Source of the DNA: an uncultured virus (IMG/VR IMGVR_UViG_3300042505_000848)
Taxonomy: Duplodnaviria > Heunggongvirae > Uroviricota > Caudoviricetes
Virus record (IMG/VR): IMGVR_UViG_3300042505_000848
Direction: 5' to 3' (one strand)
DNA: 56,047 bases
Under the pieces are notes generated by a model that searched no databases, was not told where the DNA came from, and saw only the letters and a list, made by a program, of their open reading frames with translations. Made by a program: the position numbers and the translations under genes. Positions 1 through 56,047 of this stretch are shown here, one piece after another. Within the stretch, counting starts at the first letter, position 1, and each line of letters begins with the position of its first letter.

Positions 1-2
1 CA

Positions 3-371
3 GATGAAATACAAAGAAAATTTCCCAAAACTAGAGAATATGTTCAAACCATGCCCGGAGTTAGTACGTTAAAATGTATAGCTATAGGCCCGAATTCTAT
101 AGTTCCGTTGCATCTAGATGATATGAGTCGAGCACCTTACGATTTAAACAACTGGTATAGTGTATTCACCGGAGTAACTGTTCCTAGTGAGAGTGCAGAT
201 TTAATTGGTGTCAAGGTAGATAATGATATATACAATCATGCCGAAGCGGAATCTATTGTTTTTGATACACAGATTCCACACTGCGCCTGGAATAACACTG
301 ATCAATGGTGGATCAGTTTAAGATTTAGCACAAATAAAGAAAATTTTCAAAATGTTAATATCGTCAAATAA
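3..371 (+). CDS. Partial (5'-truncated) 2OG-Fe(II)/Asp-Asn beta-hydroxylase-like cupin
   Basis: Frame is open from the window edge; HxD (PLHLD), distal H (PHCAWN) and C-terminal R fit a DSBH oxygenase. Confidence 0.6.
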   Translation, partial: DEIQRKFPKTREYVQTMPGVSTLKCIAIGPNSIVPLHLDDMSRAPYDLNNWYSVFTGVTVPSESADLIGVKVDNDIYNHAEAESIVFDTQIPHCAWNNTDQWWISLRFSTNKENFQNVNIVK

Positions 372-1413
372 TCATTGGGACCAATTAGAAGAAATAGTTG
401 TTGGGATAGCAACCAACGCTAGAGTTCCGACTGTAGATGTAAGTACCATGAATATGTGTTATAGTAATTATTCTGTGGATCAAATAAAAAATCTAGAGGG
501 ACAATATCCTCAATGGTTAATAGATGAAGCCAATGAAGATATGCAAGTATTATCGGATACACTTTCTTCTCTTGGAATCAAAGTTCATCGGCCAAAAATA
601 ATTGATCATAGTAAAAAATTCAGCACTCCGGAATGGCAAACCACAGGATGGTATACTTGGTGTCCAAGAGACTTGTTGTTACCTCTCAATAATTTAATGA
701 TAGAAACCCCAAGTCCTTGTAGGGCCAGATATTTTGAAACTCGTGCGTATCACGATATCATGATAGAAGCAGTAAATGATGGAGTCGAATGGATCGCTGC
801 TCCAAAGCCTATATTGTCAGATGACAGCTATCAGTTTATAGATATAAAAGAAAAACCAAGTCTTCTTAATTTAGAACCAGTTTTTGATGCTCCTAATTGT
901 ATACGATTAGGCAAAGACATTCTTTTTCAAATTAGCAATACTGGAAATCATCTAGGAATGAAATGGTTAAAAAATGTATTAGAAAGAAGAGGATACAGAG
1001 TTCACGCAGCGGAGCATATATACAGCTTCGCTCACATGGACAGCACCATAATTCCGTTAAGACCTGGATTGGTTTTATTGAATAGCACTAGAGTTACTCC
1101 AGAAAACTGTCCTAAATTATTCGATAAGTGGGATAAAATTTATTTCCAAGATGTAGCCCAGACCGCTGTCCCAACGAGCGGCCCTGGCTCAGTGAGTCCC
1201 TGCAGCCCTTATATAGGAATGAACATATTAAGTGTAAATCCCAATACTGTGATAGTAGGAAAAGACCAAATATCTCTAATAAAAGTTTTAGAATCAAAAG
1301 GGTTTACTGTAATTCCAATGCCTATGAGACACGCTCGAACACTCAGTGGAGGATTTCATTGTGCCACATTAGACCTTAGAAGAAAAGGTTCCTTAGAGGA
1401 TTACTTTCAATGA
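352..1413 (+). CDS. Amidinotransferase (glycine/inosamine-phosphate amidinotransferase family)
   Basis: N-terminal NHWDQLEEIVVG, CPRD, FDAPN, HMDST and C-terminal GGFHC catalytic motif. Confidence 0.9.
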   Translation: MLISSNNHWDQLEEIVVGIATNARVPTVDVSTMNMCYSNYSVDQIKNLEGQYPQWLIDEANEDMQVLSDTLSSLGIKVHRPKIIDHSKKFSTPEWQTTGWYTWCPRDLLLPLNNLMIETPSPCRARYFETRAYHDIMIEAVNDGVEWIAAPKPILSDDSYQFIDIKEKPSLLNLEPVFDAPNCIRLGKDILFQISNTGNHLGMKWLKNVLERRGYRVHAAEHIYSFAHMDSTIIPLRPGLVLLNSTRVTPENCPKLFDKWDKIYFQDVAQTAVPTSGPGSVSPCSPYIGMNILSVNPNTVIVGKDQISLIKVLESKGFTVIPMPMRHARTLSGGFHCATLDLRRKGSLEDYFQ

Positions 1414-1892
1414 AAGGATATCATGGACAAATAGAAGATTTTTGGTCTGACTATTTACAAAATTTTGTTTATAAGCAACAAATACCTTACTCAGGAATGA
1501 GAGAATCTTGGCACGAAAATTTTGGTAATGGGCATCTCTTGCAGAGTTTTGATGATCAGTTACCACCAATATGGAAAAACTTTCAGTCTTCTCTAAGTGT
1601 ATCTAACGGTACTGTGGGTTGGATCAACATTCGACCTAACCAAATCATTGCACCACATTTTGATCATTTTTATACTTTAAAACAAAAATTAGGAACCACT
1701 ATCGAACATTGTGTAAGATATTTAATATTTTTAGAAGATTGGAAATTTGGTCAGTATATAGAATTTGAAGATCTTTCTATTAGAAAATGGAAAAAAGGTG
1801 ACGTTTGGTATTTCGATCATACTGAAGAGCATTGGGCCGTCAATGCAAGTAACTTTGATTTTCACACTTGTCAGGTCAACACAATAAAATGA
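1410..1892 (+). CDS. 2OG-Fe(II) oxygenase-like protein
   Basis: PHFD...H(WAVN) triad; IFLEDWKFGQ. Confidence 0.7.
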   Translation: MKGYHGQIEDFWSDYLQNFVYKQQIPYSGMRESWHENFGNGHLLQSFDDQLPPIWKNFQSSLSVSNGTVGWINIRPNQIIAPHFDHFYTLKQKLGTTIEHCVRYLIFLEDWKFGQYIEFEDLSIRKWKKGDVWYFDHTEEHWAVNASNFDFHTCQVNTIK

Positions 1893-3697
1893 AATCCATA
1901 TACTTTTTTCAATGTAATTATTCCGCTAAATTTGGCGAAAAAACGCAGTACTGGCTTCCGTATTCAGTTGGGTGTCTTTGGGCGTATGCTCAACAGTTTG
2001 ATGATATAAAATTAAATTGGGAAGTAAAAGGAAAAATTTATAGAAGAGACCCTATTGATTCTGTATTGAAAAAAATAGAAAATCCTACGGTGTGTGTTTT
2101 TAGTTGTTACTGCTGGAATGAACAGTATAATTTAAACATCGCAAAAAAAATTAAAGAATTGTGGCCTGATACTTGGATTGTGTTTGGAGGTCCCCAATCA
2201 GGAAGTAACCACTTGAAATACAACTTTATCGATTCTATTGTGTTTGGAGAGGGAGAAGAAAGTTTCTTAGAAATTCTTAGAACTATAGATGCAGATAAAA
2301 TACCTCAAGAGTTATATACGAAAAAAAGATTAGACAATTTAGAAATTCCTAGCCCTTATCTTATTGGATTTTTTGATGACATTATTGCTGAATCCCCCGG
2401 AGATTATTTCCAGGGCGTATTAGAAACTAACCGGGGATGTCCGTATTCCTGTACATTTTGCGACTGGGGTAGTACGACATATGGAAAGGTAAAACGTTTT
2501 AATTTAGAACGGGTGCAAGATGAAATAAAATGGGTGGTAGAAAATCCTATCACTACTTTGTTTATCACTGATGCAAATTTTGGAGCATTTAAAGAAAGAG
2601 ATTTAGAAATCGCTACTATGTTAGAAAAATACAGTAGAGATTCTTGTTTAGAGTATGTAAATGTTACCTATGCAAAAAACAGCAACGAGCATATATTTAA
2701 AGTTGCCAAGGCTTTGGGTTCTCTAGGGAGAGGAGTTACATTGAGTGTGCAAAGTATGAATACAAAAACTCTAAAAACAATAAAAAGAGATAATATGGCC
2801 AGTAACGATTTAAAAAATATGTATGCGTTAAGTCACCAATACGGAGTTACAACATATACTGAAGTAATACTGGGATTGCCTGAAGAAACACTAGAAACTT
2901 TTATAGATGGAATATCTGAACTTTTAGAGCTCGGACAACATACTCAATGTGAAATGTATCTTGCTAATGTTATGGAAAATACTGAATTAAATCAAACTCA
3001 AAAATTTCAGTACGGAATAAAAACAATTAGATGCGAAAACTATCAACCATTCTCTTTCAATGACTTGAGCAGCATTCCAGAATATACCGATCTAGTATGT
3101 GAAACCAATACAATGAGTAAAAATGATCTAACTGACGCTTATATGTTTCACTGGGTTGTGCAAAATTTTCATTATCAAGGGTGGAGTCAAATAATTTCTA
3201 AATATTGTAGACACGTATTAGGCATACCCTACAAAGAATTCTATATCAAATTTTTAAATTTTTTGAAACAAGATACTGGTATCTTGGGAGATGAATACAG
3301 AGAAGTAGAAAAAAATATTAAGCACCTATTCAATACAGGATCGTTACTGGTTGATATTCCTGTGCATCATTTCAACGGTAAAAGTCATGCGTTGATCTAT
3401 GACAATTTTGAAACAGTTTTGCTTTTTATAATTGATTTTTCTAAATCATTTGGTCATATAGATTCTACAATAATTGAAATTCAAAAAAGATTCGTTGCGA
3501 ATCTTAAATATTTGCCTCTTGAATATATTGAATCGAATTATAATTTAGAAAACTGGGAAAAAACAAAGATGGCCTATAAAATAGAATGCCAAGTAAAGGA
3601 TTTTATTCCTACATACACAAACATTTGGATTTTAAGAAGATCAGGCAAGTTAAAAAATAAAATTACAGAACTTGCTGCAGAGACACTTACAAAATAA
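1889..3697 (+). CDS. Cobalamin-binding radical SAM enzyme
   Basis: N-terminal B12 domain (SCYCWN, FGGPQ, GEGE); RGCPYSCTFC = CxxxCxxC; start at MKSIY (ATGA overlap). Confidence 0.9.
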   Translation: MKSIYFFQCNYSAKFGEKTQYWLPYSVGCLWAYAQQFDDIKLNWEVKGKIYRRDPIDSVLKKIENPTVCVFSCYCWNEQYNLNIAKKIKELWPDTWIVFGGPQSGSNHLKYNFIDSIVFGEGEESFLEILRTIDADKIPQELYTKKRLDNLEIPSPYLIGFFDDIIAESPGDYFQGVLETNRGCPYSCTFCDWGSTTYGKVKRFNLERVQDEIKWVVENPITTLFITDANFGAFKERDLEIATMLEKYSRDSCLEYVNVTYAKNSNEHIFKVAKALGSLGRGVTLSVQSMNTKTLKTIKRDNMASNDLKNMYALSHQYGVTTYTEVILGLPEETLETFIDGISELLELGQHTQCEMYLANVMENTELNQTQKFQYGIKTIRCENYQPFSFNDLSSIPEYTDLVCETNTMSKNDLTDAYMFHWVVQNFHYQGWSQIISKYCRHVLGIPYKEFYIKFLNFLKQDTGILGDEYREVEKNIKHLFNTGSLLVDIPVHHFNGKSHALIYDNFETVLLFIIDFSKSFGHIDSTIIEIQKRFVANLKYLPLEYIESNYNLENWEKTKMAYKIECQVKDFIPTYTNIWILRRSGKLKNKITELAAETLTK

Positions 3698-3720
3698 AAG
3701 CCCTCAGGGGCTTTTATTTT
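3691..3720. terminator. Bidirectional intrinsic terminator
   Basis: AAAATAAAAGCCC-TCAG-GGGCTTTTATTTT between convergent genes. Confidence 0.9.
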
Positions 3721-5191
3721 AAGGATTCAATCCGTAATATGGAACAGCATAATTTGTTCCGCCGATATTCATTTTAAGATAACCAACTACTCCGCCGCCA
3801 AGATTAACCTGTCCTGACGCACCACCAGCAACTACACTGTTATTCGCTACGTGAAGTAATTGTGTATGGTCTACTTTAAACGCTGATACTAAAGTTCCGG
3901 CATTATTAAGTGTTGATATCTCATAAGCTCCCGGAACAGCTCCGCCTGAAGTAACAGTTCCACTAGCTTTTGCTGTAACGATTACCGCAGGGATATGTGT
4001 GGTACCGTTATGTCCCAGATAATAATCTGCAGCAATTGTGTCACCGGATAGCACTATAGTTCGGCTATCTATAGTTCCTCTAGACCTAAGTTGTAATTTA
4101 GGAGACCCGTCGACTTCATTGTTAGCTAGATCAATGAGGAATAGATTATAAGAATCATTTATATCACCTTCTGATTGTATTACAAACTCGCCTAGATCTT
4201 TGTTTATAGTAATAGAATTCGTTTGTATAGGCCCTACGATTTTTCCGGTCCCAGTTCCATCTACAAGCATTGTAGAATCTTGTCCAAATACAGAACCTCT
4301 TATATCCCCCTCGACATTACCTGTGACGTTACCAATTAATGATGATCCGGCTGTACCAGTAACAATGCCGTTAACGTTGCCTGTAACGTTACCTGTGACG
4401 TTACCAGTTAATGATGATCCAGCTGTACCAGTAACAATGCCGTTAACGTTGCCTGTGACGTTACCTATGACGTTACCAGTTAATGATGATCCAGCTGTAC
4501 CAGTAACAATGCCGTTAACGTTGCCTGTGACGTTACCTACAAATCCGCCCTGTGCAGTTACAACTTCTGTGGTGGTATTTACAATAATCGTGCTGTCGTC
4601 AGCCACGATATTAACATTTAAATCACCGCCGGGTATTCCGATCGCTGATCCACCAATGGTAGATCCTGCTGGTAGATTTACCGCTGTACCGGTAGCTGTA
4701 ATGGTTGCGGCACCTAGTTTAATACTTGATCCGCTGAGATATAAATCTCTAAATCTAAATGTTGGACTACCTAGATCGTATACAACATCTGCGTCTGGTA
4801 TAATGTCGGTACTAACACTGCCAGATAAATTAAATTTTCCTGTGTTTCCGTCTATCAAAAGACTACTGTCGTTGGCAACCACAGACCCGTTGAATGCTGC
4901 TGCTTTGATCACGCCCTGGTAATCTGATAAATCTACAGTGGCATTTACTTTATTCAAAGCATCGTCGTAGGCAAATGTTATTGAATTATGTGTGCCAGTA
5001 ACAAACATGGCTGCTGATGCATCTCTGGCGTTTTCGTCAGTGTATTCTGTGACAGCAACACCTCCAAGGGTAGTGCCATTACCTATCCATAATCTATTGG
5101 TGTTTGTGACAAATATAAGCTCGCCCGCGGCCAAGGGCTGGGTCATGGCTGTTCTTTCAGCGTCAGTGCCTCTGCGAATCTGTAACGGCAT
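3719..5191 (-). CDS. Tail fibre / virion fibre protein
   Basis: N-terminal LQIRRGT...LAAGEL...LWIGNG module typical of phage fibres; GNVTG repeats; TAAATA upstream (5225-5230). Confidence 0.8.
   Translation of the reverse strand: MPLQIRRGTDAERTAMTQPLAAGELIFVTNTNRLWIGNGTTLGGVAVTEYTDENARDASAAMFVTGTHNSITFAYDDALNKVNATVDLSDYQGVIKAAAFNGSVVANDSSLLIDGNTGKFNLSGSVSTDIIPDADVVYDLGSPTFRFRDLYLSGSSIKLGAATITATGTAVNLPAGSTIGGSAIGIPGGDLNVNIVADDSTIIVNTTTEVVTAQGGFVGNVTGNVNGIVTGTAGSSLTGNVIGNVTGNVNGIVTGTAGSSLTGNVTGNVTGNVNGIVTGTAGSSLIGNVTGNVEGDIRGSVFGQDSTMLVDGTGTGKIVGPIQTNSITINKDLGEFVIQSEGDINDSYNLFLIDLANNEVDGSPKLQLRSRGTIDSRTIVLSGDTIAADYYLGHNGTTHIPAVIVTAKASGTVTSGGAVPGAYEISTLNNAGTLVSAFKVDHTQLLHVANNSVVAGGASGQVNLGGGVVGYLKMNIGGTNYAVPYYGLNP
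4316..4540 (-). repeat. Three ~72-nt intragenic repeats (GNVTGNVNGIVTGTAGSSLT)
   Basis: Near-identical repeats visible in both DNA and protein. Confidence 0.9.
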
Positions 5192-5238
5192 ATTTTTCTA
5201 CTCCTGGAATTTATCTACCATATATATTTATGCCAGCC

Positions 5239-5267
5239 AAAAAAATAGGGCTCCGAAGAGCCCTATT
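5239..5267 (-). terminator. Intrinsic terminator
   Basis: Plus-strand AATAGGGCTC-CGAA-GAGCCCTATT gives a UUCG hairpin with a U-tract on the minus strand. Confidence 0.85.
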
Positions 5268-5282
5268 AAACTGCGTAGTTTA

Positions 5283-5888
5283 TTACATTGTGGGTCCGTT
5301 TCCGTTCTTAAACCCTATGCTACCGCCTTCTGCTTCGATGTTCTTTATAACATCTTCAAACAAGATAGGAGCAAAGTCCGGAGTCTGCTCTACACAGACG
5401 CAATGATAACGCACATCGTTCTCATCGCTGTATAATACTTCTCCAGTCCTTGCATCTACACCACGAGCCTTACGCACACGATTTGCATGAGTGTGTCCGT
5501 GGATGTTAACACCAAACCGGCCCAAGCTGTCGCTGTGTACAGGAATATGGCTTAAGATCATTCCGTTCATAACATGGTAGGCACGTAATTCACGAAAGTA
5601 TTCACGATACTCGTCATCACGGAAAATATCGTGATTGCCACGGATAAGCACCTTGTCTCCATTCAAACGAGATAAGGTTTTTAGCGCCTTGCGGTTTATA
5701 ACCACATCGCCAAGATGATATACCTTGTCAGTGGGTTTTACCCGTTCGTTCCACGCCTTGACCATTGCTTCGTCCATTTCCTCAGGCGAGTCCCATGGGC
5801 GAAGTTTTGTAACACCATCGTTACGTGTGAAGCGGCATACACCAGTGTGTCCAAAGTGCGTGTCGCTTACTAAGAATACACTTGGCAT
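5283..5888 (-). CDS. Calcineurin-like metallophosphoesterase
   Basis: DTHFGH, HLGD, RGNHD, SH, HGHTH motifs. Confidence 0.9.
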   Translation of the reverse strand: MPSVFLVSDTHFGHTGVCRFTRNDGVTKLRPWDSPEEMDEAMVKAWNERVKPTDKVYHLGDVVINRKALKTLSRLNGDKVLIRGNHDIFRDDEYREYFRELRAYHVMNGMILSHIPVHSDSLGRFGVNIHGHTHANRVRKARGVDARTGEVLYSDENDVRYHCVCVEQTPDFAPILFEDVIKNIEAEGGSIGFKNGNGPTM

Positions 5889-5899
5889 ACTGCCTCCTT

Positions 5900-6070
5900 T
5901 TAGTAAGTTTCTTTTATAATTTTAAATTCCGTTGTCGGATACTTTGCTTTAAATTCATCAGTTTTAACAAACGCATTAAATTCGGTTGCATTGAAAAACA
6001 TGCGATGAAAAACTGATTTGTGGTCCAATGTAGTTACTGTGAGGTAAATCGATTTCGCTTTGCCGGCCAT
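5900..6070 (-). CDS. Small hypothetical protein, 56 aa (MAGKAKSIYLTV...)
   Basis: Translated by hand; directly downstream of a sigma70 promoter; AAGGGA RBS. Confidence 0.7.
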   Translation of the reverse strand: MAGKAKSIYLTVTTLDHKSVFHRMFFNATEFNAFVKTDEFKAKYPTTEFKIIKETY

Positions 6071-6097
6071 GTGATCCCTTTCACTGTTTAAGTATAT

Positions 6098-6126
6098 ATT
6101 ATACTATCAACACAGAGATTTGTCAA
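6098..6126 (-). promoter_or_regulatory. Sigma70 early promoter
   Basis: TTGACA-17-TATAAT. Confidence 0.85.
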
Positions 6127-6150
6127 TCGGAATTTACCAGGTCTCCACAT

Positions 6151-6378
6151 CTAGATCATCATGTCTATTTGATTTGGTTGATTGTGTTTAGTTACAACTG
6201 CTCGACTGTCATAGACTTCGATAATGTGGTGATAAATGTTGGTGACTTTAGAACCATTAGGGTAAGTAGTCTGTTGCCAGATTTCTTGTTTGATAAAACC
6301 ACGACCCACAGTACCAGCGGGTAATACTCCTGTGAAGCTGGTATCGACTAGAGTTACTGGTCTAATAGAATTAGTCAT
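6151..6378 (-). CDS. Hypothetical protein
   Basis: ORF in operon context. Confidence 0.55.
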   Translation of the reverse strand: MTNSIRPVTLVDTSFTGVLPAGTVGRGFIKQEIWQQTTYPNGSKVTNIYHHIIEVYDSRAVVTKHNQPNQIDMMI

Positions 6379-6381
6379 TCG

Positions 6382-6600
6382 TTACAATCTATAAGTTACA
6401 CGACCTTTGGTAAGATCATATGGGCTGACTTCAATTTTAACACGATCGCCTAAGATAATTTTTATCTTGTGCTGTTTCAATTTGCCGCTGGTATAGCATA
6501 CAAGTATGTTGGGCAGATTATCCACCTTGACTCTGAACATGTTGCCAGGCAACACTTCTTCAATAGCACCAGTTAATTCGATTAGATCACTTTTTGACAT
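6382..6600 (-). CDS. infA: Translation initiation factor IF-1
   Basis: MSKSDLIE...[10 protein letters not shown]...[34 protein letters not shown]. Confidence 0.97.
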
Positions 6601-7048
6601 TTTTCTTTGATTTTAGTTGAGCGTCTGCCTTGTCTATGATTTGAAAAACCTTGTTGGCTAACACTCGTTCTTTACTAAAGGCTTCCACTTCCCAAGGCAG
6701 ATCATAATAGTGTCCCTTGAATTTTTTCCCCATCCACAGTCTGCTGTTGAGATTCTTTCCGTGTTTGATCTGCCCTCGAGCATACTGTTTGACATGCACC
6801 ATTTCGTGTGCCAGAGCAATGATCAACCTTTCGATATCGAGAGCGGTATCTATGCTCATGCCTATCACAGTCGGCCCCAATTTAAACACACTGCCTCGCA
6901 CCCCTTCTTTGACACTCATTCCTCTATCAGGAATCACTATCAGTGAGTATCGACTATTCTGTAATTTCAGTTCATTTCGAAATACTTGTAGACAGGTTTC
7001 AACCAACATTTTGCTGGCGCTTTTCCTCGCTAACACTTGAATTTCCAT
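6587..7048 (-). CDS. Zn-metallopeptidase-like protein (HEXXH)
   Basis: [10 protein letters not shown] and [10 protein letters not shown]. Confidence 0.75.
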
Positions 7049-7069
7049 AAGAGCTCCTTGTATATATCA

Positions 7070-7098
7070 ATTATACAATCTTATTTGAATGTTGTCAA
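7070..7098 (-). promoter_or_regulatory. Sigma70 early promoter
   Basis: TTGACA-17-TATAAT. Confidence 0.85.
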
Positions 7099-7099
7099 G

Positions 7100-7173
7100 T
7101 GGTGCTCCAACCAAGAATCGAACTTGAAATACATCCTTACCAAGGATGCGTTATGCCATTTAACTATAGGAGC
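7100..7173 (-). tRNA. tRNA-Thr(GGT)
   Basis: Cloverleaf; loop TTGGTAA; encoded CCA. Confidence 0.9.
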
Positions 7174-7738
7174 ATTCTATGTCTGCTGCCAATACAAATC
7201 GATATTGGTTGCTCTGTACAATGCCCGGACGGTGCCATGTGTCACTGGGATATATGATCCAGTGGCCTTGAGTGGGAGTGATGAAATACTTGCCATCTTG
7301 TTCTGCACCGTTGGGTGCTATTTCTGTGCCGCAATAGTCTCGATCCTTGACATCGCTGGGAATGTGCAGATAGTATATTCCGCTGAACATTTTATTATTG
7401 GGATTTTTTGGATGCCAATGATTGTGCCATAGTTTTTCTCGATTTTCGGCACTCTGAAGATTGGTCATAAAACTCCAAGCCATCATCTCTGATACTTTGA
7501 CTTCACGACCTAGATACATGAACACAGAGAACATAAAACTCATTCTGTATTTCAGCCATACGGGTTCTGGTCTGGAAAAAATATTTTCTTTGGTTTGAAA
7601 CTTGGGACTGTTTGTAAAATAATTGCCGTCGGCAATAATGTTCTTGATAATTTTGCAGGCCATAGCGTCATCTTCAGCAGTGATTACACTGCTAAAATTA
7701 AATTTGCGAACAAGCTCTGTTTGATCTACTACCTGCAT
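7160..7738 (-). CDS. Putative 2OG-Fe(II) oxygenase
   Basis: WHNH...SGIYYL...IYPSDTWH...R. Confidence 0.75.
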   Translation of the reverse strand: MQVVDQTELVRKFNFSSVITAEDDAMACKIIKNIIADGNYFTNSPKFQTKENIFSRPEPVWLKYRMSFMFSVFMYLGREVKVSEMMAWSFMTNLQSAENREKLWHNHWHPKNPNNKMFSGIYYLHIPSDVKDRDYCGTEIAPNGAEQDGKYFITPTQGHWIIYPSDTWHRPGIVQSNQYRFVLAADIECSYS

Positions 7739-7746
7739 GGTATCCT

Positions 7747-7820
7747 TGGAGCGGGATGAGAGAATCGAACTCTCGACCGAAGATTGGAAATCTGCTGTTT
7801 TGCCATTAAACTAATCCCGC
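7747..7820 (-). tRNA. tRNA-Gly(TCC)
   Basis: Loop TTTCCAA; GCGGGA 5' end; CCA. Confidence 0.92.
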
Positions 7821-7845
7821 ATTGTCTTTACTTATCAACTAACTT

Positions 7846-7922
7846 TGGTCGGAGTACAAGGATTCGAACCTTGGACCCCCTGGTCCCAAACCAGGTGCGC
7901 TACCAGACTGCGCCACACTCCG
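7846..7922 (-). tRNA. tRNA-Pro(TGG)
   Basis: Loop TTTGGGA; CGG 5' end; CCA. Confidence 0.92.
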
Positions 7923-7925
7923 AAT

Positions 7926-8153
7926 TTATTCTACTTTTTTAAGATATTCTCGACCTATCTTGCCTTCTTGGACATCTAATAGAGCACTCACCGGAGAGTT
8001 GATTTGAGTAGTCAGCCCTGCTGTTTTGTGTCTACGAGACAATTCTCTGGCTCTTACTGTAGCGATTAGCACAAGATCAAATCTGTTGCCTCCCGCTTGT
8101 TCTACACATTGTTGTGTATCTACGGTAGGTCCACGACTATCAGATAATTTCAT
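7926..8153 (-). CDS. rpoZ: RNA polymerase omega subunit homolog
   Basis: GNRFDLVLIATVRAREL...PVSALLDVQEGKI. Confidence 0.88.
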   Translation of the reverse strand: MKLSDSRGPTVDTQQCVEQAGGNRFDLVLIATVRARELSRRHKTAGLTTQINSPVSALLDVQEGKIGREYLKKVE

Positions 8154-8173
8154 TTTTTGCCTTTGTAAAAAAA

Positions 8174-8247
8174 TGGTTGCGGGACCTGGAATCGAACCAG
8201 GATCTAGAGCTTATGAGACTCTTGAGTTACCGTTTCTCTATCCCGCG
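8174..8247 (-). tRNA. tRNA-fMet(CAT), initiator-type
   Basis: C1:A72 mismatch, A11-U24, loop CTCATAA; lacks the three consecutive G-C pairs in the anticodon stem. Confidence 0.85.
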
Positions 8248-8251
8248 ATAA

Positions 8252-8388
8252 ACTTTATAGAGGCTCTCTGTTGGAATCGAACCAAACTGTTTAACTCCGT
8301 ATCTTCCTGGCACTTTCGGTGGTTAGTCGACTTAGCACCTAACTCGTGTGATCCAGTGTAGTTAAACTTCAAAGAGCTTTTATAAAGT
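8252..8388 (-). ncRNA. tRNA-like stem-flanked RNA (acceptor-like stem and T-arm, no D arm)
   Basis: GCTCTTTG/CAGAGAGC stem, TTGG-TTCGATT-CCAA arm, GTTTAACT/AGTTAAAC helix, outer ACTTTATA/TATAAAGT. Confidence 0.6.
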
Positions 8389-8592
8389 GTCTAGCTACCT
8401 ACACCACATAGGCCCTAGACTGAGCTGTTACTCTGTCCACTAATTTTTTCATCTGGACGGGTTTCGTTCCCGCCCCTAGGTAGTTTTCAGTATCCCCCAA
8501 CAGGGGCTGTAAGGTCAGGTCCTAGTGTACCCCCTGGTCTATCGTTACAGGGACGGATTGTTTACTAACGGAAACAATCAAACCGGGGTCTG
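8389..8592 (-). ncRNA. Candidate structured ncRNA
   Basis: GC-rich and non-coding; hairpins GGGCGGG/CCCGTCC, GTCTAG/CTAGAC, GATTGTTT/AAACAATC. Confidence 0.5.
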
Positions 8593-9168
8593 TTAGATCA
8601 AGCCTTCTGCCTGTAGTGTTGCTACTACATCGTCTGCCAGAGGAATCTCTGTGCGGATGTTCAACTCAAGCACTTCATCGTTGAGCTGTTGTTTTTGCTT
8701 CTTTAGGTTAAGCACTTCTGCTTTGGCCTGTGCAATTTGTTCTTTGCTGAGAACGCTGGTGCTCACAGTATCACTATAGCCGTAAAGACTGCGACGAGTG
8801 TTTTCGCCCTTGTCGTTCTTGATCTTTTCCAGCTTGCCTTTAATCACTTCCAAAGAAGTAATCTCTGTGGCTTTAGCCAGTTCTTCTAGCTGACCGATGC
8901 GCTTGTCAATGAACGCTGCCTTGGCTAATGCTGTGTTAATACCACTGGCTGCGTTGGCTGTTCCAATCAATGCACGGATGTTGTACATAGCCATGGTTAA
9001 CTTTTGTCTGCGACCATCGTTGGTAACCAATTCAGAATTGGCCTTGGTGATAGCAGCTTCTACGTCTTGAAACTCATTGAGTTCAATAGTGAAATCTACT
9101 TTGATACTTTTGATGGTATCATTGATGCTGTTCTGCACAGCATTTGCTTTTCTCAGTGTGATATTCAT
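8593..9168 (-). CDS. Coiled-coil protein (tentatively DIP1984/DUF6847-like)
   Basis: Start MNITLRKANA after AAGGAAG; all-helical heptads; C-terminal LNDEVLELNIRTEI. Confidence 0.7.
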   Translation of the reverse strand: MNITLRKANAVQNSINDTIKSIKVDFTIELNEFQDVEAAITKANSELVTNDGRRQKLTMAMYNIRALIGTANAASGINTALAKAAFIDKRIGQLEELAKATEITSLEVIKGKLEKIKNDKGENTRRSLYGYSDTVSTSVLSKEQIAQAKAEVLNLKKQKQQLNDEVLELNIRTEIPLADDVVATLQAEGLI

Positions 9169-9459
9169 TTTTCTTCCTTTTTCAAACAACAATGACGGGT
9201 CCATGAAAGGTCAAGTAATAGACCGGACAATAGACAATGAAGATTTGTATTCTTCGTTGACAATGTGCAATATACAATACACAGAGGTCTATATATTTCC
9301 GATTAACAAATGACATTCTATTAGGAATCGGATCACATAAACACGTTCCAATTTCAAGTTGGATTGTAAGTTTGGAGTAAGCATGAAGCTCACGCCTTTG
9401 TGTCTATTCTCGTCTACCCTTCACTTCACCGGTTGAAACATTTCTGTTCCAACAAAACT

Positions 9460-9488
9460 ATTATAACATTCTTTTAAGTGTGTGTCAA
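9460..9488 (-). promoter_or_regulatory. Sigma70 promoter giving a ~285-nt leader
   Basis: TTGACA-17-(TGT)TATAAT. Confidence 0.85.
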
Positions 9489-9495
9489 CATGTTT

Positions 9496-9569
9496 TGGTG
9501 CCCCTTGACAGAATCGAACTGCCAATTGATGATTACAAATCAACTGTTATACCATTTAACTAAAAGGGC
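9496..9569 (-). tRNA. tRNA-Thr(TGT)
   Basis: Loop TTTGTAA; CCA. Confidence 0.9.
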
Positions 9570-9585
9570 CTACTACTACTTATCT

Positions 9586-9660
9586 TGGTGGAGGATGGGA
9601 GGATCGAACTCCCGACTGAAGCTTGCAAAGCTACCGTGTTCCCAGCTATACCAATCCCCC
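9586..9660 (-). tRNA. tRNA-Ala(TGC)
   Basis: G3:U70; loop TTTGCAA. Confidence 0.93.
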
Positions 9661-9662
9661 GA

Positions 9663-9878
9663 TTAATCCCTAGTTGATGCTGTGCCAGTGGGATTCTTAG
9701 TGTATCCACCTGGACCAGCAGGTCTCTTTTCTCTCTTGGGCTGAACAGCTGCACATAGCTCAGCATCGATCATTGCACGTTTCCATGCACCTCGCTTGTG
9801 CGGATCTAAAACTCCACTCAGTGCTAGACTTGCTTTAGTCATTGAACTCATTCTATAATTTGGACCTGGTTTCATCAT
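9663..9878 (-). CDS. Small basic hypothetical protein
   Basis: AAGGA RBS; 71 aa, K/R-rich. Confidence 0.65.
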   Translation of the reverse strand: MMKPGPNYRMSSMTKASLALSGVLDPHKRGAWKRAMIDAELCAAVQPKREKRPAGPGGYTKNPTGTASTRD

Positions 9879-9896
9879 TTTTCCTTTTTTAAAATC

Positions 9897-10100
9897 TGGT
9901 TGCTCTGCATCCCCCGGCGGTAATTATATCGCATCAGGCACCGGGAACCCCCAATACCATCACACACGACCTCCACCCGCTCCCCGACAGGGACCGTTCT
10001 CGCATTGCTAGCGGCCTTTCGGTTCGAAGACTACCACCCGTAGCTGTCACGCTACTTCTCATCGTGTGGGTCACACTATCCGGAGACACCCGGAACGTTC
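9897..10100 (-). ncRNA. Candidate ~200-nt structured ncRNA abutting the tRNA-Ser CCA
   Basis: GC-rich; helices TCCGG/CCGGA, CACACGA/TCGTGTG, GTAGC/GCTAC, CC-GAAA-GG, GGTATTGGG/CCCGGTGCC; ends ...GCAACCA. Confidence 0.6.
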
Positions 10101-10188
10101 TGGCGGAGCATGTAGGAATCGAACCTACTCACCCATTGCTGAATGACAGATTAGCAATCTGTTGCCTTAACCGGTCGGCCAATGCTCC
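10101..10188 (-). tRNA. tRNA-Ser(GCT)
   Basis: Loop TTGCTAA; long V arm; G73. Confidence 0.92.
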
Positions 10189-10196
10189 GTATTACT

Positions 10197-10272
10197 TGGT
10201 GGGTCGTGACAGTCTCGAACTGCCGACATTCTGCGTGTAAGGCAGACGCTCTACCAACTGAGCTAACGACCC
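10197..10272 (-). tRNA. tRNA-Val(TAC)
   Basis: Loop CTTACAC. Confidence 0.93.
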
Positions 10273-10274
10273 TG

Positions 10275-10443
10275 ACCATTAAAAAATAACATTACACCTT
10301 ATAGGATGAGACAAATTTCTGAGTGGAGTTCGATTCTCCTCATAAGCCATTGTCCACGGTTATGTCAGAGGAGTAAGATGGCCCTATTCCTCATGAGATT
10401 GTGCGTCCACAAACGATACCCGCTAATGCTATTTTTTAATGGT
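10275..10443 (-). ncRNA. Stem-enclosed small RNA, antisense to the 5' leader at 41241-41357
   Basis: 20-bp terminal stem (10275-10294 with 10424-10443); 10393-10409 is the exact reverse complement of 41251-41267. Confidence 0.7.
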
Positions 10444-10522
10444 GCCCTAGGACGGACTCGAACCGTCACGCTTGCGCACTGGCTTCTAAGACCAGCGTGT
10501 CTACCAATTCCACCACCAGGGC
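10440..10522 (-). tRNA. tRNA-Leu(TAG)
   Basis: Loop CTTAGAA; V arm. Confidence 0.92.
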
Positions 10523-10577
10523 AAAAAATTTACATTTAATTTTTAATGAACGTTTAACTAATTTCTCAGTATGTTAT

Positions 10578-10606
10578 ATTGTAACATCGTTGTTGCATAC
10601 TGTCAA
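10578..10606 (-). promoter_or_regulatory. Internal sigma70 promoter in the tRNA array
   Basis: TTGACA-17-TACAAT. Confidence 0.75.
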
Positions 10607-10614
10607 CCTTTATC

Positions 10615-10689
10615 TGGCACCGCCTACAGGAATCGAACCCATATTCAAGAGGTAGAAGCTCTTTGTATTATCCATTATACTAAAGCGGT
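10615..10689 (-). tRNA. tRNA-Arg(TCT)
   Basis: Loop CTTCTAC. Confidence 0.88.
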
Positions 10690-10690
10690 A

Positions 10691-10774
10691 TGGTGCGAGA
10701 AACGGGACTCGAACCCGTATGCCTTGCGGCGGCAGATTTTAAGTCTGCTGTGTATACCATTCCACCACTCTCGC
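10691..10774 (-). tRNA. tRNA-Leu(TAA)
   Basis: Loop CTTAAAA; V arm. Confidence 0.92.
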
Positions 10775-10782
10775 ATTTATAT

Positions 10783-10858
10783 TGGTGCTACCTCTAGGAA
10801 TCGAACCTAGTTCAACGGTTCTTCAGACCGCCGCTATGACCACATCAGCTAAAGTAGC
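10783..10858 (-). tRNA. tRNA-Phe(GAA)
   Basis: Loop CTGAAGA. Confidence 0.92.
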
Positions 10859-10860
10859 AT

Positions 10861-10952
10861 TGGTGCCTCCGCCGGGAGTCGAACCCAGATGAACCAATTA
10901 TCTGTTGCTTACGGGATATAAATCCGCCGTTTTACCATTAAACTACAGAGGC
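10861..10952 (-). tRNA. tRNA with TAT anticodon (nominally Ile) and an atypical long variable arm
   Basis: 92 nt; loop TTTATAT; ~22-nt V region; intact acceptor stem, T arm and CCA. Confidence 0.75.
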
Positions 10953-11002
10953 AAAAGAAAAACTTTACAGCATCAACTATGTTAAACGAGTAAAGCCATG
11001 TT

Positions 11003-11076
11003 TGGGGTGAAAGCGGGAATCGAACCCTGCCTTACTGTTTCACAGACAGCCGTGCAGCCATTACACTACTAACACC
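11003..11076 (-). tRNA. tRNA-His(GTG)
   Basis: Loop CTGTGAA; G-1:C73. Confidence 0.9.
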
Positions 11077-11082
11077 ATTGTT

Positions 11083-11157
11083 TGGCCGGTCCGGAGAGAT
11101 TCGAACTCCCGACAGCTGGTTTCGAAGACCAGAACTCTTCCACTGAGCTACGGACCG
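11083..11157 (-). tRNA. tRNA-Arg(TCG)
   Basis: Loop CTTCGAA. Confidence 0.9.
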
Positions 11158-11163
11158 ATTGAT

Positions 11164-11237
11164 TGGCAGAGGGTAAAGGAATCGAACCTTTAATGACGGA
11201 ATCAAAATCCGTAGTTATACCATTTAACTAACCCCCA
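11164..11237 (-). tRNA. tRNA-Gln(TTG)
   Basis: Loop TTTTGAT; G73. Confidence 0.9.
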
Positions 11238-11243
11238 ACAATT

Positions 11244-11319
11244 TGGTGGTAATAGTTGGACTCGAACCAACGATAGGCTGCGTATGAAGCAACTGCATTA
11301 GCCACTATGCTATATTACC
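11244..11319 (-). tRNA. tRNA(CAT), elongator Met (or Ile2)
   Basis: Loop TTCATAC; G1-C72 paired. Confidence 0.85.
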
Positions 11320-11413
11320 ATATAGAAACACACTTGGAACTTTCTCATTGAACGGATGGTGTTCTGTCCTTACTATCTAGACTACGTCTAGAATCAAGTA
11401 TGTTTTTATATGG
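11318..11413 (-). ncRNA. Stem-enclosed inter-tRNA RNA cassette
   Basis: CCATATAAAAACATACTTG/CAAGTGTGTTTCTATATGG stem enclosing TCTAGAC/GTCTAGA and GAAC/GTTC hairpins. Confidence 0.5.
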
Positions 11414-11484
11414 TAGGGGCACAGAGAATCGAACTCTGATTTACTGGTTAAAAGCCAGTTACTTTACCATTAAGTTATACCCCC
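11411..11484 (-). tRNA. tRNA-Lys(TTT)
   Basis: Loop CTTTTAA. Confidence 0.9.
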
Positions 11485-11611
11485 AACTGTTTATGACATT
11501 TGTCACTGTCCATAACAGGATCTCCTATTTTAAATTTTTGTCGATAAAATATATCAATACTACCAGCATGAGTAAAACTGCAACCGCCCCATTTTGTTTT
11601 CTCCTTATAAG

Positions 11612-11685
11612 TGGTGCCCAGAACAAGAATCGAACTTGTAATAATCGCTTATCAAGCGACCGTTATACCATTTAACTATCCGGGC
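11612..11685 (-). tRNA. tRNA-Ile(GAT)
   Basis: Loop TTGATAA. Confidence 0.88.
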
Positions 11686-11689
11686 AATT

Positions 11690-11779
11690 TGGCGGAAGTA
11701 GTAGGATTCGAACCCACGGCCCCTTTCGGAACTTCAGTTTTCAAGACTGCTGCCTTAAACCATGCTCAGCCATACTTCC
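11690..11779 (-). tRNA. tRNA-Ser(TGA)
   Basis: Loop CTTGAAA; V arm. Confidence 0.92.
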
Positions 11780-11784
11780 ATAAT

Positions 11785-11865
11785 TGGTACCCCGGGCGGG
11801 AGTTGAACCCGCATTTAAATTTCTCTTTTTGAGAGAGACGACTTTGCCAATTTGTCTACCGGGGC
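11785..11865 (-). tRNA. tRNA-Leu(CAA)
   Basis: Loop CTCAAAA. Confidence 0.88.
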
Positions 11866-11871
11866 GTTGTT

Positions 11872-11948
11872 TGGAATAGCGGGTGGGATTCGAACCCACG
11901 AACAACAGTTTTGCAGACTGCGCCATTAGGCCTCTCTGGCACCGCTAT
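11872..11948 (-). tRNA. tRNA-Cys(GCA)
   Basis: Loop CTGCAAA; U73. Confidence 0.88.
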
Positions 11949-11964
11949 ATAGAATAAATATCGA

Positions 11965-12909
11965 ATGCTTATAAAATTACAATTTTCTCACGACAGTTGC
12001 TTGACTATCAAATTGTTTGATAATTCTGCAGCTCGCAAGTGGTTTTCTTTTTATTCACTTAAAAATAACAATAAATCAGTTCCAATAAATTTCAATGATA
12101 ATTATAATCACATAAACTATTTTAAGAAACGTAAAAATCGATATGAAAACCAGATTGCTGAAGAATGGGAAAAAATACATCGGAGTCTTAACAATCTCAA
12201 AGATCTGGGATACATTTCAAATATAGAATTGCCAGCGATGTTTGATTATCAACAAAGTCGACTTAATCTACTGCACAGATTTTTTACCACAAATGCTATA
12301 TGGGATCATAAATTCAATGATAAACGTATTCATAAGCCAAATCCCATTGACAGTAATTTTTACACTACGGTAGAAAATCGTCAACATTTTAAAAACTGCA
12401 TTGAACAGATCAATGCATCAGTGCATTTTCTCGAAAGTTTTACAGACCCGGAGAACAGAAAAATATTAGATACTCTGCCGTTGAATTCTATAATTATTAT
12501 ATCACAGAATAATATAGCTAATCACGACACCTGGTGCCAATTTTCTCATGATGAACAACAAGAAAATTACAAATATCTGCAATATCTTGAATGCAATCAA
12601 CCATTGGTATTATTAGATAACTCTATCACTGGTAAAAGCTATCTACAAAATTTTCTAGAGAACGATGATCCTACCAACGAAGACTGCACAGGACGAGAAG
12701 GTTCGCACGGTAATCTCATTATTGATACCAACGATAATAGACAAAAAATATATTCCAGCGACAAGTTCCAAGCCTGGGCAGATCACTACGGGTTAAAAAA
12801 CATACCATATGAATTTGCTATCGGTTCTGTTATAGACTGTGACTACAGTGAAATGCACAAATTTCAGAACTGTTCTCAAACTAGACTAACATATCATTCA
12901 ACACTCTAA
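11965..12909 (+). CDS. Hypothetical protein inserted antisense within the tRNA array
   Basis: 314-aa AT-rich ORF; TAAATA 4 nt before the ATG; LNLLHRFF and INASVHFLE His motifs. Confidence 0.8.
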   Translation: MLIKLQFSHDSCLTIKLFDNSAARKWFSFYSLKNNNKSVPINFNDNYNHINYFKKRKNRYENQIAEEWEKIHRSLNNLKDLGYISNIELPAMFDYQQSRLNLLHRFFTTNAIWDHKFNDKRIHKPNPIDSNFYTTVENRQHFKNCIEQINASVHFLESFTDPENRKILDTLPLNSIIIISQNNIANHDTWCQFSHDEQQENYKYLQYLECNQPLVLLDNSITGKSYLQNFLENDDPTNEDCTGREGSHGNLIIDTNDNRQKIYSSDKFQAWADHYGLKNIPYEFAIGSVIDCDYSEMHKFQNCSQTRLTYHSTL

Positions 12910-12912
12910 TAC

Positions 12913-12986
12913 TGGAGCGGGATAGGAGAATCGAACTCCTAACTAAACCTTGGCAAGGTTTCGTTTGACCATTAAACTAATCCCGC
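12913..12986 (-). tRNA. tRNA-Gly(GCC)
   Basis: Loop TTGCCAA. Confidence 0.92.
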
Positions 12987-12991
12987 ATATA

Positions 12992-13066
12992 TGGAAGACC
13001 GTAGGGGAGTCGAACCCCTCTTACCAGGATGAAAACCTAGTGTCCTAACCGATAGACGAACGGTCC
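12992..13066 (-). tRNA. tRNA-Glu(TTC)
   Basis: Loop TTTTCAT. Confidence 0.9.
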
Positions 13067-13074
13067 ATAAAACT

Positions 13075-13148
13075 TGGCGTACCTCCAGGGACTCGAACCC
13101 CGACGAACAGTTTTGGAGACTGTGATGCTGCCATTACATTAGAGATAC
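13075..13148 (-). tRNA. tRNA-Trp(CCA)
   Basis: Loop CTCCAAA. Confidence 0.9.
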
Positions 13149-13153
13149 ATTAT

Positions 13154-13232
13154 TGGCTCCGAGTAAGAGGATCGAACTCTTCTAACCAGTGATTAACAGT
13201 CACGCCCATGCACCTTGCTCGGGTTTCTCGGA
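13154..13232 (-). tRNA. tRNA-Asn(GTT)
   Basis: Loop CTGTTAA; TCC 5' end. Confidence 0.9.
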
Positions 13233-13239
13233 ATAAAAT

Positions 13240-13314
13240 TGGCGGTCTGTGGGGGAATCGAACCCCCGTAAGCGGATAGACAATCCGCAGTAATAACCTC
13301 TATACGAACAGACC
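13240..13314 (-). tRNA. tRNA-Asp(GTC)
   Basis: Loop TTGTCTA. Confidence 0.9.
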
Positions 13315-13319
13315 AAATT

Positions 13320-13403
13320 TGGTGGAGACGGCTGGAGTCGAACCAACAGTGCCGAAGCGGCGGATTTACAGTCCACTGGGGATACCAATTTTCCTACATC
13401 TCC
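13320..13403 (-). tRNA. tRNA-Tyr(GTA)
   Basis: Loop CTGTAAA; V arm. Confidence 0.92.
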
Positions 13404-13404
13404 A

Positions 13405-13585
13405 AAACACACTCTTGCGAATGTGTGTATTAAAGAGCACAGTCTGCGACATCTCAGTCCAGGCCAGTTCTATGCTCTTTAATACGAACTAATTTTTCCT
13501 CCCACACAAGGGATTCCATCCTAGTCGCCGCCCGTTCGTCCATGTTTAAAGTGCAGACTGGGACCTCGTTTCCCTTAACACTTTT
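13405..13585 (-). ncRNA. Candidate structured RNA at the head of the tRNA array
   Basis: 13-bp GTATTAAAGAGCA/TGCTCTTTAATAC stem whose loop GCAGACTG complements upstream CAGTCTGC. Confidence 0.45.
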
Positions 13586-13589
13586 GCTA

Positions 13590-13763
13590 TTAGTTTACAC
13601 TATACATTGGCGCTTGAGCCAATGCTTCGCGATAAATCCTAGCTCTTTCAAACTTATCTTGAATAAGTTTCTGAAGCTGCTCTTGAGTCATTTCTCCAAA
13701 AGCAGTTTCATAAGCCTGTTCAACGATTCGTTCGTTTAATTTTTCGTAATCTATCTGTTCCAT
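13590..13763 (-). CDS. Small helical hypothetical protein, 57 aa (MEQIDYEKLNER...)
   Basis: Translated by hand; AAAGGA RBS directly after the attenuator. Confidence 0.7.
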   Translation of the reverse strand: MEQIDYEKLNERIVEQAYETAFGEMTQEQLQKLIQDKFERARIYREALAQAPMYSVN

Positions 13764-13774
13764 TTTTTCCTTTA

Positions 13775-13810
13775 TAAAAACAAAAACCCCAGGGTGTTTA
13801 ATCCTGGGGT
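13775..13810 (-). terminator. Attenuator terminator
   Basis: ACCCCAGG/CCTGGGGT hairpin followed by TTTTGTTTTT. Confidence 0.9.
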
Positions 13811-13862
13811 CCTTTGAAGTTTAAGTGTATTTTATGTTTACACTAACATCTCCACGGACCCC
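13806..13862 (-). promoter_or_regulatory. Anti-terminator helix, mutually exclusive with the terminator
   Basis: GGGGTCC/GGACCCC closing TGGAG/CTTCA and AGTGTA/TACACT stems. Confidence 0.75.
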
Positions 13863-13981
13863 GGCTCTAGCTCTGGTGTGCGATCATATGATAGACTATT
13901 AATCGATAACCAGCAAGAGGCCATTACGCCTACCTGTTTGGGTATTGAATTAAAATGACTAAAAGATGATCTGAGTTTCAT
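13838..13981 (-). CDS. Leader peptide, 47 aa, containing all 20 amino acids
   Basis: MKLRSSFSHFNSIPKQVGVMASCWLSINSLSYDRTPELEPGSVEMLV; stop codon lies inside the anti-terminator. Confidence 0.7.
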   Translation of the reverse strand: MKLRSSFSHFNSIPKQVGVMASCWLSINSLSYDRTPELEPGSVEMLV

Positions 13982-14037
13982 GTTCTTTCTCTTTGTTCCT
14001 TGATTTACACGACAGCATTTCTGCTGTCTATGTATTA

Positions 14038-14152
14038 ATTATACAGTTATTTAGTCTTGCTGTCAACCTCTATTTGCACATTTGGCAAAATAAATTTTGA
14101 CGCCTTCCTAACCAACTGTATGTATTGTAATGTCTTTTTATTTATATGTCAA
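14038..14152 (-). promoter_or_regulatory. Tandem sigma70 promoters with embedded TAAATA late motifs for the tRNA operon
   Basis: TTGACA-17-TATAAT (14038-14066); TTGACA-17-TACAAT (14124-14152); TAAATA at 14048-14053 and 14139-14144. Confidence 0.8.
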
Positions 14153-14191
14153 TAGAAATATAGCCACTTTATGTGGCTTTTTTGCCACAGT

Positions 14192-14458
14192 TTATTCTGT
14201 GTCAGAGATGCCAGTCTCACTTGAGATCAACAGGTGCTTGCCAATCTCAAACAGGCCTATACTGCCAGGTAGGTCCAAGGCACACACATGTATCTGTGTG
14301 ATACCATCTTCGTCTATGCTGGCTGCTACAAACTCTGCAATCTCTCCACTCTGAACCATCAACCGCATGGCGTCGATGACATCAAGGAGGTCCTGTTTGC
14401 GTTTGGCCTCAGCTTCTAGTTTTCCACCCAATACAACTACTTTGGAATCTGTTTTCAT
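14192..14458 (-). CDS. Hypothetical protein
   Basis: AAGGA RBS; follows the ClpP-like gene. Confidence 0.7.
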   Translation of the reverse strand: MKTDSKVVVLGGKLEAEAKRKQDLLDVIDAMRLMVQSGEIAEFVAASIDEDGITQIHVCALDLPGSIGLFEIGKHLLISSETGISDTE

Positions 14459-14465
14459 ATCGTCC

Positions 14466-15041
14466 TTATTCTAAAATATGATCAGCTATGCCTAGGTCCA
14501 ACACTTCCTGTGCTGTGAGATAGACATCTGATGGTGGCAGTAATTTTTTCTTGATCACCGATGGAGCAAGCCCAGTGGCTTCTTTAAGAATATTGATCAT
14601 CTTATCATTGCAGATATCATTTTCCTTCATGGTGGCTTTCAGATCATGATATTTGTTTTCCATGTTTTCGGAAAATTGGTGACACATGAAACTGGTGTTT
14701 TTGGCAGCATATCTTTGTCCTTGATCTGCGGCAGCAAAAATTAAAAAAGCAGCACTCATCACTGAGCCTATGCCAACACAACGTACAATATGAGGGCTGG
14801 CTCTCATGATATCTATCAGCCCAAAGGCCTGGTAGAGATCACCGCCTGTAGAGTTGATATACAAAGTAAGGATTTTCTCTTTGCTGACATCGAGATTTTC
14901 GCAGATCAGCCACTTTACTGCAGGACCAATACTGTCTTCATCAATTTCGCCGTTGAGGAAATATGTGTTGTTTTCCAACAGTTTGAGATCAATCCGATCC
15001 TCGGCATTAAAATCTTCCAGTTTTCTCACTTTTTGCTCCAT
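14466..15041 (-). CDS. clpP: ClpP-like protease subunit
   Basis: LYINSTGG, VMSAA (catalytic Ser), FMCHQ (His), DVYLTAQEVLDLGIADHI. Confidence 0.85.
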   Translation of the reverse strand: MEQKVRKLEDFNAEDRIDLKLLENNTYFLNGEIDEDSIGPAVKWLICENLDVSKEKILTLYINSTGGDLYQAFGLIDIMRASPHIVRCVGIGSVMSAAFLIFAAADQGQRYAAKNTSFMCHQFSENMENKYHDLKATMKENDICNDKMINILKEATGLAPSVIKKKLLPPSDVYLTAQEVLDLGIADHILE

Positions 15042-15086
15042 GATATACTCTTACTTATGCTTTATAATATTATACTTTAATTACAA

Positions 15087-15470
15087 TCACAAACCAAAGA
15101 ATATCCACCAAATCAGCATGATATAGGTGAGTTGGTGTGCCAATTGATCAGCACCAAACCATACCCAAAAAGCACGATCTTGTGGTGTCAGCTTGGCGTG
15201 AGCATTGATCTTGGTTTTGGCCCAATCTATGTGATAGTGCAGTAGAAAATCAAAAAATGCAGCTACCAGCCCGATGATTGGGTGCAACCATACAAATGCC
15301 AATAGTGTACCAGCACTGTGCCAAAGACTGTGATATATGCCATGCCTGGCACCGTAGATGCCTTTTTCATGAATCATGCGGGGAGTCTGCAAGACAAAGT
15401 CTGCTAGAAAATGTTTGATCTGCAGAACTACAAATACCAGCAGTAGTGTGTCTAGGTCTGAGAGTGCCAT
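15087..15470 (-). CDS. DUF3307-like membrane protein
   Basis: KHFLADFVLQ, HSLWH, HYHIDWAK, DQLAH. Confidence 0.8.
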   Translation of the reverse strand: MALSDLDTLLLVFVVLQIKHFLADFVLQTPRMIHEKGIYGARHGIYHSLWHSAGTLLAFVWLHPIIGLVAAFFDFLLHYHIDWAKTKINAHAKLTPQDRAFWVWFGADQLAHQLTYIMLIWWIFFGL

Positions 15471-15721
15471 TTACCTTCGCTCCAGTGTCTTGAATCGTAG
15501 ATGTTAAAATCCACATTGATTCCAAGCAGTCCTAGACACAGTCGCATACCGCTATGGCTTTGTCTTGTGGTAATATCAACGGCAATATCAACAACGTCTG
15601 CACTGAAGTATACCTGCAGTTCCCAGAACTTGAAAGGCATTGGCAATGATCCGACCCAACATCGAATATTACGAAATCGATTTACTCCAGGTAATCGGAT
15701 ATTGAAATTAAAATTAATCAT
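15452..15721 (-). CDS. Hypothetical protein
   Basis: Overlapping operon ORF. Confidence 0.6.
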   Translation of the reverse strand: MINFNFNIRLPGVNRFRNIRCWVGSLPMPFKFWELQVYFSADVVDIAVDITTRQSHSGMRLCLGLLGINVDFNIYDSRHWSEGKWHSQT

Positions 15722-15903
15722 TCCGGCAATGATCTAAATCTGCTCAAAAAACTTTCCTCGTAACAACTGTATTCACGATTGTTATCTTCGGGTGCATTTT
15801 CTTTGATATAATGAACCCAAGTGTGATCTTCAATTTCGATTACATGAATCACTCGAAATATATGATCCCCGTTACTCACCCATTTAGATCCTTGTTTAAT
15901 CAT
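15718..15903 (-). CDS. Hypothetical protein
   Basis: GGAGAG RBS. Confidence 0.65.
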   Translation of the reverse strand: MIKQGSKWVSNGDHIFRVIHVIEIEDHTWVHYIKENAPEDNNREYSCYEESFLSRFRSLPE

Positions 15904-15911
15904 ACGCTCTC

Positions 15912-16319
15912 CTATTGTTTAAAAACCTCTACGGCTTCATTATCGACATTCTCTACCATATGTAGCATAAATCTGTAGGCATCCCAGGCAGACTTGACTG
16001 AATGATTTTCACTGAGCTCTGTAGGAAACATGTCTACCCACACTGAGTTTTCAGGTTGGCGATGACGATGCAGTCCTTGTCTACGAGGCTGTAGTATTTT
16101 ATTTGTGCTCCACAGTTCTAGAGCCACTGCTTGACACTTGCTCTCGTCAAGACCGTAAAGATAATCGTCATTGCGATGCATGTATTGTTCGATGACGTTG
16201 GCCAACTGCGGTTCATCATGTATAGAAGTGGCAGCAATGATAAATGCCACATCGTCGATGTCAACCGATCCCTTAACAATATCACGGACGCAACGTCCTA
16301 GGCTAAATCCCATTTTCAT
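15912..16319 (-). CDS. Hypothetical protein
   Basis: Operon ORF. Confidence 0.7.
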   Translation of the reverse strand: MKMGFSLGRCVRDIVKGSVDIDDVAFIIAATSIHDEPQLANVIEQYMHRNDDYLYGLDESKCQAVALELWSTNKILQPRRQGLHRHRQPENSVWVDMFPTELSENHSVKSAWDAYRFMLHMVENVDNEAVEVFKQ

Positions 16320-16570
16320 TTTATTTCGTCCGATGTTTCAATAAAGTCGTTGATGATTAGATTGAGAGCTTCAATCCTGCGTATATTACCTGTGACATCT
16401 TCTGGATGCAACCAATAACCATCTGGATTATCTTCTGTCTTGGGATTCTTCTTCCATTCAGCTAATTCTTTTTTCAAATAAGCACGATAGTCTTTGAGAT
16501 TAAGACTGGTAATTCGATCGGCAGTTTCGCCATCAATCCATTGATACTCTTTGTGTTTTTTTTTGCTCAT
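16316..16570 (-). CDS. Hypothetical protein
   Basis: ATGA-coupled ORF. Confidence 0.7.
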   Translation of the reverse strand: MSKKKHKEYQWIDGETADRITSLNLKDYRAYLKKELAEWKKNPKTEDNPDGYWLHPEDVTGNIRRIEALNLIINDFIETSDEIK

Positions 16571-16791
16571 ACAACTTTACCTAATCCCATCCAGATAAGT
16601 TGATCTAATTCCGTTTGATAATCTTGTCCCAATCTACGCTTTTCATAGATTACCCGCAGAATTTCTTTGCCATCACCGAACTCAGATTCGACTCCCGCAC
16701 CACGGCTTTCTAGTTCTTCAACAAGATCTTCAGTGTCAAATTCTGAGAGATCAACATCGACTTCAACACTGGTATAAATTGTTTTATACAT
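16567..16791 (-). CDS. Hypothetical protein
   Basis: Coupled ORF. Confidence 0.7.
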   Translation of the reverse strand: MYKTIYTSVEVDVDLSEFDTEDLVEELESRGAGVESEFGDGKEILRVIYEKRRLGQDYQTELDQLIWMGLGKVV

Positions 16792-17209
16792 GTTCTTCCT
16801 TATTGCTATCTAGGTGTTCGGGTTTGGTGTGTGCATCACAGGCAGTATAAATCCAGCCGCTCCCTCGGCGCTCGCCAGGATTACCACATTCTTCACAAGT
16901 GACACCGCTCATGCTTTCGGCCATACGCACCATGCCACGGATGTGTTCGTCGCCGCCTGTATAGTAGAATCGCAATGTGCCAAACTTTTCTTTAACTTGA
17001 TCTAAGGTTACTTGCGGAACATCTTCACCCTTTGTCTTTCGCCAATCGATGTGATGCTGAATATTGCCCATAAGTTGATTAAGAATATTATACCAACCGT
17101 CACCGCATTCAAAGCCCCAACACATACAAGTCTCAGTCACTGCTCCGTGGCGGTTGACCATTATCTTTGAATACTTCTCGCACAACAGTGCGTCTAGTTC
17201 TTGTCTCAT
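16784..17209 (-). CDS. Conserved phage protein with Zn-ribbon (QVKEKFGTLRFY, CEECG)
   Basis: Motifs; sigma70 promoter at 17239-17267. Confidence 0.75.
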   Translation of the reverse strand: MRQELDALLCEKYSKIMVNRHGAVTETCMCWGFECGDGWYNILNQLMGNIQHHIDWRKTKGEDVPQVTLDQVKEKFGTLRFYYTGGDEHIRGMVRMAESMSGVTCEECGNPGERRGSGWIYTACDAHTKPEHLDSNKEEHV

Positions 17210-17263
17210 CTCAGTGGCTCCTAGGTTTTACATAACATAGTATAACATCATTTAGCGTAGATG

Positions 17264-17521
17264 TCAAGCCCACTTCATGGCAAACATAGTGGCATCTTGT
17301 TCGTTTTGAAAATACCATGCTCGCCCATTTGGATCGCTGAGATCACGAAACTTGCTTTGACAGTTTTCAAGACACCATGTAAGTTTCTCTGAAAAGTCAT
17401 CGTCTTTGAGTACGATAGCATGATAGGTGTCCAATAACTGCATCAATCTTTGATCAACCTTGAGATGCTCTTCTGCTCTCTGAGCTCTTAGAATGGTAGG
17501 AGTTGGATTTGGGTCTATCAC
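17264..17521 (-). CDS. Small hypothetical protein (paralog family ending FxxExDAxxFxxxW)
   Basis: WYFQNEQDATMFAMKW. Confidence 0.7.
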   Translation of the reverse strand: MIDPNPTPTILRAQRAEEHLKVDQRLMQLLDTYHAIVLKDDDFSEKLTWCLENCQSKFRDLSDPNGRAWYFQNEQDATMFAMKWA

Positions 17522-17874
17522 TTGCCGTGCCTCAACATGTATTCGGTGAGTCTAGCACCTGACAGTTTGGCTCGCACCTCGAATCGATAGCCATACTGCA
17601 TTTGATCTGGAATTCTATACCAACAGGGAGTTTCTACTGCGTGAGTCATGATCCATTGGCCTTCTTCACTTTGTTGCCATTGCCAAAGTGGTTCTGCAGC
17701 ATATAGATCGGGATCGTCTACATCCCCCATGGTAAACTCATGTACCACTACCTCTCGAACTTCTTCTACTCGATCGTTGATCGTCATATATCTATATGCG
17801 TGTCCTTTGGGGCTAGGACCCATGTAACCGCGAGCAGGTTCAAATTGATAACCTTTGATTTTTGTTACTGCCAT
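17518..17874 (-). CDS. Hypothetical protein
   Basis: Coupled ORF. Confidence 0.7.
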   Translation of the reverse strand: MAVTKIKGYQFEPARGYMGPSPKGHAYRYMTINDRVEEVREVVVHEFTMGDVDDPDLYAAEPLWQWQQSEEGQWIMTHAVETPCWYRIPDQMQYGYRFEVRAKLSGARLTEYMLRHGK

Positions 17875-18125
17875 CTTAGAGTAAAATTCACAGCATCTAC
17901 CTCAGATTCAAAGATAAAGTCTGCGCCGTTGCGTTCAAAGGGATTTTTACAATTTGCTTCTAACCAATATGTGATATCGACGGCATGATTGTTGTCTGTT
18001 AATCTATCTAACATGACTCTGCGCCATCCCATGCCTACAAGCATACCCCAGAGTATTTCTCGATCTATTTCACTTTGCATCTTCGTGCCAAGTTCATCTA
18101 AGATTTCCTGTTCTAGATTTTTCAT
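17865..18125 (-). CDS. Small hypothetical protein (same paralog family)
   Basis: FIFESEVDAVNFTLRW. Confidence 0.7.
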   Translation of the reverse strand: MKNLEQEILDELGTKMQSEIDREILWGMLVGMGWRRVMLDRLTDNNHAVDITYWLEANCKNPFERNGADFIFESEVDAVNFTLRWQ

Positions 18126-18370
18126 ACGTTACCCCTACCACCAAATTTCAACATAAACATCATGGCATCGTAGTCATCTGTGAACTGAAAATACAATGCA
18201 TGATAATGTTCTTCACGCCATAGGTCTTTGCAGTTGTTGATACACCATGTGGCCATTTCTTCAATTTGATTACGTGTGATATTATCAAAGTTCACACGAT
18301 AGGGATAAACTGTTCTAACTCGGGTAGTTAGAATCTCACCGAGTGTGACTACAGGTTTGCTCATTTCCAA
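18122..18370 (-). CDS. Small hypothetical protein (same paralog family)
   Basis: FQFTDDYDAMMFMLKF. Confidence 0.7.
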   Translation of the reverse strand: MEMSKPVVTLGEILTTRVRTVYPYRVNFDNITRNQIEEMATWCINNCKDLWREEHYHALYFQFTDDYDAMMFMLKFGGRGNV

Positions 18371-18690
18371 GTACGGTGATCTTCAGCCACCCATTCTACT
18401 CCGTCATACTCACCAATGTGCCACAACACATCGCCGGGTATTTCTACTATCTTGAGTTTGGCATGTCCGCCGCTAGCAGCAGAACCGAGTTCTTTGACTA
18501 CCTTGACCAGATAGGGATCGTCTCTAGCCACATCACGATCATACCAACCTGGATCTGTAATACCGGCCAACTGCTTGTATTGTTCACGAGCAAGATCACT
18601 AAGGCCGAATCCGCCATAGCAGTCGTTGATTACAACATGTCGAACACCAGTCTTTAGATCTTGCATGAACTTCTGCGACTCTGTAGTCAT
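18361..18690 (-). CDS. Conserved phage hypothetical protein
   Basis: VVINDCYGGFGLS...RDDPYLV...EYDGVEWV. Confidence 0.75.
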   Translation of the reverse strand: MTTESQKFMQDLKTGVRHVVINDCYGGFGLSDLAREQYKQLAGITDPGWYDRDVARDDPYLVKVVKELGSAASGGHAKLKIVEIPGDVLWHIGEYDGVEWVAEDHRTWK

Positions 18691-19256
18691 TATCTATCTT
18701 TCTTTTTCTTCTTCTTTTTCTTTTCTACGGAAAACGGAATATCGTTCAACATACGGTGTTGATCAATTGCTTCCTGTAGTGCGATCTCTACAAGCTCGTT
18801 GAATGTGATATCACGATCGTGTGCAATCTTCATATACTCCAACAATTCTGCATCATCGAAGTTCACTTCAATTTGCACACGAGTGTCGTAGTCTTCACCT
18901 TCTCGAATCGCTAGCCCTTTCTGGAAGAAATCATCGTCTACATCCAAATCGACGTAGTTAACATCGTCCCAAGCCTGATTTTCTAACACACCCCGATCTT
19001 TTGATTCGCGATCGTGGGCAGATTTAAATTCCGGATTGATCAAACGATATGCACGATTGTGAACATAGTCGTGTGCCTGCACTTCGTAGACAGTCTGTGT
19101 CTTGGTGTCAAAGACAATGCTGAAACTATGACCTTCATGGTCACCATTCCACGAGTCTAGTGTGTAGGCATTGTCACCATAACACTTCCAGCAGTAGTTA
19201 CTGCCTTCAGTGATGCGATAGTCTACCAGTTCCATCCATTCTTTAAGCGTGATCAT
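18690..19256 (-). CDS. Hypothetical protein with C-terminal RHH-like helix and basic tail
   Basis: ORF; sigma70 promoter at 19282-19310. Confidence 0.75.
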   Translation of the reverse strand: MITLKEWMELVDYRITEGSNYCWKCYGDNAYTLDSWNGDHEGHSFSIVFDTKTQTVYEVQAHDYVHNRAYRLINPEFKSAHDRESKDRGVLENQAWDDVNYVDLDVDDDFFQKGLAIREGEDYDTRVQIEVNFDDAELLEYMKIAHDRDITFNELVEIALQEAIDQHRMLNDIPFSVEKKKKKKKKDR

Positions 19257-19299
19257 AATAATCCTTTCATTAAGATGCTATAGTATAGCACACATCCGT

Positions 19300-19764
19300 T
19301 TAATTGTCAAGATCTTGTTTGGTTAATTTGCACATCAACATAAAATGATCGTAGGCTTTACGAACACTTTCATGCTTCATTAATTTGTCAGCTTCTGCTT
19401 GCATGGCCTTTACTCCAGCTTCTGCAGCATCTCTAGCACTACCATGAGTAAACATAAAGCGCATGTCATCGGGTAGAACTTTGATAACTTCCTGCCAACG
19501 TTTTTGAGTTTGTTCGTCTATTTCACGATTCATAGGACGTAGATCTGTAGCTTCTCTTATTTTATTAGAGATAGCATCTTCTGCCACACGACCTGCCGCA
19601 ATCATAGCCGCATATGCAGGGTCAATGTTAAATCTACGTGAGGTGCCGCCGGGATAACTCATAACCAAATGATTGCCTTTGGGAAAACTGTCTAGCAGAT
19701 CGTTGTCGTATTCTGCCACAGGCACATACCTGCGCCCACGTTTTTCGTAATAGATTTTTTTCAT
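19300..19764 (-). CDS. Hypothetical protein
   Basis: Coupled ORF. Confidence 0.7.
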   Translation of the reverse strand: MKKIYYEKRGRRYVPVAEYDNDLLDSFPKGNHLVMSYPGGTSRRFNIDPAYAAMIAAGRVAEDAISNKIREATDLRPMNREIDEQTQKRWQEVIKVLPDDMRFMFTHGSARDAAEAGVKAMQAEADKLMKHESVRKAYDHFMLMCKLTKQDLDN

Positions 19765-20555
19765 ACTTCAACAACTTTCGTCGGATCCCATCCAGTATCT
19801 TCGTAGTTATCATATCCACGGGGGTTACAGATAACACGGCATTCGCCTATGACATAATCAAATGGATGATGAGTATGTCCGTGCGTCCACAATTTGATCT
19901 GCGGATTGTCTAACATTATATTTGTTAGATCGCTGTGATACGCACCGTTCATGATATATTCTGACTTGTATTGTTCGTGAACACTTTGAAAGCTGGGACT
20001 ATGATGTCCAACAACCACACACTTCTTATCTTTGTGTTCTGCAACAATCTGTTTGATATAGTCAACGGTTTGTCTATGCCGTTCTACAGTGTCAGCAGGT
20101 TTCAATTTACGATACCCTGCCTGATCATTTACAGTTGCTCGATAGTCCATCATCATATCTCTAACAGCATGTAGCGTTAGAGGATCAAACTTATTCATGT
20201 CAGTCCAAAGTGTGCCACCTACAAAAACTACGTCGTCAATAATTTTGGTATCACGCTCTAAGAAATACACGTTATCAAACTGCGCACAAGCTGTCCGAAG
20301 TTCATCGATGCCTTGAAAGAATTTACCGTCAATGTAGAATTCGTGATTACCTGCAATATAAATCACATGAGGAAACTGGAAACTGCATCGTTGTAGAAAG
20401 TCACGGAACCGAATGCCGTATTCGCTTTCCAGCTTATTGACTTTTGACGCTACCATGATATCACCAGAAAGAATCAACACATCGGCGTTGTTTTCATTCT
20501 TGATCAAAATGTCTGCAAATTCGAGATGTAGATCGGATACAATCTGTATACGCAT
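19761..20555 (-). CDS. Metallophosphoesterase
   Basis: SDLHLEF, SGD, AGNHE, GHHSP, HGHTH; sigma70 promoter at 20583-20611. Confidence 0.9.
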   Translation of the reverse strand: MRIQIVSDLHLEFADILIKNENNADVLILSGDIMVASKVNKLESEYGIRFRDFLQRCSFQFPHVIYIAGNHEFYIDGKFFQGIDELRTACAQFDNVYFLERDTKIIDDVVFVGGTLWTDMNKFDPLTLHAVRDMMMDYRATVNDQAGYRKLKPADTVERHRQTVDYIKQIVAEHKDKKCVVVGHHSPSFQSVHEQYKSEYIMNGAYHSDLTNIMLDNPQIKLWTHGHTHHPFDYVIGECRVICNPRGYDNYEDTGWDPTKVVEV

Positions 20556-20651
20556 TTTTGCCTTTATTAGAAATATACACATATTATAGCATCACTTTAA
20601 AAATCTGTCAATTGGTTAAATACTCATATTACACAACCCGGGAGCGAAACA

Positions 20652-20933
20652 ATGGGCGATATTTTCAAGATTATAGGCGATCTGGGCATGCCAGTAGCCG
20701 CAGCACTAGCAGGTGGGTATTTTGTATACTTAACCATTAAACTATTGCTACAGGGCGTATTAGGCTCTATCAAAGGTATGGCGGGCATTATCACAGCCCT
20801 AGACAATCGTGTAAAAACCATGAATCACGATGTTGTCCGTATCGACACCATTGTTTCAAACGCACTAGGACTACGTCCTGACGTAGACCGTATTGCACGA
20901 GCAGACGGCAAAAACGATGCGAGACGTGATTAA
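20652..20933 (+). CDS. Single-TM coiled-coil membrane protein (holin-like?)
   Basis: TM LGMPVAAALAGGYFVY; TAAATA at 20617-20622. Confidence 0.7.
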   Translation: MGDIFKIIGDLGMPVAAALAGGYFVYLTIKLLLQGVLGSIKGMAGIITALDNRVKTMNHDVVRIDTIVSNALGLRPDVDRIARADGKNDARRD

Positions 20934-21127
20934 TGCAATACATTGACTACACGTGGGACTTAGAGCCTAATAGGATTAAGTTTGACCCTGAGTTGAATAT
21001 AGACAAACTAGGATGGCGACACGGCGACTGTTTTAAAATAGTCAATGTTGACGGACAAGCTATGTTAGTTAAATTAGATCCAGTAGAACAGTTTGTAAGA
21101 GGGTATAAGGTGAATAGTGATGAGTAA
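20933..21127 (+). CDS. Hypothetical protein
   Basis: Coupled ORF. Confidence 0.65.
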   Translation: MQYIDYTWDLEPNRIKFDPELNIDKLGWRHGDCFKIVNVDGQAMLVKLDPVEQFVRGYKVNSDE

Positions 21128-21266
21128 ATTCCAAACATGGTATGACAGTTTACCTGAGCATACTAAAACTTATTTAAAAAGCCAACCAGTATGGCACGAT
21201 AGGGACATGTGGAAAGCAGGACTGCTTGGGCTTAGTATAGGATTAATTTTAGGTTTAGCGTTTTAA
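21120..21266 (+). CDS. Small membrane protein, 48 aa
   Basis: Translated by hand (MSKFQTWYD...); C-terminal TM. Confidence 0.6.
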   Translation: MSKFQTWYDSLPEHTKTYLKSQPVWHDRDMWKAGLLGLSIGLILGLAF

Positions 21267-21293
21267 GTATCAATCAACAAATAGGAGCGAACT

Positions 21294-21428
21294 ATGTTGT
21301 TTGAAGCATTTCTAGTATTTTGGATGCTAGAGGTTTTAGTATTAGTATCTGTAGCAGTTTGGTATTATCATAAACCTAAAGTTCAAGAAAAGAAAATACA
21401 CGATCCCTGGGGATTCTGGAAGGAGTAA
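21294..21428 (+). CDS. Small membrane protein, 44 aa
   Basis: AGGAGCGA RBS; N-terminal TM. Confidence 0.55.
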   Translation: MLFEAFLVFWMLEVLVLVSVAVWYYHKPKVQEKKIHDPWGFWKE

Positions 21429-21431
21429 TAT

Positions 21432-21812
21432 ATGGATGTAGTAGAGTTAGTCAACAAATATGGTTTTCCCATTGTCATGGCAGTTGGCATGGGGTTCATT
21501 ATCAAATATGTTTGGGAATGGGCCACCAAAGAAGTTAAACCTGTTATCTCAGACGCTAATACTGTTCTTATTGCCCTTATTGATCGTATCCGTATGTTGG
21601 ACAACGATTTAATCAGACTCAATCAAAAGGTCAATACAGTTTTACATCTACGTGGCAAGATGATTGAAAGCGATCGCGTTATGGAAACAGCACTGGTAGA
21701 AGCACAGGCCAACAAGAAGTTTCACGATGCAATGGATGAGGCAGATAAGATCAATGCTAAGCCAAAAATTGATCCATCAGATAAAAAAGAGGCGGCAGGA
21801 GGCAGCTCTTAA
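21432..21812 (+). CDS. Single-TM coiled-coil protein, paralog of 20652-20933
   Basis: YGFPIVMAVGMGF...ALIDRIRMLDNDLIRL. Confidence 0.75.
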   Translation: MDVVELVNKYGFPIVMAVGMGFIIKYVWEWATKEVKPVISDANTVLIALIDRIRMLDNDLIRLNQKVNTVLHLRGKMIESDRVMETALVEAQANKKFHDAMDEADKINAKPKIDPSDKKEAAGGSS

Positions 21813-21836
21813 AGTATTTTAGTAGGAGGAGCGATT

Positions 21837-21995
21837 ATGATAAATGCAGTTGCCTCGTTATTACTAGCAGGCATGTTATCAAACGAGCCTCGGTGTGTTA
21901 AATGGACATGGTCAGGCGATGTTTATAATCGTCGAGTTGTATGCGTAGAATGGTCTAAGCCTCCACCTAAAGATAAGGCGCCTAAGAAAGCATGA
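21837..21995 (+). CDS. Small secreted Cys-pair peptide, 52 aa
   Basis: AGGAGGAGCGA RBS; CVKW...CVEW. Confidence 0.55.
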   Translation: MINAVASLLLAGMLSNEPRCVKWTWSGDVYNRRVVCVEWSKPPPKDKAPKKA

Positions 21996-22474
21996 TTGAT
22001 CCCATCACACTTGGTATTGCTTTTACAGCCGCACAGCAGTCAGTGGGCTATATCAAAAAAGCCATTGCTCTAGGCAAAGATGTCAACAGCCTCTACGGAC
22101 AGTTTGCCAAGTTCTTTGAAAACAGTGACACAATTCATGGTGCTAATGTGGCAGCACAAAACAGCAAAAGTATTCTCACTGACGGTCAGATTAGATCAAT
22201 GTCTATACAGATTGCCATGCAAAGCAAAGCCCTGCGTGATGCTGAGAAACAACTGAAAGAATTATTGATATACTCTGGGAACAGTGATGTGTGGGATCAG
22301 ATGATGGCCGAACGTGTGCGTATGTATAAAGAACGTGCTAAGTTACAAGCAGACTTGACAAACGCTAGGATAAAAGCCAAAGCAGATTTAATAGATAGGG
22401 CCTTAATTTTTATAAGTTTTTCAGCACTAGCAATACCAGCATTTGCCTTTAGTTTTGCTATACTTGTTCGTTAA
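21992..22474 (+). CDS. Hypothetical membrane-anchored protein
   Basis: MIDPITL...; C-terminal TM. Confidence 0.75.
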   Translation: MIDPITLGIAFTAAQQSVGYIKKAIALGKDVNSLYGQFAKFFENSDTIHGANVAAQNSKSILTDGQIRSMSIQIAMQSKALRDAEKQLKELLIYSGNSDVWDQMMAERVRMYKERAKLQADLTNARIKAKADLIDRALIFISFSALAIPAFAFSFAILVR

Positions 22475-23205
22475 TTAATTGTAGAAATAAATTCCGCTTC
22501 TGGAATACGGGTATGCGTGTTTTTACTACCCAAAACTACAACAATCTTTCTTCCAACGTCAGTGTCCATCATCAAAACTATGCAACCGCCCGATGCATTA
22601 ATAAACCCAGTTTTACTGACTACAAAATCGTGACGCTTGCCTATGATAGGATTGGTGTTTCGAAACACCAGCCATTTCTTTTTAATTTTTATTTTAATAT
22701 TACTAGTGCGTGAAGCCAGTATTATTTCTGGATATTTTGCAGCTTCGATAACAATCTTAACTAATTCTTCAGCAGTACTAACATTCATTACACTAAGTCC
22801 GCTAGCTTCGACAAATCGTGTTTTTGTCAATCCTAGTGATCTTACTTTTTCGTTCATTGCTCGAACACAAGCAGCTGAGCCTCCCGGGTAATGTTTACAT
22901 AAATCTAGACTCGATTTGTTATCGGATTTCACTAATGCCAGTTGAATCATTTCCCCTCTTGTATAAGGTTTAAGATTTTCAGTTAAGTCTTGATTGGTAT
23001 CTAATACAACCATAACAGTAACCAGTTTAGTTATACTAGCAATACTTTTTAGTTGATCGGTATTTTCACCTTGTATTGTTTTACCAGTTCCGTCTGTTAC
23101 TAGCCAGCTAGTTGCGGTAATAGGCACAGGTTTAGTATTGGAGGCGATTGCCGGCCCATAATATGATAAGGTAAGAATTACCCAAAGAGAAAAGACTCTG
23201 CGCAT
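22471..23205 (-). CDS. D-alanyl-D-alanine endo/carboxypeptidase (peptidase S11, PBP7-like)
   Basis: Signal peptide; SITK, SDN and KTG motifs. Confidence 0.9.
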   Translation of the reverse strand: MRRVFSLWVILTLSYYGPAIASNTKPVPITATSWLVTDGTGKTIQGENTDQLKSIASITKLVTVMVVLDTNQDLTENLKPYTRGEMIQLALVKSDNKSSLDLCKHYPGGSAACVRAMNEKVRSLGLTKTRFVEASGLSVMNVSTAEELVKIVIEAAKYPEIILASRTSNIKIKIKKKWLVFRNTNPIIGKRHDFVVSKTGFINASGGCIVLMMDTDVGRKIVVVLGSKNTHTRIPEAEFISTIN

Positions 23206-23241
23206 TTGCTTATTATATACTTTACAAATAAAATTGTAAAG

Positions 23242-25296
23242 TTATTTTTCGTGAGCTATAAACTCACCGTTCCAATGGTCGCCTAGATCTTGTTGCTTCA
23301 TAAAGTCACAACGTTCGATCCAAATCTTGTAGTATTTGTCCATCTGTCCACCGAAGTTGCCCTTTAGCTTTTTACACATAGCGGCAGCTTCGTCAAACTT
23401 CTTAGATTTATACAAGGCATGCATTGCTTCATGTTGCTCTTTGTCTTTGCTGTAGTCTGCACCACGTGTGCGTAATACTGTATAGATCAAGTCTGCTACA
23501 GTTTTGCCTTTGGGCTGTAAGTTGTCTAACAGCAGGTAGAAGAAATCGTCTTTGGTGCGGTTATATGTTTCAGCACCAATAATACACAACACACCATAAG
23601 CCTTACAACGTGCTTCTAAACGTGCGGCTGTTGAAACCATATCACCTAAAATGTCATAGCCGTGTCTCGCAGTCGAACCCATCTCACCAATGTAACCATC
23701 TCCAGTATTACAACCCCAACCCATGGCAGCAGGAGGTAAACCTTTTGCTTCCATGATCTTGGTATACTCGTCTACACGATCTAGCATCTCGAGTCCTACC
23801 TTAACAATAGTGTGTGCGTGTCGATCATCATCCAACGGAGCACCGTGTATGTGCATGCTAGCATCACCTACATACTTGAGAACCATGCCGTTGGCATCAA
23901 TGATAGGAATAGTGATAGCATCCATGTATCCGTTCATATACTTGGCTAGACCTTCAGGACCACCATTGCCTGGTTTGTCAAAATATTCGCCGATAGGTGT
24001 AAAACCACGTAGGTCGCTAAACATAACACTTACGTCTTTCTTAATGCCCTTCTTGATTAGATCCGGATTCTCTTGTAACAGTCTAACTACTTCAGGCGAG
24101 CAGTAACCAGCAAATTGTTTCTTTATGGCCTGCTTTTGTAAGAACTCGCTTACAAACTTAACGCCGTAAGTATGAAGAGCAACGATAACAAGCCCAGCCG
24201 CGAGCGCAGTCGCGTCTGATAGGATGAGCCAATTATTGAAAGCGTAGATAGTACCAGGAACGACGGCACCAACAATAACCACAGTAGCACCAATGCCAAC
24301 ATAAGTCCACCTCGACAAGAAAATTAATAATATGCCGAATGCTAGTAATGCTAGTATTTCAACTCCGTCGGCATAGTCAGGACGTTGAATCACTACTCCG
24401 TTGATCATAGTTGCCATTACTGCCGCTTGCACATCTTGTGGCCACACTGCACCTTTGGCTGTAGGCAAAGGATTGGCAATGCCAGCTGCGGTTGGACCCA
24501 CAATCACGATAGCACCATTAAAGTTTTTGGGCAAGTCTAATAGACTCGCCTGCTGGTTTTCTTGACTCCAATCGATCCACACACGACCTAATGCATCTGT
24601 TGTAATAGGACCAAACTTGGGTATACGCATTTTCTCAACACCAAGCTCGTTGAGCTTGACTTGAAATGTTGAGTCGCCAGCGGCCACACGAAGTGCTTCC
24701 ATAGACATACTGGGATACAGTTTGCCATCAACAGATACAACTAGGGGAAGTCTACGATTAACACCATCTACTTCTGGTAGTGTGCTAACAATACCAATAC
24801 CTGCTGCTGCGTTTTCTAGCTGCGGTACATTAGCAATTAATCCAGGATACTGTATAATTTGACCTAAGTGCTCTGGACCTAACACTGCTGAGCCAGGATT
24901 GCGAGGAGAGTTCTTGGTTTTTTGCGATGGCACGCTGCCCATTACAACTGGATATTGTTTTAGGGCATTTGCGAGAACAGCATCGCCACCAGTGCGATCA
25001 GGCTCAGCCATGATAACATTGAGCACAACAAGGCCAGCACCACGATCATACAAATCTTTAATAATTTTTGCATACTCTGCCCTGGGTAGTGGCCATTGGC
25101 CATATTTGTCTAAGGCTGCTTCATCTATGTTTACTGTATAGATGTTGTTGGCAGTTGGAGCTTTTTGTGTAATTAGTGTGTCAAAGTAGCGTAGTCTTAC
25201 ACTTTCTACAAAGACAGGATCGGCGATTCTTATACTTACAATAAGTGCCAATGTTAATAGGGCAGTCCAAGGACTTAGGAGGATTTTTTTCAGCAT
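23242..25296 (-). CDS. CHASE2-domain class III adenylate/guanylate cyclase
   Basis: IDEAALDKYGQWPLPR (CHASE2); 3 TM; FSDLRGFT, KYVGDA, GDMVSTAARLE. Confidence 0.93.
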   Translation of the reverse strand: MLKKILLSPWTALLTLALIVSIRIADPVFVESVRLRYFDTLITQKAPTANNIYTVNIDEAALDKYGQWPLPRAEYAKIIKDLYDRGAGLVVLNVIMAEPDRTGGDAVLANALKQYPVVMGSVPSQKTKNSPRNPGSAVLGPEHLGQIIQYPGLIANVPQLENAAAGIGIVSTLPEVDGVNRRLPLVVSVDGKLYPSMSMEALRVAAGDSTFQVKLNELGVEKMRIPKFGPITTDALGRVWIDWSQENQQASLLDLPKNFNGAIVIVGPTAAGIANPLPTAKGAVWPQDVQAAVMATMINGVVIQRPDYADGVEILALLAFGILLIFLSRWTYVGIGATVVIVGAVVPGTIYAFNNWLILSDATALAAGLVIVALHTYGVKFVSEFLQKQAIKKQFAGYCSPEVVRLLQENPDLIKKGIKKDVSVMFSDLRGFTPIGEYFDKPGNGGPEGLAKYMNGYMDAITIPIIDANGMVLKYVGDASMHIHGAPLDDDRHAHTIVKVGLEMLDRVDEYTKIMEAKGLPPAAMGWGCNTGDGYIGEMGSTARHGYDILGDMVSTAARLEARCKAYGVLCIIGAETYNRTKDDFFYLLLDNLQPKGKTVADLIYTVLRTRGADYSKDKEQHEAMHALYKSKKFDEAAAMCKKLKGNFGGQMDKYYKIWIERCDFMKQQDLGDHWNGEFIAHEK

Positions 25297-25312
25297 GAAA
25301 TATTTATGCTGT

Positions 25313-26986
25313 TTATTGTCCCTGTGTCACAGTAATTTTAGCACATCCGCCGGCAGTGGTACAGTTATGCGTGATTGAATAGTAGTTTTGAGTACTGCCA
25401 CTTTGTGTTAAGCTCAGATCAGTAGGCGTGCCGCTTAGATTAACTTTGGCCATATGGCCTGCACTACCTTGTTGTAGTATATCTACATTTTTATTACCGC
25501 CGCTCAGTGTGACTTCAGCATAGTGACTACCACTGTCTTTTTGTTGCACTAGTAAACTGTTGTTATTGCTACCGACATCGGCAAATATTCCTTTGCTGCC
25601 ACCAGTACTGGTCTGTTGTAGATCTACTGAGTTAAAATTGCCCACAACTCTCAAGTCAACATAGTTTACCTGTGTCGTGGCATTACCAGTTTGTGTGATG
25701 TTAACATCGTTGCTTAGGCCGTTGCCATAGTAATTAACATAATTATTTCGTGTACCAGATTGATTGACGATAACTTCATTCTGTGTTCCAAGTTGTTCAA
25801 TATTAACTTTACTATCGGCAGTTGTTCTGTTAGTAAATGTTAAAACTTTGGCTGTATTTGTTGTATTTGCATTGAAAGATGCTGCTGATCCTCCACAGCA
25901 TAATGTGTTGTTAGCTGCGGTCACTGGATCAACAATTGTATTACTAGATGCTGTTGATGTTGTTGTGCTGTTGGCATCATAGTAATAGGTAATCTCCGCA
26001 ATCTGCATACTGTCGCAATTCAGCCCGCACCCATCACCTGCTTTGGTAGTTGGAAACAGCATAAAGTAATATGTGTAAGCAGTGGTATTACCTGTGCTAA
26101 TCACTGAGCTAGTAGTAAAACGATTTTCACTTAATGTGATAGAATCTTGCTTAATCAATGTCCAAGTCGAACCATCATTACTGCCGTATAGTTTATAACT
26201 TGTAGGATCACGTCCACTAAAATCGTTGGCTGTGGTAACTGTAAATCCTGTCACTATTCTACCGGAATTTAACTGAACAGTAACACCTGCATTCTTCTTA
26301 TCAAAGTTTAGATATTTTGTATTTGGATTATTATCAAATGCATTATTAGGACCTTCACCGCCGGGACTATTATTACTAGTTGGTATTGCTCTAGTAATAT
26401 TAACTGTGGCACTGTTCATGTAGATTGCTGTAGGCGCAGGTGGAGGAGGACCTGCCGGTGCGGCAGTTTGCCCAGCAGCCAATGGAGTTGTTGATCCGTT
26501 AGCAGCGTATGAGTTAACCTGCGCCACTGTGGGATTCACTGTGCCAGTCCATGACAATCCGCTAGTATTGGCAAATCCTTGTGTCATACTAAACAACTGG
26601 CCAGTATTGTTATCGTTACCTACAAAGAAGAAATAGTCTGTGCCCATATTAATAATACGTCCAGTTCCCATCACTGCTTTCTGTGTGCCTCCTGAACTAA
26701 ATTGCACAGCGTTCCAGGGGTTAGTTGAATTACCAGTAGCAGCAAATGCCACATAATCACCAGTCGCCCATGCTAATTGTCCACTAGTCCAAGGGATCTT
26801 GTATGCTGTTCCTGGTTGCTTACTATAAATTTGACAAGTTGCTGTATACATACAGGCGCTGACGTTCCATTGACTGTCAGCAATTTGAAAGCGGCCAAAT
26901 TTTAAATCAACAAGACCTGTTGCTTGACTATGTGCGCTCAGACAAAATGCCGTTAGAAAAGAAAATATTAATAAGAAACGCTTCAT
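25313..26986 (-). CDS. Secreted protein: F5/8C (discoidin-like) domain plus C-terminal curlin-like repeats
   Basis: EGPNNAFDNNPNTKYL, YKLYGSNDGSTW, QIAEI; QxGxxN repeats. Confidence 0.75.
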   Translation of the reverse strand: MKRFLLIFSFLTAFCLSAHSQATGLVDLKFGRFQIADSQWNVSACMYTATCQIYSKQPGTAYKIPWTSGQLAWATGDYVAFAATGNSTNPWNAVQFSSGGTQKAVMGTGRIINMGTDYFFFVGNDNNTGQLFSMTQGFANTSGLSWTGTVNPTVAQVNSYAANGSTTPLAAGQTAAPAGPPPPAPTAIYMNSATVNITRAIPTSNNSPGGEGPNNAFDNNPNTKYLNFDKKNAGVTVQLNSGRIVTGFTVTTANDFSGRDPTSYKLYGSNDGSTWTLIKQDSITLSENRFTTSSVISTGNTTAYTYYFMLFPTTKAGDGCGLNCDSMQIAEITYYYDANSTTTSTASSNTIVDPVTAANNTLCCGGSAASFNANTTNTAKVLTFTNRTTADSKVNIEQLGTQNEVIVNQSGTRNNYVNYYGNGLSNDVNITQTGNATTQVNYVDLRVVGNFNSVDLQQTSTGGSKGIFADVGSNNNSLLVQQKDSGSHYAEVTLSGGNKNVDILQQGSAGHMAKVNLSGTPTDLSLTQSGSTQNYYSITHNCTTAGGCAKITVTQGQ

Positions 26987-28080
26987 GGTCTTCTCAATAC
27001 TCCGGTCTTCTGAATAATGTTTACAACATTGCCGCCTGGATCTCCGCTACCGATTATATTAAACGCATATTGATCGTTGTGACTGATTGATACAAAAGTA
27101 TTCGAATCGTATCCGGATGTTTTTACTTCAGCGTAGTGATCTACATTACTTCTGTAGGCTGTGCCTTTACCTTTACTTTGTATATCAGATGAATCATTCT
27201 TTTCCCACGCCACACATACTGATGTGCTAGCATTACAACCAATCTTTCCAGCTGCTTCCATCATGGCAAGTATCCGAGCACTTTCAATAGCTTCGTTTGT
27301 TTCTCTAACTCTCATGGCAATTCGACGTTGTGCTTCTACTTCAATATCTTCAAATTCTCGATCTTGTTTTGATCTTGCTTGTTGTTTTATTGCGAGCATA
27401 ACTTCTTGAGGCTTAACAAGAATTAAATTGTTACCTATATTGCCTTCGATAGTATTAACAACAACCGGGGCAGTTGGCATCATTGAAGCACTAGTGACAT
27501 AGGTAGCTTCAAACGCTTTGTCTAGAGTCACTGATCCGATGCCTGTACTTACTGTGATACTGCCTACTTTACAACGTTGTTCGTCTAATTCAAATTGTTT
27601 AACATCTTTTTCGTCTTTACAACTAGGAACCAGCATGACAAGACTTTGCCCAGTTTCGTCCACAGTCATAGTGAAGTCAGTGCCACGCACTGCCACCGTG
27701 GCTGTTGGGGTTTTAATGTTTACCTGTTGCGGATTATTTTTAGCAATTTGTCCACTAGCGTATCGGACAGTGCCCATACCAACCTTGAGCGCGAGCTTGC
27801 CTGCATCTGATTTCTTAGGATCGAAAACAAAATCGTCGATAAGCAATCTGCTGTTTTCTGTAACCTTGACTTTGGTATCATCTTTGAATGTTATATTACT
27901 TACACAGGCACCGGTTGTGTAGGTGTCCATGCTTTCAATGTCAGCCCCCTTGACTCCTGAAAGTTTTTTCTTGTTGCGTTCAACTTCACAGGCTGTGCCT
28001 TTGTTTTCTGAAACCGTGCCAATGCCAGCCCAGGAAGGGCTGGCCACTGTTAGCAATAGGGCTAACAATATGACACGCAT
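26983..28080 (-). CDS. FecR-domain periplasmic protein
   Basis: ITFKDDTKVKVTENSRL...TPTATVAVRGTDF. Confidence 0.85.
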   Translation of the reverse strand: MRVILLALLLTVASPSWAGIGTVSENKGTACEVERNKKKLSGVKGADIESMDTYTTGACVSNITFKDDTKVKVTENSRLLIDDFVFDPKKSDAGKLALKVGMGTVRYASGQIAKNNPQQVNIKTPTATVAVRGTDFTMTVDETGQSLVMLVPSCKDEKDVKQFELDEQRCKVGSITVSTGIGSVTLDKAFEATYVTSASMMPTAPVVVNTIEGNIGNNLILVKPQEVMLAIKQQARSKQDREFEDIEVEAQRRIAMRVRETNEAIESARILAMMEAAGKIGCNASTSVCVAWEKNDSSDIQSKGKGTAYRSNVDHYAEVKTSGYDSNTFVSISHNDQYAFNIIGSGDPGGNVVNIIQKTGVLRRP

Positions 28081-28082
28081 AA

Positions 28083-28898
28083 TTACCTCGCAATCGCTGT
28101 GGCTGGTGATACAATGTTCGAACTACTTGTACGAACTGTGATAGTGTTGTTGCTACCCTGTGTTTGTATATTAACTGTGGTATCGTTGGTACCTTGTTGC
28201 TGAGTGGTAATACTGTTATAGTCACCAACGGTATTCATGGCAAGAATATGTCCGTTAGCACCGGCTGCATCCATTTGCTGAATGTTGAATACGTTGGCAT
28301 TACCGTTAACAATATTAGATACTTGACCTCTGCTACTTAACAAACTGCTAGTAACTTGGTTGTTGTCACCATCTAACACTGTGTTAGTTGTGATATTGCT
28401 ACCGACTAGCTCTTGTAGAATCATGTTGTTATTACCGATAATTTGTTCTGTAATAACGTTTTGACTGTTAGTAGCATTATTGGGATTGCCAACAGTCAGT
28501 CTAGTTTGATTACCATTACCTAACATGTTGGTAGTATAACTATTATTGCTACCGCGAATGTTATACTGGCTGCTATTAGCATTGCCGGTTTGTGTGATGT
28601 TAACCGTATTTGTGCTGCCTGTAATAGTTCCGTAGTTTGTTGCGCTAGGAGCATCTGGTGTCAGTGTGGTAATACCTGTTCCAGATACTGCGGTTGCTAC
28701 TGTTGTAGTAACACCGCCAACATTGTTTGTCCCGCCAACCTGTTCGATAGTGATAGTATTGCTACTACCAACTTGTTCGATATAGACTTTGTTAGGGCCT
28801 GTTGCTGTCTGAGCACCACTTATGGTGGCAAAGCTCAAAAGCATCACTGTGAGTAATTTTCTCGACAACTCACTACCGCCTGTCATTGTTTGTTTCAT
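28083..28898 (-). CDS. Curlin-like (CsgA/CsgB-type) repeat protein
   Basis: Signal peptide; many IxQxGxxN repeats. Confidence 0.75.
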   Translation of the reverse strand: MKQTMTGGSELSRKLLTVMLLSFATISGAQTATGPNKVYIEQVGSSNTITIEQVGGTNNVGGVTTTVATAVSGTGITTLTPDAPSATNYGTITGSTNTVNITQTGNANSSQYNIRGSNNSYTTNMLGNGNQTRLTVGNPNNATNSQNVITEQIIGNNNMILQELVGSNITTNTVLDGDNNQVTSSLLSSRGQVSNIVNGNANVFNIQQMDAAGANGHILAMNTVGDYNSITTQQQGTNDTTVNIQTQGSNNTITVRTSSSNIVSPATAIAR

Positions 28899-28995
28899 TT
28901 TTTTTCTAATGTCAGTTTATTTTTTGCTGACAAGTTCCTTGGACCTGTGTCCGTTGATAATATTTACTTGCTCCTATTACAATATTATACTCCGC

Positions 28996-29043
28996 TGTTA
29001 AAATTTCAACATGTTAAAATTCCAACATGTTAAAATTCCAACA
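28996..29043. repeat. 3 x 16-bp tandem quasi-palindrome TGTTAAAATT(T/C)CAACA
   Basis: Directly visible; TGTT-N8-AACA. Confidence 0.9.
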
Positions 29044-29046
29044 CCA

Positions 29047-30291
29047 TTAAGGTTTGTCAACCAGTACATCCTGCTTAACAAATCCTGATCTCTTTTCTGA
29101 ATCGCTTACTTTGTGCCAGCCTTCTGGTCCCGGAGCAATAATGGTTAATTCAGTGCCTTTCTTTAACAGCCAGGTGCGCTGACTTTTTTCATTTGCTTCT
29201 TTATAAACATATGAATCTTCTTTTAAATATCTAGCACCAAATAAATCTACTGTGGGCTTTATGCCAGTTTGCATCGCTGTTACTTTTAAATCAGCTGTAG
29301 GTTCTTCTTTCTTTACTTCTTGGGAGGTACTGGATACGGTTTCGGTTTTGGTTTCGGATTTGGTCTGTGGTTGAACCAACTCATCTTTCTTCTCCTCTAC
29401 TGCTGGTGCAGGTGCAACTATTGGTGCGGGTATCGTTGGAATAACAGCAACCGGAGCACTTACTTTATTGCTTTTAAATGCCCAGTGACCTTTGCGGGCA
29501 CCTTCGTTGATAGTTTGAATTACTGCTGCCTGTACAGCTACGTCGATTGCCTTGTTGATGCTTTCATTTATACTGCCGCCGACTTCACCCTCTAACGCAT
29601 TTGCGTTAGCACCTAAAGTTGTGCCGTCTCCAACAAATCGCAATAATGTTACTTTGTCCATATAACTCAAGACTGTTTTGGTCACAGTCACTGTTGTTAA
29701 AATTTCGCCTGTAGACACGCTCACGGTTCTTAATGTCACTGTCACAGTGTCTGATTGATATTGTGTGCTTGCACCAATACCAAACAGTCTCACTCCACTG
29801 CCGCCTGTTAGGGTATTTGAATCATAGCCAACAATACCACCTTCCATGATAATTCCAGCAAACATCATTGGAGGCAACAGCTTGGCATCACGTCCTTGAT
29901 ATTGTTCACGCATTTGACGAATCATTTGACGTTCTTTAATCAAGTTCTCTAGACCGACACGTTCTAACACTGTGAACCAGCGTTGATCACCTACATCCTG
30001 CAGGGCCTTGATTAGATAGTTTTCAGCACCTTGCGTAACTGCTGAACTTAATGACGCAATCAGTGGCTGGCTTTTACGCTGCCCTGTTAGATCTCTAAAT
30101 CCATACACTGCCACTGTTAACGGACCGCCTTCTGGTGGTTGTAATTTATTAGCGTCTTTCTTTAGAAATTTACTAGACTCGACTTTTGGTTCGTCAAACT
30201 GATTTCCAGTTATTTTTTCTCTGATAGCTGAACTCGATGCGCAGCCAGTTAATACTGCAACAACTGCCAAGGATAATAATGTCTTTTTCAT
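29047..30291 (-). CDS. csgG: Curli assembly lipoprotein CsgG with C-terminal SH3-like domain
   Basis: Lipobox LTGC; VAVYGFRDLTGQRK, SAVTQGA, WFTVLERVGLENLIKERQ. Confidence 0.92.
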   Translation of the reverse strand: MKKTLLSLAVVAVLTGCASSSAIREKITGNQFDEPKVESSKFLKKDANKLQPPEGGPLTVAVYGFRDLTGQRKSQPLIASLSSAVTQGAENYLIKALQDVGDQRWFTVLERVGLENLIKERQMIRQMREQYQGRDAKLLPPMMFAGIIMEGGIVGYDSNTLTGGSGVRLFGIGASTQYQSDTVTVTLRTVSVSTGEILTTVTVTKTVLSYMDKVTLLRFVGDGTTLGANANALEGEVGGSINESINKAIDVAVQAAVIQTINEGARKGHWAFKSNKVSAPVAVIPTIPAPIVAPAPAVEEKKDELVQPQTKSETKTETVSSTSQEVKKEEPTADLKVTAMQTGIKPTVDLFGARYLKEDSYVYKEANEKSQRTWLLKKGTELTIIAPGPEGWHKVSDSEKRSGFVKQDVLVDKP

Positions 30292-30294
30292 CGA

Positions 30295-30780
30295 TTATCC
30301 CCCAAATCCAAATGTGCCGCTAGGCACGATCATTTCTGTAAATTGTCTTGGATCTAGTACATTTTCAATTCTAACAACAATATTAGTGCCTACTACTTTC
30401 CAAGTAATGAAATTACCTGCCACTTCCATCTCGCCACAGTTACCTGAATTGTTAGCAGTGCAAACTGGAACACCATTAACACCAAACAAACTGTCTGTAA
30501 TTTGTTTGGCTAGTTGTGAATAGATACGACTTTCTAAATTTGCTTTAAATTTAGCCTGCGGAGTGTTTAGTGCATCAGATTCTGCTTTTGCTTTTAGAGC
30601 ATCGGCAGCAGCCTTATTTTTATCCCTAGCTTGTGTTTCTAATTGGTGTATAGTTAAGACGTGAGAACTAAAACCAATACCACTAAAGGATGGGCTGTTA
30701 AAATTATGTTGTAATTCTGCACTGTTAGCTGCTGTTGCAATTGTAGCCATCAATGCGGTGGCTATTATAAACTTAACCAT
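30295..30780 (-). CDS. csgF: Curli assembly protein CsgF
   Basis: AELQHNFNSPSFSG; FKANLESRIYSQLAKQI. Confidence 0.8.
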   Translation of the reverse strand: MVKFIIATALMATIATAANSAELQHNFNSPSFSGIGFSSHVLTIHQLETQARDKNKAAADALKAKAESDALNTPQAKFKANLESRIYSQLAKQITDSLFGVNGVPVCTANNSGNCGEMEVAGNFITWKVVGTNIVVRIENVLDPRQFTEMIVPSGTFGFGG

Positions 30781-30870
30781 CGATTCGCTCCCGGTAGTTA
30801 CTGTTAGTATTTACGTAGGGACGATCTAAAGTTAACTGATTAGTTTAATCTAGATTAAAAGGATAGTTTA

Positions 30871-31968
30871 TTACGGTACCTTGACCTGCATACCATTCTG
30901 AGCACCGCCATCGATCCCTAATTTTTGTATGATCATAGTTTGTGCAAATTGGTCGGCAGTTTCAATGTATATGATATTTCCGGAACCGGTGTTGATGAAT
31001 AATATTCCTTTAAATTCATCATGTGTTTTATAATAATCAAATGCGTATTTTTTTAATGCTGTGTAAAAAGAATCAAATATAACCGATCCTTGATTGTTCA
31101 CTGCCGGGGCAGTTAATTGATTAAGTTCTGCAGGAGTTGCATCAAGATAGATAGAATTTATAACACCGCTAAGAGATGTTCTAATAAATTTTACCACACT
31201 GGCTGGCTTGGCACCTGCATTAATCAATGTTGGCCCGAAGTTATTCCAGAAATCTGATGTTTTTCCCACATTAACAGTAGCAGGCGCAGTAATTGGGGCT
31301 TTTAATCCCAACTTACTAGGAAGGCTTGCGGCTGCTGTTTTTAGTGCCGACAGAGTTGAAGTGCTGTTACCGTAGCCTCGAACACCTTTAATTCTTCCGC
31401 CGTTGCCTTTTACTTCAATTAATTTACCAGCAATTACTAAATCGCCAGCGTCTTTGCTTAACATGATTTTTGGGCTACAGATAGCCAAAAACATTTCTCC
31501 TGGGCCTTTTTGTGTTTTTGTCTTACCTGTTTTAAACAGTCCTTGAATAGCTATTAACTCGGGAGCGACTTGTTTATAAACATTGGGATAGTTAGTAACA
31601 ACCAATGATTCAAGATTTTGCCATACTCCGGGTGATAGTAGTTTTTTAAGATTAATAATGCCTTTTGTTGCTAATTCTACAGCGAAGCCTTCTTTTTCTT
31701 CATATGGTGCCTTGGCATCAATAATAGCTCTAGAAATAACAGTATGCACTTGACGAAGATCTTCGTCTTTCTGTAGAATCGAATCTACGCCACCGCCGAT
31801 ATCAATCTTTCTTACATAAGAATAAATTTGATGCAATTCATCGATATCTGTGACCTGATCAATTTTACTAACAATTGCCTGCTTTACATTAGTCAATTGG
31901 CTAGAATTTGCAGGAGTTTCTCCTGGGGTTTGCGATATTTTTTCTGATAAAAATTCAAAGGATCTCAT
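30871..31968 (-). CDS. Late protein with PD-(D/E)xK-like nuclease motif
   Basis: GPGEMFL...GDLVIAGKLIEVKG; N-terminal MRSFEFLSE. Confidence 0.55.
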   Translation of the reverse strand: MRSFEFLSEKISQTPGETPANSSQLTNVKQAIVSKIDQVTDIDELHQIYSYVRKIDIGGGVDSILQKDEDLRQVHTVISRAIIDAKAPYEEKEGFAVELATKGIINLKKLLSPGVWQNLESLVVTNYPNVYKQVAPELIAIQGLFKTGKTKTQKGPGEMFLAICSPKIMLSKDAGDLVIAGKLIEVKGNGGRIKGVRGYGNSTSTLSALKTAAASLPSKLGLKAPITAPATVNVGKTSDFWNNFGPTLINAGAKPASVVKFIRTSLSGVINSIYLDATPAELNQLTAPAVNNQGSVIFDSFYTALKKYAFDYYKTHDEFKGILFINTGSGNIIYIETADQFAQTMIIQKLGIDGGAQNGMQVKVP

Positions 31969-31976
31969 ACAGTTAT

Positions 31977-32660
31977 TTATCGGATTTCAGGGAACAGGCA
32001 TTCTTGGATAAAATGCTGAACATCGTCCTCTGATAGTCCTAAACTAACCATTACACGCGGTGTATGCGGGTTACACTTCTGATTTTGTGCATAGTAGTTC
32101 TGTGCTTCTGTAGTATCTGCCGCTGTATTGTTTGTTTCAGCAACTGTGCTTAGATAGTGTTCTATTGTAGTTTTTGCTAGATCTGTGATCTGTTGTAATT
32201 CTTCTTCATCGCTGACATTACCAGCAGCAACCATGCTACCACTGAATATGTTTGTAGCCCACTCGGGCAGGGCACGTTGTTTACGCCATTCTAATTTGGC
32301 CACTTCATCATGAAACCATTGCATCATAGGATGGTCAGCATCACCCGCTTTGGAGTAATCATGGAAACAACCTGTGATTTTGTTTTTGCCAGCAATTACA
32401 TCGAAGCCGTAGATCGGTGCTGGATTATGCGTATGCGGGAAGATGCAACAATGCATCATCCAAAGTCCCTTGCTTTCTCTAGCGTCTACTACATCAACGT
32501 GAGCACGACGATACCGATCACTAGTCCACACACGATTAACCCAGCCAGGTTGATTAAATCTTTCCATCCCAGGCTCATTAACCTCTTGACCCGTGCGGCT
32601 GAAGTTATCTTCCAATAGATGTTGGATCTCAATTAGTGTATCCCATACCTTACTCTCCAC
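31977..32660 (-). CDS. pcyX: Ferredoxin-dependent bilin reductase (PcyA/PcyX-like)
   Basis: RRAHVDVVD, LWMMHCCIFP, PIYGFDVIAG, FHD, RALPEWATNIFS, NPHT. Confidence 0.85.
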   Translation of the reverse strand: MESKVWDTLIEIQHLLEDNFSRTGQEVNEPGMERFNQPGWVNRVWTSDRYRRAHVDVVDARESKGLWMMHCCIFPHTHNPAPIYGFDVIAGKNKITGCFHDYSKAGDADHPMMQWFHDEVAKLEWRKQRALPEWATNIFSGSMVAAGNVSDEEELQQITDLAKTTIEHYLSTVAETNNTAADTTEAQNYYAQNQKCNPHTPRVMVSLGLSEDDVQHFIQECLFPEIR

Positions 32661-33195
32661 GATACAAATCTCGCATCATTTTAATAGCATATTCAAATGC
32701 TACACGAGCTTCGTCTCCAAGGTCGTCTGTTAGTGTTTGACGGATGGCCATTTTCATCGCATCGCCATTATCAAAGTCGTAGAACTTGCCACTGCTAATA
32801 TGTGCTACTTGTTTCTTAATGATTTGACCACCGAATAGGTCACCCATATGACGGCAGTATAAATGCGCCTTAACCAAATGTTTACGTTCCGGATCATTGC
32901 CTAGTTTGTGTAAGTATGTCTGATACTCAAGTGTAGCAGGAGTTAGATAACAGTAACTACCGTCGTCTAATTCTAGAAAGTCTGCAAGAATACCCTTGAG
33001 ACGAGGAAGGTCTGGCATTGTGACCAGGAACCCCTGACGCTGACAATACCATTCAATAGGATCGTATATGGCCAAAAGATTATAGAGATAATTTCTGTAG
33101 TCTTGTTTTTCAATCTTGCCACTCAGCAACATCTTGGCAAACACAGTGGTTTCTGCTTCGTGATGCAGATCTTTGGTAATCTCTCTTAGACTCAT
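32650..33195 (-). CDS. hemO: Heme oxygenase
   Basis: LREITKDLHHEAE; AHLYCRHMGDLFGGQ. Confidence 0.92.
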   Translation of the reverse strand: MSLREITKDLHHEAETTVFAKMLLSGKIEKQDYRNYLYNLLAIYDPIEWYCQRQGFLVTMPDLPRLKGILADFLELDDGSYCYLTPATLEYQTYLHKLGNDPERKHLVKAHLYCRHMGDLFGGQIIKKQVAHISSGKFYDFDNGDAMKMAIRQTLTDDLGDEARVAFEYAIKMMRDLYRGE

Positions 33196-33491
33196 TCTGG
33201 ATCCACTAACACACGCAAAGGTGATCCATTCTGACGGGCCACTGCTGTGGCTTCCATGCCTTTTTGTTCGGCGATTTCAAAACTGTAGACACCTGCAACT
33301 CCGCTACCTGTTTCATGTATTTCTAATGTAACTTCTTTGGCAGAAGATTCGGTGTGCTTAAATATTCCTGTAAGCAGTTCTATAACCAATTCCATTGGGG
33401 TGGAATCGTCATTAAGCAGCACCACTTTCCACAAGCTGGGTGGCTGAAGTGCTACAACTACTGATTCTTCTACTGCGGTATCTGTTGACAT
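33192..33491 (-). CDS. clpS: N-end rule adaptor ClpS
   Basis: KVVLLNDDSTPMELV...IHETGSGVAGVYSFEIAEQK. Confidence 0.92.
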   Translation of the reverse strand: MSTDTAVEESVVVALQPPSLWKVVLLNDDSTPMELVIELLTGIFKHTESSAKEVTLEIHETGSGVAGVYSFEIAEQKGMEATAVARQNGSPLRVLVDPE

Positions 33492-33514
33492 ATCGTTCCT
33501 GTGTTCTGTATTTA

Positions 33515-33538
33515 ATAAGGGAGGGTGGCCTCCCTTAT
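33515..33538 (-). terminator. Intrinsic terminator-like hairpin
   Basis: ATAAGGGAGG/CCTCCCTTAT. Confidence 0.75.
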
Positions 33539-33544
33539 AGTATA

Positions 33545-33988
33545 CTATTTAATATCGACAATGTCAATAACTTTTGGCTTTGCAGACTCGGGAACGTTTC
33601 TCACTAATTTAATAGTAAGCATGCCATTCTTTGTTTCTGCACCAACTACTTCAATGTGTTCTGCCAATGGAAATTCTTTGGCAAAATCACGAGTAGCAAG
33701 ACCTCTGTGTAGATATACAATTTCCGGATTCTCATGGCGAATAGATTCTGTTCCTTCGCCCGCAACTGTAAGAACATTAGATTCCACAGTAACAGAAATT
33801 TCCGATTTCTCAAATCCTGTCACAGCAATTTGAATCTCATACTGATTCTCACCAGTCTTGAGAATATTGTGTGGCGGATAGTTGTTGGTTACACTATTAG
33901 CGTAACGACGTTCCATTTGGTCAAACATGGTGTCGAACCCGACCAGTGCTCTGCTTAGAGCATCTAATTTTGTTAATTGATTGTTCAT
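33545..33988 (-). CDS. ibpA: Small heat shock protein (Hsp20/IbpA)
   Basis: NYPPHNI, IAVTGF, YLHRGLATRDF, NGMLTI. Confidence 0.93.
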   Translation of the reverse strand: MNNQLTKLDALSRALVGFDTMFDQMERRYANSVTNNYPPHNILKTGENQYEIQIAVTGFEKSEISVTVESNVLTVAGEGTESIRHENPEIVYLHRGLATRDFAKEFPLAEHIEVVGAETKNGMLTIKLVRNVPESAKPKVIDIVDIK

Positions 33989-34044
33989 AATAGTCTCCTT
34001 TTAAAGTAAGAACAATTGAGGCCTCGAAAGTACCTCGTTTATGA

Positions 34045-35943
34045 TTAGTCTGCCTTCTTCTCTGTGAAGCTGGCGTCGACTACATCATCTGGGCTAGGCT
34101 GGGTAGGCTGTGCTTGTGCCGCCTGTTCCTTGGCCTGCTTTTTCTCTAACAATGTTTTCATTGCCGGGAAAACCTTGTTAAGCTCTTCGGTGATCTTTTC
34201 AGCATCGTCACCTTTAGCTGCTGTTTCAACTGCGGTAATCACTGTTTCAATTTCTGTGACTTCTGCTTCTGTAAGCTCTGCACGGAATTCCTCAAGATCT
34301 TTTTTGACTTCGTGCACCTGTGCTTCTGCTGAATTTCTTGTATCGATCAGCGTACGAGCTTTCTTGTCTGCTTCTGCATTCAACTCTGCGTCTTTGATCA
34401 TGGCTTGAATTTCAGCTTCTGATAGTCCACTGTTAGATTTAATAGTGATCTTGTTTTCTTTGCCTGTGGCCTTGTCTTTGGCTGAGATATGCATGATACC
34501 GTTGGCGTCAATGTCAAAGGTAACTTCAACTTGTGGCTGTCCTCTACGTGCAGGAGCAATACCGTCTAGTTTAAATTCACCTAACAACTTGTTATATTGT
34601 ACAAGCTCACGTTCGCCTTGGAACACCTTGATATCCACTGCTGGTTGATTATCTTCTGCTGTTGAGAATGTCTGCTGTCCTTTAGTCGGAATAGTAGTAT
34701 TCTTTTGGATGATCTTGGTCATTACACCGCCCATGGTCTCAATGCCCAGGCTCAATGGTGTGACATCTAACAACAGCACGTCATTGCGATCGCCACCTAG
34801 CACAGCACCCTGGATAGCAGCACCAACGGCAACTGCTTCATCTGGATTAACGTCTTTGCGTGGTGCTTTGCCAAACAGTTTCTCAACTTCTTCTTGTACC
34901 TTAGGCATGCGTGTCTGGCCACCTACTAAGATGACTTCGTCGATGTCTGAGGCACTCACGCCTGCATCCTTGAGAGCAATACGGCATGGCTCTAATGAAC
35001 GTGTGATTAGTTCGTCAACCAGTTGTTCTAGTTTACTACGTGTGATCTTAACATTCATGTGTTTAGGACCGGTAGCATCTGCTGTGATGTAAGGAAGGTT
35101 GACATCTGTCTGAGCCGAACTTGACAATTCAATCTTGGCTTTTTCAGCAGCGTCTTTCAAACGTTGTAGGGCCAACATGTCTTTGCTTAGATCCACACCT
35201 GCTTCTTTCTTGAACTCATCCACCAGATAGTCCATGATGCGTTGGTCAAAGTCTTCACCACCTAAGAATGTATCTCCGTTGGTGCTTAATACTTCAATCT
35301 GCTTGTCCCCGTCTACATTCGCGATTTCGATGATCGACACATCGAAAGTACCGCCACCAAGGTCGTAAACAGCAATTTTCCTATCAGCTTTGTCATCTTT
35401 ATCAACACCATAAGCAAGAGCTGCCGCAGTAGGCTCATTGATAATACGAAGTACCTCCAAGCCTGCGATCTTTCCAGCATCTTTAGTGGCCTGTCTTTGG
35501 CTGTCGTTAAAATACGCTGGAACTGTGATAACTGCTTGAGTAACTGTTGTACCAAGATAATCCTCCGCTGTCTGTTTCATTTTACGCAGAACTTCTGCTG
35601 AAATCTGTGGAGGTGCTAGTTCTTTGTCTTGTGCCCTAACCCATGCATCGCCATTACTATTTTCATAGATTTCGTAGGGCATGAGGTCGAGGTCTTTTTG
35701 CACAGCCTGTTCTTTGAACTTGCGACCGATCAGTCGTTTGCTGGCATAAATTGTGTTCTTGGGATTTGTTACTGCCTGACGCTTGGCTGAAGCGCCAACA
35801 ATGATTTCGTCTTGTGTATAGGCTACGATTGAGGGCGTAGTTCTAGCACCTTCTGAATTTTCAATAACTTTGGATTTTCCATTCTCGATAACAGCCACGC
35901 ATGAGTTGGTGGTGCCGAGGTCAATACCGATGATCTTAGACAT
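34045..35943 (-). CDS. dnaK: Chaperone DnaK (Hsp70)
   Basis: [21 protein letters not shown] and the other Hsp70 motifs. Confidence 0.98.
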
Positions 35944-36028
35944 GTTCTATCTCCTTTAAAGTAAGATCTATTTGAGCACTATGCTCTATGAACTGCCCTT
36001 GACGGTGCAATTCACAATTTTATTTATA

Positions 36029-36313
36029 TCAGATATTCTCTAGATTCTGAATATTTGACCACTTTTTTAATTTTTCACGTTTAGCTTCAGCTGCACGATC
36101 AATATTTGTCCAGCTCACAATATCCATGCTGTGCAAGATATCGATCATGGTTATCATGTCGCCCAGCTCTTCTTCTAGGTGTGCCCTATTGGTTTTAGGT
36201 TTGCCCGGCTTGTAATTATCAAGCCCGAAGCGGCTGATTTTACTTACCGCTTGTATAACTTCAGCACATTCTTCTTGGAGAATGTCCATTACTTCTTTGG
36301 TTTGACTGTCCAT
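36029..36313 (-). CDS. MazG-like NTP pyrophosphohydrolase
   Basis: QEECAEVIQAVSK...LEEELGD. Confidence 0.8.
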   Translation of the reverse strand: MDSQTKEVMDILQEECAEVIQAVSKISRFGLDNYKPGKPKTNRAHLEEELGDMITMIDILHSMDIVSWTNIDRAAEAKREKLKKWSNIQNLENI

Positions 36314-36316
36314 ATA

Positions 36317-36898
36317 TTACCTTTGATTTGCAAATGGTGCGATATAGTTACCGTCGCTCATTGTGCTGGTCCGCAGAGCTTTGTAGACATTTTGCACACC
36401 CACTGCTTGATTCCACGCATCTTCGAGAGCATGATGTTTTAGCACTGGAGGACGGTTGGGATTAATGCCTACATCAAAAATTGTACGGGTGTCACGAACT
36501 TCCCAGAAGCTCCACGGAATAGCTTTGCCGATTTTACGGAAATACCATTCTAGGATCGTAACGTCAAATCCTGCACCGTGACTCCATACTCGTTTTCCGC
36601 CCCAACAAAACTTATACAGTTGTGTCATTGCTTCTTCAATAGATACTCTGTTTGCAGGATCAAATGCTTCGTTCTGAGCTTCCTGGCTTTGGTTGGCCCA
36701 CCAATCTAAGGTAGCCTGTGATACCGTAGCACCAATCCGATCACAGCTATCAACATCAACACGGACATAAAATTTCTCACATTTCTTTTCGTTTACATCG
36801 TCACCAAATGGATCAAATTTAACTGCTCCAATGGTAAGGATTGTGGCGGAGGGAAGGACGTCAAGCGTCTCCAAGTCTATCATAATATCTGTGTTCAT
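36317..36898 (-). CDS. DEDDh 3'-5' exonuclease
   Basis: MIDLET, FDVTIL, RDTRT, HHALEDA; promoter at 36905-36933. Confidence 0.88.
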   Translation of the reverse strand: MNTDIMIDLETLDVLPSATILTIGAVKFDPFGDDVNEKKCEKFYVRVDVDSCDRIGATVSQATLDWWANQSQEAQNEAFDPANRVSIEEAMTQLYKFCWGGKRVWSHGAGFDVTILEWYFRKIGKAIPWSFWEVRDTRTIFDVGINPNRPPVLKHHALEDAWNQAVGVQNVYKALRTSTMSDGNYIAPFANQR

Positions 36899-36936
36899 AC
36901 AGTTATTATACTACCTTTCTGACCAATGGTCAATGA

Positions 36937-37173
36937 TTAAAACAGTTTAGGGGGAAGTTGTTGATCGCGGAGTTTTTTACGCCAACGTGCTTTGGCAGCA
37001 CCTTTTTTGCGTTTGCGTTCAGTGGTAGGTTTTTCGTAGAATTCTTTGGCACGTAGAGTGTCCAGTGTGCCAGCTTCTTCGATTTTCTTTTTAAATCGAC
37101 GCAGAGCCTGATTGATGTTTTCGTTTTCTTTGACTACAACACCAGTGCCTTTTGATTTACTAAATCTATTCAT
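36937..37173 (-). CDS. rpsU: Ribosomal protein bS21
   Basis: [13 protein letters not shown]...[20 protein letters not shown]. Confidence 0.95.
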
Positions 37174-37561
37174 GATGATTTGAGACTTTCTCCAATAAAG
37201 TTAAAATTTCTTCAACACTGTATATAGCACGATCGTTGACCATATGTAAATCTTTTAGATTGCCAAAATAGTAAGATCGTGGTTGAGCCGCTACCCAACC
37301 TATGATTAATTCGATAGCACCATTATTTTCAGGAGAAGCGTTGAATATAATCAAATCACCTTTGACAATTTTGTCCATTAACCATGCAATAGGGTCTCCC
37401 ATTTTCCAAACATAGTTTATGATGGTATGGGGCAGCGTGGCCTGCATCAATGCGTTGGAAACGATAGCACTGTGTTCTTCTGTGAGTTCTACATGAACAA
37501 TTCGAATACCTTGTAACAAGGTATCGTCAGGCGAAGTAACAACTAGAATACGGTCACTCAT
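37166..37561 (-). CDS. Hypothetical protein
   Basis: Coupled ORF starting MSDRILVVT. Confidence 0.7.
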
Positions 37562-39024
37562 TTTTTGGCGTCTTGAATTCGTTGCCAAATGGTACGTTCA
37601 CTCTGTTCAGCATTCTGTTGATAGTTTTCTTTGATACGTTTGATCTGGTTGCCCTGTTCATCATGTTCCATCCACGACACATCAGAAACACCACGTTCTT
37701 CAGCCCACTCTTTGGCCTTTGCTGCTTCTTCTATGTCGGGATTTTCATCGGCCCATTTCTTGGCTTCTACAGCAGCTTCATCCACAAAGTCTGCCTGAGG
37801 TTTGAGATAATTTTCCCAAGGCAACTGATCTATGATGCCTTTTGCCAACAACTGTCTTTGAAACTTAAGACTAGAATCCGGATGATCATGTTTCCACGCT
37901 GTCATAGCCGCAGCTTCCGATGTGGTTGCCGCTTCTAATATTTCTGAGTCTTTGATCTCACGTTCTTGTTCTACAGCTTTCTCAGCTTCTGCAATCATTT
38001 TGTTCCATTGCTCAAGCGGTATGTCTTCTACCGTTTCTGCTGGCTTTTCCTCTGTTGCTGTTATATCACCTCCTAGTGCAGTCAACGGTGTTTCGCCTGG
38101 AACTTTTTCTGTGTGTGTTTGTGCTGGTGGAAACGGCCAAAATGCGCTCGGTGTTCCGTAAAACGAGATTGTTTCTTCTTTGGGTTCTATCTCTGGTTCT
38201 TCAGTTACGACTTCTGTTTTAACAATCTCCGGAGTTTCTTCTTCTTGTTTTCGGAACCATTGGAAACTGTATTGGCTTGCTAGCAGTAAAATAACAGCCA
38301 ACGGATCAAATACAATAACAATAATAATAATTACCCATGTTACTGCTTTTTCTAATACGTTAGCATCTGGATTATCACCGTAGATAAAATTGGCAATATA
38401 TTTTATTGGTCCAACTTCTGCTTCTACTTTGCGGACCTCAGCGGCAATCGGTGCCCTCTCTTCAGATAGTTGACTAATAATTTTCTGTTCGGCTGCAATC
38501 TCAGTTTGGAGACGAGCACGTTCTTTTTGTTGGCCTCTTCGAATCGCAACTGCTTTGTCGGCACCTTTTTCGTCACTGCTTCGACCCATGACTTGGTCCA
38601 CAGCCTCATCCATCTGTTTAAGCGCCTTACGGTTCGCATCTATATTATCCTTGGCAGTTTTAATCTTTTCGTCGTAGACGGCTATTCTACTCTGCACATC
38701 ACCTGATACAAGACTTTGATCACTGTGTGCTTTAGACAAGAAGCCAAAAATACCCATACTAGTGATTAACATCAATATGGCAATGGCTGCTAGCAGATAG
38801 GCTCGAATAAAATACGGTGCTCTAGTCCAATTTTGTTTGAGCCATACAGTGCCAGCCAGTTTGCTGACTTCCAAGGCCACTCCCATCACGATGATGGGAA
38901 TAACTGCCGCAGAGAATATGGCCACAAGTCCAGCCACGCTGTAATAGATGGCCACTGCAGATACCGTTAATCCGCTGATTAAGGTTGACCATGCAATGAA
39001 TTTGTCGCTTGTATGTATTCTCAT
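37558..39024 (-). CDS. Membrane-anchored coiled-coil protein
   Basis: 3 N-terminal TM, SMGIFGFLSKAH, coiled coil, a further TM, acidic tail. Confidence 0.8.
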   Translation of the reverse strand: MRIHTSDKFIAWSTLISGLTVSAVAIYYSVAGLVAIFSAAVIPIIVMGVALEVSKLAGTVWLKQNWTRAPYFIRAYLLAAIAILMLITSMGIFGFLSKAHSDQSLVSGDVQSRIAVYDEKIKTAKDNIDANRKALKQMDEAVDQVMGRSSDEKGADKAVAIRRGQQKERARLQTEIAAEQKIISQLSEERAPIAAEVRKVEAEVGPIKYIANFIYGDNPDANVLEKAVTWVIIIIVIVFDPLAVILLLASQYSFQWFRKQEEETPEIVKTEVVTEEPEIEPKEETISFYGTPSAFWPFPPAQTHTEKVPGETPLTALGGDITATEEKPAETVEDIPLEQWNKMIAEAEKAVEQEREIKDSEILEAATTSEAAAMTAWKHDHPDSSLKFQRQLLAKGIIDQLPWENYLKPQADFVDEAAVEAKKWADENPDIEEAAKAKEWAEERGVSDVSWMEHDEQGNQIKRIKENYQQNAEQSERTIWQRIQDAKK

Positions 39025-39034
39025 GAACTAATAT

Positions 39035-39403
39035 TTAGCTGGACCAGTGCCACCTATTATCTACTTCGTTAAAGCAGGCAGTGGTTTGTAGATCTTTCTG
39101 CATGTTATGTGCAATAACACTCACGTGCAGGCGTTTGCATAATGCGCCATTTCTAGGAAACTGCCATGCCACTCTAACTGTGCCGCTGGCGTTGTTCTTA
39201 TACCATCTGGAGAATTGACCAGGTTGAACTTCCTCCAGAGCCAATATCAGCGAACTATAATAGGCATCTTTCTGATCAGCATCAAGACCTTTGAACCAAC
39301 CAAAACTGATATTGAGAATTTGTTCCAGCAAAGGTCCGTTGGTCTCTGGATAGAACTTGGGATTTTCTATGTTAATTGTCTGTGCGTTAGTGGACGTATT
39401 CAT
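39035..39403 (-). CDS. 17-kDa surface antigen-like protein
   Basis: WYKNNASG...CKR...TACF...W. Confidence 0.6.
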   Translation of the reverse strand: MNTSTNAQTINIENPKFYPETNGPLLEQILNISFGWFKGLDADQKDAYYSSLILALEEVQPGQFSRWYKNNASGTVRVAWQFPRNGALCKRLHVSVIAHNMQKDLQTTACFNEVDNRWHWSS

Positions 39404-39734
39404 AACCAACAACAGCGCCGTTGTGGTCAAGAATCTGACAGCTTTTGATTTGTAGGTTAACAAGTTTATCTCCAGATTGAACAGTTCTATTTGCGATACC
39501 ACAATGACCAGCCATGCCCATTCTCACAGCAGTGAGCCGTTTGAATTGATCGTCGGTGCATTCAACCAAAGTTTCGCTGTTTACACGTTCACCATTCTGA
39601 GTCTTGATGGTTTGGCTGGTATGGCAGTATTGAGGTTTCTGTGCCTGCACCTTGGGAGCTGAGCCGCATCCGGTCAACGCCAAGACACAAGCCAACAGAA
39701 ATGTGGGCATCACCGCGATAGCAAGAGCTCGCAT
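39387..39734 (-). CDS. Lipoprotein
   Basis: Lipobox LTGC. Confidence 0.7.
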   Translation of the reverse strand: MRALAIAVMPTFLLACVLALTGCGSAPKVQAQKPQYCHTSQTIKTQNGERVNSETLVECTDDQFKRLTAVRMGMAGHCGIANRTVQSGDKLVNLQIKSCQILDHNGAVVGYEYVH

Positions 39735-40213
39735 TATTGTGCCCTTGCTTGCTTGGCTTCGGCGATCAACTGCTCGAATACGTCTTTCTTCATTTCAAGA
39801 CGAGCATAAGTGTAATGACGTCCGTTCATGGTAAAATGACCTTTTTCGGTTTTTACATGTTTGCGGATAGCAGTATCTGTGACTTTGTAAGAAATCATAG
39901 TGCGAGTAGTTTTCTTGTCATTAACAATGTCAATCACAGTTTCAGAATTTACAGAACCGTTGATGCGTTTTGCAAAGTTGTTCATGGCAATGGCATCCAT
40001 CTGTTCTTCTGCTGCCTGTGCGTGAATCGATTCACCTGCACCGCAGGCATAGACCATGTCTTCTTTCCACCAGAACCAACCCTTGACGCCTTCTTGAGCG
40101 CAGTCTTGATACCAACTAGGTTGCGCATAGGTCTTGCGATCTGGGATATCTTTCATTGAAGAACACCCTGTAACGGCTGCTGCCAATAAGCCTACTAAAA
40201 TTGCCTTTTTCAT
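39734..40213 (-). CDS. Lipoprotein (LPP20-like)
   Basis: MKK...VTGC lipobox; PSWY; promoter at 40247-40275. Confidence 0.7.
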   Translation of the reverse strand: MKKAILVGLLAAAVTGCSSMKDIPDRKTYAQPSWYQDCAQEGVKGWFWWKEDMVYACGAGESIHAQAAEEQMDAIAMNNFAKRINGSVNSETVIDIVNDKKTTRTMISYKVTDTAIRKHVKTEKGHFTMNGRHYTYARLEMKKDVFEQLIAEAKQARAQ

Positions 40214-40292
40214 CGTTTGCCTTTCTGTGTGTGTAACGATAACAATAGTATAGCACCACAGCCGACCAAAGTCAACCGGGTGCCTTACCAAT

Positions 40293-40592
40293 TTACTTGA
40301 AGAAGATCAGGGCCATTAGCACAGCCTGGACAATAAATCCAAATCCAATAGTGACAATGTTCAACATGTCTTTTTGGATTGTGGCTTTGACGAACAACAG
40401 AGTCAATCCTGTCCAAACCAACAACACCAAATCCACACCCGGTAGTTTATCGGTCAGTCCTGCCATCACTGCCAACATGCTAGGCACCGTGGCGGAGTGC
40501 AGAACAATAGCCGCAAGCCAACCAAATGTTTCTGCTGAGATCACAGAGATTTTGGTTTGAACAAAGGCTTTGACTTGATTGATGTCGATCAT
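40293..40592 (-). CDS. Small 3-TM membrane protein (holin candidate)
   Basis: Hydrophobic; coupled to the hydrolase gene. Confidence 0.65.
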   Translation of the reverse strand: MIDINQVKAFVQTKISVISAETFGWLAAIVLHSATVPSMLAVMAGLTDKLPGVDLVLLVWTGLTLLFVKATIQKDMLNIVTIGFGFIVQAVLMALIFFK

Positions 40593-41143
40593 ATTTTGAT
40601 TCCTTTCTGTTTGTAAAAAATGTGCTGTCCGATTTGACCTATTTTGTCTAACGGCCATCTTGGGTTAACGTAGGTGGCATGATAATACAAAGCATCTTTG
40701 AGAATAGACAATCTAAATCCTTCCAAAAGAACTTTTTTAGCGACTTCATAGCTTTCATTGTATGCTTCCTTGTTGATTGGTCTGTTTCTATGTACCGAGT
40801 CACATGCCCATGAGAATTGACATACAACTTTTTCCATGAATACATTTTTTTGGTATACTACTCCGCAGACATCGTTGCCAAATTTTCCAGCGGCTACCCG
40901 ATTCATAGTTACCTGCGCCACTGCTACTTTACCTTCGAAGGGCTCATACCCTGCTTCACGATAAATGTTGATGGCCAAACAGTCCAACTGTTTTTCACGT
41001 GTTTGTATTGAAACCACGTCCTTGCTGTAGGCACCATTCTGTTGTTTCAGCTGTTGAAACTTAGCAGTGGTCATGTTAGTAACTAACCATACCACAGCGA
41101 TCACTCCTAATACATAGGATACTACTTTAAATGATTTTTCCAT
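40589..41143 (-). CDS. Cell wall hydrolase (SleB/Hydrolase_2) with N-terminal anchor
   Basis: CLAINIYREAGYEP, AVAQVTMNRV, CQFSW, LYYHATYVNPRW, IGQHIFY. Confidence 0.92.
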   Translation of the reverse strand: MEKSFKVVSYVLGVIAVVWLVTNMTTAKFQQLKQQNGAYSKDVVSIQTREKQLDCLAINIYREAGYEPFEGKVAVAQVTMNRVAAGKFGNDVCGVVYQKNVFMEKVVCQFSWACDSVHRNRPINKEAYNESYEVAKKVLLEGFRLSILKDALYYHATYVNPRWPLDKIGQIGQHIFYKQKGIKI

Positions 41144-41149
41144 AAGTCC

Positions 41150-41400
41150 TCCTTTGACTTGGTGTAATCCAAAATACAGATTACATTACATAAAGGGAGT
41201 TAACTTCACGAGGCTCTGAAAGAACCCTACTTTCGTGTAGTTGTCTCCATTGGACGCACAATCTCATAACTTGTGTGCCTCTGGCGACCCTTGGCATCCC
41301 GAAAATACGGGTTTCTCATTGGCCAAGACCCGCGGAATCGTTTCTGCTTTTGACATACTTTGATTCAACTATCTTAGTTTCTTTGCGAAACGTTTAATAT
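41150..41400 (-). promoter_or_regulatory. Long structured 5' leader of the cell-wall hydrolase gene
   Basis: Helices CTTGGC/GCCAAG, CCCG/CGGG, GGCACACAA/TTGTGCGTC, CTAC/GTAG, GGTTCT/AGAGCC, TGTAATC/GATTACA; CTCCCTTT can pair with SD AAAGGAGG. Confidence 0.6.
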
Positions 41401-41438
41401 ATATCATACTTTCTTTCTTTCAAGTTGTAAACCGGCGG

Positions 41439-41834
41439 TTATCGACGCATTTTGGAGATATCTACAGCTTCTTCATCACTAAACACCGGAACGGCATTGC
41501 TCTTGTGCATTGTGGCAATGCCTTTGACTTTGGTTCCTGTGTAGATTGGACTGGCTTTCAACACAGCGTTACCACCGGTATCTACACTTTTAATGTGTGC
41601 TGTGGTATTACGGCCTTCTGGAATTTTCAAACTGTATGAACTGCTCAAACTAGGAGCACTCAATCCACGAGTTCGTTTCTTTTCTTCGGCCTCTATGCCC
41701 CATTTTTTCTGCAATTCTTTCCAAGATTCATCCAATTCACGAGTTTTGCGGGCATGATCTGCAGAAGCAAATTTCTTCTTGCCTTTTTTCTTGCCTGTGG
41801 TTGACAGCCACGGACCTTCTAAATGCATGCTCAA
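41439..41834 (-). CDS. Conserved phage hypothetical protein
   Basis: YTGTKVKGIATMHKSNAVPVF; promoter at 41866-41894. Confidence 0.75.
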   Translation of the reverse strand: MSMHLEGPWLSTTGKKKGKKKFASADHARKTRELDESWKELQKKWGIEAEEKKRTRGLSAPSLSSSYSLKIPEGRNTTAHIKSVDTGGNAVLKASPIYTGTKVKGIATMHKSNAVPVFSDEEAVDISKMRR

Positions 41835-41880
41835 AATAGAACTCCTAAAAATTTACTGTAGTCTTATTATAACGTCTTTG

Positions 41881-42849
41881 TCAGTGTTTGTCAATGCCAA
41901 AATAGGGGTCGTTTTTCAACCAGTTATAATAGATTTCAAATCCTTGATCTACATCCACTTTTGGATTAAATCCAAAATCATTTCGAGCCTTGGTAACATC
42001 TAGTGCTCCGCGACTAGGAAAGTCTGCATCTTTATCTCGAACTTCGATACTGCCGCGCCCTGCTAATTTAACAGCAAGCTCAGCAGCACTTAATAAAGTC
42101 TTGCTATGACTCTTTGTAATATTGTATGTGTTATTTGCTGCCTTGTCTGAAAGTGTGGCAGCAACAAATCCGTCAGCAGCGTCATCAACATAGGTAAAGT
42201 CTAAGGTTTCATTTCTGCCATTTACCTTAAGTGTTTCACCACGCATGGCAGTAAGCAAAAATTTCGAAATAACACGATCCTCCACATCTAATGGACCATA
42301 TACTGCACTTGGTCTTAGAATGGTATGCTCGATACCATGTTTGCGTGTGTAATCTTTGACTAACCATTCACCGGCAAGTTTAAGAATACCGTATTGACCC
42401 TGAGGGCGGCACTCTGCATCTTCTGTGACATAATCTTCAAAGTCACCATAGACCATACTACTGCTAGCATAGGTAAATCTGCGAACACCGTGTTCTACTG
42501 CTTTTTCTAATAGCATTAATAGTCCAGTGCTCATTACTGTGCTTCCCCACGTAGGATTGGCATTGACTACTTTTTGTCTAGGAAATGATGCAAGATGGAT
42601 AATTGCTTCAATGTTGTGTTTAGGTAATAGCCAATCAAACATACTACCTTCAAGAATATCATTCACATGAATCTCAGAATGTTTAATAAACTTTCTTCGT
42701 TCTATCATTAAATGATCAAGCTCTTCTTGAGGAATGATTCCATAGTTAGTCATAACATCATAGACAACCACAGTGTGTCCTTGATCCTCTAACTTTCTAA
42801 CAATATTATGCCCAATGAGGCCCATACCACCGGTTACTAGAATATTCAT
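41881..42849 (-). CDS. NAD-dependent epimerase/dehydratase
   Basis: TGGMGLIG, ASSSMVYG, YGILK. Confidence 0.92.
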   Translation of the reverse strand: MNILVTGGMGLIGHNIVRKLEDQGHTVVVYDVMTNYGIIPQEELDHLMIERRKFIKHSEIHVNDILEGSMFDWLLPKHNIEAIIHLASFPRQKVVNANPTWGSTVMSTGLLMLLEKAVEHGVRRFTYASSSMVYGDFEDYVTEDAECRPQGQYGILKLAGEWLVKDYTRKHGIEHTILRPSAVYGPLDVEDRVISKFLLTAMRGETLKVNGRNETLDFTYVDDAADGFVAATLSDKAANNTYNITKSHSKTLLSAAELAVKLAGRGSIEVRDKDADFPSRGALDVTKARNDFGFNPKVDVDQGFEIYYNWLKNDPYFGIDKH

Positions 42850-43256
42850 TTTGTTTGATTAGAAATAGTTTTATACCCCTTGCCGGTAGGGTGTATGCGA
42901 TCCGGGCTTAGATCGTGGGTGCGAGTTTCGATAACACGATCATGATACTTGTTGGCCACAGCCCAAACTGCCTTGCGTTTTTCTTCTTTGATAGCCGGCA
43001 AGATCCAATAAACACGATCTGCTTGAACCAATTGACGCAGGGTGTCCAATTCTTCAAAGGTGTTTATCTTTTCAGTATCGTTTGATCCTAGGCTGATAAT
43101 AACGTGTTTGGCCTGTGTATCACCTTTGGTGTGTAACAGATACCGGTTCACATAGTCATAGCTGTTGATACCACTCTTGGCATGAGTAACACATTCGGTA
43201 CGAACCTGTCCCACACCTACTGCAAGGCTGTCGCCTAGAATCAAACATTCCAACAT
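42846..43256 (-). CDS. SGNH/GDSL hydrolase
   Basis: GDSL, GSND, DRIHP. Confidence 0.88.
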   Translation of the reverse strand: MLECLILGDSLAVGVGQVRTECVTHAKSGINSYDYVNRYLLHTKGDTQAKHVIISLGSNDTEKINTFEELDTLRQLVQADRVYWILPAIKEEKRKAVWAVANKYHDRVIETRTHDLSPDRIHPTGKGYKTISNQTK

Positions 43257-43315
43257 AAGTTTTCCAAAAATGTTAATCATAAAATATATTATAACATACT
43301 TAATACATATGTCAA

Positions 43316-43342
43316 GAGAAAGCCCACCGAAGTGGGCTATTC
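43316..43342 (-). terminator. Intrinsic terminator
   Basis: AGCCCAC-TTCG-GTGGGCT followed by a U-tract. Confidence 0.85.
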
Positions 43343-43362
43343 TGTTAGTTTACAAGGTATAA

Positions 43363-43587
43363 CTATCCCAGACTGTTATTTTTAACATCCATGGTCATTT
43401 GTTTAACCAATCGATATATCATTTCCTTGTGATACTCTGTGGCAAGATAGTCGCCTTGGCTTTCACCCGACTCGTATCCGTACTTGTATGCCGGAGTATC
43501 GATATACTGATTGCGTTCATCCATGCTGTTTAGTATTTCTCGTATTTTAGATGATTCTGGTTTTTTCTCTTTTATTGCTTTTGTCAT
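43363..43587 (-). CDS. Hypothetical protein
   Basis: GGAG RBS; AYKYGYESG. Confidence 0.65.
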   Translation of the reverse strand: MTKAIKEKKPESSKIREILNSMDERNQYIDTPAYKYGYESGESQGDYLATEYHKEMIYRLVKQMTMDVKNNSLG

Positions 43588-43589
43588 TG

Positions 43590-43796
43590 TTATTCTCCAA
43601 ATCTATCTATGCGATAGGTAGCTGCTAATGCCGCAGTCAGCTGTCGGTTATGTTCCATGGCTGCTTGATAGCCATCTTCAAAACCTTGTTTCCAAAGCGG
43701 GTTAGACATCATTTCTTCATCCGTTTCGTTAATTTCTTTTAACATCTCGCGTAGTGATTTCCCTTTGCCGGGCCGGCCTGGTCCAAATTGTGTCAT
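43590..43796 (-). CDS. Hypothetical protein
   Basis: AGGAG RBS; WKQGFEDGY. Confidence 0.65.
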   Translation of the reverse strand: MTQFGPGRPGKGKSLREMLKEINETDEEMMSNPLWKQGFEDGYQAAMEHNRQLTAALAATYRIDRFGE

Positions 43797-43805
43797 ATTG
43801 TCTCC

Positions 43806-45758
43806 TTAAACTGTTTCTGGTAATTTGCCGCCGATAGCAACAAATTTATTTTCTAAATCAAAAATGTCAACAGTATCGGAACCAATTACTTTATCATCTT
43901 GCTTTTTTTGTTTTATTATCGAACGCGACACATCTTCTGAAACTTGTAGTTCTCGTGCAAAAATATAAGTATCTAAGAAATCACTATTGGTGCTTACACC
44001 AAACTCGTCAAAAGTCATTTTTTCTTGTGCAATGCGACTTCTGCAGATCATTACCCACAATAAAGAATTTTTTAGAACTTCAGTTTTAGACATTTGTTTA
44101 GCTGTTTCAAAATATAGTTCAGGATCTGGGAGTTTAGAAACAGCTTGGGTTGCAATCTTTTCAATACTTTTATAATTAGGATTATAGATAAGAAGATCTC
44201 TGCCGTTATCCCCACCTTTTTCAATTAACCAGCCAAAATTATCTTTAATTTGATAAGTTTTAATTTCGTCGTCTGTGGCTTCTCGATATTGAGGAATATC
44301 AGGCTGTGTAAACTGAGGATTTTTAAAGTTCTTTTGAACAGCCCTTTTTACTCCGGAGCCGGGTTGCGCGGGGTGATTGTTCCCTTGTCCTTGTGTTCTT
44401 TTAGAAACAATCCCTTGATTAATAGAAGGTTTTCCAAGTAAGGGACGATCAAGATCCATATATTTTGAAAACATATCTCTTAAAACTTCGTCAAGATCCG
44501 TTTTAAAATCTTTCTTAGTTTCTTTAGCTTTTTCTTTGTACCACTCAGGCATGTTTGCTTGAATCATACGAAGATTCTCGTCACTGTCAAACGCTAATTC
44601 TCCAGTTTCTTTTTGCAAGGTCACACGGTACTTGTCTGTAATTACAGCACGATCTGGCAATTCTACAAAAATACGGAAATGACTAAATTTATCTTGTATC
44701 CCTAATCTAAAGGCAATAGTTTTCCAATTTCGGTGAGTATTAACCTGGGTATCGTATATTTCGTCTCGCCACACAAATCCACTAAATGCAGTAGTCCAAC
44801 TTGGACCATTTAAAAAATTATTAGACGCAGGATCGTCCGATCTTTCATATCCAGCTCCGATCGGAGCATCGTAGAAGTAATGTATCTTAATACCATCTAC
44901 AGTTTCTACAGTTTCTAATCGAGGATCCTCGCCTCCAAACACAGATGCTCGTTTTGGATTTTGTTGTGCCTTTTCAAAAGCTTCAAGAAATGTTATAAAA
45001 GTGCTAGTTGCACCTTTATCTCCCGATTCATTGTTAGCACTTGGGTCAATTTTGATTTTAATATTATCAGGTAGTCTAAAATATCGTTTACATAGATTTT
45101 CTTTAATGTGTCCTGCATTGACTTTTTTACGTTCTTCACCGTCAGGACCAAATCCAAAAGTGTTCAAATAAGTATCTTGATTTACCTCTCGACCTAAAAT
45201 AATAACTTCTGTAAAATCTTGACTAAGGTCGTAATTTCGATCGTTAGAGTTTTCGTTTATCCAATCTGTACATTCTAAAATCGGATATCCCTGACCATCT
45301 TCGGAGTAGGCAACGATATTAAAATCAATACCATTAGTGTACTCTTTGCCTAACCAAGCAAAGTGTCCCTTTCCCTCTTTATATGTGATAATTAGTAAAT
45401 CACTCCAGTTAAGCACTGAAGTTTTAATACCGACACCGTAATTTGCATTAAGGCTGGCGGTTTTTCCGCTGCCGCCAAGTTTAAGTGCTTTTACCAGTTC
45501 AGTAGCTGTCATTCCACCTAGGTTAAGCACTGATAATTTATTTTTAAACTTATCTAACCCACCTTGATCTATTAATCCGTTAAGATGGAGTTTCCTTATC
45601 TTAATTTCTGCCGATTTGATATTTTTGTTGGAAATATAACTTTTGGTAGCTTCGAGAGCATTTTGAACTGCTTCACGGTACCACATCCACTCTGGATGAT
45701 CTTTCACTAATAGACTGGTTATAACACCAGAATTGTCTACGCCAATTGTATAACTCAT
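43806..45758 (-). CDS. GHKL (MORC/Hsp90-like) ATPase domain protein
   Basis: REAVQNALEA (N-box), NLGGMT (G1), SGK...NYGVGIK (G2). Confidence 0.75.
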   Translation of the reverse strand: MSYTIGVDNSGVITSLLVKDHPEWMWYREAVQNALEATKSYISNKNIKSAEIKIRKLHLNGLIDQGGLDKFKNKLSVLNLGGMTATELVKALKLGGSGKTASLNANYGVGIKTSVLNWSDLLIITYKEGKGHFAWLGKEYTNGIDFNIVAYSEDGQGYPILECTDWINENSNDRNYDLSQDFTEVIILGREVNQDTYLNTFGFGPDGEERKKVNAGHIKENLCKRYFRLPDNIKIKIDPSANNESGDKGATSTFITFLEAFEKAQQNPKRASVFGGEDPRLETVETVDGIKIHYFYDAPIGAGYERSDDPASNNFLNGPSWTTAFSGFVWRDEIYDTQVNTHRNWKTIAFRLGIQDKFSHFRIFVELPDRAVITDKYRVTLQKETGELAFDSDENLRMIQANMPEWYKEKAKETKKDFKTDLDEVLRDMFSKYMDLDRPLLGKPSINQGIVSKRTQGQGNNHPAQPGSGVKRAVQKNFKNPQFTQPDIPQYREATDDEIKTYQIKDNFGWLIEKGGDNGRDLLIYNPNYKSIEKIATQAVSKLPDPELYFETAKQMSKTEVLKNSLLWVMICRSRIAQEKMTFDEFGVSTNSDFLDTYIFARELQVSEDVSRSIIKQKKQDDKVIGSDTVDIFDLENKFVAIGGKLPETV

Positions 45759-45937
45759 TTTAATTTTCCTTGTTTAAGTTTCTTGTACTCTGTTACGCAT
45801 TGAACTGAGATTAACAAGTATGTTATTATACCTATTGATCTAATCTTAGACGCAACAAGTATAATATAACATAGTATACAACAAACTCCAACATAAATAC
45901 AAGAGTGAGATTTACCAAAATATCGAATATTTTGTTC

Positions 45938-46070
45938 AAAATAAAAGGCACCTAGTGCCTTTGCCAAACTTAATTGGATTAGTCTAACCATTTTGCCTCG
46001 CAAGGCTCACCCCTAAGGTTCTTTACTGGTTTGCATATAGTCGTATACTCGCTATGCGAGCAAATTACTT
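45938..46070 (-). ncRNA. Candidate late small RNA (TAAATA promoter to terminator)
   Basis: TAAATA at 46075-46080; hairpins GCTCGC/GCGAGT and GCCT/AGGC; terminator AAAGGCAC/GTGCCTTT plus U-tract. Confidence 0.45.
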
Positions 46071-46136
46071 AGTCTATTTAGGGTATGAAGTTACTGGTTA
46101 CGGATTCCAGCGATACCTTTTATCTTGTATCCGATT

Positions 46137-46847
46137 TTAATTCCAATATCTAGATGAATCTAATCGATCCCAGTAGGCTTTGTTATTGCGATTAACGAAG
46201 TTCTTGATTAGGTATTTGGCCATGCCCAAGTATCCCATCTTCTTAAATCTGCGACTGTCTTGTCCAAAGTGATGACGTATAATTCTAAACTTCTTAGGGC
46301 TGTATTTGCGAGACAAGAAGAAATCTTCACTTGTTGAAAACTGTTCAGGGAAGCCGCCATATTCTTCAAAGCGATCTCTGCGTGTCAGCATGAACGCTCC
46401 TACAGCAAAAGGACTAAAGTATTTCAATGCATGATTGATTAGATTAAATGCCGTGAATCCAATCTTTGCTCGTAGGTCCTTGTCATAGCACTTGATGTTT
46501 AGACCAATAAGATCTAGGTTCTTGCTTTCTATTAGATCAACAGCATCTCGTATCACAGTATCTTTAAAGAAACGAACGTCAGCATCGATGAACAATATGT
46601 AAGGTGTAGTTACCAAACGTGCTCCATTGTTCTTAGCAACAGATACTGGACCACCGTCGATGACTTCAACATTCAGTTCGTCCTTCATTATTTCTATAAC
46701 TTCTCGAGTGCGATCTGTAGAACAATCAGCAATAATAATTTTAGTATCGCCTATCGATTGCTGACGTAGGTGCATTAATAAATGTGCAATATAGTTTTCC
46801 TCATTTTTGCAAGGAACCACAATGGTAATTTTTTCACTAAGTTTCAT
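46137..46847 (-). CDS. Glycosyltransferase family 2
   Basis: IVVPCKNEE, DCSTD, FIDAD, EDFFL. Confidence 0.92.
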   Translation of the reverse strand: MKLSEKITIVVPCKNEENYIAHLLMHLRQQSIGDTKIIIADCSTDRTREVIEIMKDELNVEVIDGGPVSVAKNNGARLVTTPYILFIDADVRFFKDTVIRDAVDLIESKNLDLIGLNIKCYDKDLRAKIGFTAFNLINHALKYFSPFAVGAFMLTRRDRFEEYGGFPEQFSTSEDFFLSRKYSPKKFRIIRHHFGQDSRRFKKMGYLGMAKYLIKNFVNRNNKAYWDRLDSSRYWN

Positions 46848-47014
46848 TTCTTTACACACTTCCCTTCAATTTTAAATTGACTAAACTTCAACCAATAGGT
46901 CATAGATTGTAAACTTTGTTCACAGGCTGTTTGATTCTGGAACATCAATTCTATTCGTCCTGGTATGTCTTGCGGATTGTTTGTGTGTACCGCTATTAAT
47001 ATCATTATCCACAT
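46844..47014 (-). CDS. Small hypothetical protein, 56 aa (MWIMILIAVH...)
   Basis: AAGGAGA RBS; ATGA coupling to the GT2 gene. Confidence 0.55.
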   Translation of the reverse strand: MWIMILIAVHTNNPQDIPGRIELMFQNQTACEQSLQSMTYWLKFSQFKIEGKCVKK

Positions 47015-47768
47015 TGTCGCTCTCCTTGGTCCAAGTTACGACTTCCCAACGACCATCATGGTGCTCTACAAGTGCTGTGCATGATTCAACCCAGTCGCCG
47101 TCGTTCATATAGATAACGCCGTCGATTTCTTTAATTTCTGCATGGTGTATATGCCCACAGATAACACCATCGAACCCACGTTTTCTGCAATAGGCTACTA
47201 GATTCTTTTCAAACTGGAATATAAAGTCTACGGCCTTTTTAACACGGGCTTTGAGATACTTGCTCAGGCTCCAATAGCCAAAACCCATGCGGTGACGTAG
47301 CCAATTGAACTTGCTGTTGGCAGACAGGATAAAGTCATAGGCCTTGTCGCCAAGAAATGCCAGCCAAGGTGCCAGACGGGTAATACCGTCAAACAAATCC
47401 CCGTGTGTGACTAGATAGTGTTTGGTGTCAACACCTATGTGCTCTATTTGATTTACGATTTCAATGTTGCCAAAGTTAATACCATAGGGCATTAAGGGGC
47501 GGAGAAATTCATCGTGATTGCCTGCTACGTAGATTACTCTGGTGCCACGTTTGGCATGTCCGAGTATACGTCTTACAACGTTGGTATGACTCTGCTTCCA
47601 ACGCCATTTGTTTTGTTGTATGCGCCACACATCTAATATATCCCCAACGAGATAAAGTGTTTCGCAGGTATTGTGTTTGAGGAAGTTGTTGAGCTTGTCT
47701 GCTTGACAATCCCTAGTCCCTAAATGTACATCAGATATAAAAATAGAGCGATAAGTTTTGGCTGTCAT
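46920..47768 (-). CDS. LpxH-like metallophosphoesterase (UDP-2,3-diacylglucosamine hydrolase family)
   Basis: SDVHLG, GDILD, GNHD, HGD, CGHIH, NDGDWVES. Confidence 0.88.
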   Translation of the reverse strand: MTAKTYRSIFISDVHLGTRDCQADKLNNFLKHNTCETLYLVGDILDVWRIQQNKWRWKQSHTNVVRRILGHAKRGTRVIYVAGNHDEFLRPLMPYGINFGNIEIVNQIEHIGVDTKHYLVTHGDLFDGITRLAPWLAFLGDKAYDFILSANSKFNWLRHRMGFGYWSLSKYLKARVKKAVDFIFQFEKNLVAYCRKRGFDGVICGHIHHAEIKEIDGVIYMNDGDWVESCTALVEHHDGRWEVVTWTKESDNVDNDINSGTHKQSARHTRTNRIDVPESNSL

Positions 47769-47837
47769 AGCCATATTTATCGCTCTAAGGTGTGTGTAAT
47801 GTTACAGTTGTGTTAAATCTGTACCAAGGTCTATTTA

Positions 47838-48344
47838 TTAACTGTTTAACACTTTTGCCACCGAATTCATTACACTGGCGATACGTCCAATGTCACGAAG
47901 TTGTTCTACTGTATAGCCTTCTGCCTTGAGTGTTTCGTAATGTGCCTTAACACAGAAGTGACACTTGCCCACAATGCTTGCTGCCAAACTGAATGCTTCA
48001 AAATTGGCCTTGGTTGTGCCGCCATGGCTGGCAATAGCGTTCATGCGTAACTGAGCCGGCAAGCCTTTGAGTGCAGGATCTTCGGCCATTTCAACATAGG
48101 GATACCATACATTGTTTTGTGCCATAATGCTGGCAGCAGTCATTGCGGCATCTGCGTGAACAGGAGCATCAGCCAACATAACAGCCAACACCTTTCCGTT
48201 GCCAGTTGCAGCCAATGCAGCCACAGCACAGCCCATGGCCACATCAGCATCCAATGTGCTACGCAAAAGAACAGCGTCAAGATTTAACTTAGTGTCCTTA
48301 GCATAGTCGGGCAATGCACCCTTTACTGTTTCAATAAAACTCAT
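47838..48344 (-). CDS. ahpD: Alkyl hydroperoxide reductase AhpD
   Basis: PDYAKDTKLNL; CHFCVKAH. Confidence 0.92.
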   Translation of the reverse strand: MSFIETVKGALPDYAKDTKLNLDAVLLRSTLDADVAMGCAVAALAATGNGKVLAVMLADAPVHADAAMTAASIMAQNNVWYPYVEMAEDPALKGLPAQLRMNAIASHGGTTKANFEAFSLAASIVGKCHFCVKAHYETLKAEGYTVEQLRDIGRIASVMNSVAKVLNS

Positions 48345-48345
48345 T

Positions 48346-48981
48346 TTAATATTTTCCTGATGCTAATACGATTTGACAAATATGTTCTAATCGTTCAATG
48401 TGTTCAAATGCTCTCCACGGGCTTGTATCAATTGCAACTACTCCGTGTCCTTTAATACCTACAATGTCAAAACCAATTGTACCATCTTTACGAAGCCACA
48501 GATTTTCGTGACAACGATCAGCAAGTTCTTGACTGATAGGAGGCACATCTCCCACGTTCTTTGCTACCTTAGTATAACGGTTTAGTTCTGGGAACTCTTC
48601 ACTAATAGTGCTTAGATCAATCCCGGCATGCATGGCCGCAATACAATATGTAGGATGTAAATGAACAACTACTCTGACTTCATTGCTGTGTTGACCCATC
48701 TTCTTTTGTAAACCAAAGTGTAGAGGAATCTCGCCGCTGGGTTTTAGTTTTTCACTAATGTCAGTGTAAGGTAGTTCATGCCAGGTATAACGATCAACAG
48801 GTTGATACATAATACCAATCTTCTTGAACTGATCAGGTTGCATAGTCTGCTTACGGACGCCGCTGGGTGTGATGTAGAAATGATCACGGTCGTGATGACG
48901 AATGCTGACATTGCCATCACGACTGGTAATCCAGTTGCGTCTATATGCTTCAACTAATGTATCGCAGATAGTTTCTAACAT
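48346..48981 (-). CDS. Class II aldolase/adducin family protein
   Basis: DGNVS, PSGE, HLH, GHGV. Confidence 0.88.
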   Translation of the reverse strand: MLETICDTLVEAYRRNWITSRDGNVSIRHHDRDHFYITPSGVRKQTMQPDQFKKIGIMYQPVDRYTWHELPYTDISEKLKPSGEIPLHFGLQKKMGQHSNEVRVVVHLHPTYCIAAMHAGIDLSTISEEFPELNRYTKVAKNVGDVPPISQELADRCHENLWLRKDGTIGFDIVGIKGHGVVAIDTSPWRAFEHIERLEHICQIVLASGKY

Positions 48982-49193
48982 TACTTGTTTCCGATACCGA
49001 AGTATTTTTGCAACACTTCTAGCTTATCTTCATACTCTGCAATATGCGCAATTTCAGTTTCTACAGCACCCATCCAGTCAGTGTGATCGTGTATTGCCAT
49101 AGGATTATTCAACATGACTTCTACATTCATCTTGTGTTTGATAATCTGTGCTGTAAAGTTTGCTTCTAATGCTTTAAGTAATTGTTCTTTCAT
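48981..49193 (-). CDS. Conserved small phage protein
   Basis: NVEVMLNNPMAIHDH. Confidence 0.7.
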   Translation of the reverse strand: MKEQLLKALEANFTAQIIKHKMNVEVMLNNPMAIHDHTDWMGAVETEIAHIAEYEDKLEVLQKYFGIGNK

Positions 49194-49370
49194 TTATGCT
49201 CCTTGATAAAAGTTTAAGTTATCATCTTCAGCGAGCTCTGGAGTGTTCCAAACATTACGATTGTTCCATTCACGAATACGATCCAATCGTTCTTGTTCTG
49301 TCATTTCATAACATCTAGGATTACGATCAGGCTGTCGCAGTGTGTCAATGCCTCGTTGAAGTTTAAACAT
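49194..49370 (-). CDS. Small hypothetical protein, 58 aa
   Basis: TAATG-coupled to ahpC; translated by hand. Confidence 0.5.
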   Translation of the reverse strand: MFKLQRGIDTLRQPDRNPRCYEMTEQERLDRIREWNNRNVWNTPELAEDDNLNFYQGA

Positions 49371-49909
49371 TACAGAGTCTCGCCGCCAACTGTGCGGTTA
49401 CATGCACAGAGTTCACCAGTTTGTAACGCATCCAATACACGAAGTGTTTCTTCTGGGCTACGACCAACGTTCAAGTTGTTAACAGTAACGTGCTGGATTT
49501 CGTTGTTAGGGTCAACGATGAATGTTGCACGAAGTGCAGCACCTGCTGGAGCATAGAATACTCCCAACTGTTCAATCAAACTCAACTCGCCACGCTGTGT
49601 GTCAGCGAACTGTGTGTGAGTGATCTTCTTCAAATCAGCGTGTGCGTTCTGCCAGCTAACTTTACAGAACTCGTTGTCTGTGCTACCTGTTAGCAATACA
49701 GCATCGCGATCGGCGAAGTCACCTGCTAATTTGTCGTAGGCTACGATTTCTGTAGGGCATACAAATGTAAAGTCCTTTGGATAGTAAACGATCACTTTCC
49801 ACTTACCTGGGAAACTCTCATCTGTGATGTCAAAGAACGCATCTTCTGGTTGTCCTGGCTTAACACCTGTGACTGTAAATGGGGCTAATTTATCGCCAAC
49901 TGTTTTCAT
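49370..49909 (-). CDS. ahpC: Peroxiredoxin AhpC
   Basis: YPKDFTFVCPTE; GELC. Confidence 0.95.
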   Translation of the reverse strand: MKTVGDKLAPFTVTGVKPGQPEDAFFDITDESFPGKWKVIVYYPKDFTFVCPTEIVAYDKLAGDFADRDAVLLTGSTDNEFCKVSWQNAHADLKKITHTQFADTQRGELSLIEQLGVFYAPAGAALRATFIVDPNNEIQHVTVNNLNVGRSPEETLRVLDALQTGELCACNRTVGGETL

Positions 49910-50053
49910 ATCTTCTCCTTGTGTGTGTTGAAAACTAACTCTTCAGTGTTTATACTGATATACTATTATAATAGTATTTAACTTGGAAATCAACCTTTTT
50001 AATAGATTCGTCCAATAATTATTTCAATGACGATTATAGGAAAAATTAATATC

Positions 50054-50080
50054 AAAAAGAAACCCGCCGAAGCGGGTTCT
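50054..50080 (-). terminator. tmRNA terminator
   Basis: AACCCGC-TTCG-GCGGGTT followed by a U-tract. Confidence 0.9.
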
Positions 50081-50445
50081 GCTATTTTTGATTACAAGGT
50101 ATAACTACCTCGGACCGCTGTTTTTTAGGCAGCTAGAGCAAATCTGCTTTCATTAGCAGCACCGCGAACGGTGTTACCAGTGAAGCTCATTGCGCTGAAG
50201 TCAAATGTATTTGCGTTTGCATTTACGTGTTTTGCTTGATTTACAGTCATCGCCTACTGTGTTGCCTTCTCCACTATCTCACCCTGTCGAAACCTTGACT
50301 GGCCCATCAGAAGCATACTTGGAAGATTTATTTACCGCTGACTATTACTCTTCCCCAGCGTCACTTTAGTATGCTTCTGGTGGACCAGGTGGGAGTCGAA
50401 CCCACGTCCAGAATGCCTTCACTTTGAAGGGATTACAACAATTCC
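50080..50445 (-). ncRNA. ssrA: Circularly permuted (two-piece) tmRNA
   Basis: Acceptor piece ...GGTTCGACTCCCACCTGGTCCACCA (ends 50378) precedes coding piece GGGCCAG...TTCGAC (starts 50305); G3:U70; tag ends FALAA-stop. Confidence 0.92.
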
Positions 50446-50649
50446 TTAAGCAGGCTGAATATTGCTGGCCTGCTGGCCTTTCTGCCCCTGAGTCACTTCA
50501 AACCTTACACTTTGTCCTTCTTGTAGGCTCTTGAAGCCACTCGAATTAATCTGTGAAAAGTGAGCAAATAAGTCTGCGCCACCATCGTCCGGAGTAATGA
50601 ATCCAAAACCTTTGGCGTCGTTAAACCATTTTACTTTTCCTGTTACCAT
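50446..50649 (-). CDS. cspA: Cold-shock protein
   Basis: [15 protein letters not shown]...LFAHFS. Confidence 0.96.
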
Positions 50650-50693
50650 TTTACTTTTTTCCTTGTGTTAAAAATGTTTATCTGTGTGTGTGA

Positions 50694-51113
50694 TTAAAAT
50701 TGATTGTTAAACCAACCAACTTTTTTACCTTCTGCAATGCGTTTTTCATATGCTTCTACACTTCCGGGCCATCTCCAGGCCCAAATTGCCACCAAGCACA
50801 TAAAGGCTGCTGTATATAGTATACCACGAGTAGGCACATTTGTCAACCACATGATTATCAAACTGCTGCTCATCATGGCCAACATAAAGTATTTCATCTT
50901 GGTTGGGAATACCCTGCGCTCATTCCAATTAGTCAAGAATGGGCCGAATATTTTGTGGTTGTATAACCAGGCATGCATGGTAGGCGACCCTTTGGCAAAA
51001 CAGTATGCGGCAAACACCACAAATATACTGTAGGGTATGCCGGGAGTGATTAATCCAATATAGGCCATGCCTAGGCTAAGAAACCCTAGTATTTTCCAAA
51101 ATAATTTTTTCAT
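50694..51113 (-). CDS. YbaN/DUF454 inner membrane protein
   Basis: IGLITPGIP...CFAKGSPTMHAWL...FGPFL. Confidence 0.85.
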   Translation of the reverse strand: MKKLFWKILGFLSLGMAYIGLITPGIPYSIFVVFAAYCFAKGSPTMHAWLYNHKIFGPFLTNWNERRVFPTKMKYFMLAMMSSSLIIMWLTNVPTRGILYTAAFMCLVAIWAWRWPGSVEAYEKRIAEGKKVGWFNNQF

Positions 51114-51114
51114 A

Positions 51115-52074
51115 TTATGCTGCCACCACTCTGTTAGATATTGCACCAACAATAATATCGGAGTGTAAATTTGGTGTAAATTTTCCGCCTGCTGCACCAT
51201 TCAGTGTTGCTAATTTATTTTGAGACGGTGTTTTCTTGCCTCCATTCGGCAATCCCGGAATTGCATAACTCACGTGTATCCACACAGTCTTGTTTGGTAG
51301 ATATTCCAACAGCAGTTGATCGTAGGGAATGTTTTTACTAATCCATACAGCAATATCAAAATAATCGTGTGCGCCCACTCCTCTAAACTGTAGGTCCATG
51401 GCCTGACCGGTGCCGTGTTGGCTTTTAGGATCGTTGTGTCTAAAACTATTGGTTATGGTTGCGTTTGGATATTTGGCCTTGACAGGTTCCCAAACATTTA
51501 ATGCCAGTGCCGCTAGATTATTGACCACCGCACTTGGGCCGCTGACTGAAGGTGCGCATTGTGCTAGTTGAGGAATGGTTCTAGGAAAGGTAACTGCCTT
51601 TATCATTGTACCTAGTGTGGTGCCGTTGGGTGTTAGAACAGTAGCAAAACTTATGTCGCCAGTAACTGCCGCAGCGTCCCGCCCTTGAACCGGCGCACCA
51701 GGACCTACACCATCTGTTTTAGGAGTCGGAGTTGTAGTAATAATCTTGTATTCTTCAGCAGTAATTCTACCTTCTGCGAGAAATTGATCAGCTTGAGCTT
51801 TGCCCGCGGTATTATCGTCATCACCTTCTACGTTCTGCACAGCTGCTGTCACAGTGACCTTGGGCACAGTGGTAGCTGTGAATGTTCCCGGTGTTGTGGC
51901 TGCATCATACAGAGCAATTTCAACACCATTGGCAAAAACATTAAAGGGATTATATAGGGGTTCTTGACGACTTAGTGTTCCGGCTGCATGATTATGCGGT
52001 ACAAGAAAATGTCCACCAACACTACTAGATCCCGCGCCGGGGGTGGTCGACTGTGTGGTAGGAGTAGTTGCCAT
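51115..52074 (-). CDS. Late protein with C-terminal peptidase M15-type domain
   Basis: SFRH...SQHGTGQAMD...WIHVS. Confidence 0.75.
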   Translation of the reverse strand: MATTPTTQSTTPGAGSSSVGGHFLVPHNHAAGTLSRQEPLYNPFNVFANGVEIALYDAATTPGTFTATTVPKVTVTAAVQNVEGDDDNTAGKAQADQFLAEGRITAEEYKIITTTPTPKTDGVGPGAPVQGRDAAAVTGDISFATVLTPNGTTLGTMIKAVTFPRTIPQLAQCAPSVSGPSAVVNNLAALALNVWEPVKAKYPNATITNSFRHNDPKSQHGTGQAMDLQFRGVGAHDYFDIAVWISKNIPYDQLLLEYLPNKTVWIHVSYAIPGLPNGGKKTPSQNKLATLNGAAGGKFTPNLHSDIIVGAISNRVVAA

Positions 52075-52081
52075 ACACTAT

Positions 52082-52372
52082 TTAAGCCAATGCAATACCA
52101 GTGGTCTGCTGTATGAACTGATCAGCAAACTGTTTGTCTGTGGCTTCTGCCACTGCCACCACAGCTTTGGCTATTCTGATTTCTTTGCTGGGATCTACAG
52201 TAAACAGATAGGGCATTAACGCTGGACCTTTTGGACTCATGGCAATCACCATAGGATGAGCTAGTTTGTAGTGCATGATTTGATCATCAACCAGCTTTGC
52301 TACCAACTCTTCTCCACTGGTTAGTTTCACTGTGATCACTTCACCTACTGTTACGCCTTTGTCAATTAACAT
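52082..52372 (-). CDS. Sm-like small phage protein
   Basis: VKLTSGEELVAK motif. Confidence 0.6.
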   Translation of the reverse strand: MLIDKGVTVGEVITVKLTSGEELVAKLVDDQIMHYKLAHPMVIAMSPKGPALMPYLFTVDPSKEIRIAKAVVAVAEATDKQFADQFIQQTTGIALA

Positions 52373-52387
52373 TCTATTTTTCCTAGT

Positions 52388-52639
52388 TTAATATCCGCTA
52401 CCGTTAAATCCGGTTTCGTCGATGTATTTTCTTAATTCTGTAAATCCACCAATGGATGTTCCGTTGATGATAATTTGTGGCACTGTTCTAGCATTCGGAA
52501 CAGCTTCTAATAATTCTTCTCGAGTGTATCCATCTCCGATTTTACGTTCTTCAAATTTAATACCTTGTTGTTTCAATAATGCCTTGGCCTGATCACAATA
52601 GGGACAATTATACTTGCTCCATATAATAACTGGGTTCAT
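52388..52639 (-). CDS. Glutaredoxin
   Basis: CPYC, TVPQI, IGG. Confidence 0.95.
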   Translation of the reverse strand: MNPVIIWSKYNCPYCDQAKALLKQQGIKFEERKIGDGYTREELLEAVPNARTVPQIIINGTSIGGFTELRKYIDETGFNGSGY

Positions 52640-52652
52640 TTTGTTTCCTTTA

Positions 52653-52820
52653 TTAACCTGTGTATACAATACCGCCGTTCTTGTCTGTGACTCTGACCAG
52701 CAGCATGCCTTTGTTTTTATAACTCAGTGCTGCTGCTATGGCCGCCTGCTCATTGCCATAGTGTCCTATGGTAGTCCAAGATTCGTAGGGATTGCTTCTT
52801 TTGAACTGTGCTTTATACAT
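52653..52820 (-). CDS. Small hypothetical protein, 55 aa (MYKAQFKRSNPY...)
   Basis: Translated by hand; fills the nrdB-glutaredoxin gap. Confidence 0.6.
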   Translation of the reverse strand: MYKAQFKRSNPYESWTTIGHYGNEQAAIAAALSYKNKGMLLVRVTDKNGGIVYTG

Positions 52821-52826
52821 GATTTA

Positions 52827-53927
52827 TTATATAGCCGGAAGAGCGTCATAGTCAAGATTTTCGCTCATTATACCTATGACATAATTGGTGCTTTCGCTTT
52901 CTTGCAGAGCCGTTTGCTTTTTGCTGGTATCAACGTGTTTGTTAAACCAAGGAATTGGAGTTGATCTTGGAGCAGCTTGTTGATATTTAATTCCGATTTC
53001 TTTAAGTGCGCTGACTGCTGTGTAATCCACAAAGTCTTTGAGAATGTTGGCATTCAAACCAATCACTGGTCCTTTGTTAAACAAATAGTCAGCCCAGGCT
53101 TTTTCTTCACGGATGACATCTAGATACAGTGCATATACTTCTGCTTCGCATTCTTGCTTGGCTTCTGCAAAGCGGCTGTCTTCTTTGACCACTTGATTGA
53201 TAAGAAAGGCAGTCCAACCTTTGTGTAGAAGTTCATCTTGTAGGATTAGGCTGATAATGTTTCCATTGCCAATAAAGATCTTATTCTCTACCATGGCCAA
53301 GCTGGTAGCGAAAGATACCATAAAGCGGAATGCTTCTAGTGCATAGCTGGCATGTAGTGCCATCCAAATTGCTCGGATATATTCTTTCTCTGGAATGTTT
53401 TCACCCATTTGTTTACGGCAGTTGACCATGTGCAGTGCTTCATAGTAGTTGCCAACACTTGATGCCATGTCTACAATTTCTTTGGTATCATGAATAGTAT
53501 TGAACACATCCTTGGGCACATTGTAGATGTTACGGATGATGTGACTATAGCTCTTGCTGTGAATGTTGGTTTCAAAGAATGTCCAGTTATAGACCAGTGC
53601 TTCTAATTCTGGCAAACTGATAACAGGCATGAATATTTGGCTTGGACCACGTCCTTGCAAACTGTCAAGAGCAGTTTGACGTAGCAAGTTGCTGGTAAAA
53701 ATATGCTTGACTGCATCTGAGGCTTCTTTGAAATCATTTGAATCTTTGGTAAGACTGATCTCTTCTGGCTGCCAAAAGAAACCACGTGCTGTGGCTTCAA
53801 AGTCGGCAATCTTTTTGTATTTGACTTCTTCAAAGCGTTGTATGGTTACCGGGCCAGCTGGGTCCAGAAACATTTTACGATTAAGGTAGTCTGTCTTTGT
53901 GTTTAGGTTGTATTGTTGTTTACTCAT
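52827..53927 (-). CDS. nrdB: Ribonucleotide reductase class Ia beta subunit
   Basis: FFWQPEEI, LDS, ETNIHSKSY (radical Tyr), LEAFRF, DELLH. Confidence 0.97.
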   Translation of the reverse strand: MSKQQYNLNTKTDYLNRKMFLDPAGPVTIQRFEEVKYKKIADFEATARGFFWQPEEISLTKDSNDFKEASDAVKHIFTSNLLRQTALDSLQGRGPSQIFMPVISLPELEALVYNWTFFETNIHSKSYSHIIRNIYNVPKDVFNTIHDTKEIVDMASSVGNYYEALHMVNCRKQMGENIPEKEYIRAIWMALHASYALEAFRFMVSFATSLAMVENKIFIGNGNIISLILQDELLHKGWTAFLINQVVKEDSRFAEAKQECEAEVYALYLDVIREEKAWADYLFNKGPVIGLNANILKDFVDYTAVSALKEIGIKYQQAAPRSTPIPWFNKHVDTSKKQTALQESESTNYVIGIMSENLDYDALPAI

Positions 53928-54369
53928 TTGTTGTGTCGTATGTTTGTTGAAAGATATCTTTCTTTACTGCGCCGTAGTCGCCCTCGCCATGACGTACAAT
54001 GTAATCGTTGCCTTTGGTATAGTTTAGATCACCCCATGATGTGCGTAGCACACCATCATGATCTGCAAGTTTCGCTATCTTGGGGATCTTCTTAGGTGTA
54101 GCGATACCGTTTCCTTGATCGTCTTTGAGATTTTCAAACTTCTCTGGAGTAATAGGATATTTCTCACCTTTTGGACCTGTCATGATATAATGCCCTGCTT
54201 CATATCGAACTGGCCCTTCTAGGGTATCGACTGTTCCGGGTTCTTGGGCGATTTCATACTTTTCTTCAGCTGGCTTTTTAAAAGTTTTAAAAGCACCATC
54301 CTTGAACCATTCATCATCTACCGTAGTAGATTCTGAAATCAAATCAATATATTCTCTTAATGTTTTCAT
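53920..54369 (-). CDS. PGDYG-like protein between nrdA and nrdB
   Basis: TLEGPV...GPKGEKYP...GDYGAVKKDIFQQTY. Confidence 0.7.
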   Translation of the reverse strand: MKTLREYIDLISESTTVDDEWFKDGAFKTFKKPAEEKYEIAQEPGTVDTLEGPVRYEAGHYIMTGPKGEKYPITPEKFENLKDDQGNGIATPKKIPKIAKLADHDGVLRTSWGDLNYTKGNDYIVRHGEGDYGAVKKDIFQQTYDTTNE

Positions 54370-56047
54370 AATTTGCATGCTTCACAATCTTCGTCTTCTT
54401 CTATGACTTCACGTTCGTTGTGGAATCCGTTGTAGTGAACTTCTGGTGTTCTTTGTTCTTGTCTACTGCCAGCTTTGTTGATCAAACTATAGTAGAATGT
54501 TTTCAATCCCCATACATGCGCCTGCATGAGATTCTTGGCTATCAGTGTAGTGGGAACTTTTCGATCTGCGAAGTGTGCAGGATTGTAAAAGGTATTGGTT
54601 GAAATGCTTTGATCAACATATGCAGCCAACACCGCAGCTGTTTTCAAGTAACCGTCACAGTCTTTCTGGTCCCACATCATCTGATACTTGTGTTTCAATC
54701 TATTGTATTCTGGAACCACCTGTGTGAATGATCCTGCCTTGCTTTCTTTGGTAGAGATCAAACTCATAGGCATTTCAATTCCGTTGGTGGAATTGATAAC
54801 CACAGAACTAGACTCCACAGGTGCGATAGCCATTAATGTAGCATTTCGCACACCGTGTTGTTTCATTTCTTGTCGGAGTGGTTCCCAGTCAAGCTCTGGG
54901 GTAAAGTCAGTGAGTTCGTTGACTCCTCTGGCTCTTCTTTCCCAAGGGAACTCTCCCTTGCCGTATCTGGTGTGATCGGAATCTTTGCAACGTCCTCTTT
55001 CTTTCGCCATTTCGACCGTGGCTTCTGTAAGGTAAAAGGCTTGATGCTCCATCCAAACTTTAACTTCTGCCAGTGCGTCTTTGTCGCCATATTTTATTCC
55101 CCTTCTTGCATGCCAATAAGCAAGGTTGGTCACTCCGATGCCTAAGGGTTGGATTTCATCGTTGCTGAGCTTGCTTTGGATGCTCAAGAAATCTTGATAG
55201 TCCAAAATATTGCACAGGCTACGCTGTAGTATGCGACATGCACGGCGCATGTCTTCTGGGTTACGGAACGCACCCCAGTTGATGGATCCCAGTGTACATA
55301 ACGCTATGCGTCCTGTCTCGTCGTCTAGTCTTTTAAATGGACGAGTCGGTAGTAAGATCTCACAGCACAGGTTACTTTGATATATGGTATGATACTCTGG
55401 ATCAAATGGACCCTGCTCCATAACATTATCAATAAACACCAAATAGATGCGACCTGTGTCTGTACGCTCCTTGAGAATGCCTGACCGAAATACTTCTTCA
55501 GCACTCATTGTTTTCTTACGCAAGTCTTTGCGTTTTTCGTATTTTACATATAGCTCTTCAAATCTCTGTGTGTTTTTATAAAATGCTTCGTATAGGTCTG
55601 GGACCTCATTAGGATCAAAGAAGGTTATGTCTTCTTTGTTTTTAAATCGTCTCCAGAAGAAAGCACTAAGCACAACCCCATAATCCATATGACGGACTCG
55701 GGTTTCTTCTGTTCCTTGATTGTTTTTAAGAACAATAAGATCATCAAACTGAAGATGCCAAATAGGATAGAATACAGTAGCACTTGCATTACGAATACCT
55801 CCTTGTGAGCACGAGCGCAAATCTCCAAACCACTTCTTCAAGAAGGGAATCATACCTGTGTGCATGATTTCGCCGCCTCTGATGGGACTACCCAGCGATC
55901 TCAAGCGACCAATCTCTAGTCCAATGCCAGCACGTTTGCTGGCATACTTGGCCATCATCTCACCAGAAGCAAATATGCTATCCAGATCGTCGTCACTGCG
56001 GATAAGAACACAACTAGAAAACTGCTTAGTAGGAGTGCCGAGCCCAG
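54366..56047 (-). CDS. nrdA: Ribonucleotide reductase class Ia alpha subunit (5'-truncated)
   Basis: QGGIRNAS, SNLCCEI, C-terminal CEACKL. Confidence 0.97.
   Translation of the reverse strand, partial: GLGTPTKQFSSCVLIRSDDDLDSIFASGEMMAKYASKRAGIGLEIGRLRSLGSPIRGGEIMHTGMIPFLKKWFGDLRSCSQGGIRNASATVFYPIWHLQFDDLIVLKNNQGTEETRVRHMDYGVVLSAFFWRRFKNKEDITFFDPNEVPDLYEAFYKNTQRFEELYVKYEKRKDLRKKTMSAEEVFRSGILKERTDTGRIYLVFIDNVMEQGPFDPEYHTIYQSNLCCEILLPTRPFKRLDDETGRIALCTLGSINWGAFRNPEDMRRACRILQRSLCNILDYQDFLSIQSKLSNDEIQPLGIGVTNLAYWHARRGIKYGDKDALAEVKVWMEHQAFYLTEATVEMAKERGRCKDSDHTRYGKGEFPWERRARGVNELTDFTPELDWEPLRQEMKQHGVRNATLMAIAPVESSSVVINSTNGIEMPMSLISTKESKAGSFTQVVPEYNRLKHKYQMMWDQKDCDGYLKTAAVLAAYVDQSISTNTFYNPAHFADRKVPTTLIAKNLMQAHVWGLKTFYYSLINKAGSRQEQRTPEVHYNGFHNEREVIEEDEDCEACKL

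Follow-up and report, generated by a model that had tools for sequence, protein, structure and literature searches.

The window analysed here, the whole stretch of 56,047 nucleotides of IMG/VR record IMGVR_UViG_3300042505_000848, is phage DNA in which baseplate/tail and ribonucleotide-reductase families were found. Its source is described as a large freshwater phage, and its relatives are uncultured jumbo-phage contigs. The nearest relative, record G001, is identical to the window across the locus considered below. In cultured-phage records, DNA and protein searches found nothing related to the locus or to its 57-aa protein, and the neighbouring ClpP-like and DnaK-like genes match distant phages only. 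The locus lies on the minus strand and runs from an upstream hairpin through two promoters, a 5' hairpin, a leader ORF and a terminator to a 57-aa ORF and a tRNA-Tyr gene, which starts at 13403. Its parts are the following.

14162 to 14178, minus strand: terminator-like hairpin after the upstream operon (88-aa ORF and ClpP-like gene), seen in a pattern scan only
14124 to 14152, minus strand: distal promoter, TTGACA-17-TACAAT, spacer with TATAAATA, 11 of 12 consensus matches
14038 to 14066, minus strand: proximal promoter, TTGACA-17-TATAAT, spacer with TAAATA, 12 of 12 consensus matches
14011 to 14028, minus strand: 5'-UTR hairpin directly past the predicted transcription start (from the sequence)
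13838 to 13981, minus strand: leader ORF, 47 codons plus stop, with all 20 amino acids by codon 37 (ORF and relatives)
13803 to 13864, minus strand: predicted antiterminator hairpin, made of an outer helix, a middle helix and an apical hairpin (13843-13825) with the stop codon (fold and relatives)
13862-13856 with 13812-13806, minus strand: antiterminator outer helix, in which GGGGTCC (codons 40-42) pairs with GGACCCC (complementarity)
13776 to 13811, minus strand: intrinsic terminator, 9-bp GC-rich stem 13811-13803/13793-13785, 9-nt loop, T-tract 13786-13776 (fold and covariation)
13590 to 13763, minus strand: conserved ORF of 57 aa whose ribosome-binding site (AAAGGA) is good, first gene past the putative switch (conservation)
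12913 to 13403, minus strand: first tRNA block, Tyr, Asp, Asn-like (about 13151-13235), Trp, Glu and Gly (ARAGORN/Rfam and alignment)

Since the terminator-like hairpin at 14178-14162 closes the upstream operon, we regard the leader unit as a transcription unit of its own. The two promoters that a preliminary description of this DNA had placed ahead of the ORF, together with a TAAATA motif, are both present as consensus sigma-70 sites, with TAAATA in both spacers. The window as a whole contains nine consensus promoters, all on the minus strand, where 0.1 would be expected. As for RNA, 24 freshwater/lake RNA runs contain 5-16% of the sampled words, and contigs from 4 RNA runs cover parts of 13757-13976 and of the promoters; these metatranscriptome contigs carry neither ends nor strand nor level, and DNA carry-over is possible, so that they record occurrence in RNA libraries only.

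To follow the locus beyond the window we used the 57-aa protein as a query, which gave 45 loci in uncultured viral contigs, some of them 260-356 kb long; a profile search gave 8 further loci beyond these. The window and the first 45 loci make up 46 sequences with 38 distinct upstream regions. All 38 contain an ATG-ORF of 35-51 codons that ends 71-92 nt before the 57-aa gene, and the 8 later loci (the L047-L054 lineage) add one distinct peptide of 53 codons, bringing the total to 39 variants of 35-53 codons. The layout of promoter, ATG-ORF, antiterminator/terminator, 57-aa ORF and tRNAs recurs in each of the 38 distinct regions and in the L047-L054 lineage. An alignment of related arrays had been suggested as a way to look for a conserved short ORF, and it does reveal one, a short ATG-ORF ending within the antiterminator in all 38 regions and in the one additional lineage.

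The start of the transcript differs among these relatives. All 38 distinct relatives have a TTGAC-type promoter at most 200 nt ahead of the leader ATG. Only 6-10 nt separate its -10 element from the ATG in 7 lineages, for which a leaderless mRNA is predicted, and such a placement fits an RNA that is produced for translation. By eye, promoter placement in the L047 group looks likewise leaderless. The main group has a 5' leader of about 50 nt with a hairpin and an A-rich stretch, in which Shine-Dalgarno-like motifs are weak. Viewed by eye, 5' hairpins occupy the same place in relatives and differ in sequence.

We turn now to the 3' end of the leader, where the preliminary description had seen a strong terminator and, competing with it, a pairing of GGGGUCC with GGACCCC. 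Both were found, at the positions listed above. In the window the terminator hairpin folds with -15.9 kcal/mol and the antiterminator with -26.6 kcal/mol, the latter with a z score of -4.88 and with none of 200 shuffles folding equally well. Moreover, in all 38 sequences the nascent RNA up to the terminator 5' arm folds into a long hairpin of three tiers. Antiterminator energies range from -17.5 to -34.6 kcal/mol over these sequences, those of the terminator alone from -12.2 to -18.9 kcal/mol, and the antiterminator z score is below -2 in every one of them (median -5.0). The 5' side of the antiterminator consists of the last 8-12 codons of the leader in the 38 relatives (about 8 in the window), the stop codon falls within the antiterminator apex in 38/38, and the 3' base of the antiterminator shares at least 5 nt (5-17) with the terminator 5' arm.

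The expectation that terminator and antiterminator would covary in relatives is borne out for both helices. The first six pairs of the outer helix (pairs 0-5) are standard in 37-38 of the 38 sequences, a count made on self-fold-anchored arms because the MAFFT alignments A1 and A2 misplace the 5' arm of divergent lineages; since such anchoring gives standard pairs partly by construction, slid controls and the occurrence of 23 distinct arm combinations serve as the safeguards on this count. Concerted changes of the outer helix include TCC:GGA, TTCC:GGAA and TTTCATA:TATGAAA. An intrinsic terminator is present in all 38 relatives; 98.4% of the cells of its stem are paired, both sides have changed in five of the nine pairs, and none of 500 shuffles matches this.

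Does anything compete with the antiterminator upstream? Hairpins exist in the upstream part of the leader, and the antiterminator arm is not involved in them; across the 38 whole-leader minimum-energy folds we found no protector (1:2) pairing of the antiterminator 5' arm, and RNAalifold of the 5' half of the leader gives only a weak consensus. When the whole nascent leader is folded, the minimum-energy structure retains the outer helix of the antiterminator in 38/38. Because the antiterminator is thus the minimum-energy fold and no protector pairing opposes it, an untranslated RNA would be expected to read through.

The leader ORF itself, 47 codons on the minus strand at 13981-13838, encodes the peptide that was quoted at the outset. 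The claim that all 20 amino acids appear by codon 37 is correct, the last of them being Glu (GAG, 13873-13871), and the codons AGA, ATA, CTA and TTA are present as stated. How surprising is such a set? The probability that one 47-residue peptide contains all 20 amino acids is about 0.02-0.03 (about 0.025 at the composition of this phage), it is 0.019 in real 47-residue windows of the phage's proteins, and of the window's 177 ATG-ORFs with 30-60 codons, 3 carry all 20. With a probability of this order and with three complete short ORFs in the window, the full set of the window alone is not significant. The computation of chance that had been proposed therefore does not favour the single sequence; the significance of the full set comes from the comparative data, that is, from the relatives.

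Among the relatives the complete set occurs in 34 of the 38 distinct peptides, or in 35 of 39 with the later lineage, so that the conserved all-20 short ORF that had been anticipated is indeed found, and at a frequency beyond composition, column-shuffle and conditional nulls. The four incomplete leaders are L009 and L019, without Leu and Val, L034, without Phe, and L046, without Lys. Complete members occur in 14 of 17 clusters at 70% identity and in 6 of 8 at 50%. Under the composition of the phage proteome the probability of a full set is 0.002-0.04 for lengths of 35-51, and the shortest complete leader has 35 codons, for which it is about 0.002. Shuffling the alignment columns, which keeps the make-up of each column and destroys compensation within a sequence, gave on average 6.1 and at most 15 complete peptides of 38 in 2,000 shuffles, compared with the 34 observed. 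A conditional null, in which majority-consensus residues were fixed and diverged positions redrawn from the leaders' own composition, led to an expectation of 0.98 complete peptides of 38 with a maximum of 8 in 20,000 simulations; these completeness nulls carry no explicit tree.

The rare residues deserve particular attention. Cys occurs exactly once in 37 of the 38 peptides, spread over 13 alignment columns, while His occupies 13 columns, Tyr 12, Phe 14 and Lys 16. Some leaders (L006, L020, L031, L044, L045 and L047) are nearly unalignable and are complete all the same. Judging from these sequences, completeness is under selection rather than merely inherited, since rare residues relocate and near-unalignable leaders remain complete. 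In 33/38 all 20 amino acids have been reached before the antiterminator 5' arm begins, and the set is usually completed by a conserved Glu codon that precedes this arm by 10-12 nt. For Arg, Leu, Ile, Gly, Ala and Pro the two codon classes are found together above expectation, unlike those of Thr and Val, a coverage that is only a hint because the sequences are related.

We propose that the element is probably a ribosome-mediated attenuator which heads a jumbo-phage tRNA array and which senses slow decoding of any amino acid. The preliminary description had read the locus as an attenuator, and comparison of sequences supports this in that the ORF is conserved, the set is complete and both helices covary. 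From this arrangement we infer that the leader ORF is translated, in which direction the switch works and what its physiological trigger would be. Two strong host-type promoters would drive a short transcript, on which a ribosome would translate the 47-codon leader with its at least one codon for each amino acid. The last eight or so codons and the stop would form the 5' half of the antiterminator, whose 3' half includes the terminator 5' arm. A ribosome that is not delayed would reach the stop and melt the antiterminator as the polymerase makes the terminator, and transcription would end. If, on the other hand, the ribosome stalled within the first 37 codons or so because a charged tRNA is in short supply, the antiterminator would form first, and the polymerase would go on to transcribe the 57-aa gene and the tRNA genes. 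In this way the element would report the slowest decoding step, whichever amino acid is concerned, so that phage tRNAs would be supplied on demand and shut off when decoding is fast.

The final unwinding step in this scheme is based on ribosome footprint sizes. A ribosome at the last codons or at the stop would leave a helix of at most 7 bp around a ribosome-filled loop, which would have to compete with the local 9-bp terminator. Most amino acids have one codon only in the leader, where classical attenuators rely on regulatory codon runs, and the response to a single codon may be weak unless the stall is long. Moreover, a ribosome stalled at the last Glu codon, 10-12 nt from the antiterminator, may touch the helix. 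The ribosome-binding site of the main-group leader is weak and A-rich.

Which genes would such a switch control? The tRNA genes had been placed downstream of the attenuator, and so they are, but the 57-aa gene (13763-13590) comes between. The 57-aa protein is 54-86% identical among relatives; it matched no PHROG family, and in Pfam there was only a GUN4 match below the cut-off. In all 28 loci examined (of 45) tRNA genes follow on the same strand. The count of 28 tRNAs for all 20 amino acids does not hold, since ARAGORN and Rfam give 27 tRNAs for 19 amino acids and ARAGORN's 28th match is a tmRNA at about 50.1-50.5 kb. The gap between the Asp and Trp genes (about 13151-13235) contains a sequence like tRNA-Asn(GTT) with an aberrant D-arm, which aligns to the tRNA-Asn genes of relatives and which obtained no Rfam score even at E<=10.

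The array is also not the single operon that had been supposed, because it contains or is followed by further consensus promoters (10606, 9488 and 7098). The first two of these supply the last nine tRNAs, and a weak terminator-like site and a 314-aa ORF on the opposite strand break the array. The window has no consensus promoter from the terminator down to 12800, so that at least the Tyr/Asp/Asn-like/Trp/Glu/Gly block depends on the leader promoters. What lies clearly downstream of the switch is only a part of the array. In 21 of 48 related loci there is a promoter-like site at most 700 nt downstream, and with these sites and the internal promoters of the window the switch is not the sole route to tRNA expression.

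The incomplete leaders allow a comparison between missing residues and missing tRNAs, in which two leaders are readable, the contigs of L009 and L019 being too short. The contig of the leader without Phe (46% complete) has no tRNA-Phe, and it also has no Lys, His, Gln, Val or Pro tRNA. The contig of the leader without Lys (20% complete) has 24 tRNAs and lacks only those for Lys and Phe. The gaps in the leader thus match gaps in the tRNA set in two of two readable cases, with a joint chance of about 0.03 and on incomplete contigs, which is suggestive. The leader of G002 contains Lys, His, Gln, Val and Pro, and no tRNA for these was found on its contig.

This last observation bears on a different reading of the same attenuator, namely that it reports general translation capacity (ribosome availability, elongation-factor or energy status, host amino-acid starvation) and serves mainly to time the 57-aa protein, with the tRNAs as passengers. 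It would agree with the position of the conserved 57-aa ORF as the first gene past the terminator, with the promoter-like sites that separate this ORF from the tRNAs in the 21 of 48 loci, and with a leader such as that of G002 which holds amino acids whose tRNAs are not found beside it. A multipurpose stall-sensing uORF is, moreover, known: according to the available part of PMC12121999, toiL of E. coli topAI-yjhQ is such a uORF and acts by occlusion of the ribosome-binding site and by Rho-dependent termination. A sensor of bulk capacity, however, needs no complete set of amino acids, and yet selection maintains one; tRNA genes lie downstream in every one of the 28 loci checked, and both readable exceptions are without the matching tRNA. 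We therefore consider a capacity sensor unlikely, noting that it partly overlaps our own reading because starvation and a missing tRNA look alike to the ribosome.

Could the ORF instead code for a small protein that is functional in itself, with the hairpin and the terminator merely ending and stabilising its mRNA? The ATG and a Trp are retained, like the ORF, in 38/38 regions and an Asp-Arg pair in most, and strong promoters would suit an abundant product. But the pooled dN/dS of the leader is 0.76 as compared with 0.29 in the adjoining 57-aa gene, at similar dS, and the sequence of the leader peptide drifts almost freely. The shifts of single Cys, His, Tyr, Phe and Lys residues are seen among close relatives, and a peptide that has to fold or to bind would not tolerate them. 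The leader peptide matched no Pfam or PHROG family, and a plain 3' hairpin would need no covarying overlap with the terminator 5' arm. Taken together, these points leave a functional small protein very improbable.

What, finally, is the case for translation of the leader? Its frame is open in 38/38 relatives, neither of the other two is open in any of them (3.1 and 4.5 stops on average), and the spacings from ATG to TGG and from TGG to stop are always multiples of three, although lengths vary. Neither codon periodicity nor a third-position excess was found in the conservation of the leader, and for this reason the coding argument rests on frame retention, on the ATG and on composition. That the locus specifies a non-coding structured RNA, a small RNA or something riboswitch-like with the open frame as a by-product, is the least credible account and hardly to be believed: it would suit the strong conserved structure and the missing periodicity, and the invariant TGG and GATCG could be RNA motifs, but an ATG frame of variable length is kept open with its spacings changing only by threes, completeness of an amino-acid set is meaningless in an untranslated RNA, transcription is predicted to start at the ATG in 7 lineages, and no Rfam family was found for the leader RNA (cmscan of 6500-16500 at E<=1 returned the tRNAs and two chance-level matches elsewhere).

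The proposed attenuator can be set beside known systems. Ribosome-mediated attenuation is the textbook sensor of one or a few amino acids ahead of the enzymes for their biosynthesis. The classical cases are the trpL, hisL, pheL, leuL, thrL and ilv leaders of enterobacterial operons and that of pheST (pheM). With these attenuators the phage locus shares a promoter, a short leader ORF and an intrinsic terminator with an alternative pairing to the end of the ORF (for pheL, the available part of PMC3082878). In the classical cases the position of the ribosome selects the pairing, an upstream stall favouring read-through, and the phage leader would work likewise. The locus thus has the conserved short ORF, the intrinsic terminator and the overlapping antiterminator within reach of the ribosome that mark an attenuator, but it has neither the regulatory codon run nor the protector hairpin. 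In place of a codon run, every amino acid is represented, the rare ones once. Unlike trp, the phage leader would read through by default when untranslated, as no protector (1:2) hairpin is present. Two further differences from the classical attenuators are that the stop codon of the phage leader lies in the apex of the antiterminator and that what would be regulated is the phage 57-aa ORF and tRNA genes rather than biosynthetic enzymes.

In functional terms there is also a likeness to T-box riboswitches and to the RelA/(p)ppGpp control of stable-RNA promoters, since there too a missing or uncharged tRNA is sensed and the translation apparatus is adjusted. A T-box binds one specific tRNA directly and involves no ORF, and RelA/(p)ppGpp acts in trans on promoters. 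No T-box match was obtained in the leader region (cmscan, Rfam). There is a resemblance in logic to toiL, in which one short ORF answers to many translation stresses and stalls at different positions remodel the RNA; unlike the phage leader, it responds to antibiotics, and the available part of PMC12121999 reports no complete set and no tRNA genes. In the full-text literature we found no description of a leader with all amino acids or of attenuation of tRNA genes, a search whose scope does not extend to older subscription papers, such as any on leaders of E. coli tRNA-Phe genes. On the sequences compared, the novel element would be the conserved completeness of the amino-acid set in place of a codon run.

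Which condition of the infected cell might call on such a switch? One possibility is that the leader amounts to a codon-by-codon surveillance of the whole tRNA pool, with the ribosome as sensor, such that any loss of a host tRNA, whether by an anticodon nuclease, by another tRNA-targeting defence or by decay after host shut-off, would switch on the phage tRNAs within seconds as an inducible counter-defence. We put this forward tentatively, and think it more doubtful than the attenuator reading itself. The counter-defence reading is plausible because phage tRNAs rescue infection from tRNA-cleaving defences (available parts of PMC11464382, PMC11555353 and PMC10264068). The link of tRNA supply to anticodon nucleases and to defence at this locus is speculation.

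More generally, the locus bears on why phages carry tRNA arrays and on how these arrays are controlled. The switch known from biosynthetic operons has apparently been generalised here to the decoding speed of all 20 amino acids and placed ahead of viral tRNA genes. A switch driven by demand would account for a phage bearing the cost of some 28 tRNA genes under very strong promoters. The signature that we describe, an unusual one in which the amino-acid set stays full as the sequence drifts and single residues change columns, could be used to find similar sensors. If the leader does survey the tRNA pool, its amino-acid content would be a map of the tRNAs that a phage guards.

Sites of the form TTGACA-N16-18-TAHAAT occur nine times in the whole window, all on the minus strand, where 0.1 would be expected, which points to a group of strong host-polymerase (early) promoters serving this part of the genome. 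Two of them, the leader promoters (14038-14066 and 14124-14152, minus strand), carry in their spacers the motif TAAATA / TATAAATA, which none of the other seven consensus promoters in the window has in its spacer and which recurs in the spacers of most of the counterpart leader promoters in relatives. This spacer motif might act as an operator, or it might be a late-type promoter that overlaps the consensus one. For CTAAATAA we saw no enrichment across the window.

Within the leader itself, two elements hold their place. The Trp codon TGG (13912-13910 in the window) falls in one and the same column of the alignment in all leaders (38 of 38), and most of them also retain GATCG, encoding Asp-Arg (GAT CGC, 13885-13880, in the window), whereas the other rare residues of the leader shift position. 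In two of the related loci from uncultured viral contigs, L045 and L046, the Trp-codon stretch and the GATCG stretch are predicted to base-pair with each other.

Further downstream, the tRNA array and the approach to it contain the following features:

13404-13589, minus strand: spacer of about 185 nt separating the 57-aa ORF from tRNA-Tyr
about 13151-13235, minus strand: tRNA-Asn(GTT)-like sequence between tRNA-Asp and tRNA-Trp
11965-12909, plus strand: 314-aa ORF, opposite in strand to the array and in its middle
10861-10952, minus strand: tRNA-Ile with anticodon 'tat' (ARAGORN)

The spacer has no Rfam match; it contains GC-rich hairpins and, immediately before tRNA-Tyr, an ACACAC...GTGTGT stem followed by T's. 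It may serve as a processing site, or else as a second, weak terminator. The tRNA-Asn(GTT)-like sequence, which received no ARAGORN call and no Rfam match at E<=10, has an aberrant D-arm with conserved acceptor, anticodon and T arms, and relatives have a normal tRNA-Asn at its position. The 314-aa ORF was assigned to no Pfam or PHROG family. The tRNA-Ile is unusually long by ARAGORN (90-95 nt) and is kept across the family, with counterparts in L006, L011, L013, L015, L026, L029, L032, L034, L038, L039, L044 and L046; most leaders, for their part, contain exactly one ATA codon.

Beyond the array, three further genes concern us here:

14466-15041, minus strand: ClpP-like protease gene, a short way upstream of the leader unit
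34045-35943, minus strand: DnaK/Hsp70 homologue encoded by the phage, sharing about 66% identity with bacterial DnaK that occurs in phage-labelled records
50125-50503, minus strand: permuted (two-piece) tmRNA, found with both Rfam and ARAGORN

The tmRNA scores 135.8 bits against RF04321 and 123.8 bits against RF01850 (beta_tmRNA) in Rfam, and ARAGORN gives it a tag peptide ending in ALAA. The tmRNA is also present in relatives (L011, 49-447; L012, 902-1318; L014, 1565-1981; L031, 2232-2658; L043, 630-1061), several of which have it 1-3 kb upstream of their leader. The tmRNA, the roughly 28 tRNAs, the DnaK homologue and the ClpP-like protease together look like a toolkit for translation and quality control.
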